This document shows positions 1-64,000 of a stretch of 64,000 bases of DNA, in pieces. Below the pieces are notes generated by a model. It saw only the letters and a program-made list of their open reading frames with translations. It was not told the DNA's origin and searched no databases. The position numbers were made by a program, and so were the translations under genes. Every line of letters starts with the position of its first letter. The first letter of the stretch is position 1. Source of the DNA: Callorhinchus milii (lineage: Eukaryota); contig NW_024704742.1 of NCBI RefSeq assembly GCF_018977255.1, positions 53,074,001 through 53,138,000 on the forward strand. The letters are read 5' to 3'.

Positions 1-350
1 ATTTGTGGAACATAACTATGTGCAAACTGGCTGACAAATTCACCTACAAAATAGTCAGTAAACTTTACAGAAAATGTTATAAAGCACTTTGCCACATTTT
101 AATATATGGCAGGGCATCAAATACAAGTATTACTACTATTATTTTAGGTCAGGCTATATTGCAGAAATAAAGCTACTAATGGCATCAGATTAGCTCAACT
201 AACTAACATTACTGTTGCCAAATCACTGTAAGCATGAGCTGAATACTTAAAACAAATAGCAGGAGAGATGTAATGCTTGTAGCTATAGAGTCTAAGAGTT
301 AATCTGATTTAAGTACTCATTTGGCATTCTGGCAGTAGTTTACTTCCTAC

Positions 351-444
351 CTCATACAAAGAGAACACTCAAAATCCGATGCATCTATTAGATTTTCAGG
401 GATAGATCGATCAGAAGTTGATAAATGTAGATATTGTTCAGCAT
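351..444 (-). CDS. LONRF1: LONRF1 coding exon 6 (start of second RING); gene continues beyond the window
   Basis: 94 bp with tttttattcag acceptor and GAG|GTAGGA donor. Reads (D)AEQYLHLSTSDRSIPENLIDASDFECSLCM(R); DFECSLCMR is typical of LONRF RING2. Confidence 0.95.
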
Positions 445-1231
445 CTGAATAAAAACAAATACATTTTCCAAATTTTTAATTAGAAAAATAATAGCATGTT
501 AGAAGTAAGCAGAGAAAATATTCTAAATGCATTATATATTACATAGAATGATACTGCATGGAAACACGCCATTCAGCCCAACTAGGTTGTACTGGAGTTT
601 ATATGCCACCCATGCTAATCCCCTATAAAATCCCAAGAGATATTCAGATAAAGCAGGAAGATTTTTGGATATTTGACCCCACCCTTCGACAAAGGAATTG
701 GTTCACTCTTGCTTGTCTCATAAGATTGTCTTGTGTTCATGTAAACAGGACAATAACCAGAGGCATTGAAAAAGCTGAACCTGTTCACACAATAATATAG
801 CAAGACATTAATGTTTCTGAGAATAATGTTCTTAACAACACGAACCACATGAAAATCTTGAGCTAAAAAGGATTTCTCAATGCAGTGATGCAAAGCATTG
901 AACCATTTAAATTATGATGGAAAGGCAGAATTCAGGAACAAATCATTTAATATACATTTGACATCCGTTTTTATGGGCAAAACTTTTTTAAAAAGTTTTT
1001 ATACCCTCTGGAACTCCATTCTTGGAATCCCTCCATGTCCTCCCTCCTTCAAGATCTTCCTCTCTGACTGAACGTTTGGCCATCCTATCACCATGACTGC
1101 CTTCAACCTTCTCGATTCCAACCCCCAGCTCGGGTGCAAACCCTTAACTATCCAGAGCCTTGTAATTTGTTGTTGTTGACACTAGACTTGGACAGAATAG
1201 CTGAAGTTGAATAATTTTTACAGTAACTAAC

Positions 1232-1499
1232 CTGGTTTTTTATGTTTACTCCTTCCATCTTCAATCCCCAAATATTCTTGTTCAGTGGAAGACAGTTTCC
1301 TTTTCAATAGAGCTCCCTTGTCTTGACTTGAAAGCAGGGGAGCTGAAGAAACTCGTTTCAAGCCAGCGGGGCCAACGAGCTTCTCCACTCTGTGTAGGAT
1401 CTGGACTGAATGGGCTCTTCTCAGGTACATGGATTCTGTGGACTCTGATTCTTCTATAGGTTTTGGCACATCCGACACTGCTGATTCATGGCACAATTT
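1232..1499 (-). CDS. LONRF1: LONRF1 coding exon 5
   Basis: 268 bp reading KLCHES...LRRAHS...LKRVSSAPLLSSQDKGALLKRKLS...EDGRSKHKKP, which matches the LONRF1 linker motifs. Phase-1 donor CAG|GTTAGT. The acceptor is less certain. Confidence 0.9.
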
Positions 1500-2013
1500 C
1501 TTTAAAACACAAGTGAAGGAATGTTGAATTTCTTCTTATTATTATTATTATTATATATGATTACCCAGGACAGTTAGAAATAACACAAGATCCTAAGTAT
1601 TGCAGCTATATACTGATCCAGAAAGACTATATGGTAGTACAGTAAAATAAAGGTTAGACTTGGCTCTAAATGGACACTTAAACTAATAGAAACAATAGCT
1701 CAGCTGAGTAAGAACCCCTTTGAACAAAGATCTTTAATAAACACTGGCTATTAGTAAATGTAATTTGCAGAAGCAAGGTGACCTGTCTCAAATTGCAGCT
1801 AAATTAAAAAAAGTCCTACCTGTTTATGTTAACCGGGGGTGGGGGGATTTGAACAAATATTGTCGACGTAAGCGGGAATAACACAATATATGCAGTGCTG
1901 TTAGGGACTTTTAAAAATTGAAATTTGTTTCGTCGATATACGTAGATAAGTGGTTGGCAATATAATCTAAAATGCAAAATTGTGTCTCTTCAGGGAATGT
2001 CAACAGCTCTTAC

Positions 2014-2181
2014 CTCATTACTTTTCATCTCAGCTGAACTAGATGTTTGACTACAGGCCACATTGGTAGACAAATTAACCGGTAACATTTTACTTTGAAG
2101 GTGTTGTGGCGATATCCACAATGATTCCTCGAGTCCTTCTTTCACATTCTCAGGAACAGGTGATAGCAAATCTTGTAAAAT
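2014..2181 (-). CDS. LONRF1: LONRF1 coding exon 4
   Basis: 168 bp with tag acceptor and GAG|GTAAGA donor. Reads ILQDLLSPVPENVKEGLEESLW...EMKSNE, open and in phase with its neighbours. Confidence 0.9.
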
Positions 2182-2571
2182 CTAGATATAGAAATAAAAC
2201 AGGGATATTCTAGAAGAATAATAACTGAAAAATTGTGCTCTGATTTGAAAAACTTGTATCAAGGGAGAATTTCACGATTAATATAGCTTTTAAAAAAGTT
2301 TCATTATTGGAAACATTTCACAAAAAATATTTTTGATTACAAATAAATGAATTAGAGAACTATACTGATAACCAGTTCATTGTAGTGACAGCTTGTTTTC
2401 AAAATTCTATGGAAAAATGATTCACATTTCAGATTCTTAAAATTACTAATAAAACATTGGTTTCAATGATCCACAAATATCATTAAATCTACGATTGAGA
2501 TTTACTCTGCTAACATGAGCATTTAAATCAATAAATGATCGACTGCTTAGAAAAGTATACCTTAACGGTTC

Positions 2572-2776
2572 GAGAAATTCCACCCAAGTCTTGATTTACT
2601 CGTTAGCATATAGCCACAAGACTCCTTTGACGCTCATTGTTTGTGGGAGTGTCTGCCCTCTACATGACACCTTTCCCACAGGTTGAAAACCAGTTTCAAA
2701 TTTAAGGCCGTATTAAAAGTTCCAAAAATTCTAAAATGCCACGTCAGAGTAAATCTCAACCCAGGTGGAATTTCCC
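2572..2776. mobile_element. MITE-like element with ~30-bp imperfect terminal inverted repeats
   Basis: Left end GAGAAATTCCACCCAAGTCTTGATTTACTC versus reverse complement of right end GGGAAATTCCACCTGGGTTGAGATTTACTC. Confidence 0.6.
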
Positions 2777-2970
2777 CACGGTAAATTAAGATCAAATTAG
2801 AACCATTGTGTAACACATGCCAAACAGAGGCAATAAACGGTTTCACATACATATTCACCTTGCAATAATAAACTCAAGAGCTTTAATCTCAGCTTCAATA
2901 AGCATTACACTTCACTAAGCATAATTACAATCAAAATAGACACCCCATAGTTGAACTAACAAAAAATTAC

Positions 2971-3093
2971 CTTTCGCATTTCTATTTTTGCTGCAGTAAA
3001 ATCTTCATCCAAGGCCAAACACTGAAGAAATGATTGTAAGGCTTCATCTGCCTGACCAATAGTTATCAACACTTTTCCTTTTCTGAAGTGTCC
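2971..3093 (-). CDS. LONRF1: LONRF1 coding exon 3 (TPR)
   Basis: 123 bp, AG/GT bounded, phase 0-0. Reads GHFRKGKVLITIGQADEALQSFLQCLALDEDFTAAKIEMRK, with FRKGKVL and FLQCLALDEDF as in LONRF1. Confidence 0.95.
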
Positions 3094-3791
3094 CTAAGAA
3101 AGTTAAGAAAACTTTAAATAAATTACTGCAGACAAATTTAGTTAGAACACTACTTCATGACTTGTAAGAACCACGATTTGGTTATCATTGTTATTTCTGA
3201 GCCAAGTGGGTGCACAGTACTCCAAGGCACTGCTGGTGACAGACCAACCATACTGGCTTGTCCACAGAACTTGGGAGTGGAAGACTGATGGAATTCCTCC
3301 CACTCGTCTCCTGTTATCCCTGCATATCAAAGCTCTAATGGGTAAGGTGATCCCAGCTGGACACGTAGCAGAAAACTTGCTTGACAAATGCACTCAATGA
3401 CAAACTATGCAATTTTAGCAGGTTAAACCTGCAGTACCCCAATGCATTCTGCGGTCCCCAAATCTTGGTTCTTGCCAAATTGTGCAAATACTCTCCAGAT
3501 TTAGGTAAGCCGGGTCTGTCCCTCCAAGAGATGCATATTCAATTCCAGACACAGGGAAATTTCCACATGTAGGTGCCATGCATATATGGAACTCTCACCT
3601 TAGTTTGGATACTCTTAACCATGCTGATGGTTGAGCGTATCTGGCTTGTTAAACAAAACCTCACTTCTGCTTCTTCTTTATATACATGGTTTCATATTAG
3701 TCATGTAGTAGGGATCTAATGATTTCCAACTATTCTTAACTTGTCCATTGCAGCAGGAGGGGTGTTATGTAAAATATAAAACATATCATAC

Positions 3792-3910
3792 CTCTGGCCA
3801 GTTGGGCATTCTTGAACACACCACTTCTATATCTTCAATTGCTTCTTTGAACCGTTGAAGACCAGCATATGATTGAGCCCTGTAGCCTCGAAGTGTAATA
3901 TCAGTGGGTT
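3792..3910 (-). CDS. LONRF1: LONRF1 coding exon 2 (TPR)
   Basis: 119 bp with tttctttag acceptor and GAG|GTATGA donor. Reads (E)PTDITLRGYRAQSYAGLQRFKEAIEDIEVVCSRMPNWPE, matching the recalled LONRF1 EPTD...RAESYAGLQ...WPE. Confidence 0.95.
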
Positions 3911-5629
3911 CTAAAGAAATATAAAAAAAAGTAAGAATATCCAGCATAGTAATTGGCAATTTGTGGCACTTATTTCATAATCCTAAATATATGTATACTT
4001 AAATGAGATTCCAGTCTAAATCACCCAGTAGTACAACAACTTGGAATACCAATAAGTTGCATCAGGTTTAAGTAGCTCCAATGTAAAAACTAACGTACAG
4101 AATTGTGGTTTGCCATGTTGATACATTTAAGACCCAACTATGAATAAAACTTGCAATTATCCTTACATCTGTCATCACTATTGCGTTTGTTGGGTGTATC
4201 CAAATTTGTAAACAGGCAAACGAGGACCTGCGCCCTAATTTTCCTTTCAAAGTCCTGATGGTGAAAGTTATATGAAGATACATTTTTAGTGATTTAATTA
4301 ATAATACAAAGATTTAACAGGAAACTTTTTCAGTAGGTGCATGGCAAAATTTAAAATTGAATTTTCTCTGCACCATAAACCTTTAATTAATGCAATTTAT
4401 TTGAGCTGCAAATAGCCACGGCTTTATATAATCAAAGAACTGTTGAGAATACGAATTACATGACCCTAATACTAAGCACTACTTACAAAGATTTTGAAAA
4501 ATTTAACCTGAACACATCACAAACATAAGTACTTAATACCTGCAGTATTTAGTATCTAAAGTTGTATTAGTATTCAAATCTACAAGAAATCTTTATAGCC
4601 TGCATCATATTAGTAACTACAATTTTATAGACATGTATATGTGTGCAAACAATGGGTAATCTATCCAGTTTGCCTTTGTTGTTGAAATTTTGGTTTGACA
4701 ATTTTACTATATATTCTGTGAAGCATTCTGAGACATTTCAATGATGTGATATATCAAATTCAAGGATTATTATTATTATAAATAACTACACTCAACTCCT
4801 CTCAATTCAAGAGAAAAAAAGTCAAGACAGCCAGTGTGGTGTAAGAAAATGCTGCAATGTCAAATGTGTAAACCTTTGGATGAGATGTTAAATTGAGGGG
4901 GTAGATTGGAGAAGGAGAAAGGTAAATGGGAAGTGCTAAAAACGCTAAAATGGCTCTAACATGTCATCAACGCCCCAACAGACAGGTGGTCCTACAGCAG
5001 AAAGCTTTCCAAATAGTGATTTCAATGGCAAGTTATACGGCTTTAGCGAGTTAAGCACCAGCAGTACCCTAACAGACACTGGCGTTTCCAAGCCTTGGCT
5101 TTTTACCAACCTGCACCTTATTCCGTATTCCATCCCACACGGGAATTTCCATGTGTAGGTGACAAACTTTGTCTGGTTTCAATACGCTTTAAGAATGCTG
5201 AGATTTCCGTGTGCGTCAACAAGTGTTTGCCTACAAAATACACAGGCACTACACTACACTTCACCGTATGATAAAGTATTATTTGGGTTGGTTTGAGCCA
5301 GAACCCATTGCGATAGACAATAAATAACCCCAACGCCTTTTATTTCTTTGGGGAAAAAAGTTTTTCTTCCTAAAACAAAAAGCAAAAATAAAACTCTTGT
5401 AAAATAAACCGAGAGGAGAGACGGGGTACTTAACCGCACTGCCTCAGCGGCCTGGCCTGCCCTGCCCTGCCTGCCCTGCCTGCCAGCCCTCTGCCTGCCA
5501 GCCCTCTGCCTGTTATAAAACAGACTCCATTCGCTTCCCAATGACTTCACTGGATGTTACACAACCGTACAACACACGTAACACCCACAGCCTGTGTGTT
5601 ATACAACTCAGGGCACCGGGAGGTCAAAC

Positions 5630-6232
5630 TGGGGGGGAGCGAGGGCGGTGTGTGGGAGAGGGGGAGGAGAGCGAGGGGAGGGGGAGTGAGAGGGGAGGGG
5701 GAGTGAGAGGGGAGGGGGAGTGAGGAGTGGGGGGGGGAGTGAGGAGTGAGGGGGGGGGAGTGAGGAGTGAGGGGGGGGGAGTGAGGAGTGAGGGGGGGGA
5801 GTGAGGAGTGAGGGGGGAGTGAGGAGTGGGGGGGAGTGAGGAGTGGGGGGGGGGGAGTGAGGAGTGGGGGGGGGGAGTGAGGAGTGGGGGGGGGGAGTGA
5901 GGAGTGGGGGGGGGGAGTGAGGAGTGGGGGGGGAGTGAGGAGTGGGGGGGGGAGTGAGGAGTGGGGGGGGGGAGTGAGGAGTGAGGGGGGGGAGTGAGGA
6001 GTGAGGGGGGGGAGTGAGGAGTGAGGGGGGGAGTGAGGAGTGAGGGGGGGAGTGAGGAGTGGGGGGGGGGAGTGAGGAGTGAGGGGGGGGAGTGAGGAGT
6101 GAGGGGGGGAGTGAGGGGGGGAGTGAGGGGGGGAGTGAGGGGGGGAGTGAGGGGGGGGGAGTGAGGAGTGAGGGGGGAGTGAGGAGTGAGGGGGGGAGTG
6201 AGGAGTGAGGGGTGAGAGTGAGGAGTGAGGAG
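5630..6232. repeat. G-rich tandem repeat (GnAGTGAGGAGT), G-quadruplex prone
   Basis: Dozens of GAGTGAGGAGT(GA) units separated by G runs of variable length. Confidence 0.95.
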
Positions 6233-6276
6233 AGGTTCATGAAACCCCAAATGAAAGAAACCCTTTCCCCAGTAAA

Positions 6277-6408
6277 GCCCCTCCAGACCGCCCCCCCCAG
6301 ACCCCCCCCAGCCTCAGACCCCCCCCCTCAGACCCCCAGACCCCACCCCCAGACCCCCCCCCCCCCCCAGACCCCGGCCTCAGACCCCAGACCCCCCCCC
6401 CCCCCCCC
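6277..6408. repeat. C-rich repeat (CnCAGA / CCTCAGACn) next to the exon 1 donor
   Basis: Repeated CAGACCCC and CCTCAGACCCC units. Confidence 0.85.
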
Positions 6409-6420
6409 GGAGACACTGAC

Positions 6421-6889
6421 CCAACTCCATCTCCCGCTGCAGCAGCTCCAGCGCCTCCTGGCAGCGGCCCCCGGTGACCAGCTCCTCGGCCCTGGCCTTC
6501 GCCCGGCCCCGCCGGCCCTGCGCCGGCAGCCACTTGTCCATCACGCAGCACAGGATCACGTTGGACCGGAGGGGCCGCGCCTCGGGGCCCGGCGCCGGCT
6601 CCCCGCACAGGCGGCACGGCACGGCGGGCTGCAGCTGCAGGCAGCGCCGGCACCAGGTGTGGCCGCACGGCAGGGTGACCGGGTCGCTCAGGAGCTGCCG
6701 GCAGGCGGGGCAGCACAGCAGGGCCCGGCCTCCCCGGCTCGGGGGCCCCCGCTCGTCCCGGGGCCCGCACCCCGCTCTCGCTCTGACCCCGGGGCCGCCG
6801 CCGCCATCGCCCATTCGCCGCTTGAAGCTGAAGAGCAGACAGTCCACCAGCGTGTCCAGCTGCTCCGGCCGCAAGGGCTCACAGCTCAT
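6421..6889 (-). CDS. LONRF1: LONRF1 coding exon 1 (first RING finger and start of TPR region)
   Basis: Translates MSCEPLRPEQLDTLVDCLLF...CPACRQLLSDPVTLPCGHTWCRRC...CRLC...DKWLP, a C3HC4 RING resembling LONRF exon 1. Ends at a phase-1 donor G|GTCAGT at 6421/6420. The start ATG at 6889 is inferred from an in-frame upstream TGA at 6977-6979. Confidence 0.88.
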
Positions 6890-7025
6890 CAACAGGCCGC
6901 CCGGGAGCGGGATCTGCCCGGCGGGGCGGTGTGGGTGTGGGGGGGGCTGGGGGTGTGGGTGTGGGGGTGTCGCCGCTCAGCCTCAGTCTCCGCCCGAAGA
7001 CGGCACTGCGCCTCCGACTGTTACC

Positions 7026-7132
7026 GACTGACCCCCCGCGGGCCGCGGCCCGGCCCTTTAAAGACTCCCCCACGTGCTCACACAGCGCGATCTCATTGGC
7101 TGAGAGGCACGTTCGGGCCCCTGTTTTGTAAC
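7026..7132 (-). promoter_or_regulatory. Putative LONRF1 core and proximal promoter
   Basis: Minus strand: Inr-like TCAGTC (7031-7026) about 30 bp downstream of TTTAAAG (7062-7056), and CCAAT at 7095-7099. Also CACGTG at 7071-7076, plus-strand CACGTT at 7108-7113 and D-box-like GTTTTGTAAC at 7123-7132. Confidence 0.6.
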
Positions 7133-7202
7133 AGGTCTCAGTGAAGAGGGAAACAGTCACAACAATGTAATCAATACACCTCCCGGGGGGGGGGGGGGGG
7201 GG

Positions 7203-7579
7203 TGATCAGCACAGCGTGTGATCAATACAGTGTCTGATCAGCACAGTGTCTGATCAATACAGTGTGTGATCAGCACATGTGATCAATATAGTGTGTGATC
7301 AGCACATGTGATCAATATAGTGTGTGATCAACACGTGTGATCAATATAGTGTGTGATCAACACGTGTGATCAATATAGTGTGTGATCAGCACATGTGATC
7401 AATATAGTGTGTGATCAACACGTGTGATCAATATAGTGTGTGATCAACACGTGTGATCAATATAGTGTGTGATCAACACGTGTGATCAATATAGTGTGTG
7501 ATCAACACATGTGATCAATATAGTGTGTGATCAACACGTGTGATCAATATAGTGTGTGATCAACACATGTGATCAATAT
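7203..7579. repeat. 29-bp minisatellite (GTGTGATCAATATAGTGTGTGATCAACAC), about 11 regular units plus degenerate units
   Basis: CACRTG recurs every 29 bp at 7274, 7303, 7332, 7361, 7390, 7419, 7448, 7477, 7506, 7535 and 7564. Confidence 0.95.
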
Positions 7580-7808
7580 GATAATAATAATAATCCTTGC
7601 ATTTGATATAGCACCTTATCACGTTGATGAAACGTCTCAAATGCATCCCAGAATATAAAAGTGTAGTGACTGTATATTTTGTGGGCGAAACACAGCAACC
7701 AATAGCACACAGTGGTGTCCCACAAACAGTTGCGGATTTAATGACCAAATTATCACACTGTCAGTGTCACTGCGCTGACACACTCATTCGCTCACTCATT
7801 CATGATGA

Positions 7809-8522
7809 CAACAACAACAATAAGATTACATTTGTTTAGCGCCTTTCACGTCGGGAGGACGTCCCAAGGCGCTGGACAGTGTACAGCATTTCAGACCCGA
7901 GCTGGGGTTAGGGTGGGGGAGAAGGGAGGGGAGGGGAAGGGGGGTCTTGAGGCGGGACTTGAAGGAGGCTAAGGAGGGGGTGAGGCGGAGTGATTGGGGG
8001 ATGGAATTCCAGAGGTTGGGGGCAGAGTGTCTGAAGGCTCTCCCGCCAATGGTGGGGCGGATGGGTCGGGGGAGCAGGCCAGAGCCGGCTAAGCGGAGGG
8101 AGCGGGCGGGTTGGTAGGGGTTTAGGAGGTCGCAGAGGTAGGGTGGGGCGAGGCCATGGAGGGCTTTGTATGTGAGGACCAGGATCTTGAACTGGATCCT
8201 CTGAAGGATAGAGAGCCAGTGGAGTTGGGCGAGAGTGGGGAAGATGGGGTCACGGAGTTTGGTGCAGGAGAGGACACGGGTTGCAGAGTTCTGGATTATC
8301 TGCAGCCTGTGGAGGGAGGAGTTGGGAAGGCCGACAAGCAGGGCACTTGCATAGTTGTGCCTGGAGGTGATGAATACATGAACAAGAGTTTCAGCGGCCT
8401 GAGGGGTGAGGTAGTGGCAGAGTCGGGCGATGTTACGGAGGTGAGGGAAAGCGGTTCATGGCTTGGATGTGGAGGAGAAAAGACAGTTGAGGGTCGAATA
8501 AGACACCAAGTTTCCTGACTGG
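7809..8522 (-). mobile_element. L2 LINE 3' fragment
   Basis: RT C-terminal region, stem-loop 3' end and (GTT)n tail on the minus strand. Confidence 0.85.
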
Positions 8523-8699
8523 AATCTATGTTGATCAACAAATGTGATTTATATAGTGTGTGTGATTTACAAGTTTTTACACATGTGGCAAATTGGGAAT
8601 CCAGATGTGGCGAAACTGCATTTTTATTATTTTTGATTTCTAAATAAAAAACGAATAATACTGTTGGAATCTGGGCAATGAACAGAATAAAACCCACTT

Positions 8700-9390
8700 T
8701 TTCTATTCAGCCCACTTTTAATAAAGAACCCGAGAACAGAGGAACCAAAGATACTCAGGGTGGGGGGGAATGAAATATTAAATTAGAGTTTTCTCGAATT
8801 GAGTCAAAAGAAAATTGAGTATGTTGAAACAAGACCATGAGTAATTGCAGGCTCAGTACAGTGAATTAGAAAAGAAAGCGCAGGAAATGTCTATTGCGGA
8901 ACAAACTCCAAGAGGACTTTCACATTTAAACCAAGTGGCAGAGTTACAACATGTAGCATCCGGAGCTGACCCTGAGAAACATTTGAGATGTGTGCAGAGT
9001 GCATGTCAATTGTATGGGATCCGAGAAGAGAAGGATAGACTTGGGAGTTCTCCAAATGACGCTGCCATTAAACCTTCGGCACCAATTACCTGTCGGAGTA
9101 CGTTCTGGTGATTATAATTATAAAAAAACGGTTGGGGAATTACAAAAGCTTTGTAACCCAGGCACTAACTGCATTAATCTGGCTATACAGACAAAACAGG
9201 AACTTAATGAGCATCCCCAAAGTTTTGTAAAGATTTATTGATGTGTATGCCTCTGGGACACTCAACATGACACAGAGGCTGCTCATTTTAAGGGTTTGTT
9301 CTTAAATAATTTAAGTACACCTATCAAAGGCAAAATAGATATGATTGTTGCATCTGCTGATCCGTTAGAAGATGTAGTGCTGTCAGACTA
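8700..9390 (+). mobile_element. Degenerate gag/capsid-like fragment (LTR retroelement or ERV)
   Basis: Frameshifted reading gives a coiled-coil-like LQAQYSELEKKAQE, then DPEKHLRCVQSACQLYGI, an MHR-like TKQELNEHPQSF, and AHFKGLFLNNLSTPIK. No LTR or pol seen. Confidence 0.5.
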
Positions 9391-9495
9391 AAGCGAATGT
9401 TTGGCAGGCCACATTTGGTTATCACCGCTGCAAGCACTTTTTCTGAATGATGCTTTCTTGGTACAATGCAATTTCCTTTTATAATAATGAGTTGT

Positions 9496-9882
9496 GGAGT
9501 CCTGTAGCTCAGTGGTTAGAGTCCTCGCCTTGCAAGTGAGAGACCTAGATTTGATTTCCAGCTGGGCAAAACATTGGGCAAGTTTCCTTCCTCCACACGC
9601 CTCTGTTTACCTAGCAGTAAGTAGGAACCTGGTTGTTAGTTGATTGGCAAATCACTTTTCTGGGGGTAATAATCGATTAAAAAAGTAAAAAACATTTGGT
9701 CACTTCAATCCATGACTGTTTGTGGGACACTGCTGTGCGCAATTGGCTGCCGAGTTTTGCCCACAAAAATATACAGTCAATTCACTTTATAGTATATTCT
9801 GTGAAGCACTTTGAGATGTCTAGAAGACATGAAAAGTGGTATATCAAATGCAAAGATTATTATTATTATTATTATTATTATA
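9496..9882 (+). mobile_element. tRNA-Ala-like SINE, long variant
   Basis: A box TAGCTCAGTGG, TGC anticodon arm, central GCCTCTGTTTACCTAGCAGTAAGTAGGAACC segment, L2-like 3' end and (ATT)n tail. Confidence 0.9.
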
Positions 9883-10874
9883 ATTAGCCTGTAGGATATT
9901 TTGATCTTGGGTTAAATAGAAGCAACGGAATTCCAATTTAAGTAAATATTTATAATTAGCATTTGAAGTCAACTCAGTTAATTCGGAATATCCAAAACTG
10001 TAAGAACATTTTGTCCTTGCACATAATATATTCTAAATTAATTCCGTAATTGGTACCTTATCTATGTACTATATGTATTTTTCAAATTGTAAGATGCAGG
10101 CCATAAAGTTTGATGCCTAGCATTTGACACTAACGGAGACCAATATTTTTTCCATTGCTGTACAAATGTTACCATGGAGTGAAATATGCAATGTTTTGTA
10201 ATGCACTGTTTGTGATAATCACAAGCGAAATGTTATGAAGCATTGCAAACTTCACCCCCAAGTTAGTATTAACCATTCCTTATTGCATAACGTTAAACCG
10301 CATAAATGACAAGGTCTACTACAAATTGAAAGGGCAGAATTAGTCTATAGGTACTTAGGACACAGCATTAAAAAGAATATATATATATTTTGACAATTTA
10401 GTGCCATTTAAAATAGCACCAAAATTTGCATGCATTGAATAAGAGTGTACATCTGAGTTACTACAGTTTAACTTTTAAGAAGCTCAATTTATTTGGAAAG
10501 GTTATTTACAAATTTCTATTTTTGGTCTTTTGATTTTAAATAACCACAGGCCCACTTGTTATGAGATATTTGTGCCACAATTACTTATTTTGTTTCTAGA
10601 TCTTGCTGAACACGAGCAACGCAAATACTGTATTTGTCTATAAATTTACATTTGTGTCACTCAATAAAACACCCTTTTTCATGAATTTAAATATAATAGT
10701 ACAACACAGTGCATTTATAAAGTGCCCTTTATGTAGGGTAAGCTGGTCAGCTATGTAGAACAACTGCAATTAGAGGGCGCTTTGAGATGTCCTCCTGTGT
10801 GAAAGGTGCTGCATAAATGTAAATTGTAGTTGTTCTACTTGCTATAGATACAAACTCATACAGCTCAGAGCATT

Positions 10875-11131
10875 ACCCTATTCTGGAACCTCTACACTCT
10901 GGAACTCTATCCTGCAAACCCTCTGCCTCACCCCATCTCTTGCCTCCTTCAAGTCCCATCTGAAGACTTTCCTTTTCAATCGTGCCTTCGGCCACCCTCC
11001 CATACCCATCACCCCTGCCCTCCTCCCCTTCTGACCCCAACTCCCAACTCGGGACAAAACCCCTGATTGTCCAGCACCCTGGGATGTCTTTCCGACGTGA
11101 AGACCGCTATACAAGTATACTTTGTTGTTGT
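10875..11131 (+). mobile_element. L2 LINE 3' end
   Basis: CTCTGGAACTC...TTCAAG...GACGTGAAG...TTGTTGTTG, shared with other L2 tails in the window. Confidence 0.8.
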
Positions 11132-11660
11132 ATTGCTCCATTTTCCATTGGCTTTCAGTGCATTTCCAGAATTTAAGTCCCTCCAATAATATGCTTCTGC
11201 TTCATAGGGAATGTTTCCAAAATCTAGCACCACAGGAATAATCGAGAGGGATGGGGGTACCTCAGAAATGAGTTGGAAATTCAGTGATACCTCACTAACA
11301 ACACTCTTGTTTTTAGTCAATATTGACAATACACATTAATATTGGACTGTTACAATCTGGTAATCAGGTGGCCTAAATTTAAACCCAGAATAATGGCATA
11401 AGAGGAGATAAGATTCACTATAGTTTCTTATAGTTTCTTAACACAAGGAATAGGTTAATAAAATTCTCAAACTTTACCCTTATTGAATGGCCTTCAAAAC
11501 CTGAATAATGGCAAACACTGTAAACTACAGTACTAAAATAGTATGGGATGGGATGGCAGGTAAATGGGACTGAAAGGATTGCTCTTAAAAGAGCCAGCCA
11601 AAAAATGATGGGTCAGTTGACTTTATTCCATGCTGTAAATCTCTGTGGTTTCTAAAAGAT

Positions 11661-12120
11661 AACAACAACAACAACAACAACAAGATTCCATTTATAGAGC
11701 GCCTTTCACGTTGGGAGGATGTCCCAAGGCGCTGTACAGTTGGGTCAGGACCCGAGCAATGGGGGGAAATGGTCAGGGTGAGGGGAGGGAAGGGAGGGAG
11801 CGAGGAGGGGGTAGAGAGTCGAGAGGGGAGCTGAAGGCACGGTCAAGAGAAAGGTCTTGAGACCGGCCTTGAAGGAGGAAAGGGAGGAAGCGGCGAAGGC
11901 ACTGGGGAACAGAGTTCCAGAGCCTTGGGGCTGAGAGGCTGAAGGCCCGGCCACCGATGGTAGGGCGGTTGGGGCGGGGGATGTGGAGCAGACCGGAGCC
12001 AGAGGAACGGAGGGTACGGGCAGGTAGGTAGGGGGATAGTAGGTCAGAGAGGTAGGAGGGAGCAAAGCCGTGAATGGCCTTGTAGGTGAGGATGAGGATC
12101 TTGAAATCGATCCTCTGGGG
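11661..12120 (-). mobile_element. Young L2 LINE, 5'-truncated
   Basis: Very similar to the 25764-26455 copy in the opposite orientation, with a (GTT)n tail. Confidence 0.9.
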
Positions 12121-15100
12121 AAATCGATCCTCTGGGGAAACTTTTATAACTCAGGTCATAAAAGTATTTCAGAGCATTAAAAAGAATCCTCAACATGGTA
12201 AAGTTGTAGCGGCTTTGCTGATGTGATATAGGATTTAGGACATCTTTTACTTTTGAAAAACGTCCGATTGTGGGCCAGACCTAGTTTTGTTTAACATTGT
12301 TTTCTTTCTATTCAAATCTCTGAATACTTAAAGCCTGACAATGCCTTTTGATGTTAAAAATAAAAATGAAATATTTGGGTACTAACTGTCTCATGGATCA
12401 GGTTACTTTTATTGATTTGGAAAGTTTCGCAGCCTCTGGGACAGAGTCCAAGGATTAGTCCTTGCAAATGCAAATATAACTACATTGCAACAAAGAAAAT
12501 GAGGTCAACAGGGCTGCTATATCTTGAACAGGCTTTTCCTGTTTTCCTGTCTTTTTCTGGTTCTTTGCTTTACCCTGCTTTTTTGGCACTATACAAATGT
12601 AATTTTGTTCCTGTTGTTGTTTCCAAGTCAAGGCAGATTCAAGATATGGTGTTTCAAGAGAGAAACAGACAGGAATAAGCAATACAGAGGCTTGATGGGG
12701 TATGGGGATTACTGCCAAATCTTACTTTGATATAGGAACAGAAAGCACAAGCTTATATAAAAACACAATTTGCCTTCAGTCAATGTGCATCGTTAAGTAA
12801 TGTGTTAGATGTTGTTCGTCTACAAAAATACAGTCACTACACTTTACAGTGGATCCTGTGAAGCACTTTGAGACACTCTCCTGATTTGAAAGGTGCTATA
12901 TCAAATGAAAAAAATATTATTTTTATCAGATGGTGGAAGGTTAACACAGTATGTTACATGTACTAGTGTTGCGACCAACTCACTGAACTTATAGTTTATG
13001 GATTGTGGCCAGAGATGGAAGCAATAGTTATAACATTGATATATTATTGGCTCCAAACAGCTTAATTGTTTTTCATGTATTCAGTGTCTGACTCTGAGCC
13101 TTGCAACCATCTCTGAATAGAGACACATACAGGTAACCAGTGTAATTGGTAACTAAATCCTTGAATTTAGCTTGTAGCTTTAATGTTAACTGCTGTTGAG
13201 TGGTAAGATGCAACTAAGCTGGCAACAGAGTGAGGGAATGGTTATATATTACAGAGATATCCAGCTGCTGATACTGGTGTTTTCCCTCTGTGCTGCCTGC
13301 ATCCTTTGGTAGTCTCTCTGAACTTTCCATTTGTGTAAATTATCCGGCCTAAATCAGCACCCAGGGCATTGCCGTTTACTGAAGCCTCACTGCTCTGAAA
13401 GGTAATGTCAAAAAACAGTCTGAATACACTTTACTGGACTGCTCCTATACATGCAATCTTGTTTTGGTCAGCTAGGAGTCTGATATATGTGGAAATCGAT
13501 CACCATGTTTAAGGGTAGAATCATAAAATCACAGAATTCAAACCAAACAGAGATCCATGCATCCCACCTACACTTGGAAACTCTGGAGATATTTGTTGGA
13601 ATGTAATGTGCATTCTCTGTGAATAGACACATCCTTCTTACCTAAATCCGGAAAGTATTAGGCGCAGGTTGGCAAGAGCCAAGGCTTGGGGACCCCAAAG
13701 TGTAAATGACCGTGTAATTTGTAGGTGAATATGGCAGCTAATTTGTTCACAGCAACATCCTACAAGCAGCCATGAAGTGAATGAAACATGACAAGCAGAA
13801 TAGGCTTTGGAAAGTTACTGGAATCCTTAAGGAAATCTTAGATATTTTTACCCTGATAATTATTAAAATATTGAATGTTTTGCCACAAATGGCTATTGAG
13901 CATGAGCCCAAAAGAACATTTAAAAGGGGAAGTAAATTTGGGAGAAGAAGAGATAGCTTCAGTGGAGGAGTAGGTTCAACAGCTTGAATGACTTCCTCCT
14001 ATACTATAATTTATAATATGCTTATATATTTATTTTATTAGGAAATTTCTGTGTGGTATGGACAGAATTCATAGGAACATTTCTCTAATTATATTCTAAT
14101 AGTAATAACAATAATTCTGGTATTTCATAGTGTTCCTAATGACAGAAAACTCAAGGGGTTCACAGATAACTGCTCTAAAGTAAAGCAACTGGGTATTTTG
14201 TAGGCAAACCTAGCAGCTAGTTTGTACACATTATTTCACGAACAGCCACAAAGTGAATGAGCAATTTATCTGAAGAATTGTTGGGAGGATACTGGCAGAA
14301 ACCCCCCTTCTCTTTTTTGTGATGATCCTGTGATGCATTTGAGACATTTCAAAAGTGTGGTAATGCACTTTACCAAATACAGGGATTATTGTTAAATCTG
14401 AAATGTCTGATTGTTTTCTGTCTTTTGAGATTTCAATACAATTACAAAGCTTGAGTCTGTGCTGTCATTATAATTTTGACATTTTTTGTAGGAATGCTAG
14501 AATAACTAGGATTGCATTCTCAATGGTCATATTGAGAATGTGATGAATGTAAATAAATTATATAATTCATTTGGCTCGAGAGGAGTGAAAAATAGGATAG
14601 GAGTGAAAAATACCAATGTTTCATAACATAGCATTTAATAATATGTTGAACATCTGCTCTGAAATGGTCATATTTTATACTCTGTAGCTTGTAACAGATT
14701 ATACAAGTTCTGTCAACTTGTATAATCTATTACATTTGCTTTTACTGAGTACTATTTTCTTTTACTGAGATACCTTCAAATTGAATTTAGTTTAGTCTCT
14801 ATTATTAGATTCCTCAAATAAGTGCAAGCAAAAAGATTTAAATCACACTGTAGATTTGGCCTGCAGCTAGCTTATGTAACTCCATTGAGGATGTAAAAGA
14901 TTTTTGCAATGATTTCAAATAGTTGCTTGTTGCTGTGATAGTATTACTCCAATAATTCCACAATGTATTCCGTTCAAGACTGGAAAAAAATTCATTGAAA
15001 ATGGTAGGTGAAGAATCAAGGTATGAAGCACAAAGCTAAAACAGTGGGAGAGAAAACCAGATAAATAAAAAAAGATGTGTTTAGTTTATACCAAGCTTAT

Positions 15101-16035
15101 ATTTAGTTTATATTTAGTTCAAGTGCATTTGGATTGGCCTTGCAGGCAGACAGGAAATTCCACAGAATTCAGGTTCTGAGAAAGAATGAATTGGAATAGG
15201 AAAATCTTGATTTCAACACCCTGAGGATATGGGGAAAATGAAAAGTGATTAAGGTGGCATATTTAGAAATTGGCAGACACACAGAGAGGAAGGGCATTCT
15301 TGAGCAAAAATAAGTGCTTGAGAAAGAAAAAGAAGCAAGTTTATTGGCGACAGCTTCACTGATGGATGGCTTGTAAACATTATATTTGAGATTGATACAA
15401 ATTGCAATTATATAACACCTTTCATGTTGTGGGGACCTCTCAAAGTAGTTTATATGGTTGACTGGGCACCTGAAAGGTACAGATGAGATCAAGGTTTAGT
15501 GAATCAGTCATTGCTTGAACAGAGAAATAAAAGTCATGTGCACTAAGGGTTCATTGTAATGTGGATTGTGTTAGATAATAATAATTATAATAATTATTAT
15601 TGCATTTAATAAAATACCTAGAGCACTGACATTTCTCAAAGTGCTTCACAGAATTTTTTGTAGTGTCGTAACTGTGTATTTTTTGGATGATGAATGAAGG
15701 AGGTCAATGAGCCAAAGAAGGAACAAATTGAAAGAGTCTTGGGAAAGAATCAGATGATGATGCATCAACTGATGCACAGTTGGATCAATTTGAAAAAAAA
15801 CCTGATACTCATAAACATAACTTTGGTGGAAGTCTTTAAGGAAGTAAGTTTACAGTATCAGATCCTGCCAAAGGCTTTGGAAATGTCCAAAGCAATTAAA
15901 AATAAATCTGTCCCAATGTTCAAGAGCAAAGTTCTACAGTGAATGACACCCAGCAAGAAATCATCACTAGATTGATCATCCTGAAAGCTGATCGTGGAAC
16001 TTTAAAGGTGATGATAATTTGTGAGTTAACGGCCT

Positions 16036-16398
16036 TTCCCCTTCCTACCTCTGCGACCTGCTGACCCCATATCAACATGCCTGCTCTCTCTTCTCAGCAG
16101 GCTGTGGCCTGCTCCATGTCCCCCACCCTGCCTGCCCCACCATCAACGGTGGCGGCCTTCAGGCTCTTTGCCCCCACCCTATGGAACTCCATCCCACATT
16201 TTCTTCTCGCCACTTCCTCCCTTGCCTTCTTCAAGGTGCGTCTCAAAACTCTCCTCTTCGACCGAGCCTTTGGCCACCCTCCTATCCTCCCTGCCCTCCA
16301 CCCTCCCCGATCCCGACACCCTACTTGGGTCCATATCCCTACTGTCCAGCACCTTGGGACGTCCTCCCGATGTGAAAGGCGCTGTACAAATGCAATTT
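16036..16398 (+). mobile_element. L2 LINE 3' fragment
   Basis: AFRLFAPTLWNSIP...FKVRLKTLLFDRAF, the typical L2 ORF2 C-terminus. Confidence 0.85.
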
Positions 16399-18071
16399 AG
16401 TATTTCTATAATTTTTAGGAAGTACAAATAAAACGCAATAGTTTGAAGGGCAACCAATTTACAATAAAAATTCATTGACTTTGAACTTCTCAAAGTGCTT
16501 CACAGATTTACTATAAATAATATCATAATAATAATCCTTGCATTTTATAAAGTGCAGTGATTGTATATTTGTAAGTAAATCTGGCAGCCAATTTGCACAC
16601 AGCAAAGCACTATAAACAGCGATGACATGAATGACCATTTTTAACTGGGGGATTGATGGGCAGAGAAGCTCCCTTCTCTTTTCTAATGCTGCTATAAGAT
16701 CTTTAATGTCCACCTGAACAGACAGACAAGGGTTTAATGTTTCATCTTTCACAATTTAGTGCTCCTCTAACACTGCATTGGAGTGTTGGCCTGGATTATG
16801 AGTCTCAAAGTCTCAATCACAAAATATAGTGTCAATTCACTTTACAGTATATTCTGTGAAGCGTTTTGAAACGCCTCGAAGATGTGATAAGGCCCTATAT
16901 CAAATGCATGGATTATTATTAAACCAATAACCTTCTGACTCAGAAGCAAGAGTGGTATCAAATGAGCTAGACTGATACCTTATGTATGAATGTCAGCTAA
17001 ACGATGAGCTCAAAGGACAGAGATAGATTGGAGGTGTATCTCTTAAGGACAAGAAGAAGCCACCATGAAGATCAGAGAGCTTATTTCAGTCCAGAGAAAA
17101 TAAGACCTCACAGTTGATATTTTCACAAGTCACAATTTCACACTAAAACCTATCTTTATGATTATCCTTTTGACCACCTTCCTTCCCTGTTTCACAGGAC
17201 AAGTTGATGTCCTGGATTTAGCTGCACTCAAAGGGTGATCTCCAATTCAGGAGCAGCATTGGAAAGAGAGAAATTATTGGATTCTACAAAAACTACTGGC
17301 AGGACTCTTTACCTGGGGCATGAACCCACAGCCTTCTGACCCACAAGTGCTGTTGCAAGACCAGTTTTTGTAGATACCCTCCACTGCTCTGCACACACAC
17401 ATTCTTCACAGCTCATTACAAGGCAACGCAACACCAATTATCTCAGCAACTAAGCTGGTAATTTACTTAGCATTATAACTTCTGTGTCTGTTATGGCTAA
17501 GAAACATTCATTTGTTTGCAGTGAAAATAGCTTCTGCTACAGTTCTTGAAAAAAGCTACAGTGTTGAAATAAACAAACTTAATCTACACTCTTTGAATCT
17601 TTTCACATTCCCATGATCTGTAAACCTGGGAAAATATAAAACCTGAAATGTCGCCTAGTCTTTTCCAATTCTGTCTTAAAATTTAAGATTGCAAAATTGT
17701 GGGAAATTCTTAAATTCAATTACAATTTAGCAGTCAGCTTCCTGCAGTTCTTAAAAAAAAGTTTTCCAAATCAAGACTGAATTTTTTTTTAAAACATCAT
17801 AATTTTGCAGGCTAAAACTAGGAGAAATTTCAGGTCTCTTGTGTCTTATCTACAAGTCTGCTTGAAACAAAGTACAAACTTATAAGGTATAGCACCAGTG
17901 CAGTGTGTTAGAAAAAAAACTTAAATTCAAAATAGCAACAATAGCAACAAATTTGTGTCGGGAGAATGTGAATGTCTCAAAGCATTTCTCAGGATATACC
18001 TTAAGCACCCTGAGACACCACCCTGATTAGATGGTGCTATATAAATGTAAGTTGTTGATTTTGATGTAATG

Positions 18072-18597
18072 ACAACAACAACTTGCATTTCTATAGCGCT
18101 CTTCATGTTGGAAAACGACCCGGAGCGCCTGACAGTCTGACGCCGAGCCAGGGGGAGAGGGAGGGGGGAAGTGACCGTAAGCACGATCTTAAGGCTGGAT
18201 TTCAAGGTGGGCAAGGAGCGGGCAAGGCGGAGGGATTGAGGGAGAGAGCTCCAGAGTTTCGGGGGGTAGTAGCTGAAGGCACATCCACCGATGGTGGAGC
18301 AGAGGGGATGAGGGATAAACAGGAGGCCAGAACCAGCTGAGCGGAGGTAGCGGGTGGTGGAGTAGGGGTAAGCAGATTGGATAGGTAGGGAGTTGCGAGG
18401 GGAGCTGGGGAGACCAGTGAGGAGGGCATGGGAATAGTCCAACTGGGAAGTGGCCAAGGCATGGACGAGGATTTCGGCTGCGTTGGTTGTAGGTATGGAC
18501 GGAGGCACGATGTGACAGAGGTGGAAAATAGCAGACCTGGTCATGGAATGGATTTGTGGTAGAAAGGAAAGCTGGGATTCAAACCTGATGCCCAAGG
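18072..18597 (-). mobile_element. L2 LINE 3' fragment
   Basis: AEILVHALATSQLDYS...LRSAGSGLL...AFSYYPPKLWSSLP, with a (GTT)n tail. Confidence 0.88.
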
Positions 18598-19069
18598 TGC
18601 TATATCAAACACAAGGATTTAAAATATGTAATGACAAATATCCACATTGCAACACATTGGCTGCGTTCCAAATGATTTCATTGGCTAGAAACAAACCTTT
18701 CTTTGATCACAATTTGGCACATACTGAGATAAAATACTCATCCATAAGGTCATTTCAGCACAGTTACACTTTGTGGGACAAAAATGTAATGTTTTCATAA
18801 CAGACTCAATGCAATAAGTATCACATTAAATGTTTAAAAAGATGATAACTTCAGGAGATCATTACATTTTGGTAATAATGTCTTTCATATCAGGAAAATG
18901 TTCCATAGCATCATTGGATATAATGTAAAATATAGTGACTGTATTTGTTTTATGGGTGACCTCAGCACTAAAATGGTGCTGGGTATATACATTCGAGGAT
19001 TTGCAGATGTGTTACCAGTTTACATTCTCCCTTTACTCATGCTTTTAAAGCAAAGTGTAGAGAATTACA

Positions 19070-19420
19070 TAGACTGTACAGCACTGAAACAGGGCTTTCA
19101 GCCCAACTAATCTGGAGCCAGTATTTATACTTCACATAAACCTATCTGCATTTCTTCTTCACCTCCTGTATCCCACTATTCCTTTCACTCTCATGAATGC
19201 ATTAAGTTTCCTTTTAAATGCATTGAGGTTTCTTGCTTTGACCGCAGCTTCTTGCAGTTGAGTTGCACATTCTCACCAGCCACTGCATAAAGAAATTCCT
19301 CATAAATTCCCTTTTAAATCTACTATTGTTAGCCTTATATTTATGCCCCCTTGTTATCAACTCACTAACAAGTGGAAAAAGCCTATTTATGTCCACCTTA
19401 TCAATACACCATGTGAGAGT
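19070..19420 (-). mobile_element. CR1 LINE 3' fragment
   Basis: LFPLVSELITRGHKYK...RNFFMQ, the CR1 ORF2 C-terminal motif. Confidence 0.75.
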
Positions 19421-20054
19421 CCCTTTAATGAGTTTGTACATCTTTGCCCCATACTGACCTAAAAATCATTATAAAAGTTTTTTTAAGTTAAAAAGCTGAT
19501 CTAATATCTGCAAATTAAAATATTTTGCTTTAAATTCTTGTTTTAGTAAAAAGGCCCAATTGACTGTCAGAAACGACAACAACACATTGCATTTATGTAG
19601 CGCCTTTCAAGTTGAGAGGATGTTCTGAGGCATAGAGACCTGAGGGAAAAAACATTCTCCCAAAGTCAGGGGGATGTTCAGTCTGCTTGACTAACAATAT
19701 CATTAAAGACTGATTGTGGATTTATAAAGATGCGCTTTCACACCCAAGACTGCCACAGAGGGTCAACTTGATTCTGTCATTCTGTTGCCAAGCTTGTCCC
19801 ATGGAGCTAACTCAAACTTGAGAGACTCTGCTTACCTCCCGCCAAAGGGGATAGTTGATAAGGAAGCTGGACGTATTTGGATTGTGGTAATAAATGTTCA
19901 ATATTGCTTTCCCAATGCTATACAATGAACATTGTTTGCATTCATAATTGCAAATTCATTGTTCAAGGCTCATCTGGAAAATGAAATCAGCAAATGCCTC
20001 AATATAATGAGGCCTTACTCATTTTGTGTGTAATGTTGTTAATGTGTAAATACT

Positions 20055-21745
20055 GTTCAGGGTCAAACAAGATACCCAGGTTTCTGACTGGCTAAATGGG
20101 GTTGAGAGTGCAGCCGTGGAGGCTGATGCTGCCAGCGCCAGGGTGCGGAGGCGTTAACGCGAGCCAATCAGGAGGGCCTCGGTCTTGCTGACGTTGAGTT
20201 GGAGAAAGTTGGCCCTCGTCCAGTATTGATGTCGGACAAGCAGTCGGTCAGGACGCCAGTAGTCCCGGAGTTCAGGGTGGAGGCAGGGGGATAGAGTTCG
20301 GTGTCATCCGCATACATGTGGAAATTTACCCCATGTCTGCGGATGACGTCACCAAGGGTGAAGAGGAGGGGACCGAGGACAGAGCCCTGAGGAACACCAG
20401 TGGGGGCTGGAGGAGAAGCCGTTTGCTGTGACGAAGTGGAGGTGGTGTGAAAGGTAGGACCTGAACCAGTCAAGGACAGAACCTTGAAGGTTGAGGTGGG
20501 AGGAGAGGCGGTGGAGGAGGATTGAGTGGTCCACGGTGTCAAAGGCGATGGAGAGGTCGAGGAGGACAAGGAGGCAGAGGGACCCCTGGTCACACATGGT
20601 CAGGATGTCTTTTGTGACCTTGACCAGAGCAGTTTAACCAGATTGGAGGTGTTCATGGAGTCATGGAGGGAGTGTGAGGAGAGGAAAGAGCGAAGCTGGG
20701 AGGCAATGGCTAGGAAAGGAATATTTGAGATGGGCCGGTAGTTACATAGCTGTGATAGGTTGAGGGAAGATTTCTTCAAGGTGGGGGTGATAGTGGCTGT
20801 TTTGAGGGGAGAAGGAACAGGTAAGAGAGGAAAAGTCAGCAGAGGTAGAGCAGGAGGGGGTGAAGTGAAGGTTGAAATCGCCAAGGATGAGGAGGTGTTT
20901 GGAGCAGAGGGAGAGGGAAGATAGGAGAGTGGAGATGTCAGGGATGAAGGTGGGGGAGGGCTTGGGAGGGACAGTAGATAAGGAGAATTTTGAGGGAAAG
21001 GCTGGAGGGGTGATAAAGGGTAAGGTGCTCAAAGGAGGGGAACGTTCCAGAGGAGTAAGGGGATAGGCCGAGCAGGGGACCGGGAGATGAGAGCCACACC
21101 TCCACCATGACGGTTAGGTCGAGGGGTGTGATGGAAGGTGTAGCTGGGTGGTGTGGCCTCAGTCAGGGGAAGGTGTCGCCTGGAGCGATCCAGATTTCAT
21201 TGAGGGCGAGAATGTCGATGTGTTCATCGACGATGAGGTCTTGGATGGTGTGTATTTTGTTGGAGAGGGATCGGATGTCTTGTAGACTGATGCGGAGGGG
21301 ACATTGGTGGTGGAAGATGGGGGGGCGAGGTGGGGGAGAGGAGGGATGGTAGGGATGTGGATCAGGGAGGAGAGATTGACCCCTGTGGTCGGGGACCGGT
21401 AAGCCTTGCGGCGAGAATGTGGGATAGGGCAGTCAGAGTGGCTGCTGTTGGACAGCTAGCGGCAACTCCTACGGTGGGCCTGACGGAGGATTTGCAGGCT
21501 GGAGCAGAGGGAAGCTGTGGGACGGTTGAGCAGGAATAGGAGTCGGGGAGGGCGGTGGGAGAGGAGAAATGGAGGGTAGAGAACAGGGGTTGGAGCATTA
21601 TGGGGAAGCAGCTTGGGTCAGTGGCGGCAGCCAAAATGCCCACGCCGAGACTAAAAGCGAACGGCGGGAGGTGGGGGGGAGATCAGCGAGGCATGGTTAT
21701 CCCACTGGTGTGGGTCATCATGGGTAGAGGGGACAATGTTAATGT
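20055..21745 (-). mobile_element. Long internally deleted L2 LINE (5' region, endonuclease, RT)
   Basis: LLILGDFNLH (APE endonuclease), [37 protein letters not shown] and MYADDT, with frameshifts. Confidence 0.92.
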
Positions 21746-21785
21746 GAAGGGCGCTATGTACATGCAAGTTGTTGTTGTTGTTGTT

Positions 21786-22200
21786 GAGCCTGGAGAGTTG
21801 CACTCTCATCACTGACTCCAAAGGTTGTGGGTTCAAGTCAGCTCTTTGAACTCATGCTGACTCTCTGATGCAGTACTGGGGGATCCCTGCATTGGTAGAG
21901 GTGTAATCTTTTGGGTGAGATGTTAAACCAGGTGCCATCTACTTGTTCGGGTGGATGTTAAAGATCTCATTTTACTATTCAGAAAGTGAGGGGAGTTTCT
22001 CCCAGTAACCTGGCCAACAATCCCCAGATGAAATTGATTATTGGCTTCACGGCTGTGTGTGGCACATTGCTGTGCGCAAATTGGCTCCTGCAATCATCGG
22101 CACATACCATCGCAATACTTTGAAGCGAAGTCTGTGAAGTGCTTAAAACGTTTGGATAGCATAAGGCGTTAACTCAAATGCAAGGATTATTATTAGTATT
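21786..22200 (+). mobile_element. Older tRNA-derived SINE (SacSINE1/DeuSINE-like)
   Basis: Head GCACTCTC...AAGGTTGTGGGTTCAAGTC, core GAGATGTTAAACC...GGATGTTAAAGATC, TTGCTGTGCGCAAATTGGCT and (ATT)n tail. Similar copies lie near 23980, 29785, 38690, 45360, 49260, 55117 and 60950. The family name is from recall. Confidence 0.7.
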
Positions 22201-22320
22201 ATTCAATTAATTGTAATTTGCCATGTTTGGATTGGACACAGACTTGTGGGTCCAATTACAGTTCGAAAAGTTTAAAAATGTTCAATTTATTATTTGTGCC
22301 CAATAATATGTGGGATATGT

Positions 22321-22642
22321 GGAGTCCTGTAGCTCAGTGGTTAGAGCACTCGCTTTGCAAGCGAGAGACCTGAGTTCAATTCCAGGCAGGGCGAAACCTT
22401 GGGCAAGTTTCCTTACTCCACACACCTAATAATAATCCCTCCAAAACCCAAAACAATAATAAATTGGTCATTTTCAATCTACGACTGTTTGTGGGACATT
22501 GCTGTGCGCAATTGGCTGCCGCGTTCACCCACAAATATACAGTCAATTCACTTTACAGTGTGTTCTGTGAAGTGCTTTGGATGTCCTCCAGACGTGAAAA
22601 GTGCTATATCAAATGCAAGGATTATTATTATTATTATTATTA
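22321..22642 (+). mobile_element. tRNA-Ala-like SINE, short young variant
   Basis: Same head and tail as the 9496 copy but lacks the central segment. Closely similar to the copies at 30742, 43240 and 59524. Confidence 0.92.
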
Positions 22643-25507
22643 TCTTCATACCTACTGCCATCTAGTGCTATAACAAAGACATTGACTAAACCAAGCACAG
22701 GACTTTTGTTTCCCTTGAGCATAATTTTGCACTGTGGTATTGAACACTGTGCAGACCTTATCTCTTAACATTTAGTAGCTTCTTATGAAGGCTTCGCAAA
22801 ATTATCTGGTTAGCAGGAAATTTGCTGATTGTAGCTAAGGTGCAGACCTGTAGTTGAGCTGCACTGTGATTTTTTTTTGGTGAATGATGTTGCCCTTCTA
22901 AACACCCCCCACTCCTACAATCTGAATGAGTTGAGTTTCCCTTCTATCAAAAGTGAAAGTGCTTTGACCCCATCACTAGCATCAAAACAACTTATGCAAC
23001 TTCATTCTATTTCTGGGACTCAAACCACCAAATGACAGTGCAGAGTAATACTGTATTAAAGCACCTGGCAATAAACAATGTTCTAAGCAGAGGTTCAGCA
23101 TCACTTGTTTTTTTCAAGTCTGTCATCACTGTTGACTTGAATATCTGACCATATTCTGGTGTTTGCATGGGGGATGAGAAAGATAAATAGCTCTACCTGT
23201 TAACTAACTGTAATGGACCTGAAAGCAACAACTCTGAGTAGATCTGGTTGTCTCAGGGAAGCCGCACAAGTCGAAGTGAAGTCCATTGATGTGAATGTCT
23301 CAAAAAGGCAATACGAAAACTGAACTTTGCTTTGCTACAACTCTTAAAAGATGGAATTATTGGCAGCATTTAAATGTGGAATTTGATTTGCTAGCATCGC
23401 CCGCCCGTTTCCAATTATATTTACAAAGTTATATATCTTTAAATTAATTTCTCTTTCAATGAAGCAGTGCTGCATTTTCGTTTTTGAACTCGCTTTATAA
23501 AAAAATCTTGAAGCTGTGATGGGAAGACGGTAGGGTGGATATTCTGAAAATATGAGATCAAATGGGCTGAAAAGCCTTCCTCATCTGAACCTCTGGTGAT
23601 CCCATGAGTTTCAAATCTGGTAATCTAAAGTGCCATCTTGTGGCGATGGTTTTCCACTACAGCAGGATGCAGGAGTCCATGGAATACTGTGATGGATTCA
23701 CAAACACTGTTAAGGTCAATATTATACCATCAGTGGATGTACAGTTCCAATTTCACAGTGGCTTAAGAATGGATCAATGCCCAGCTGGAGGGTATAGGAA
23801 TAAAACTCTAATTATCTTCAAGGCTTTGGGGACGAAAAGCAGGAACTCAATGCAGTGAATCTTCAGCTAAGTAACAGAAGCACATCTACAAGTTGGAGAG
23901 CAACCAGGCATTGATATCTATAGATTGAAATTCAATTTGTTAATTGAAACATATGTGCCTGAAACTACAGTGCAGCCCAGTCAGCCTGGCATTGGTAGCA
24001 CTCTCGCTTCTGAGTCAGAAGGTTGTGGGTTCAAGTCCCGCAGTGAGACTTTGAACTCACATAGTCTAGGTTGACACTGCAGAATAGTGCTGGGGGTGTG
24101 TTGCATTGCCGCAGGTGCCATCCTTCAGATGAAATGTTAAACCGAGCTGCCGTCCACTGGTTCAGGTGTGCATTAAAGATCCCGTTTAAATAATTCTAAA
24201 ACAAATTGCAATTACAAACACTAGCAAAGTCTGTTCTGCAACCAATGTTTTACTTTCCAGCCTCTTGTCAAAACTGTTCAGGCTTTTTCTTGGCCAAACA
24301 ACAATCTGAAAGTAATAGACCGACCACAATGAAGACTTCCAATTTTTCAGGAGTAAAATAAAGGTCAATGGTAAGGCAGCAACATCTAGGTTGTGAATGC
24401 TGCAGTTTTAACTTTTAGAAGGTTCAACCCCAGTGTTTCAGATTCTTAAAAAGACTAGATTGAATTTCAAGCCCCTGGACTCATTGGGGTGAACTTATAT
24501 CAGATAACCTTTAACCATGAATGAATATCTGGATACGTAGAGACCACAATTCAGCTTTTATGATTCAGTTACAGCATTGGTGCTAAAAAAGAAACAAACA
24601 TTTCTGCCACTCATTCAAGGAGAGTATCTTTTGCCATCTCCAAAACCAAACCAGGCCAGGATAGGAAGCACCAATGTGGGTCATCAGCTTTGATAAATTT
24701 GTGTCAGTCGGTAACACTTTTGCTGCTGACTATGAAGGTTGTGTGTTCAAGCCCCAATATCGGTTCTTAAGCTTTCAGTCTAGGCTGCCACTCCGGTGCA
24801 GAACGTTACATTGTTGGAGGTGTCTGTAGCAAAAAATCTTCATTTTTCTAGGATCAAAGAGGCCATAGAGATCTTTTAGGGTCTGTTCCTTGCCTATGAA
24901 GGTATCACATATATCACCAGCTGATATGCAGTTTTTTCTTCCATCCTACCACTTTGTCTCCCTCCCTCTCCCACTCAATTCGCCGCCGCTCTTTCGGTGT
25001 TACCTACGTGAAGGGTATTATGAAAATGCAAGTTGTTGTTTTAATGCTCAAAACATACAGGGAGACATTTAACTAAGTCTAGACATCCTCTATTTATGTA
25101 GCATTTCAAACCATCAAAACACAGTTACAACATTTCACAATTTATTCTGTGAAGTGCTTTGAGATGTCTCTACCGCGTGCTAAGGCACTGTATGAAATGC
25201 AGGATTATTATTATTATGACTATCAGAGTTTTCAAGCTTTATTTTTGAAGAACTCGGAATAAAGTAATCTGAACTAAAATAATAACCTTGCTTTTGATAT
25301 AGCTCCTTTCATACCAGGAGGATGCCTCGAAGCACCTAGAATGAACACAAGGAACTGACAATCATCCAGATGCTTAAAATACACTCCACAGCAAATCTTG
25401 TTTCCTTTGGTGTTGTTCAGTTGTGTGTTGGTGAGCACGCCGTTATGTGAGATTTCTTAATCAAGGAATCCAAGTGGGAACTTCTACCGGTAACTGGAAG
25501 TACGCCA

Positions 25508-26578
25508 ATAATAATAATAATAATCCTTGCATTTGACATAGCACCTTCTCACGTCTTCTAGACATCTCAAAGTGCTTCACAGAATATCATGTAAAGTGGA
25601 TTGACTGTATATTTTGTGGGTGAAACCAGCAGCCAATTGCGCACAGCAGTGTCCCACAAATAATCATGTATTGAAGTGGTCAATTTATTATTTTTTTAAA
25701 ATTAATTATTACCCCAGGAAAAGCGATCCGCTAATCTCCTATCAATCAGGTTCCTACTTACTGACCTGCTGAAACTCTGGTCCACGCCTTTATCACCTCA
25801 AGGCTGGACTATGGGAACTCTCTCCTCGCCGGCCTTCCCGCCACCTCCCTCCACAAGCTGCAGGTCATTCAGAACTCTGCAGCTCGTGTACTGTCCCGCA
25901 CCAGGCTTCGCAACCACATCACTCCCACCCTCGCTCGCCTCCACTGGCTCCCCATCCCCCAGAGGATCGAATTCAAGATCCTCATCCTCATCTACAAGGC
26001 CATTCACAGCCTTGCTCTCTCCTACCTCTCCGACCTACTGTCCCCCTATCTACCTGCCCGTACCCTCCGTTCCTCTGGCTCCGGTCTGCTCCACATCCCC
26101 CGCCCCAACCGCCCTACCATTGGTGGCCGGGCCTTCAGCCTCTCAGCCCCGAGGCTCTGGAACTCCATCCCCCAGTGCCTTCGCCGCCTCCTCCCTTTCC
26201 TCCTTCAAGGCCGGTCTCAAGACCTTTCTCTTTGACCGTACCTTCAGCTCCCCTCTCGACTCTCTACCCCCTCCTCGCTCCCTCCCTTCCCTCTGCTCAC
26301 CCTGACCATTTCCCCCCTCCTCGCTCCCTCCCTTCCTCCCCCTCACCCTGACCATTTCCCCCCTGCTCGGATCCCGACCCAACTGTCCAGTGCCTTGGGA
26401 CGTCCTCCTGACGTGAAAGGCGCTCTATAAATGCGATCTTGTTGTTGTTGTTGTTACTGCTAGGTAAACAGAGCTGTGTGAAGTAAGGAAACTTGTCCAA
26501 CATTTCACACTGCCAGGAATCAAACCCAGGTCTCTCGCTTGCAAGGCGAGTGCTCTAACCACTGAGCTACAGGACTCC
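25508..26578 (-). mobile_element. tRNA-Ala-like SINE, long variant, split by an L2 insertion
   Basis: The 3' part (25508-25763) and 5' part (26456-26578) rejoin into the consensus GGTTCCTACTTACTGCTAGGTAAACAGAG. Confidence 0.9.
25764..26455 (+). mobile_element. Young 5'-truncated L2 LINE nested in a SINE
   Basis: RT C-terminal region, (GTT)n tail and a flanking (TT)ACTG duplication. Confidence 0.92.
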
Positions 26579-26979
26579 AATCATGCCATATAGGATCTCC
26601 TTCCAACATGATCTACTTTCAAAGTAGAGATGACATGATGTACTGCTAGAACTTGTACCTAAACGTATAGAAATGGGAGTCACACACATTAATCTACTCC
26701 TGAGAACCTAAGAACTTATTCTCAAAATCTAGCCACATACTCCTCCACCTACTCAGTCATAAAACAGATTGAGACACAATAAAATGTACTGGAGACTGAG
26801 CGTTTAACTACCTTCAGGTATAAAAGGAATTTTCTTCATAAAGGCAGCAATATAACTCTGTAAAAGACTTAGATGAGTTCCATGGCAACAGTTGTTCAAC
26901 AATTTAATTAAAACGGTTTTAGTGGAGCTCTATGGTGATGCATTGCTTCAATGCTCCCATATGTTGTAATAATAATAAT

Positions 26980-27426
26980 AAGATTCACCAGAATGCTACC
27001 AGGGCTAAATGAGTTTAATTATGAGGACAGCTTGCATAACCTTGGTCTCTATTCCCTTCGGTTTAGAAGGTTGAGGGGTAATCTGATTGAGGTTTTTAAA
27101 ATAATAAAGGGATTCGATAGGGTAGATACAGGGAAACTATTTCCTCCAGTAGGGGAATCCAGAACAAGGGGGCATTATCTTAAAATTAGAGCTAGGCATT
27201 TAGGAGTGAAACTAGGAGGCAGTTTTCACACAAAGGATAGTGGAAATCTGGAACTTTGCCCCCAAAAGGCTGTGGCTGCTGGATCCATTCATGTCTTCAA
27301 GGCTGAAATGGATAGGCATTTGTTAGGTACTAAGGGATACGAGACAAGGGTGGGTAATTGGACTTGAGGTACAGATCAGCCATGATCTTATAGAATGTTG
27401 GAACAGGCTTAAGGAGCTGAATGGCT
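26980..27426 (+). mobile_element. CR1 LINE 3' fragment
   Basis: RFTRMLPGL...LGLYSL...RRLRGNLIEVFKIIKGFDRVD...SRTRGH. Confidence 0.92.
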
Positions 27427-27427
27427 A

Positions 27428-27776
27428 AGCGCCTTATCACGTCTTCAAGACGTCTCAAAGCAATTTACAGAATATACTGTAAAATAAATTGACCGTATAT
27501 TTTGTCGATGAAATGTGTCAGCTAATTGTGCACAGCAGTGTCCCACAAACAATCGTGGATTGAGCGACCACATTATTTATTAATTTATTTGTTTATATTT
27601 AGAAGGGATGATTACCCCCGGAAAAGTGATTTACCAATTGACTGACATCCGGGTTCCTATTTACTGCTAGGTAAACAGAGACGTGTGGAGTAAGGATACT
27701 TGCCCCCTCCCGAGAATCGAACCCAGGTCCTCTCGCTTGGGAAGCGAGTGCTTTAACCAGTAAGCTACAGGATTCC
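27428..27776 (-). mobile_element. tRNA-Ala-like SINE, long variant
   Basis: Reverse complement of the 9496 family, with the tail clipped. Confidence 0.85.
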
Positions 27777-28751
27777 ACATTCCTCAGGTGGTAGGATTCA
27801 CATATTTGCATATTTCTGTATGTGACAACTTTCCTATCTCATCCCAAGGACTCAAGTTCAAAAATAATGGGGCTACACCAAAATACCCCTGAGCTGCACA
27901 GGTGGAATATCAATCTTATTTCCTCCATATCCCACATATCTGTAACATATCTGTGTCATTTCCCCTCTCAGGATTCTTGACTTAAATGAAATTAAGTCTG
28001 ATTCTGTTTCTCTTCTCACACTTGAGGCTACGACTCTGGATCCATTTAAAAAGCAGCTTGATGCTGTGGTGGGGAGACAGTAACATGGGTTATTCTGGAA
28101 GGAAGAAGTCAAATGGGTTGAAGATCCTTATTCATCCAAACCTGATCTTGTGAACGTAGAATTCTGAGTACTGGACATATCCCAATTTTGTTACATAAAC
28201 TCGCTCAGGTGGTGAAATGGGTCAAAAGGTTGTAGGTTCAAGCTCTATGTCAGAACTTTAAGATGATAATCTAAGACTACCACATCAATTGCGCTGTCAA
28301 TAGTGCCGTTCTTTAAATGAAATAATAATAATCCTTGTATTTGACATAGCGCTTTTCACGCCTTCTAGACGTCTCAAAGCGCTTCACAGAATATGCTGTA
28401 AAGTGAATTGACTGTATATTTGTGGGTGAAACACAGCAGCCAATTGCACACAGCAGTCATGGATTGAAAATGACCAATGTATTATTGTTTTGTTTTGGAG
28501 GGATTATTATTATTTATTATTAAATGTTAAACCAAGGTCCTATTTGTCTGTTTAGGTGGACATTAAAAACCTAAAGTTACTGTTTGAAAACATATAGGAG
28601 TTTCTGCTGGTTTCGTGGCCAACAATTCTCCAGATAAAATTGTTATTCATTTCATTCATTGGTTGTTTGTGGGATACTGCTGTGTACATTGTCCTTCACT
28701 TACACAATCGCTCCACTTTATAGTAAATCCCTTGTCATGTTCTGATGACAC

Positions 28752-29261
28752 GTTCTGGTCACAGAGGTACAAAAAAGATATTGGAGAAATCGAGAAGATA
28801 CAGAGAAGGGCAACCAAGATGAATGAGGGAATGGAAGGACTGGACTATGAGGAGTGACTAAGTGAATTGGGCATGTTCACGCTGGAAAAGAGAAGATTGA
28901 GAGGCAACATGATTTCTGTCTTTAATATTCTAAAGGGTCTAGACAATATAGATCATGAATAGTAAAACCAGAGGAAATAGCCTGTGATTGAAGGGGTAAA
29001 TTCAGAACTAATCTATGCAAACACTATTTCAATGAGCGAATAGTGAACCTGTGGAACAGGCTCCCTAGGGAGACGGTTGAAGCAGGAAATGTTGATTCTT
29101 TCAAACATAGGTTAGATAGTTTTCTTTTAGGAAATAACATCATGGGATGTAGTACATGGGTAGTTTGGGACATATGTGCACGTGACCGCCAGGAAGGTGG
29201 AAAGCGAACTAGATGGACCTTGGTCTTTTTTTATCTAGCATTTCTTATGTTAAGTTCTTAT
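28752..29261 (+). mobile_element. CR1 LINE 3' fragment (second subfamily)
   Basis: KKDIGEIEKIQRRATKM...LDYEE...VNLWNRLPRETVEA. The same 3' tail occurs at about 63620-63733. Confidence 0.9.
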
Positions 29262-29784
29262 GACATGACAAGGTGATTTTTGATACACAAGGGTTATTTT
29301 TAACTGACTGGTGCTGTTTTGCAGATATCTGTACATCTGTTCAGCTGTTCCTGCACAGTACTCTCATCAGCCCCCAGCTAGTAAGATTAGCTTATATAAG
29401 TCAGCCTCATAATAGCTTTACTGCTGGATGTAATGATACATTTTATCCATACATCACCCGGTAGTGTAACTAAGTAGAAAAGCCCTTGATGTGCAAGTCA
29501 GTAACTGATTAATCTTGTTGCCAACAACTTCATGCTGACTGGAATGGAGCCAAATGTATTTTACTTAAAAAAGTCTGGTAGACATTGAGATCAACCACCA
29601 GCACAGGTGTTGATACAAGGAACTATAAAGCATTTCTACAAGGGATTAGATGAGTTCCTGGAAACTGAAAGGCTTCAGGGATATTAAATGATAAGCTAGT
29701 TGTGTTGATGGAATCTTTTGAGAAGTTGCGTGGGTAGGCTAGATAGACTCCTGCTTGAAACTGTTACCATTGTATTATATACAG

Positions 29785-30130
29785 TCTAACTCAGTTGGTA
29801 GCATTCTTGCTCCAAGTCAGACGACTGTGAGTTCACGTTATACGTTTGGACTTTGAGTATATAGTCTAAACTGTCATTCCAATGCAGTACTGGGGGTGTG
29901 CTACATTGTGTTGGAGGTGCTGTCCTTTGGATGAGACATTAAACTGAGGTCCCATTGGTCTGTTCAGATGTATATTAAAGATCCCATGGCACTATTTGAA
30001 GAGAAAATGGAGTTTTACCATGTGTCTTGGCCAACATTCCTTAAATTAAAAAATGGTCATTCACTTCATGGCTGTCTATGGGATATTGCTGCGTGCAAAT
30101 ACAATAAATCCTATGAAGCACTTTAAGACA
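29785..30130 (+). mobile_element. Older Deu-type tRNA SINE
   Basis: CTCAGTTGGTAGCA head and TTTGGATGAGACATTAAACTGAGG...TTAAAGATCCCATGGCACTATTT core. Confidence 0.75.
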
Positions 30131-30741
30131 TTTCAGAGACATTATAGAGGAACGACCCCAACTCCCCAAGTTTATATTTAATTTGTGACATATTTAGAAG
30201 GATATTTTGGTTTACATCACATAGAAGAATTACATTTGTTTTGCTCAAGGCAACAATTATTTTTCAAAGAGAGTGTTGCACAGTGTTAAGTACATTTTTA
30301 CCACGTAGGTTCTAAAACATATAAACATATATAATTAATTTTAATTCTAATTTTAAACCAGATTGCTTTTAATAGTCGTATTTTAATAATAATAACAATA
30401 ATCTTTACGTTTGATATACCACCTTATCACATCATTGAGACATCTCAAAGCACTTCACAGAATATACTGTAAAATGGATTGACTATGTATTTGTGGGTGA
30501 AATGAAAATAAGAAAATCAAGAAGAAAATACATTTTCTTATTGCACAGCAATGGGTTCATACTATCATATTGATAAATACATCCTTATGTCGAAAGCAAT
30601 CATGTGTGAAATCATCTATTTGTTTACCAAAGACTGTCACTGCCTATAGCTGTTACAATTTGAGTCTTTACTCTGATCTAACTCTCCATGCACGCTTGCT
30701 AACTGCTCGTTGACCTTGTTTAGACTCTTTCCTTGCAACAT

Positions 30742-31054
30742 GGAGTCCTGTAGCTCAGTGGTTAGAGCACTCGCTTTGCAAGTGAGAGACCTGAGTTCAA
30801 TTCCAGGCAGAGCAAAACCTTGGGCAAGTTTCCTTACTCCACACAGAGCCTAATAATAATCCCTCCAAAACAAAACAATAATAAATTGGTCATTTTCAAT
30901 CCACCACTGTTTGTGGGACATTGCTGTGCGCAATTGGCTGCCGCGTTCGCCCACAAATATACAGTCAATTCACTTTACAGTGTGTTCTGTGAAGCGCTTT
31001 GGGACGTCCTCCCGACGTGAAAAGCACTATATCAAATGCAAGGATTATTATTAT
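30742..31054 (+). mobile_element. tRNA-Ala-like SINE, short young variant
   Basis: Closely similar to the 22321 copy. Confidence 0.92.
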
Positions 31055-33072
31055 ATAACATGTTAGCATGCTGCAAGCATATTGTAACTGCTTTGTCCTT
31101 GGTACATCAACAAAGAATGATTGTAAACAAGAGAAAAGGAGGGTGAAACGAGTGGCTATAATGCCATGGGTAACATTTATTTCTGCTTTGATAACCTTCC
31201 CCATGAATCTTTACTGTATGGTCACTATGTGTATTTTAAGAATAAAAGGTGACATTGGTAGTCACTGCAAAGGAAAATGATGCCTGGGGGCATTTGAAAT
31301 GAGACTGATTCAGTTTCTATGGGAAAAATACAACAAAGCACAGTATTTGTTTGTTGCTATTGAAACTGTAATGGACACTTTAAATTCTGCCAAAGTGTCT
31401 TTTTGATTGCTTTAAATTCTGTGTCCATCTTGCTCTGCAATGAATTCACTATTCCTTTAGACAGCGTACAATGCCGTTTCCACTTCATCGCTCCAGCCTG
31501 CTATTTCATACATGAATTAACTAGGCAGTGCTTATGCATGGGCGACCTGTATAAGCTGAGGTCTGATCATTCACTACAGAGCTTGTTTAGCTTTTATTGT
31601 GTGTCACAGAAAGATTTTCAGTATGTTTTACAATTCTAAAGAGGAAGGTGAACTGCACAACACTGGGAGCAGAGCACAAGGTAAAGAATTTTGGTGATAT
31701 ATTTTTCTGTTTACTCCTTTTCTTTGTTGTTGCCCTTCTCAATCACTCATTTGCTCTATTATGTACTGTTTCATTCAGTTGTTCCATCATTCTGCTTTCC
31801 CCTGACTCTTTCTCTGTGTCTCTCCTTCTCATTTTGTCTTCCTTTCCCATGCTTGAGGGTGTCAACCTCACTTCAATACTCACGAGCCATTTTATTTTGA
31901 TGTAGCTGTGTTCTGAATTTAAGATTAATTTGCTGGTTTGCAGGGTGTTGACAGTGGCTGTTTATGTATCTAGAACCACAAGCTGTCAAAAAGTGAAAAA
32001 AAAATCAGTGAGCTAAGATTGACAGAACTGTACTTGAGCAATCATTGGGAGATGACCCGATAACTGTTGGAAGCGTAGCATGCTGCAATGGATTCAGAAA
32101 ATGAAATGGGAAAGATTATTTAACACTGAAAGCTGGATGCTTAAAGGGAATCTGTATCACAATTCATAGGTAACAGATTGGAAAAAAAGCAGCAATCTTC
32201 TGATTTATTTCTCAGCGCATGGAGATACTGAAAATTCAAGTGTAAGTAACATTCATGTTACCTCTATAGCTCAGTGTCTTGTAATACCATATGTATGATA
32301 GGTGTGATGGGAAGGTCTTAGGGGATTTTATGCTGGTTGGCCATATTCATACATTTTCTTTTTTATGGTTATTATAGCTTTAGTCTTAAATGACTGCAAT
32401 AATGTTCTATGTGTGAATGATCATTGCACTGATACGCTGCCAAAGTGAATAAAGGTGCTTCAGTCCAATGTTTCCTGAAAGTCTCACTTTTTCACTTGAT
32501 GCCTGGGCTTTTCAAACAGACTATGTAGTCAAGCCTTTGGATACGTATAGCACTTCTGTATAAAAAGACAATGTTACAACTCCGTTGATGGCTCAGTTTG
32601 TAAATCTGCTGCTTGGGAATAAAACTAATCTATGCAGACAAAGCTCGAGATCACAAGATCGAGTTGGACATCATTCCTTCCACTCCACCAACTTCAGCCT
32701 ATTTCTTATCCTCTCCCTCCACCCGCCGGTGCCCCACCATTAGCAGACAAGCTTTTAGATACCTTGCTTCCACCCGCTGAAAATCTCTTCCCAATTCCCT
32801 CCACCTTGCCTTCCCTCTCTCTTTCTCTGATTTCAAAGCCTATCCAAAGACATACCTCTTTGTGTTTTCAGTCACATCTCTCTATATCACATCAATCACA
32901 TCAGTCACATCAATCCATGACTGTTTGTGGGACACTGCTGTGCGCAATTGGCTGCCGAATTTCGCCCACAAATATACAGTCAATTCACTTTACAGTACAT
33001 TCTGTGAAGCGCTTTGAGCCGTCGAGAAGACATGAAAAGCACTATATCAAATGCAAGGATTATTATCATTAT

Positions 33073-33912
33073 AACAAGACCGAGACTCTCCTGATTGGCT
33101 CCCGTCAGCCCCTCCACACCTCCCATCACCATCCATGGTTGCACACTCCACCTCACTAAGCCAGTCCGGAACCTTGGTGTCTTGTTTGACCCTCAACTAT
33201 CCTTTCTACCCCACATCCATGCCATGACCTGCTCTGCCTTCCCTCACCTCCGTAACATCACCTACTCCGCCCCTGTCTCACACCGCAGGCTGCCAAAACA
33301 CTCATACACGTATTCATTACATCGAGGCTCGACTATGCAAACTCCTACATGTCGGCCTCCCCAATTCCTCCCTTCATAGGTTGCAGATCATCCAGAACTC
33401 TGCAGCCCATGTTCTCTCCCACACTAGGCTCTGTGATCCTATCGCCCCCATCCTCAGCAGACTCCACTGGCTTCCCATCACACAGAGGATACAGTTCAAG
33501 ATCCTGGTCCTCACCTTCAAAGCCCTGCATGGTCCTGCTCCCCACTACCTCTGCGACCTCCTAACCTCTTACCATCCCACTCGCTCTCTCCACTCAGTGG
33601 GCTCCGGCCTGCTTCACGTCCCCACCTTGCTTTCCCCACTATTGGCAGGTAGGCCTTCCACTCTGCCCCCACCATCTGGAACTCTATCTTGCAGTCCCTC
33701 TGTCTCGCCCCCTCCCTTACCTCCTTCAACACCCATCTCAAGAGCTTTCTCTTTGACTGTGTTTTCGATCACTCTGCTTCTCCCCCTGCCCTCCACCCTC
33801 CCTGATCCCGATCCCGACCTCCAGCTCGGGTCTGAAACTGTCTGTCCAGCACCTTGGAATGTCCTCCCAACGTGAAAGGCACTATACAAATGTAATGTTG
33901 TTGTTGTTGTTG
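33073..33912 (+). mobile_element. L2 LINE 3' fragment
   Basis: NKTETLLIG, VRNLGVLFD, LQIIQNSAA...LHWLPI...KILVLTFKALHG, with a (GTT)n tail. Confidence 0.92.
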
Positions 33913-34640
33913 TGGAACACCACCACAGCAAAAGTCATCATCTGCTGGAGAGTGTAGTGAGAAAAATAGAAGAAAATATTACTAATCCTTGTATCTGATA
34001 TAGCAATTATAATGTCTGAATGTCTCAAAGAGTAACTATTGTGAAGAGCAGTAACTGTGCATTTGTGGGCAAAGAGGTTGCATGCAGAAAGATCCCCAAA
34101 AAACAATGACAGGAATGACCAATTTATCTGGAGAAACGTTGGATAGGACATGAGGAGACATTCCCTTCTCCTTTCAGTTTAATATCTCACTGGAAGGGCA
34201 GCCCTTATGGTGTAATAATAATATTATAATTGTTAGTTATTAATTATAATATTAATCCTTGCATTTGATACAATACCTTTCATGTCGGGAGGACAGCTCA
34301 AGCGCATCACATGAATTACTGTAAAAAGTTGTAACTGTGTTTTGTAGGAAAACTATGAGCTCAAGTATTTGTATCTATGAACATCTGACTCAGCTTGAAT
34401 ACACTAACATCTGACTAAGCTAGGGTGCTGTCAATCTGACCTCTGAGAGTAAATCCAATTATAAGTGTTGTATATCAATGGCGCCTAATTTTTGGAGAAT
34501 ATCTGAAATGAAGAATCAAATTTAAGATTAATTTCAATGACACGTTGGTTCTTCAGAAGGTTCACTTGAAATAAATGACCCTGAAATGTCCTCCTACAGA
34601 AAAATCCTGTTTTAAATGAACCAATAAAAAATGGCAGATC

Positions 34641-34850
34641 TCTGTGTTGTCAGGTTGCTGTTGATGTCACTTCATGCATGTTGCACAGGAAGCACCGCCG
34701 AAGTTACGTCCTGTGGGCTGCTCATGCCCGCAATGCACAGAGAGCGTCACTGATGTCACTTCCAACCAATGTCAGTGGTGCTTCCTGTACATGTTATCGT
34801 GCAGATGCAGCACACAAGAAATGACATCAGTGGCAACCTGAGAACTCAGA
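34641..34850. repeat. Fold-back element with nested inverted repeats
   Basis: 34641-34685 is an imperfect reverse complement of 34806-34850. Inner CAGGAAGCACC pairs with GGTGCTTCCTG. Arm homologues occur at about 42074-42125 and 42205-42262. Confidence 0.7.
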
Positions 34851-35394
34851 AGACAGCTGGTTTTTAGCTTGAGAATCTGACTAGTCAGTGTCGGAAACTG
34901 GATGTACCACACTTTGGGAAAGCGTGGATCCACAGTAGATCCATGCTCTAAGCTGTAAAGGGGTTCCTCTGTATTTCATGTGATAGCTCTTGGAGCATAG
35001 TTAAAATTCCTTCTATTTTATTGCCACAGTCATATTCAAAGACTGTTCAGACGGTGCAGTTCACACTTTCTAGGGATCCACAGAGGTGTAGCCCTGTCTC
35101 AGAATGTTTCCAACTGCTTGTACTTTCAAATGTGTGAAGCTATTACATTTTCTTTAAATAAATCAGTTCTACCCATATCCTCTCAGTGCAGCTTTCCTAA
35201 GAAGGGATTCAGGCTGCATATAACATCTAGGTTTGATTATAATACTCGACTTGGACTGCTGACTATTTTGGCATGTTTCAAATACCAAGAGGAGGCAGTC
35301 TGATTAGATAGGTAACAAAAGATAATTTTGAGTTCCAGGGGAAATTGAAGAGGATTTCACAATCAACAAAATGTGAGCTATGAGCAACAACTAG

Positions 35395-35658
35395 ACAAGC
35401 TGGGTCTGAAGACGTTAGCTTGTCATCGATTAGACAAGCTAACTTCTTCAGTCTTGAAAAAGTGAACCCAGACCAAGACGTTAGGATGCACCAAGACAGT
35501 AGAACGAGAGGACATGGGTTTAGAATTCAAAAGGACAATTTCAGAACAGGCACCAAGAAGTTCTTCTTTACCCTGAGGTTAATTAATGACTGGAACAGAT
35601 TGCTGGGAAGGATGGTTGAGATCAAGACACTGGTCTCATAAAAAAAGCAGCTTGATGC
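35395..35658 (+). mobile_element. CR1 LINE fragment
   Basis: DSRTRGHGFRI...KFFFTLRLINDWNRL. Confidence 0.75.
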
Positions 35659-35659
35659 T

Positions 35660-38150
35660 GGGTTGTGGAAGGGAGTTCCAGAGCCTCGGGGCGTAATGGC
35701 TGAAGGCACGCCTGCTGAGGGTGGAGCGGAGAACTCGGGGGACGAGGAGGAGGCCAGACCCGGAGGAATGAAGGCAATGGCACTGTTTTGAGGAGAGAGG
35801 AGGTCAGAGATGGTGGAGGAGGATGGCGTGATCGACTGTATCGAACGCGGCTGAGAGGTGCAGGAGGACAAGGAGGCAGAGGGAGCCCTGTTCACAGATA
35901 GAGAGGGTGTTGTTTGTGACTTTCACAAGCGCAGTCTCTGTACTGTGGACGGAAGCCCGACTGGAAGGGTTCGAAGAGGGAGTGGGAGGAGAGGTGTGCA
36001 CGAAGTTGATTGGCAACAATGCATTCTAGGACTTTTGCGAGGAAGGGCAGGTTAGAAATGGGGCGGTAGTGGCTGGGGTTTGAGGGATCTAGGGAAGGTT
36101 TTTTGAGGAGAGGGGCAATGACAGCAGTTTTGAGGGAGGCAGGGACTGATCCGGAGGAGAGCGACTGGTTGATGATGTCAGCCAGTAGTGGGCAGAGGAG
36201 GGGGAGCTGGGTGACCAGTAAGTTGGTGGAGAGGGGTTCGAGACAGCAGGTGGTGGGTTTCATGGAGGTGATAGTGGGTGAGAGGGAGGAGGGAGAGATG
36301 GGGAGGAAGGAATGTAGAATGGGGTTGGTGGTAGGAGCAGATGATGTTGAAGGTGAGGGGGTCAGAGAGGGCATGGTGGTGTGTGACAAGGGGCAGGTGG
36401 ATGAGGCTGCCTGGCGGATGTTAAGTATTTTAGATGAAAAGAAGTCCATGACCTCCTCACAAATGGCATTTGATGTGAAGATTGATGAGGCCTGAGGGGA
36501 GGCACGGTGGAGGAAGTAGGTGGTGGAAAAAAGGATTTTAGGGTTGTGTTTAGCCTCCAAGATGATGTTGGAGTAGAAGCCGTTTTTGAGCGGGTCAAAG
36601 AACGACGGTAGCTGTGGAGATGCTCGGGCCACAGTTGGCGGTGAACTGTAAGACCAGTTTTCCGCCATCTGCACTCGAGCAGCCGGGTTTGGGTTTTTTG
36701 GTGGTGGAGGTGGTTGTTGTACCAGGGGTATCGGGTGGGTTTGGAGATGGTCTTAGATTTTAGGGGGACGAGGGAGTTGAAGGTGAAGGAGAGGAGATCA
36801 TGGAGCAGCTGGACGGCTGCTTCAGGATCTCTGCGGGTGGAAGGCCAGAGGGATAGGATATTTGATGATGAGAGGACCTTTGTAAGGGTCTCGGGGGTAG
36901 CCTTTTCCAAGTGCGGTAGAGGATGGTTGAGGGCTTGGTGGAGGAGAGAGGGATGTGAGAGGAGAAGGAGATGAAAAAGTGGTCTGAGATGGCCTTGTTC
37001 ACTATGCTGAGGAAATGTCAAGGCCATGGGTGATGATGAGGTCAAGTGCATGACGACGGTTGTGGGTGGGTGAATTTATATGGAGGGTAAGGTTTAGGGA
37101 GGAGAGGAGGGCAGTGAAGTCGGCAGAAGAGGTGCAGGGGAGTTTAGGTGGAGGTTGAAATCGCCCATTATGAGCAGGCACTCGGAGCAGAGGGACAGGG
37201 AAGAGAGGAGGGTAGAGATGTCTGTGTGGAAGTAGCCGAGGGGCTTAGGGGGGGGCGGTAGACAAGGAGAATTTTCAAAGGGAGAGAGGGGTGGAAGAGG
37301 GTCAGGTGCTCGAAGGAGGGGAAGCAGCCAGAGGAGTAGGGGGTGAGGCTTTAGAAATGAAGGCTACCCCGCCGCTATGTTTGTTTGGATGGGGGGTGTG
37401 GTGGAAGGTGGAAGGTGTAGCCTGGAGGGAAGGCTTCCACTAGGGGTACGGGGTCATTGGGGGAGAGCCAGGTTTCGGTGAGCCCAGGAATGTCAAGGTG
37501 CTCGTCCAGGATGAGGTCGTGGATGGTGAGGACTTTATTTGAGAGGGAACGGACATTTTGGAGGGAAATGTGGGTGGGTTTGCTGGAGTGGGGGGAGAGA
37601 GGAGAGAGTGGTGCGGAGAGGATTTTGGGTTGTACAGGAGAGATGGTTGTGGAGAGTGATGTGAGTGGAGAGTTAGAGAGGGTATGTATGAGGGAGGGGG
37701 AAGTTGGATATGCCTTAAGGAGGCGGTTTGAGTGGCGGGAGTGAATGATTGGACACGTGGGGTTGCTGCTCTGGGACAGCCAGTGCCGGGAGCCACGATG
37801 GGCCCGGTGGAGGATGCCCAGGCTGGAGCAGAGGGAAGTGGTGATGGGTTCGAGGAGAGGGAGAAGGCGGGGAGGGAGGTGGGAGAGAAGGACAGAGGGG
37901 GAGTAGCGGATAGAGGGGGTGGGAGGAGAGACATAGAGGGGGGTGGGAGGAGAAACATAGAGGGGGGTGGGAGGAGAGACATAAGGGGGGTGGGAGGAGA
38001 GACATTTGGAGTGGAGTGGGAGGCTCGGGTCGGGGCGGCAGCCAAAACGCGAACGCAGAGACCGGGAGCGAGCGATCAGCGGGACGGCATCAGCCCGCAG
38101 GCTCAGCCTCCCAGGTCATGGCTGGGATGGCAGTGCCAGGGGCTGCCAGG
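35660..38150 (-). mobile_element. Long internally deleted L2 LINE (5' region, endonuclease, RT N-terminus, short 3' piece)
   Basis: AISDHFFISF, YPWYN, LKTAVIAPLLKKPSLDP...[25 protein letters not shown] and [10 protein letters not shown]. Contains an internal 24-bp x4 tandem at 37912-38004. Confidence 0.93.
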
Positions 38151-38319
38151 ACATTGTTGTTGTTGCTGGGTTTTAAATTTTTAAAAACATTTTTTTTTCA
38201 TTTTTTAACTATGACGTCACGCAAACCATTCATGTGATGACACAAAAAACATTGACTTAATTCATATCTTTCCTTTTCCTTCTTCAGATCACATTATAAA
38301 CTGTCCAACCATTTTATAG

Positions 38320-38642
38320 ATACAACCTAGGCGTCAAGTTTGACTCACAGATGTCCTTCGTCCCCCACATCCGGTCCCTGACCAGGATTGCTTCCCTCCA
38401 CCTCCGCCACATTGCCCACCTCCGACCGTTACTTACCTCAGCCAATACACTCTGGATCTCTGGGACACTCTTCCTCAATCCTTCCTTCCCCATCTTCAGG
38501 TTACGCCTGAAGACCTTCCTCATATGGTGCTTATGGTCACCTCTTCCTTCCCCCAGCTCCGTGCCATGCTCCACCACTGTCAAGCTCTCCGGGACACTAC
38601 CCTGCATGAGGGATGCTATATAAATGCAAGTTGTTGTTGTTG
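38320..38642 (+). mobile_element. L2 LINE fragment
   Basis: MSFVPHIRSLTR...HLRHIAHLRPLL, with a (GTT)n tail. Confidence 0.8.
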
Positions 38643-39654
38643 GTGAATTTCACAATTTTTCACAATCTTGAATTTTAACTAAAAAACTTATGTTTGATAT
38701 AGCACCTTTCACACTGGGAGGATGTCTCAAAGTACTTCACAGGACTTTAAAGGAAGGTGTAATGACTTCCCATTTTGTAGGCAAACACTGCAGCCAATTT
38801 GCGCACAGCACTATCCTACAAATAGAAATTAAATGAACGATTAATTTTATCTGAGTGACAAACAGGACAATAGTTTCATTGGATCTTTAACATCCGTTGT
38901 AAAACGGCACATCAAGCTCTTTCTAATAAATCAACCAAAAGGCGACACCAATGTTACTAGATCACTGCTTTATAGTGTCAACAATAGCTCAAAAGTTGAT
39001 ATAGGGTTTAAAACTCTCCACCTTCTGAATCAGTGGCCAAACTGCTACCAACTGAGCCAACCGTTGAGCGAGCAAAGAAAATGCTGCTTTGTTATCACTT
39101 CCACTTCTTTAGCTTTAACATCTGACAGATCTAGAACACTATTATTAGCTCTGGGAAACTGTCATGGGCTGGCAGTTAAATCACTTATTGAGAAATGTCT
39201 GGCGCAGTATATAATCTTGTTACAAGCACAATCAACGCAGATATAAATACTCTTGCAACATGATTAGAAGATCTGTAAATGTTGCTAAAACATACTTAGA
39301 GGAAAAGGATACTTTGAGATGGAGGATTGCTATCAGTATAAAATATTTCTCAGCTAAAATAATATAATTAATAAATTAATAAAATAATATTACAAAGTCA
39401 AGGTCTTGGGTGTAAAATTTCTCAGTTCATTAATTTTAGTTATCAAGCATACCAAAATTACACAGTCAGAAGGATCATCATTGGAATTTTTGCGAGTATA
39501 GTACTGAAGGTGAGATGATAGTCTGGAATTTGTTTTGTGGACAGCCAGATGTCTGATACATGCTGAAGCGATCAGCGTGGTAGCGCCCCCCGAAAGAAAA
39601 TGTTGAAGGAGCGGAAGTATATTTATTTCCCCCCAATGTAAAAAGCTTCCACTA

Positions 39655-39857
39655 TCGCCGTCGATCGTGAGTATAGATTTGTCAAAAGTGCTGCTGCCCA
39701 GGTCAAAAATGAGAACGTTCCTCTCCCCCTCTCTCTTCTTGTCCAGGGTGTGGGTGATGGCAGCTGTTGTCAGCTCATTGATGATGCAGAGGACATTGAG
39801 CCTGGTGATCACTCTGACATCTTTGGTTGCCTGATACTGGGAGTCATTGAAGTAAGG
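39655..39857 (-). pseudogene. HSP70-family fragment (ATPase domain)
   Basis: [65 protein letters not shown] aligns to the HSP70 consensus with many invariant residues mutated. Flanks are unrelated. Confidence 0.92.
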
Positions 39858-42800
39858 TTTGCACTGGCTCCTCACTCTCACCCACCCCGACCTCCGGCTT
39901 TCCACGCTCGCCCCCACCCCCACCAATTGTAAAAAGGCTGTGCTGCCTATTCAGAGTTCTACATGTGTATGCCACCTGTACATAAAAGTTTGCCTCTGTC
40001 TGGCACGGAGTGAGGGCTCTGGAGAGCTGTACCCGGCTTGCCCAATTCCCAAAGAGTATTAGCTGGTTGGAACTGATGTAAAGCAGCAATTGAAATGTTC
40101 TATTGCTACGGTTTGCAGATTTCTGTTTCTTTCTGGCTGAGGAGGGATGAAAATCTGTTGACTTAAAGCTCAATTAGGTTACCTATCGCTGAACGATTGG
40201 TTGTCAGTGCATTTTAAAGAGGTCAGCCAATGTTACAGCAAGGTGAGTAATCTCGACAAGTTTGCAGATCAGGGCAAAACAGAAACATCTTGGTGGCTCA
40301 GACGAATAGTCTTTTTAACAGCAGGAGATTAAACAAACAAAGAGATCTTGATCCCATTTCATCGCCTCCCTACCAACACCCGCAATAAAGTACAATGCTG
40401 CCCAATTAAAAGTCGAGTGTCAGCCAGATTTATCCATACCCTTCTCTTCCGACTGCTGCACTATGTAACTTTGTGTCTGGGTGAGGAATTCAAACAGGCA
40501 CAGATCACGATGAACGAGACATTCAAACTGCAGGAGGGAGAAGATGGTGAGGAGCTGAGGGGGTGTTAATTGATTAGAATGCATTACAGACCATCTCAAA
40601 TATCTCATTAAAATGCAAGAGCATGTGAGACTGTAGGGCCCAAAACCAATGCAACTGTTTCATTATAACACAATACAATACAAATTTATATTTATTTAGC
40701 ATTTTTCGGAGTTGGAGGATGTCCAAAAGCGCTTACCAGTGCCATGGAGCACCATGTTATGCCATCAACGGCAACATATGTTTGGGAAAACATGGTGAAC
40801 ATGCCTGAACCGTTTTCAATGCCAGGCTTTCCCTGCCCCCCAGCCTATCTGCCCACCCTCCGGCCTGGCCCCCCACCCACAGATTTACCTCTGCAGTGGA
40901 TGTGCTGTACTTTCAACAAAAACAAACATTGCTGATTGCAGCACTCCGAAACACTTGCCTGCATGAAGGGCACAATATGAATACAAGTCAGAACAATATG
41001 ATAGTATGAACCAAGACAGTAGAACAAGAGAACATGGGTTTAGAATTGAAAAGGGCAATAGCAAGACAGATACCAGCAAATTTTTCTTTACCCAGTAGGT
41101 AACCAGCCAAACAAGTCTGAGAGTTCCACATTTGCACCGTTGTGATTTGGAATCCATTTTTCTTTTAAGAATTGTGGAAATATGATTCTAAGTTAGGATC
41201 AAATTTAAGATTTTTCTCCAATTCTACACAATTCAAAATGTTAAGGCAAATTGGTCTTACAAGCTAAGATGAGGTGGAATTTCAGGCCTCCAGTTTGGAA
41301 TCATAACATAATAATGATAATCCTTGCATTTGATACTATACCTTATCACGTCATTGAGACATCTCAAAGCGCTTCACAGAATATACTGTATACTTTATGG
41401 GTGAAATTGCGAAAAGCAATGTCCCACAAACAGTCATGGATTGGGTCACCAAATTATTATTATTTATTCATTTATTTATTTTGGAGAGATGATTACCTCC
41501 AGAAAATGATCTAACTGCCGAATTCCTGCTTACTGCTAGATAAACAGAGCCAGGTGGAGTAAGGAAACTTACATAAGGTTTCACTCTGCCCACTCCAACC
41601 TGAGTCCTCTTTTTTACAAGGCGAGTGCTCTAATCAATAGTATACAGAACTTTAATTAGACTCCAGTGTTTGGTTATATTGGCTGTCTCACCAAGGCACC
41701 GAGGTGGAGCACTATTTATCAGGCAGCCAGGAGTTGCAGACAAGTCACAGCAGAATGTGAGCATTTGCTCAAGTAATGAAAGCACCTCCCAGTGTGATCT
41801 GTTCCTGAAGTGACATTAATCCTGAGAAGCAATGACAGGAAATCTTTCCTTACCTTTGTTCTCTCATAATCCAAGACCAGTCTTGAAAATTATTTTTTGA
41901 CCTCTCGAGAAGCTTGTCTTCCCTGGCTCCGGCCTCCTGCTTGTTCCTTGTGTCCTCAACAGCTGCACTTTCAGCCACTACGCTTCAAATCTTACACCCG
42001 AACACTCTCCCTGAATCCTCGGTGATATAAATGCAAGTTGTTGTTGTTGGCTGCAATAGCTAGTTTCACTGTGCACGAGTAACACAGGAAATGACATCAG
42101 CAACAACCTGATAACCCAGAAGTCAGGCTTTTTACCCTGCGGAGACTCAAATTGCTGAATATTTGATCAAGTGTCTTGCGACCTCTCTTCCTGTGTGCTA
42201 AGCAATCGCAACATGCAGGAAATAACATTGATGACAAATGAATGACTCAGAAGTCGGACTATTTTAGCTCGTGGGAAGCCAAAATGGCTGGCTTTCAGGT
42301 CATCAGATTTTTGCTGACATTGTAGAATGCCATAAGTGATATTGGCATGTAGTTAGCAATGAATTTGAAGTTCTGCAAAGGTCAGAATTCCACGCAACTG
42401 CACTTATTAGAAGCAGGCATAGTGTGGAGAAAAATGTAACATTTCATAACGGCATTGAATCTGTTATGAACTGTCACATTTTGCAAGTTTCAGTACCGTA
42501 TCTTCTGTCTGTTTTACGATCGATTTTCCTCACATGTTTTGTAAACTCAATACATTAATTGGTTACTGAATGCTTTCCACCACAACGTGACTCGTTTGGA
42601 TTAACAGTTCTCTGGTCAGCCTCAGTTATAGAAATACAGTATGTATGAAGTTGCAGTAAAAGACATTCAGTGATCCCTCTTTAATAGATTTTCTCATTAG
42701 TGAGTACACTGTAATATTACTTAGATTAACAGGACTCTTTGTTTTTCAAAATGCATTTGTTTAATAACCAGAGCATTCCAGGATTAGGAAGGTAAGAGGT

Positions 42801-43239
42801 AATATGTGTCATTAAGTATGTCACAAAAGCTTACATTAGCTCTCTCACACACATCTTGCATTCAGGTGCCATCTCTCAGTAGCTAAAGCACATAGGTTAA
42901 TTGAATAACTGTATCATTTTGAGACTGCCTTGTATTGAATCTTTTTGTTTGATCTATAAAACAGTTTGATTTAATACCAAAGAACATTTTCCCCAAAGCA
43001 ACACAATAGACAGATTATTCTGATGTGATTAAATTTGCTTTCCAGGAATGCTGTTAATCATGCAGAAAGAAACCACAACCAGCAAACATTAGAATGTAAA
43101 AAGCATTTGTACCTTCCATGCTAAACCTGGGCATAAATCAACACAGAAAACATAGGCCCTGAAAGTAATAATGATCTTTGTATTTGATAAAACACATGTT
43201 ACAGTAGAAAAACACCTCAAACACTTTACAGATTTATTA

Positions 43240-43568
43240 TAATAATAATAATAATAATCCTTGCATTTGATATAGCGCTTTTCACGTCGGGAGGACGTCC
43301 CAAAGCGCTTCACAGAATATACTGTAAAGTGAATTGACGGTATATTTGTGGGCGAACGCGGCAGCCAATTGCGCACAGCAATGTCCCACAAACAGTCGTA
43401 GATTGAAAATGACCAATTTATTATTGTTTTGGGTTTTTGGAAGGATTATTATTAGGCTCTGTGTGGAGTAAGGAAACTTGCCCAAGGTTTCGCCCTGACC
43501 TGCCTGGAATTGAACTCAGGTCTCTCGCTTGCAAAGCGAGTGCTCTAACCACTGAGCTACAGGACTCC
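43240..43568 (-). mobile_element. tRNA-Ala-like SINE, short young variant
   Basis: Reverse complement of the 22321/30742 copies, CpGs retained, long (ATT)n tail. Confidence 0.92.
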
Positions 43569-45754
43569 AAATAAAGTGTAGTGACTGTGTAGTTTGCAGT
43601 TAAATAGCAATTTTATTTGGGGGATTGTTGGCTAGGGCACTCTGAAACGCTCCTTTCTTTTTCAAATGGTGCCATGGTATCTTTTTAACGCCCTGAACTG
43701 TCAGACAGAACCTCATTTTAAAGTCTCATCTGAAGGTCAGAAGTGATATGAATACTTAACTAATTTGCATAGGAGTAGACGAATAACAAAACTTGCATTT
43801 GTTTTATGGGCAATTACTGCATTCTACAGTTATTGCCTTGTTAATCCCAAATGGCTGCTGAGCATGTTGCTTATCTTTTACATAATATACTTCAAGAAGA
43901 TTTTAGCCATGTTTGTTGAGTGCCTTTTTCATGAAGCCCTTCAGCCCTTGAGGTAAGGTTACTGCCTGAGAAGGGCCTTGATTCAAACACTTGTACATCA
44001 GTGCCAGCCTCATTAACCAGCATTATTCAGCTGCACGTATTTGGCTCAATCCTGTTCTTGGAGCTCAGTAATAACTTGCTGACTGCCTGTGTTGATTTTC
44101 AGTCTCAAGATTTAGAACGTATATTGTGTGTATTGCATTGGCTCATTTATATGAGAGAGGCAAAGAATAGGTTCAACAGAATGAAAAAATCAATGTATCC
44201 CGTGACATTATCACATCATTGGAAATTCATTCTACATGAAATGTGCTGAATCAAGTGCAAGCTGATGATATATTTTACGCTCTGCAGTGCAGCATAAAAT
44301 AATAATAATAGTCCTTGTATTTTGATATAATGCCTTTCATATTGAGAGAACATTTCAAAGTGCTTCAGTGGTATTATAAAACATAGCAACTGTAAAATTT
44401 GTAGGTAAATACGGCACTCAATTTTGCACACAGCAATATCCCACAAACAGCCTTGAAGTGTAATTTAGCTCAATCCAAATCAAGGGTGTATTAGTAAACT
44501 TCAACATGAAGTATCCAACATGAATTGAATAACTAATTTTATCTGGGGGATTGATGACCAGGGTACTGTGAGAAACTCTGTCTCTTTTTGTCCTGTGCCA
44601 TGGGATCTTTAACCTCAACCTGAACAGGCAAATGGATCCTTAGTTTAACATTGCACCTAATGGACGAGAAAATGAAAGCCCCATTGTCTACATTTAACAC
44701 ACAGCAAACTTGGTTCCTGAGGGCTCTGATACAGAATCTAGAATAATTGTTATTTTTAAATCATGTGGCAATATCAATTTTAATTTTAATCACCCAGGTA
44801 ACCCGCAATATAGCATCATTTTTTAAAAAAAATAGTATTATTTGCTGGATGCCATTTGAGCAATTACCAGAAATATTTTCTATTGCTTGCCTTATGTACT
44901 TAAAAATATGCTGTCCATGGGCTGAATTTAAGGATTGTTTTAGGAAACAAAAAAGCTAACTACTTATGGAATGTAAATATCAAATCTAAATTGTGCGACA
45001 GTGGGGCCTATTATACACCATGTGCCAACCATGTGTAACTGCACTGCATTGTGGTGTTTGCACAGTGTCTTGTTACGACTAGGAATTAGGGGTCAGAATG
45101 GATCACATATTAGCAGATATTTGACACCCACAAAACAGTTCAGTAACCAGTTCATGTATTTTTACTACTAGTTGGCACCCCAAAACACTATTCCATGTGA
45201 TGGCCACTATAGAAATACAAGTTGCTGTTGTAGTCTGATAAAAGGGGGTTAATTTTATACTAGCATCAACTCCACTGTGTAAATTGGCTGCAGATGTCAA
45301 CAACGTGACCTCTTATTGTTCTCCCTAACCCCTTATTTTGGTTGTCACGTTCCATTTATAATAATAATAATCCTTGCATTTTTATATAGCGCCTGATCAC
45401 TTCATTGAGATGTCTCAAAGCGCTTCACAGGATATACTATAATGTGTATTGACTGTATTTTGTAGGCAATCGTGGCAGCCAGTTTGCGCACAGCAATGTC
45501 CAACCATCAGCAATGGTGTGAACCACAAATTTTATTTCGGGGATTGTTGGCCAGGACCCTAGGAGAAATTCCCTTCTTTTTTGAATAGTGCCATGAGACT
45601 TTGAACATCCACCTGAACAGGCAGACAGGGACCTTGGTTTAACGTCTCATCCGAAAGCATGAGAACATTTGCAAGAAGTTAGCTTTTATATTTCCTAAAT
45701 TAATTTTGGTACTGCAAAACATGCCCCTCCGTTATACCTCGTGTTCACTGTTTA

Positions 45755-46160
45755 ATAATAATAATCCTTACATTTGATATAGCGCCTTATCACGTCTTCT
45801 AGACATCTCAAAGCGCTTCACAGAATATACCGTAAAGTGAATTGACTGTATATTTTGTGGGTGAAACCTGACAGCCAATTGCACACAGCAATGTCCCACA
45901 AACCATCATGGATTGAGTGACCAAATTATTATTAGTTAAATTTATTTTTAAATTTTTAAATTTATTTTTGGTTTGACGGAATTATTACCCCCAGAAAAGC
46001 AATCTGCTAATCGACTAACAACTGGGTTCCTACTTACTGCTAGGTAAACAGAGACATGTGGAGTAAGGAAACTTGCTCAACATTTCGCCCAGCCCAGGAA
46101 TCAAAACCAGGTCCTCTCACTTGCGAGGTGAGTGGTCTAACCACTAAGCTACAGGACTCC
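45755..46160 (-). mobile_element. tRNA-Ala-like SINE, long variant
   Basis: Full head, central segment and tail. Confidence 0.9.
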
Positions 46161-46948
46161 ATTAAACATATTAAATGATTGTTGGAACATGTGGAGGTGT
46201 AAGACATGCAAGCACATGCACATAATAATTATATTTTGGAGTTGCTCTGCAGGGAGCAGACAATATAATACAACTGCAGGAACTCCCCTCCTCTGGCTGG
46301 ACAGATTCTAAATCACTGAGCTTGGCTTACACATCTGCATCTAAGTGTAACCATGGCATGAATCAAAACCTTTGAATCCTAGCCAATGCTGGATTGTAAA
46401 TTGACTTATGAATGTTTGCATGAATCTGAGAAAATGACAGTGACATAAATGAGGAACAGCAATAAAAGATGTTCTACCATAAATACACATTTTCTCCACC
46501 AATTACTTTACAGTAAATGCTGTGAAGCTCTTTGAAACATCCTCTTCACGTGAAAGGCAATACATCAAAGGATTACTAATATTATAGGAGGATTGATTAG
46601 AATACTGGAGCATTGAGCTGGATGATAATTTATTCCAATGCAAAGATGTACAAAGATGGTCATTTTGTACGATTTCAGAATTACTGGGCTAAAAAAATAA
46701 GCAGTAGATATATAAGCAAATAAAAGTTTTATTTGCAAAATTAATTCAGGAAATATAAAAGCTAATTTCTTGTAAAATGCAATTATCAAATCTAAATTGT
46801 GTGAAAATTGCAGTAAATGCTGTGATAGGTATTGTCAGTGATAATTATGACATCATTGTCACATCACAACACATTATATTACATCACATTATCACAGTTT
46901 TCATCCCAATCGAGGAATGGGATTATTTAGATATGCATGTAATGACAT

Positions 46949-47216
46949 AATAATAATAATCCTTGCATTTGATACAGCGCCTTATTATGTCTTTGAGATG
47001 TCTCAAAGCGCTTCACAGAATATACTGTAAAGTGAATTGACTGTATATTTTGTGGGCGAAACACACCAGCCAATTACGCACAGCAGTGTCCTACAAACAG
47101 TCGTGGATTGAGTGACCATATTATTAATATTTTGAAGGGATTATTACCACTGGAAATAAAAAACAGGTCCTCTCACTTGCGACTCGAGAGCTCTAACCAC
47201 TAGGCTACAGGACTCC
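46949..47216 (-). mobile_element. tRNA-Ala-like SINE, internally deleted
   Basis: Head and tail present, middle missing. Confidence 0.85.
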
Positions 47217-47338
47217 ACAATCTATAGTTTGATATTAACAAAACATGGGGAAAAGCACAGAATCAAACCCTCAGCACCGTCCCAGCCTGATGGGAATCAC
47301 AGTCAAACACAATTAATGGCTGAGTGTTTTCCTCCTCA

Positions 47339-47860
47339 TTAAACTGTCAGTGGGCACATTCTCAGCAGCTCAAAGTTTTTCCCACTGTCATTTCCACCGG
47401 GACAGAAGAGAGGATAAATTGTCTCAGTGAAAGTGTGGGTGAAAGTGTGGAGATGAGACATGTTATCGGTGTTGTAAAATGACACCTATCCCCCCTCATA
47501 GTTCAGGTAGACTCCCAGCTTCCTGGTCTCGCTCAGGGGTAGGAGGGTGGCAGGTGAGGTACAAGCTTCATATTCATCCCATTTGTCAGCCATACAACCC
47601 AGTATCCGTTTGCTGGTGTTAGTGTGATGTCTCCTTTCCCGTGACGGACTCTCTGGCCACTCCCATATCCCACAGTCTTGTTTGTCATCTGTCCCTCCAA
47701 GTAATGTCTCCCTGATGTGAAACCCTCAGATCCCAGGACACAGGCACAGGAATCCAACCTCTTCGGGGAGTCAGGGAGTTGCTGCTGTTTGTCTCCATGT
47801 CTCACACTGGTCAGGTCCTCAGACAGGATGAGGTCGGCATGGGCTATGTCAGCCTCCAAC
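47339..47860 (-). pseudogene. B30.2/PRY-SPRY terminal exon of a TRIM-like gene, disabled
   Basis: AHADLILSEDLTSVR...LPDSPKRLD...CVLGSEGFTSGRHY...GYWVVWL...KLGVYLNYEGG*VSFYN...[19 protein letters not shown], with frameshifts and a TAG at 47486-47488. Confidence 0.9.
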
Positions 47861-50800
47861 ATTTGATGTAATCCTTGTATTTGATATAGCGTTCCTTCCT
47901 CCCTCCCTCCCGCCCTCAAAATATTTTTCCATTGATAGTCTTCCTTTAACTATGTTCTGTAGTGTTCAGTTAGAAGCTCAATTGCCACTCCCCTTGTTGG
48001 TGTAAGAGTGGAAACAATTCATACACGTTTTCTAAGGGAAGAGTAAGGGAAGAGTGAGAAGTAAGAGTGAAAGGAAATGAGACATAATATATCAGTAAAG
48101 AATAATTGATTGATTTGGAAACACTAGCCAGATTCATTCTGTAACGTTCTTTCCTTTTTTTCTCTATGAAGCATTTTAGTGTCCAGAATTTGGCAAACTG
48201 TTGAATTCATTCTGTAGAATATGCAGTTCTTAAAAGAAACTTTCAGAAAAACACTTCAAAATGACGGCTGCATTCAAGAATTTACCACATGCCGGAAAAC
48301 TCTGAAATGCTATATAAATAGCCTTGCTCTGATTAGCTGAGTGGTTTGAGCTGGCTGAATTCCATCAGTACTTTAAACCATAATCCAAAAGCAGTCAATA
48401 AGGCAAATATATCTGGAATGTAAAAGCAAGGATCTGCCATCAACTAACAAGCGGGTCCCTAATTACTGCGAGGTAAACAGCGATATGTGGAGTAAGGAAC
48501 CTTGCCTAAGATTTCACCTACCTGGGAATCAAACCTCTCAATTGCAAGGCGAATGCTCTGACCAATACTCTACCAGGACCACACATTTCCTCTTTCCTCC
48601 CTTTTTTGGCTGAATAAATAGACCCCCAAATCCTGGAGTTTTATTTTGTGAATATAAAAAGCAACTTTAATGGTTCCATGAAAAATCTTTCTTAAGCTTC
48701 ATTGGATCCATTACAAGCCTTAACATCAGAACTAAGACATTCAAACTGAGATCAGGAAATATTCCTTCACATAGAAGGCTGAGAAAATCGTTGCTCCTAG
48801 GAAGCTGTAGAAGCAAAATCAATAGTTAGTTTAAAAGAGAAATTGACATTACTTGATCAGTAGAAGTATTAAGTAGACGTATTGGCGAAAAGTTGGGCAT
48901 TGGGATTAAAAGATCTGACAAGGTATAAAACATTGCTTGAACAGGGCCAATGGGCTGAACGTCCTAAATGAATATGTTGGGGTCCTAATGCCTTGACTTT
49001 GGTGAAACAGCACCTGTGTTCTCTGGCACAGACATGTGTGGTAAGAGCCTTCTCCTGGGGAACAGATTATGCAACAACAACAACAACAACAAGATTCCAT
49101 TTATAAAGTGCCTTTCACGTCGGGAGGACGTCCCAAGGCACTGGGCAGTTGGGTCAGGACTGGCACTCCAGAACTGGCAAACAGTAACTCTGTTTCTGTG
49201 AGTTCTCAGTAGCTTTTAAGCATGAAAAAGAGTTTCCATACATTCTAAATAATAAATTAAATAACCCCTGCATTTGTTATAGTGCCTTTTGCATCAGGAG
49301 AATATCTTCACAAGATTTACTGTAGTGACGTTAAATAGGTGAACACTGTAGTCAATTTTCACACAGCAATGTTCCCACAAACAGCCATGAAGTGAGTGAT
49401 CAATTTTATTCGGGGGATTGTTGGCCTGGACACCAGGAGAAACTCGCTTCTCTTTTTGAGTAGTGCCATGGGATCTTTAACATCCACCTGAACATGGGAC
49501 CTCAGTTTAACATCTTATCTGAAGGACGGATTCTAGACTCCACACTGATGAAAAAAATCGACTTTATAAGATACAAACTCATATCAGTTGCTGATATCGC
49601 TTGAAGCTTACCATTCAGCTCACTAACTGTCAACTCCCCCTGTCTCAGCGAGCAAGCATAAAATTCTTTTATGAGCTTTTCTATCCACTCTAAAGCTATT
49701 AAGGTCATATGCTAAGTAGCTCCTTTCCTGCAAGCAGGACTGCTCTCTGCAAGAAGAATATGTGAACCACAAGCCATCTTTGACTTGCTTCTCCAGTGAT
49801 AGAAAGAAAAAATTACCTTGGACCTAACCCAAAATTGCTTCCAAAGATTTGTTTGAAATACAATGATATTGTCCATGTTCTCTTGTTACCTTCCTCCAGT
49901 CCCTTCAGAAAAGGTTGCAGACTTCATGCTATGGATGTGAAACAACCATTATCCTATTGAGTGGATTGTACCACAGAACTCAGGAAGTTAAGACAATTAT
50001 TTATGCCAGTGAATGTCAATTTTTACTGTCTTCTGTGTCCAGACAGAAATCACTTATGATTTCCTGATTGAATTTGCTGAATTCCTTTGAGGCAATGATC
50101 AAAGTTATGTTATTAGATACGGATTTTGATCCTCATTCCATGGTGAGAAAATTGCTGAAAATGGGGTGGGCAGACGTGTGTGAAATTTACAGCATGTGAC
50201 TTTTCTTTCAACAATCCTGAAAACTGTATTGCTGGAGAAGGTGTGGTGAGAGCACTGCTCTTTCTCTACTAAACCATCTCCCTTGCCTTTACCGTGATTG
50301 TTAACATGAAAGCTCAGCAAACCATGAAGGCAATTGCCAATCAGAGCAGGACTTCAAATTCTACACACGGATATGGTAAGTGCGATGTGCTTTTATGTCA
50401 AATGTTTGTGAATGCTAATTTTTATTCCATTCCAGCATAAATGATTTAGTATTTCCTGATCTGTTAAAGTCATCTAATTTACACCCTTCCATCAAAAGGA
50501 GAAAGTGCAAATCAAACCATTTAGTTCAAATGCATGAATCAAAAAATGAAACATTTATACTTGGCAAAATTCCTAACCAGTTCTCTGGCAACTGAATCCC
50601 CCTGAATATCTGTAATTTATCTGATTTGTTGGATAGTTCATTTTGACTTCAGTGTTTTCTTAGTGCTGTATTCAAGACAAGATTAAGGTGACAATCTAGT
50701 CTCCAATAATGGGGTTAGAAATGTGACATGTAATGATAACGATAATAAATAATTCTTGCATTTGATATAGTGCCTTATCTTGTCGCTAAGACTTCTGAAA

Positions 50801-51161
50801 GCATATATACAGACTATACTGTAAAGTGGAGTGTCTGTATATTTTATGGGTGATTAAACGTTCATTTAATATGGTGATTCATGTGGTTGTTGCTGCTTTT
50901 GTATCTTAGGTATCATGATCCATATAATCATTTTGGTAGAAGCCACGCTCCCACTTTTTAGATTTCTCTCTTTACACTGGACAAGAATAGTGTTGCATTT
51001 TATATGGCACCTTATCACATTGTTGAGACATCGCAAAGCTCCTCACAACATGATTTAATTAATGTAAAGTGTACTTATTGTATATTCGTAGGTGAACACA
51101 GAGCCAATTTGGCTACAGCAATGATACACCCACCTCTGACGTTACAGTACTCCTCCATCAC

Positions 51162-51430
51162 TACAACAACAATAACAAGTTGTGTTTATATAGCGCCCTC
51201 CACGCCAGGCAGCGTCTCAGAGCGCTTAACAATGGTGGAGCCCGATGCCGAGCCGGGGGAGGGGGAAGGTGACCGTAGGCACAGTGGCTGAAGGCACGGC
51301 TGCTGATGATGGAGCAGAGGATTCGAGGGACAAGGAGGAGGCCAGAGCTAGTAGAGCGAAGGCGGCAGGTACTGCTGTGATGAGAGAGGAGGTTGGAGAG
51401 ATAGGGGGGTGCCAAGGCGTGGAGGGATTT
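51162..51430 (-). mobile_element. L2 LINE 3' fragment
   Basis: LAPPYLSNLL...LRSTSSGLLLVPR...RAFS, with a (GTT)n tail. Confidence 0.8.
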
Positions 51431-53311
51431 AGCCCTTTTCACTACTACATTGAAGTGCCAGCCCAGACTGTGAATTTAAAGTCTCAACATAGGGCTTGAG
51501 GGCTCACAACATAGGGCATAGGGCTCACAGTCTTATGACTTAGAGGCGAGAGTGCTACCAACTGAGTCAAGCTGCCGCCTCTGATTTAAAACTATTAGAA
51601 AAAAAATCTTCCTGAAAATTCCTGGAGAAATCTGAAAAATACACCAATCAATCAAAAACATTTCCAGCCCAATTCCACACATTCCGTCTCAATCTCAAAT
51701 GGCAGCATTTATACCTTTCCACTGTGACCATTTATACAGGTTTGTAAATCACAGGAACATCCAATTGCACAAAGTGAAGAACTGTACAGTGTTCAGCCAA
51801 CCAATCTAACCCTTAAAGATTTGGTGGTACATTGTAAGCCTACTTGAAGGGCGCTATATAATTGCAAGTTGTTAGTGTTGTTTGTTGTGATGTTCAATGT
51901 GCTATAATGTGCTGGGAAATATGCAGATGTAAACATATCTATTTGACTGTCATTTTATTTCCATGCTCATAGACTGATTATATTTAAAATGTGTTAATTC
52001 TCCAGCCTGATTAATCATAAATATTAACAGCCACATCCATTTCAGCTCCCTCCATCTATCATCCCTATTCTACAACCTCTTTAATCCTTGAAATAATGGC
52101 AACAGCAGGAACATTTCCATCATGAAATCCACTGACTACCAGCTGCGGACAATTTAACTAAGCGCTATTTTGGGAAGCTCACAGCATTTCAGTTCACCTG
52201 GGAGAAAGCACATATCTGGCTATTGGTCTCAATAGAATTTTCTCTTAGTTTTAAGAAAGATCAAGGCCATAAGGAAGGTGCGAATCCGAATTTATCCAAT
52301 ATTCATCCTGGAGCTACAGCTGATCCCATCTAACTTGGATTCATTCATTACCTTCACATTTAAGCAGTTTTCCACGGGTAAAGCAAAAGGAAAAACACTT
52401 CTCTTCAAAGCAGTCTTGTGGATATAATGACAGCCTTGTGCGGGTAATCTAGAATTGCTATGGTAATTGTTTGGCTCCTGTTGCTGAAAGACCTTTTCCT
52501 CAGCCTGTATAAATATGAGCTACAGAACATAACAGCACTTCATGCATATTTGACCTTTCGAATGTTTATTTTTAATTTTTACATAACTCACTGCTTAGCT
52601 TGCTTATGTTAATTACCTGTTTTTTCAACTAAAATTGCTCCATTATGAAGGGAAATTTTAAAACTTGACTGTTCTTGACAGAAGAGAGTTAAATCAAGGT
52701 CTGCCTGATCTTCTAGATGTTAGTGATCCTGTGGCGCTATTTGAAAAGAAAAGTTTCTTCTTGTGTCCTGATTAAAAGGAAATGTCTTTTTTTATATAAA
52801 ACTGTTCTAGATTTACGTCCTACTGCTTTCTTTGTCTTACTGTTGGCCTATTTCACTCCTGTCTTAGAGAAACCACAATCTTTTTCAGATAACGTTCCAT
52901 GAATGTTTGTATGTTGGCCAATGACCATTATTTATGTGAGTGTCAAGCTATTTACAACTTGGAACTGAGGACAACTGAGTTTTGTGTTGACACACACACT
53001 CACACACATACTTCCATCAGGATTCGTTGCTAATTTATTTCTCCCAAACACAGGCTTGTTGTCAATCCTGCTGATCCAGTTCTGATGTATGATTACACAA
53101 CAACAATTTTACATTATGTAGCATTTTTCACGTCACAAGCATGTCTTAAACTGCTTCACAGAGCCACAGGAGTGTGAGCTGGGAGTGGGAGGTGGTGGGT
53201 GGGGGTGGAAAGGAAACCAAGAGCAAGGCCAAAAAGAAAGGTCTCAATGTAGGTTTTAAATGTGGGGAGAGAGGATGTAAGTTGATACAACACAAAATAA
53301 TGTGCAAAATT

Positions 53312-54295
53312 ATACTTGTAATGCGCCTTTCATGTCAGGAGGACGTCCCAAGGCACTGAACAGTCAGGGATTAGGACCCGACTGGTGGTGGGGCGGGTTT
53401 GAGATCATCAGAGAGGGTTTAGTGCAGAGAGGGTAGTCAAAGACAAGGTAGAAGAGGAGGGATATGGGATGGAGTTCCAGAGGGTGGGGGCAGTGAGGCT
53501 GAAGGCCTGACCGCCAATGGTGGGTCAAACCGGAGGACACACATGGAGCAGGTCTGAGCCTGCTGAGTGGAGGGAGCGGACAGGTTGATGTCTGTAAATA
53601 GAGGGGCAAGGAGGTGGAGCTGGTGATAGGGATAGGGTCGAGGGAGCAGGTGGTCTGTTTCATGGAGGTTATAATGGTGGTGAGAAAGGAGGGGGAGACA
53701 GGTTTAATGGTGTGGAGGGAGGGAGGGAGGGAGGGATAGGTAGGGACCATGGTGTGAGGGGGAGATGGGGAGGGAGTAGTAGATGGAAGGGCAGAGGCAG
53801 CTGAGTGGATCCCCTCAACTTTGGTTTAGAGGAAGTCCAGCATTATGTCGTAGTTGGCTTGGAGGGGAGGATGGGTGTGGTATGAGAGGGTGGGTGGAGG
53901 AGCCGGTTGGTGATGAAGAAAAGGAGCCTGAGATTGTCCTTGACTTCCAAGATTGTCTTGGAGTAGAAGGACGATTTAGTGGAGGCGATGGCGGAGCGTT
54001 AAGTTTTTAAGTGGTCCAGCCAGATCTGCCGATGGACAGTTAAATTAGATTTGAGCCAGGCAAGTTCAACTGCACGCACCTGTGCCTTGAGGGCGTGGAG
54101 GTGGCTGGTGTACCAGGGTGACTTCTGTGAGTAGGAGGCGATTCAGGAAGTGAGGGGAGCAAAAGCATTGTGAGTGGTGGAGAGGAGGTTGTGGAGGAGA
54201 GTGACCGAGGAGGATAGGTTTATTGTGGGAGGAAGAGGGGGAGGAGTTTAGATGACTCTAAGGCGGCAGAGAGGGAGGGGTGGGAGATTTTTTTT
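53312..54295 (-). mobile_element. Fragmented L2 LINE
   Basis: 3' stem-loop end, SMKQTTCSLDPIP, and linker similar to the 35660-38150 copy. Confidence 0.8.
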
Positions 54296-55116
54296 CCAGA
54301 TTATAGACATCTTTGCCCATTTGAGTTCAAGTGAATTAGTGCCTGTTGGGTGAACAATGTGCTTCATTCAATTTAAGTTGCTTATGTTCTGTCCAAGATA
54401 TGAGGAGTTTAATTCAGAAGTGAAGCACGGGGACTTTGATAACAGCTAGTTGTAAATAAAATAATGAACATTTTTTATGTTGTGTTGAATGATGAAGACA
54501 ATAGGTTTGGTTACATTTTCTTTTTCATCTCTATTGTTACTGTCTTTGTGGAGATATATTTCCCACTGAGTTCTGTACTTATTTGTACGTAATTGTGTTT
54601 ATTTGCATGTTTGTTATAATTTTATTTTACAAAGATATACCTCTATGACTCCGCTCAGACCCAAAATTCCACCCAGCATTACCTTTAGGACCATTTTATT
54701 TTAAAGTTTAAGATGGCATTGTATTAGAAAAATCTTCTAAATTCATTCTTCATTTGGAAGCAATTGTTTTCTGGAACATTGGACCTGCTTATAATGGTTA
54801 TGTTATAATAAAATGGAAGTGAATGTCACATGAATCCCTATCGAAAATTATGACTGGATTTGCTATATCTTACGCATTCATATATCAAGGCAATCCTGAA
54901 GTGCTGGGAAATGCTTTGAAGCTTTTTCCTCCTGCCTTTAATCATATAAATAATAAAAAGACTTGCCATCATTCTTGTCACTATTGGTTAGATTGCCTGC
55001 ATCCTGCATTGAAGAAGAGAATTATAATGAAATAGGGTAATACACAACAGATTTCATCAGCCTTTTCAGAAGCAATATTGCTTCACAGAAAGAGAGTATT
55101 GAAGCCAATCACTTTA

Positions 55117-55525
55117 TAATAATAATAATCCTTGCATTTAATTTAGTGTGAGAATGTCTCAAAGTGCTTCACAGGATTTGCTGTAAAGTGTAGTGATTTT
55201 GTACAAATTAATTTGTGCGCAGCATGTCTCATAATGAGCATTAAGTGAAATGAGATTTATCTGGGAGATTGTTGTTCAGGACATCAGGAGAAGCTCCCTT
55301 CTTTTTTCAAAGCATGTCATAGTAACTTTAACATCCACCTGGAGAGGCAGACGGGACCTTGGTTTAATGTCTTACCCGAAGGATGACATCTCCAATAATA
55401 CAGTGCTCCCTCAGCACTGTATTGGAGTGTCAGCCTACACTGTGAGTTCAAAGTCCTGCCATTGAGCTTGAACCCTGGACCTTCTGATTCAGATGCAAGA
55501 GTGCCACCAACTGATCCAGGCTGAT
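55117..55525 (-). mobile_element. Older Deu-type tRNA SINE, near full length
   Basis: Reverse complement of the head (GTTGGTGGCACTCTTGCATCTGAATCAGAAGG...GGTTCAAG), core and (ATT)n tail. Confidence 0.8.
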
Positions 55526-58500
55526 ACCTGTCACAAGTCTGAATCATCTGCTGAGTCTGACTGTGGAGGTTCACACCTGAAGATCAGACACTTGGGAGCT
55601 GGTGTTTGCCATTGAACTATCAAGCATGAGTCATCACCTTCAGGCCAAGAGAGAGAAAAGATAATTATTTTTTGCACAACCATAATTTAGATTATTTACT
55701 AAATGCTGCTTTGGGATAAGTGTTAGAAAAAAAGATGATTAGAAAAAAGATTGTATTAGAATACAGATTGCAGGGTCTGATGTGAAAATTAACACATCGC
55801 TGACAATGGTGAAGAAGGCCAACTATTGACTGGTTCATTTGTCACCCTCAATGCTCCCATCCACTGAAGGCCACTATTGTAGTTGCTGTCTATGAAGTCT
55901 GAGGTTGGACGGTGGCTCCTGGAATATCTCAACAAAACATGGGGGTAAAGATGTGATGTTCAAGAATATCACCAGTGTCAATTATTGACCATAACGCTCC
56001 TGGTAAGTGGTCTCTCCTTTTTCAGCTCCAGCCATCACCGATTTATAAATACAGTATTTTGAAGTGATGTGAGCATTACTGTAGAGTGATAAGGTATTTC
56101 TTGGGATTATATTTTTTTCCAGCATCGATCTGCAAAGGAAGACAGATCTTCACTCTCCCGACCAAAACATAATTTTTTTATTGACCAGATCTGGGACCTT
56201 GGATCTAGGCTGCCTGATGACGTGCACACTCTTCATTGTGTATGTCTGTTTCTTGAAAGGCATTTGTATATTGTACTGCACTTCAATTTGAGAAATGGTG
56301 AATCTTGTATAGCTCTAGTATGTCAGCTCTTTTAAACAACTTTGAGATGTCTTCCTGATGTGAAAGGCGCTATACTAATGCAAATTGTATTGTAAATTGC
56401 AATGTAGCTCTAGTTAAATCTATTTAAAAACTAACAATCCATTAAAATAAAAATAAAATGAAGCTGATCTAGAAAAAATCCCTGAACCGTGAATTAATTT
56501 TGAATGAATCATGTATTTCCTTTTGTCTCATTTTTGAACAAAATTTTGAAAATCTCAAATCAATTTATGGCTCTAAGTAGCTTGAGTTGGATTTGCTCTG
56601 CCAGATCTGTAAAACGATTACAAGCACGACAAATACTCAGCATTAAAATTAACATCTTAACAGTTTGTTTCCCTTTGGGATTGAGCAGCCTCGCTCCCCT
56701 GCCTGAAATTGCCTAATACAGATGCAGCCATCCATTTTATTCCCTTCATTGTGCTCTGTACTGCACCTTTCACCCCTTAAAAAGAACTGGAAACCAAGCT
56801 GAAGAATTATTAGCAAGTGCCAATTTGTTGTTAAATATTTTGATTAATTAAAATGTGAGTCACTCCTCAGAATACACCATACGTTTCTGAGCGGTGAGAG
56901 GTTCTGAGACCGGGCATCAATGTGATTAAAATTGGCACTAGCTACTGCCAAAATTTGCATGGGTGGAAATGTAAAGTGGATCAATTATAATGAGGAGCTG
57001 CAGACTGCGAACACAGAGAAATATCCTTGTTACAGTCACTTGTTAATGATCACTTATTATGGTCTTTCCTAAAAAGTGCAAGAAATGGATGGAGGTCAGC
57101 GTGAGGGATTGGAACGTCTGTTTATTTTATGTGCTAGCATCTCTGCAGTGTCGACCCATAACTAGGTCTTTAAATAGCTTTAAATCTGTAAATAGCTCCA
57201 AGAAAATGATACATTATAATAATCCTTGCATTGGATATAGCGCACAGAAGGTACAGTCAGAGACAGTCTATACTCTATATCTAGGACATCCTAGATCCTA
57301 TCCTAAGTCCAATATTCCATCCCTTTCCCCATAACCGTTAATTTTATTCACTCTTAACCATGCGTCTAGTCTTTCTGTTAATGTGCACATGGTTGCTGCC
57401 CCAACAACTGAGAATCCCACACTCTTGCCACTCTGTGTGAAAAAGTTCCTCCTAATCCCCGTTCTGGACTTCTCAGAGGTTCTGATTTTACATATTTCCA
57501 CACCGTCAACTTCTCAAAGTGCTTCACAGGATTTACTGTAAATGCATTGACTGTATATTTATAGGCAAAAATGGCAGCCAGTTTGGACACAGCAATATGC
57601 TGCGTAGCCAGGAAGCATACCTGCCAACTCTATGGGTTTTCCCCGAAGACCACAGGTTTTCAGTTCCACCTACAGGGAAAGCTCAAAAATGCGTCCCTGT
57701 TGATGCTCGTGATTAAACCAAACTGTGGGCATTATGTTGGCTGGCCGGAGTTTGAAAATGCTGAGTGAGCAAGCTGAATAGATTTTTAGTGTGTGGAATA
57801 ATTTCAGGCTGACAAAAGAATGAGTGCATAAATTATGCATATTATATATTTGACTTTTTAAAATGGTATACTCATAATCATATGGTTTTCGGGTACATTT
57901 CAGGAAACAAATTCTATTATATTTGTTATTTAGTTATTATGAAGTTTTTAATCACAAAAATTGCTTGAAACATATGCTATGGAAAGTCTGCCTTTTACTT
58001 CTGAGAAGTTTTTTGGGAGACGGGACACCAAACCAGGTACAATTTGTACCGTTAAAAATCTACTGCCTTTTCAACAAATCTACAGCTTTGAGATGATTTG
58101 ACATTTTAGGCATCAAATCCAAGCGTTATTATTAATCACTGGGCTGCAATTTTACCATCAAATATTTTTGAAAACATTTAAATTCATAGTATTCTTTTAA
58201 CACTTAGAATCAAAGGCTTTGATTACCCGGTGGCCAATTTATGCAGCATTGTCCCACAAAAAGTTTATCCAGGGTCAGGACACTGCAACAAACTGACCAA
58301 AATGAAATGGCAACGTGTACGTGCTTGCCATGGAATCTTTAACATCCATCTGAACAAACAGATGAGACCTCAGTAATGTCAAGGTTTGGTTTTAAAATGC
58401 TATTGATTGTATAAGGAATGGAGGATTGAGAGATAAGGCAATTTGGTCTTTAACCTCTGGGAAGGAGCGAGTTAGAGCAAGAGATGGTGCAGTGAGTTTT

Positions 58501-58700
58501 TTTTTCATTATTGTGAGCGTGTAGGTTTGTTTGAGCTTTGAATGAATAACGGAGGAAAATTCAGATAAGTCAACATGACACAAGTATAAATGAGAAAGAC
58601 AAGAAAGGTTAGAGGGTGGTTGGACACCAGAGACAAGAGAAAAAATTACTTATTAGTACTTGTTAGATCACCTATTCTTCTATTTTTATCTCCTGTCTCA

Positions 58701-58731
58701 GTGTGTGTGTGTGTGTGTCTGTGTGTGTGTG
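58701..58731. repeat. (GT)n microsatellite
   Basis: GT dinucleotide run with one interruption. Confidence 0.95.
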
Positions 58732-59523
58732 AATGAGCCTCTCCAGATATGAAGTAGTAGTCAGATTTGGGGCGTGGGCTTGATGGAAAATTGCTAGATC
58801 ACCTCATCTAGCTGAGACTTTTTCTCACCCTGTGATCAATATGACTAAATCCTACACAAGAGGAGGGAGTATTTAGGTTCAAAGGAAAAGAACGAAAAGA
58901 TGGCATTGTTGAGAGATATTTGTTAAGACCTCAGGGATTCCACAGTATTACAGAGTGGTGTTCAGCTGCAAGGGTTATGGATTCTGCAGTAGATCAAGTG
59001 AAATGATGTGGGAATTCAGATACTTCTTTGTGAGTGAAATAAAGATGAAAAGTGAAGCCTGTGAACAGCACTGAAACATCAATTAAAAAACATTAAAAGA
59101 TTATATGGCAAGTAAAATGTAATAACTGAAATTCATGAGGATTTTTATAGTTTTAAAGATCATGGTAAGAACCTTGTAATAAAACAATTGCTTTTTTGGT
59201 GTTTTATTCTGGTGACTCACTTAACATAAATAATACAACAATATAAAAATCCTTGCATTTGATCTAGTTCCTATGATGTCAAAATGCGTTACAGATAATT
59301 ACTGTCAGGTATAACAATTGTATTTGTTGGCAAACTCAAGAGCCAATTCATTCACAGCAGTGTCCCACAAACAGTGGCCAAGCAAATGAACAATTTATCT
59401 GGTGGAAGAAATTTCCTTCTCTTTGACAATAGTGTCACAGGATTCCAACTGAGGCAAACTTATACCTGATGTGCTTTGCTAGGATACAATTCTATATATT
59501 TGAACCCAAATTTGAACCGTTGT

Positions 59524-59836
59524 GGAGTCCTGTAGCTCAGTGGTTAGAGCACTTGCTTTGCAAGTGAGAGACCTGAGTTCAATTCCAGGCAGGGCGAAAC
59601 CTTGGGCAAGTTTCCTTACTCCACACGCCTAATAATAATCCCTCCAAAACCCAAAACAATAATAAATTGGTCATTTTCAATCTACGACGGTTTGTGGGAC
59701 ATTGCTGTGCGCAATTGGCTGCCACGTTCGCCCACAAATATACAGTCAATTCACTGTGAACACAGTGTGTTCTGTGAAGCGCTTTGAGACGTCCTCCCGA
59801 CGTGAAATGCGCTATATCAAAATACAAGTATTATTA
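59524..59836 (+). mobile_element. tRNA-Ala-like SINE, short young variant
   Basis: Closely similar to the 22321 copy. Confidence 0.92.
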
Positions 59837-61751
59837 TATTATTATAAATAGTAGACTATCACATAGATTACTGACTGTTTTATTTATTATATGAATTGAA
59901 TGTTTTTTTTCAAAAGATGACCCACCCACATTTTACTGATGTGCATTCTTCATTTTCCTATAAACTGATGATAATTTGATGATTTATATTAATATTAATT
60001 CTTACATTTGATGTAATGCTTTCCTTTCAGACTGTAAAGCACTTCACTGGATTTACTGTAAAGTGGGGGACTGTGTGTTTTGTAGATGTACTGCTTATCT
60101 CAATGAGAAAATCTGGGAAGGACACATGTGCACAAACAAAGGCACATTAATAACCCAAGCGAGCAGCCCAGGTACTGTCACTGCCCAAAAGGCAGAGAAA
60201 ACAATTTGTTCTGAAAGCCTGCAGAAAGGCGTACATTCTGCCAGAAGAGCTACGGTAACAACACAGAATTGTGGAAGTCATTGGGTCTTGACAGGATATC
60301 ACTGGTGCAATTAACATTGATGCTTGTTGTCCTGTTGGGAGCAACATTTTCTAATATCTAATCTGTTAAAAAAATATTCACTGAAATGCTGCAGATGAAT
60401 ATTTAAAATCTTCATTTTGGAGGAAATTAAAATAAGGTGCTTTTGATGTTGCTCAGTAACATTACACTCACACACTGTGGACTACTTAGCAATAGCAGGG
60501 CTGAGATAAACTGATGCCACTGGTTATTACGGACTGATTTTTTTAATTGATTTTGTTATTTTACTAATGCAATATCATTAAAGTGTGTGTCTCCATTAAA
60601 TATTTGACTTAAAAAGAAATGCTGGAAATCCACAGCAGGTCACCTAGCATCTGAAAGAGAAAGACATGATAACATGTTGAGCAGTACATTTTATCATACC
60701 TCCTAATCTTTCTTTCAGACATCAATTATTTGCTGTGCATTTCTAGTCTCTGCAGCTGTTTTTCTTTTAAATATTTAATGGTCAGATTACATCCTGGTGA
60801 TTAATAATAATGCTTGTATTTGACATGACGCTTAAAATGTCAAAACCTCTTAAAGCAACAACAACAAAATTCCATTAGTATAGTCCCTTTCAATTCAGAA
60901 GGACGTTCCAAGGCTCTGGCTTCACAGACAGCACATCAAATGTTGCCAGTTTGACTCAGTTGGGAGCGCTCAAACATCTGGGTCAGAAGATTGTCAGTTC
61001 AAACTCAATGTCAGGGATTCTGAGCTCATACACTTGTCTAACGTTTCAGTGCAATGTTGGGGATGCTAACCTTTGGAAGAGCCGTTAAACTGAGATCTCA
61101 TCTGCATATTTTAGAATCCATGACCCTAAAATTCATGATCCAAATCCTTTTAAGAATGGACTCTCTCCTGGCAAACAGGACTTCAAAATGAATTGATGAT
61201 TTTCTCCCTGACTATTTGTAGGACATTGCTGTGCACAAATTGGCTGCAGATGCAGTTTACAGAGCGTCTGTTGGTGTACTGGAGTTCAACCAGCTCGATA
61301 TGAAACAGAGGTTTATCAGTACTCCCAACACACACTCTGGGATCCCCAAACCTTGTTTTTTGCCAACCTGTGCCTAATACTCACTGGAATTAGGTATGCA
61401 GGGTGTGTCCCTCCAGAAAGTGAGTATACATTCCATTCTAAATTTTCTTGTGTATGTTTGTCCTCAAAACACTCAGTCATTTCACTTTACAGCATTTCTT
61501 ATCAAGCGCTTTCCTCCCAATGGGAAAAGCACTATCTCAAATGTAAAGATTATGAACATTTAGGTGGAATTCTCTGTCCGGTTTGAATACTGTTAAGCAC
61601 AGTAATGGGTTTCCACATGAGTCAGACTAACCCAGAAAATGCAGTTACTACACTGAACAGTAGTTTCTGTAAAGCACTTTTTGATGTTATAATCAATAAA
61701 TAAAATCCAAGCAGTGACATAACAAGGGCCCAGGGGAACCTGGTGCAAAAG

Positions 61752-62050
61752 TAATAATAATCCTTGCATTGATATAGCACCTTGAGACGTCGCAAAGTGC
61801 TTCACACAATATACTGCAAAGCGAATTGACTGTATATTTTGTAGGCGAAATGTGGTAGCTAATTGCACACAGCAGTGTCCCACAAACAGTCGCGGATTGA
61901 GTGACCAATTCATCATTGTTTTTTTGAAGGAATTATTACCCCCGGAAAAGCGATCCACCAATCGACTAACAATTGGGTTCCTATTTAATGCTGGGTAAAC
62001 AGAGGCATGTGGAGTAAGGAAACTTGCCTAAGGTTTCGTCGTGCTGGAAA
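61752..62050 (-). mobile_element. tRNA-Ala-like SINE, long variant, head truncated
   Basis: Tail, core and GGAGTAAGGAAACTTG segment present. Confidence 0.8.
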
Positions 62051-64000
62051 TCGGGCCACCACAACATTCCATTATTTAGGTAGCATTTCTGAACATCCAG
62101 AATTTGGTTTCAAAGTTAGGGCTAAATTCAACAATTTGCCAAATTCTGGACACCATAAACTATATAAATTGAGTAAATGTAAACCCAGTGGAATTTCTCC
62201 CAATCAATGTGATGATTATCAAAATAAATCTGTTATGAAAAATCACGAGTTTGACCCTTGACGTACAAATAGAAAGACAGAATATTACTAACAATCCACT
62301 CACTGCTTATTTTATAACTGTAAGATGAGTTGCTCACTGCTGCATTAGGATGACAGCACATTATTTAGCTTGTCAAAGCAATGCTCAGTCACGTATGTTA
62401 GAAAAACAAAAATGTGCCAAGCTTCAGCGTCACAATGGTACTTTATGATCAAATCTCAAATCAAAAACACCTCCTGATTGAAAGGACTTTCAAGGATTCT
62501 GAATAAATTGGACAGAATCCCGGCAGAGAAAGAAGAATCGCTTGGTGCTGACTGCTCGCCGAGCTTACTTTCCTTCCCTGAAGCAATGGTTAGCAGTGCC
62601 ACATGCTAAACCCGAGCAGCTTCTAATGGAGAATGCTTTCCCATAGGACACTGGGGGCTGTCAGTGCAGGCTTCACTACATCACCTGAATTAAAAAGCTT
62701 TTGGATCAGATGAGGGAAGTGTCTCCTACCTGCCTGATTCCACCACTGAGCTCCGCTTTGGATATGACTGGAACAGCCTGCTCTGCGCCTCTGAATACAA
62801 GCTAACACAATAGATAAACACCACCTAACTAGGTTACTCCAGCTCTCAGGAGTCCGTGACTGCTGGAGCTGCTGTGAAAAAATGGAGAGCATTTCTGATT
62901 CAATTGATGCTCATTTCTCCATAGGTCTTGTGCGTCATGGCTTTACAAGAAAGTGAACAGACATCAGGGACATCCTCGCAAACAGGTAAAGAGAGACTTT
63001 GTGACTGACTGGAATGGAATTATTTTACAGTACCTGTATTTCAACTGTGAAATTTACCTCTCCTGAAATAACGGGTTTAAGCAGATTCATTCAAAGTGGT
63101 GCTGCTTCTTTCAAATACAAAACTTGCAGTTTTTTGCTGTGATGCCAGAGTTCATTGTTAGCTGACTATTTCTGACAGCTTTCAGGGAAATGCATCTTAT
63201 TTGGTTCTAATGCTACCCTTGGTGCAAACAAATTGCAAATTGTACAGTGTCCCTGCCGGAGCCCCAACTTGCTTTTCTCCCCACAAATTTGCAATCTTCT
63301 TATTGTTTAAAATGACCCTCTCTGACTTTCATGAAAAACTGTTCAGCAAACTTGTTATTGGTGTCTAAATATTGTGGTCTAATTATTGGGGCCAAGCTCT
63401 CCGAGATGTTACCCATGTGAAGGATGCTATGTAAATGAAAGTTATTGTAATTTGCAGTGATTTGTGACAAGATTTGTTAATATAATACAATTTGCATTTA
63501 TATTATGCTTTTCATGTCGAGAGGACATCTCAAAAAGCTTGGCACTGCTGGCTGAGCACTTGAGCTGGGGGTTGGAGCTGACGAGATTGGGTAGGGGAAA
63601 GATGACCGAAAGCACAGTCATAGTCATAGGGATACAGTGTATAGTTTGAGACACGACATGTGCATGCGCCTGCCAGGATGGTGGAAGGCGAACTGATGGA
63701 CCTCGGTCTTTTTTTTCTAGCAATTCTTATGTTCAGTGCAAGCTCACAAGAAACTAATTATACCCAGGATGTATTTATGAAACAACTTGATTGCTGACTA
63801 GGAGAACGGTAGGGTAGGTATTCTGGAAGCATAAGAATAAATGGGCTAAAGGGCCTTCTTCATCTGAACCTCTCTTGAGTGTGTTGATTCTTAAATGAAA
63901 CACATAAATTGCAGGAAGGCAGATCATTTTTACACGAAATTGCTGTGCAAGCCAATTTATTAAGCTATTAATACCGATTTGGTCTACCACTATAAAGGTG

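Follow-up and report, generated by a model that had tools for sequence, protein, structure and literature searches.

Upstream of lonrf1l in Callorhinchus milii lies a minisatellite whose 29-bp units carry eleven E-boxes, six of them CACGTG and five CACATG. The best explanation is that this is probably a locus-specific repeat that expanded through slippage where the CpG island of lonrf1l ends, and that its E-boxes are incidental and not needed for clock or light control of the gene. The array was analyzed within a window of 64,000 nucleotides (contig NW_024704742.1), to which all coordinates refer. The gene is equated with human LONRF1 or zebrafish lonrf1l by its database name. An earlier note on this DNA had interpreted the array as a copy-number-tunable enhancer in which the CpGs switch units between strong and weak sites; taken as a whole, that interpretation is partly supported.

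TRF places the 29-bp array at 7217-7579, with 12.4 copies, 95% matches and a score of 608. Its short units run head to tail with high identity, as in a minisatellite. A finer division is given by the 26 TGATCA sites in 7203-7575, where cutting yields four 16-mers and then, from 7267, eleven units of 13+16 bp. The parts of the array and its promoter-side edge are as follows.

7267-7579, unstranded: eleven 29-bp units, each a 13-mer with an E-box plus a 16-mer, the last unit cut at 23 bp by the SINE-like tail (TRF and TGATCA cuts)
7203-7266, unstranded: two 32-bp units, made of four TGATCA-headed 16-mers and having no E-box (TGATCA cuts; greater age presumed)
7185-7202, unstranded: G run at the promoter-side array edge (sequence)
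7166-7178, unstranded: half unit, degenerate, lying promoter-ward of the G run (family D4, at 85-92% to the half units of the array; its shortness means that it could be chance)

The earlier note had placed the E-box array at 7203-7579. Eleven boxes are indeed found from 7267 onward, but the first 64 bases contain none. Its description of 29-bp units, six with CACGTG and five with CACATG, agrees with the TRF result and the motif positions, and the TGATCA flanks and quasi-palindromic form that it reported are equally evident. The 32-bp units at 7203-7266 are likely an older form of the array unit. The ten complete 16-mers of the 29-bp units are all identical, and the 13-mers occur in only three variants among the eleven units, namely A-type CACGTG (six), G-type CACATG (three) and A-type CACATG (two). 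CACGTG is found at 7332, 7361, 7419, 7448, 7477, and 7535, and CACATG at 7274, 7303, 7390, 7506, and 7564. Each CACATG lies within the palindrome CACATGTG (5/11 units) and overlaps a CATGTG; counted as CANNTG, the array holds 16 hexamers at 11 places. As single-stranded DNA, the whole array of quasi-palindromic units folds at -80.1 kcal/mol (z -4.4), and 0/100 shuffles were as good, although this score is inflated as shuffling also removes the periodicity.

The near edge of the array is 314 bp upstream of the lonrf1l start codon annotated in RefSeq (at 6889). Based on a TATA-like element and an initiator-like TCAGTC, transcription is predicted to start at ~7029, ~175 bp from the array, which would then extend from about -175 to -550. 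The distance of ~170 bp given in the earlier note is in line with this. The elements of the promoter region and of intron 1 are listed below.

6421-6889, reverse strand: coding part of lonrf1l exon 1, RING finger, within the CpG island
7026-7031, reverse strand: initiator-like TCAGTC, which puts the start at ~7029 (predicted)
7056-7063, reverse strand: TATA-like element CTTTAAAG (predicted)
7071-7076, unstranded: lone canonical CACGTG of the proximal promoter, not part of the array (motif scan)
7095-7099, reverse strand: CCAAT box (motif scan)
7108-7113, forward strand: non-canonical E-box CACGTT (motif scan)
7123-7132, forward strand: D-box-like site of the proximal promoter, GTTTTGTAAC (predicted, 1 mismatch to the consensus)
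5512-5607, reverse strand: intron 1 cluster of three D-box-like sites (5512, 5556, and 5598, with starts 44 and 42 bp apart)

CACGTT is a non-canonical E-box with a role at clock genes. The CpG island of lonrf1l has 74% GC and a CpG o/e of 0.78, and the array, which lies outside the island, has 38% GC and an o/e of 0.53. Among the 24 sequencing runs listed, 20 share some words with 6900-7620 and one shares at least half; no RNA run among these 24 matched the region. Two DNA-type runs of C. milii contain almost none of these words, which does not prove absence. Small shares in organisms B-E and in small runs were left out of account. Four of the runs (X1, X4, X9, and X12) were aligned to 6421-7202, all as contigs, and stretches that X4, X9, and X12 leave uncovered were given no weight. 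A contig from one run (X1) spans 6935-7202, up to the array edge, with six differing letters. The two that were specified, at 7011 and 7064, have a depth <5 and may be errors, and neither is within the promoter motifs. A contig from another run (X9, which is RNA only by guess) covers exon 1 and ends at 6946 inside a GGTGTG repeat; because DNA contigs also break in this repeat, that end does not locate the lonrf1l start. At the protein level, the start of C. milii lonrf1l aligns ~70 residues into sawshark LONRF1, so that its N-terminus is shorter (window 6889-6976). An earlier RefSeq model, XP_007890968.1, began 116 residues further downstream than the current C. milii protein.

On its other side the array adjoins dispersed elements, beyond which a single further unit was found.

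7578-7753, reverse strand: dispersed SINE-like element, its AT-rich tail adjoining the array (many window copies, ~70-82% identity)
7808-8522, reverse strand: dispersed LINE-like 3' fragment (window copies with 68-75% identity; open frame 7826-8455)
8532-8562, unstranded: relic 29-bp unit, E-box lost (87-90% identity to array units)

We take the first element to be a SINE, in a presumed orientation, and the second is presumably L2-like; the latter gave no Pfam match at E<=0.01. The relic is ~950 bp from the array, past both insertions, and it matches the truncated last array unit at 20/23 bases. It may be the product either of an insertion that split a short array or of an end duplication, in the form of a long target-site duplication. 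Apart from the unit similarity itself, no short clean target-site duplication was found at the insertion ends. The position of the relic beyond the insertions, together with the homogeneity of the array, suggests that the expansion is younger than the unit. Besides the relic, no match to the unit (any rotation, <=8 mismatches) was found in the 64-kb window. Derivation of the unit from the adjacent SINE-like or LINE-like element was considered and rejected, as it does not align to their copies. Just past the relic, 8563-8590 contains more TG-rich unit-like sequence, with CACATGTG at 8580, and may be further decayed array. Elsewhere in the window, an HSP70-like fragment (39390-39950, reverse strand; Pfam HSP70, E 2e-19) is probably a pseudogene piece, and a PRY-domain fragment (47533-47949, reverse strand; E 4e-19) is possibly a TRIM-like gene piece or a pseudogene.

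The mixture of CACGTG and CACATG units had been read in the earlier note as CpG decay that switches sites between strong and weak, unit by unit. The pattern argues against independent decay of this kind. The plus-strand deamination form is found in 0/11 array units. All five non-canonical units are CACATG, with 0 CATGTG in register, and 3/5 of them carry a second, linked variant base. The two-sided chance that five deamination events all fall on one strand is 1 in 16, which is weak as a sole argument. The presence of just three variants and the lack of the plus-strand form suggest that the mosaic is the result of repeat turnover, through which two or three mutations were spread. The 16-mer at 7203 minus 3 nt, in a single deletion, gives the observed G-type CACATG unit, and a G-type CACATG unit adjoins the 32-bp units. 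From there, two substitutions lead through A-type CACATG to A-type CACGTG, with every intermediate observed. An alternative path, with deletion to CACGTG first and one or two losses of the CpG later, takes hardly more steps, but its intermediate is absent. As the slightly simpler reading, CACATG may be the older state, in which case the CpG was gained and not lost. Counted against the best explanation is that the CpG-bearing variant is the commonest (6/11), opposite to the usual CpG loss.

The origin of the array can be put together as follows, in a presumed order. A 16-bp TGATCA-headed unit would have doubled to 32 bp, and one 3-bp deletion would have produced the 29-bp unit and, with it, the E-box core. 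The SINE-like and LINE-like insertion would have separated one unit (8532) from the rest. Expansion of the part nearer the promoter would have come next, aided by its hairpin-forming palindromes (hairpins may promote slippage), and two further point changes would have spread through the array copies. The E-boxes would be a by-product of a CA/TG-rich unit.

How unusual the motif is depends on what is counted. The array repeat itself is far beyond chance, as its TRF score attests, and its eleven boxes are copies of one motif, not eleven independent events. Throughout the window, CACRTG was observed 70 times against 55.7 +/- 7.7 expected, and 4/100 shuffles reach 70. When the unit was shuffled 20,000 times with its dinucleotides preserved, 7.8% of the shuffles held CACGTG and 43% held CACRTG/CAYGTG, high rates that stem from the CA/TG-rich unit. 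Shuffling by base composition gave 0.3% and 1.6%, respectively. Among 29-mers elsewhere in the window, 0.2% contain CACGTG, 2.0% CACRTG/CAYGTG, and 14% any CANNTG. The rarity of CACGTG in these 29-mers and in the base-composition shuffles gives slight support to the earlier note. The finding that 6/10 CACGTG sites of the whole window fall within the array likewise counts against an incidental motif. As for the repeat, 5/14 of the tandem-repeat loci in the window, including the two best-scoring, are within 2.1 kb around the lonrf1l CpG island. In human, minisatellite VNTRs are reported to be enriched in CpG islands and in the DNA upstream of genes (PMC8096271). On its other side, at the start of intron 1 (5675-6406), the island is bordered by a G-rich repeat with a 20-bp unit, 540 bp in all, and by a C-rich one.

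Further analysis concerned the spacing of the boxes. In mouse CLOCK:BMAL1 reporters, cooperation is described at spacers of 6-8 nt and ~17, with a drop at 4, 10, and 20 (PMC3043000). In the array, E-boxes are separated by no other spacers than 21, 23, and 25 nt, and the 29-bp period misses the optimum of a 7-nt spacer by 0.51-0.54 helical turn. For the one array box examined, no second box (<=2 mismatches to CACGTG) was found at 6-8, 16-17, or 27-28 nt, and the proximal box at 7071 has no E1-E2 pair (>=3 mismatches). The earlier note had called the array phased; the boxes are evenly spaced, but spacers half a turn away from the CLOCK:BMAL1 optimum suggest that they are not phased in the helical or cooperative sense, an argument by extrapolation, since the published reporter series did not include a 23-nt spacer (PMC3043000). 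Like the tandem E1-E2 elements of CLOCK:BMAL1, the array lines up multiple E-boxes close to a putative clock/light gene; it differs from them in that their spacer is reported as 6-7 or ~17 nt (PMC3043000), as against 21-25 nt in the array.

The canonical CACGTG core of a single CLOCK:BMAL1 site, on the other hand, is present in six copies, and single E-boxes are reported to suffice for CLOCK:BMAL1 recruitment (PMC3043000). In zebrafish cells, 4x per1b E-box, whose 3' flank is likewise a T, serves as a clock reporter (PMC3973289; PMC3516543). Less than 0.7% of mouse E-boxes are described as bound by CLOCK:BMAL1, and liver-bound sites show an enrichment of G/C at the second base upstream (PMC10182026). 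The array boxes have the context caaCACGTGtga, with G/C at that base on one strand and not on the other, and the promoter box is alike. An argument from the flanks against CLOCK:BMAL1 was dropped, the G/C flank being present on one strand only. CpG methylation blocks binding to CACGTG. By analogy with these systems, bHLH factors could bind the array independently and additively, provided that its DNA is open and free of methylation.

Other inputs for light and the clock are found outside the array. The light regulation of lonrf genes in teleosts cited in the earlier note agrees with published reports. In zebrafish, lonrf1 genes are strongly light-induced, and one is described as dependent on the D-box factors Tef1 and Tef2 (PMC3039656); lonrf1l shows 3.59-fold induction in the pineal gland (PMC3973289). 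Fugu Lonrf1 is reported to be induced 3.85-fold in constant light (PMC5394683). D-boxes are presented as central to zebrafish light induction (PMC3039656; PMC3516543), and the cry1a D-box as necessary for the light response (PMC3516543). At the lonrf1l locus, a search with a D-box consensus and 1 mismatch allowed gave 50 matches in the window. The three in intron 1 have their starts ~four helical turns apart, and the site at 5598 is an exact copy of the functional zebrafish cry1a D-box, the only one in the window. A triple as tight as this cluster was obtained in 9.5% of 20,000 random placements anywhere and in 0.8% within 4500-9500. Local shuffles held three D-box-like sites in 0/3000, for a region that was picked after it had been seen, and a second, loose triple is present at 46873-46951. 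The 2/100 shuffles obtained with one D-box-like pattern are not a fair test, as that pattern was devised with the sites already in view. In the promoter, 7056-7132 is compact and includes the TATA-like element, CACGTG, CCAAT, CACGTT, and the D-box-like site. It resembles an E-box/D-box module of the per2 type, and shuffles of 6990-7185 held CACGTG and a D-like site together in 6/3000. The likeness to the zebrafish per2/cry1a light modules is thus an E-box with a nearby D-box-like site, along with the cry1a D-box at 5598 (PMC3516543). These matches are outside the array and are predicted from sequence.

Such sites are suggestive and, as judged from their motifs, are the likelier clock/light inputs of lonrf1l. 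The array need not be invoked to explain this control, with an E-box and D-box-like sites present elsewhere at the gene. Light and clock input would most likely pass through the promoter E-box at 7071, CACGTT, and D-box-like sites, both the one at 7123 and those of intron 1. If bHLH factors bind the array, they would act as independent dimers, without the spacing for CLOCK:BMAL1 cooperation. Any effect of the array would be at most modest and additive, and dependent on its CpGs staying unmethylated; the lack of a large effect is itself presumed.

Alternatively, the array may be an unmethylated homotypic cluster to which USF, MYC:MAX, TFE-family factors or CLOCK:BMAL1 bind as independent dimers, with lonrf1l output following the number of CACGTG units. 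This is a serious but doubtful possibility. It is in keeping with six canonical boxes within ~550 bp of the predicted start, with the reported activity of multimerised E-boxes in zebrafish reporters and light induction of teleost lonrf1 genes, and with precedents in human TYMS, TERT, and TRIB3. Like regulatory promoter VNTRs, the array is adjacent to a promoter and its unit has a transcription factor motif (CACGTG in 6/11, CACATGTG in 5/11). The 28-bp VNTR in the human TYMS 5' UTR (TSER, rs34743033, with rs2853542), which is proposed to bind USF and to act according to copy number (PMC4184792), is similar to it in its near-identical unit length and in having an E-box in some repeats that a one-base variant removes in others. 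However, the TYMS repeat is described with 2-3 copies, in the 5' UTR, and with known alleles and binding data, whereas the array has 11 copies, is upstream of the start, is AT-richer, and is known from sequence alone. Human TERT VNTR2-1, a 42-bp minisatellite in intron 2, shares with it the CACGTG-bearing repeats, many of which have the canonical motif (PMC2915984). It differs in being intronic, longer in unit and known to be polymorphic, and no sequence relation is expected. A 2021 PNAS paper is said to have found enhancer activity for VNTR2-1. The 33-bp VNTR of the human TRIB3 promoter, where output rises ~5-fold from 1 to 5 copies under stimulation, is a proven copy-number-tunable promoter repeat (PMC7425993). 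Its unit is described as the duplicate of a conserved single-copy C/EBP-ATF element, whereas the E-box of the array seems to have been born inside the repeat, with the likely functional sites outside. By analogy in position and motif, the array is at most a promoter repeat of the TYMS/TERT/TRIB3 type. Against the cluster stand the spacing off the cooperative optimum and the other E- and D-box-like sites, which could account for regulation. Moreover, the array is outside the CpG island and against retro-elements, classes of which are reported as hypermethylated in C. milii, where expressed start sites are mostly unmethylated (PMC5437953); this position was counted in favor of incidental E-boxes in a slippage-grown repeat.

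A stronger form of the enhancer reading, in which a CACGTG formed de novo in one unit of an old minisatellite beside a light-inducible gene, spread against CpG decay to 6/11 copies, and made the array what would now be an unmethylated and copy-number-variable clock/USF enhancer atop an ancient D-box module, observed at its birth, is unlikely. DEC/HES/MNT-type factors are E-box repressors, and the array might be a sink or platform for them, or else a spacer that shields the CpG island from SINE/LINE methylation. It sits right between the island and a ~950-bp stretch of retro-elements, and dec1 is reported to repress E-box reporters in zebrafish cells (PMC3973289). However, the intron-side repeats also flank the island and have no E-boxes, and either role is improbable. 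Least credible is membership of the unit in a dispersed family, of satellite or transposon origin, that has nothing to do with the lonrf1l promoter. The array does abut retro-elements, but the unit aligns to neither of them and its only other match in 64 kb is the local relic. No paper on the locus was found among the matches listed from the open-licence literature.

If the array is neutral, as the favored account of slippage at the CpG-island edge would have it, it shows that a motif-rich promoter repeat can seem designed when one motif was merely copied. If it acts, repeat tuning of the TYMS/TRIB3 type would be extended to cartilaginous fish and a new enhancer would have arisen by repeat turnover, although the mechanism would not be new. 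Were it such an enhancer at its birth, allele length would provide a natural dose series in a cartilaginous fish. What may be the more useful lead comes from the intron 1 cluster of D-box-like sites, together with the E-box/D-box promoter: direct light induction of genes of the lonrf1 type, known from teleosts, could predate bony fish.
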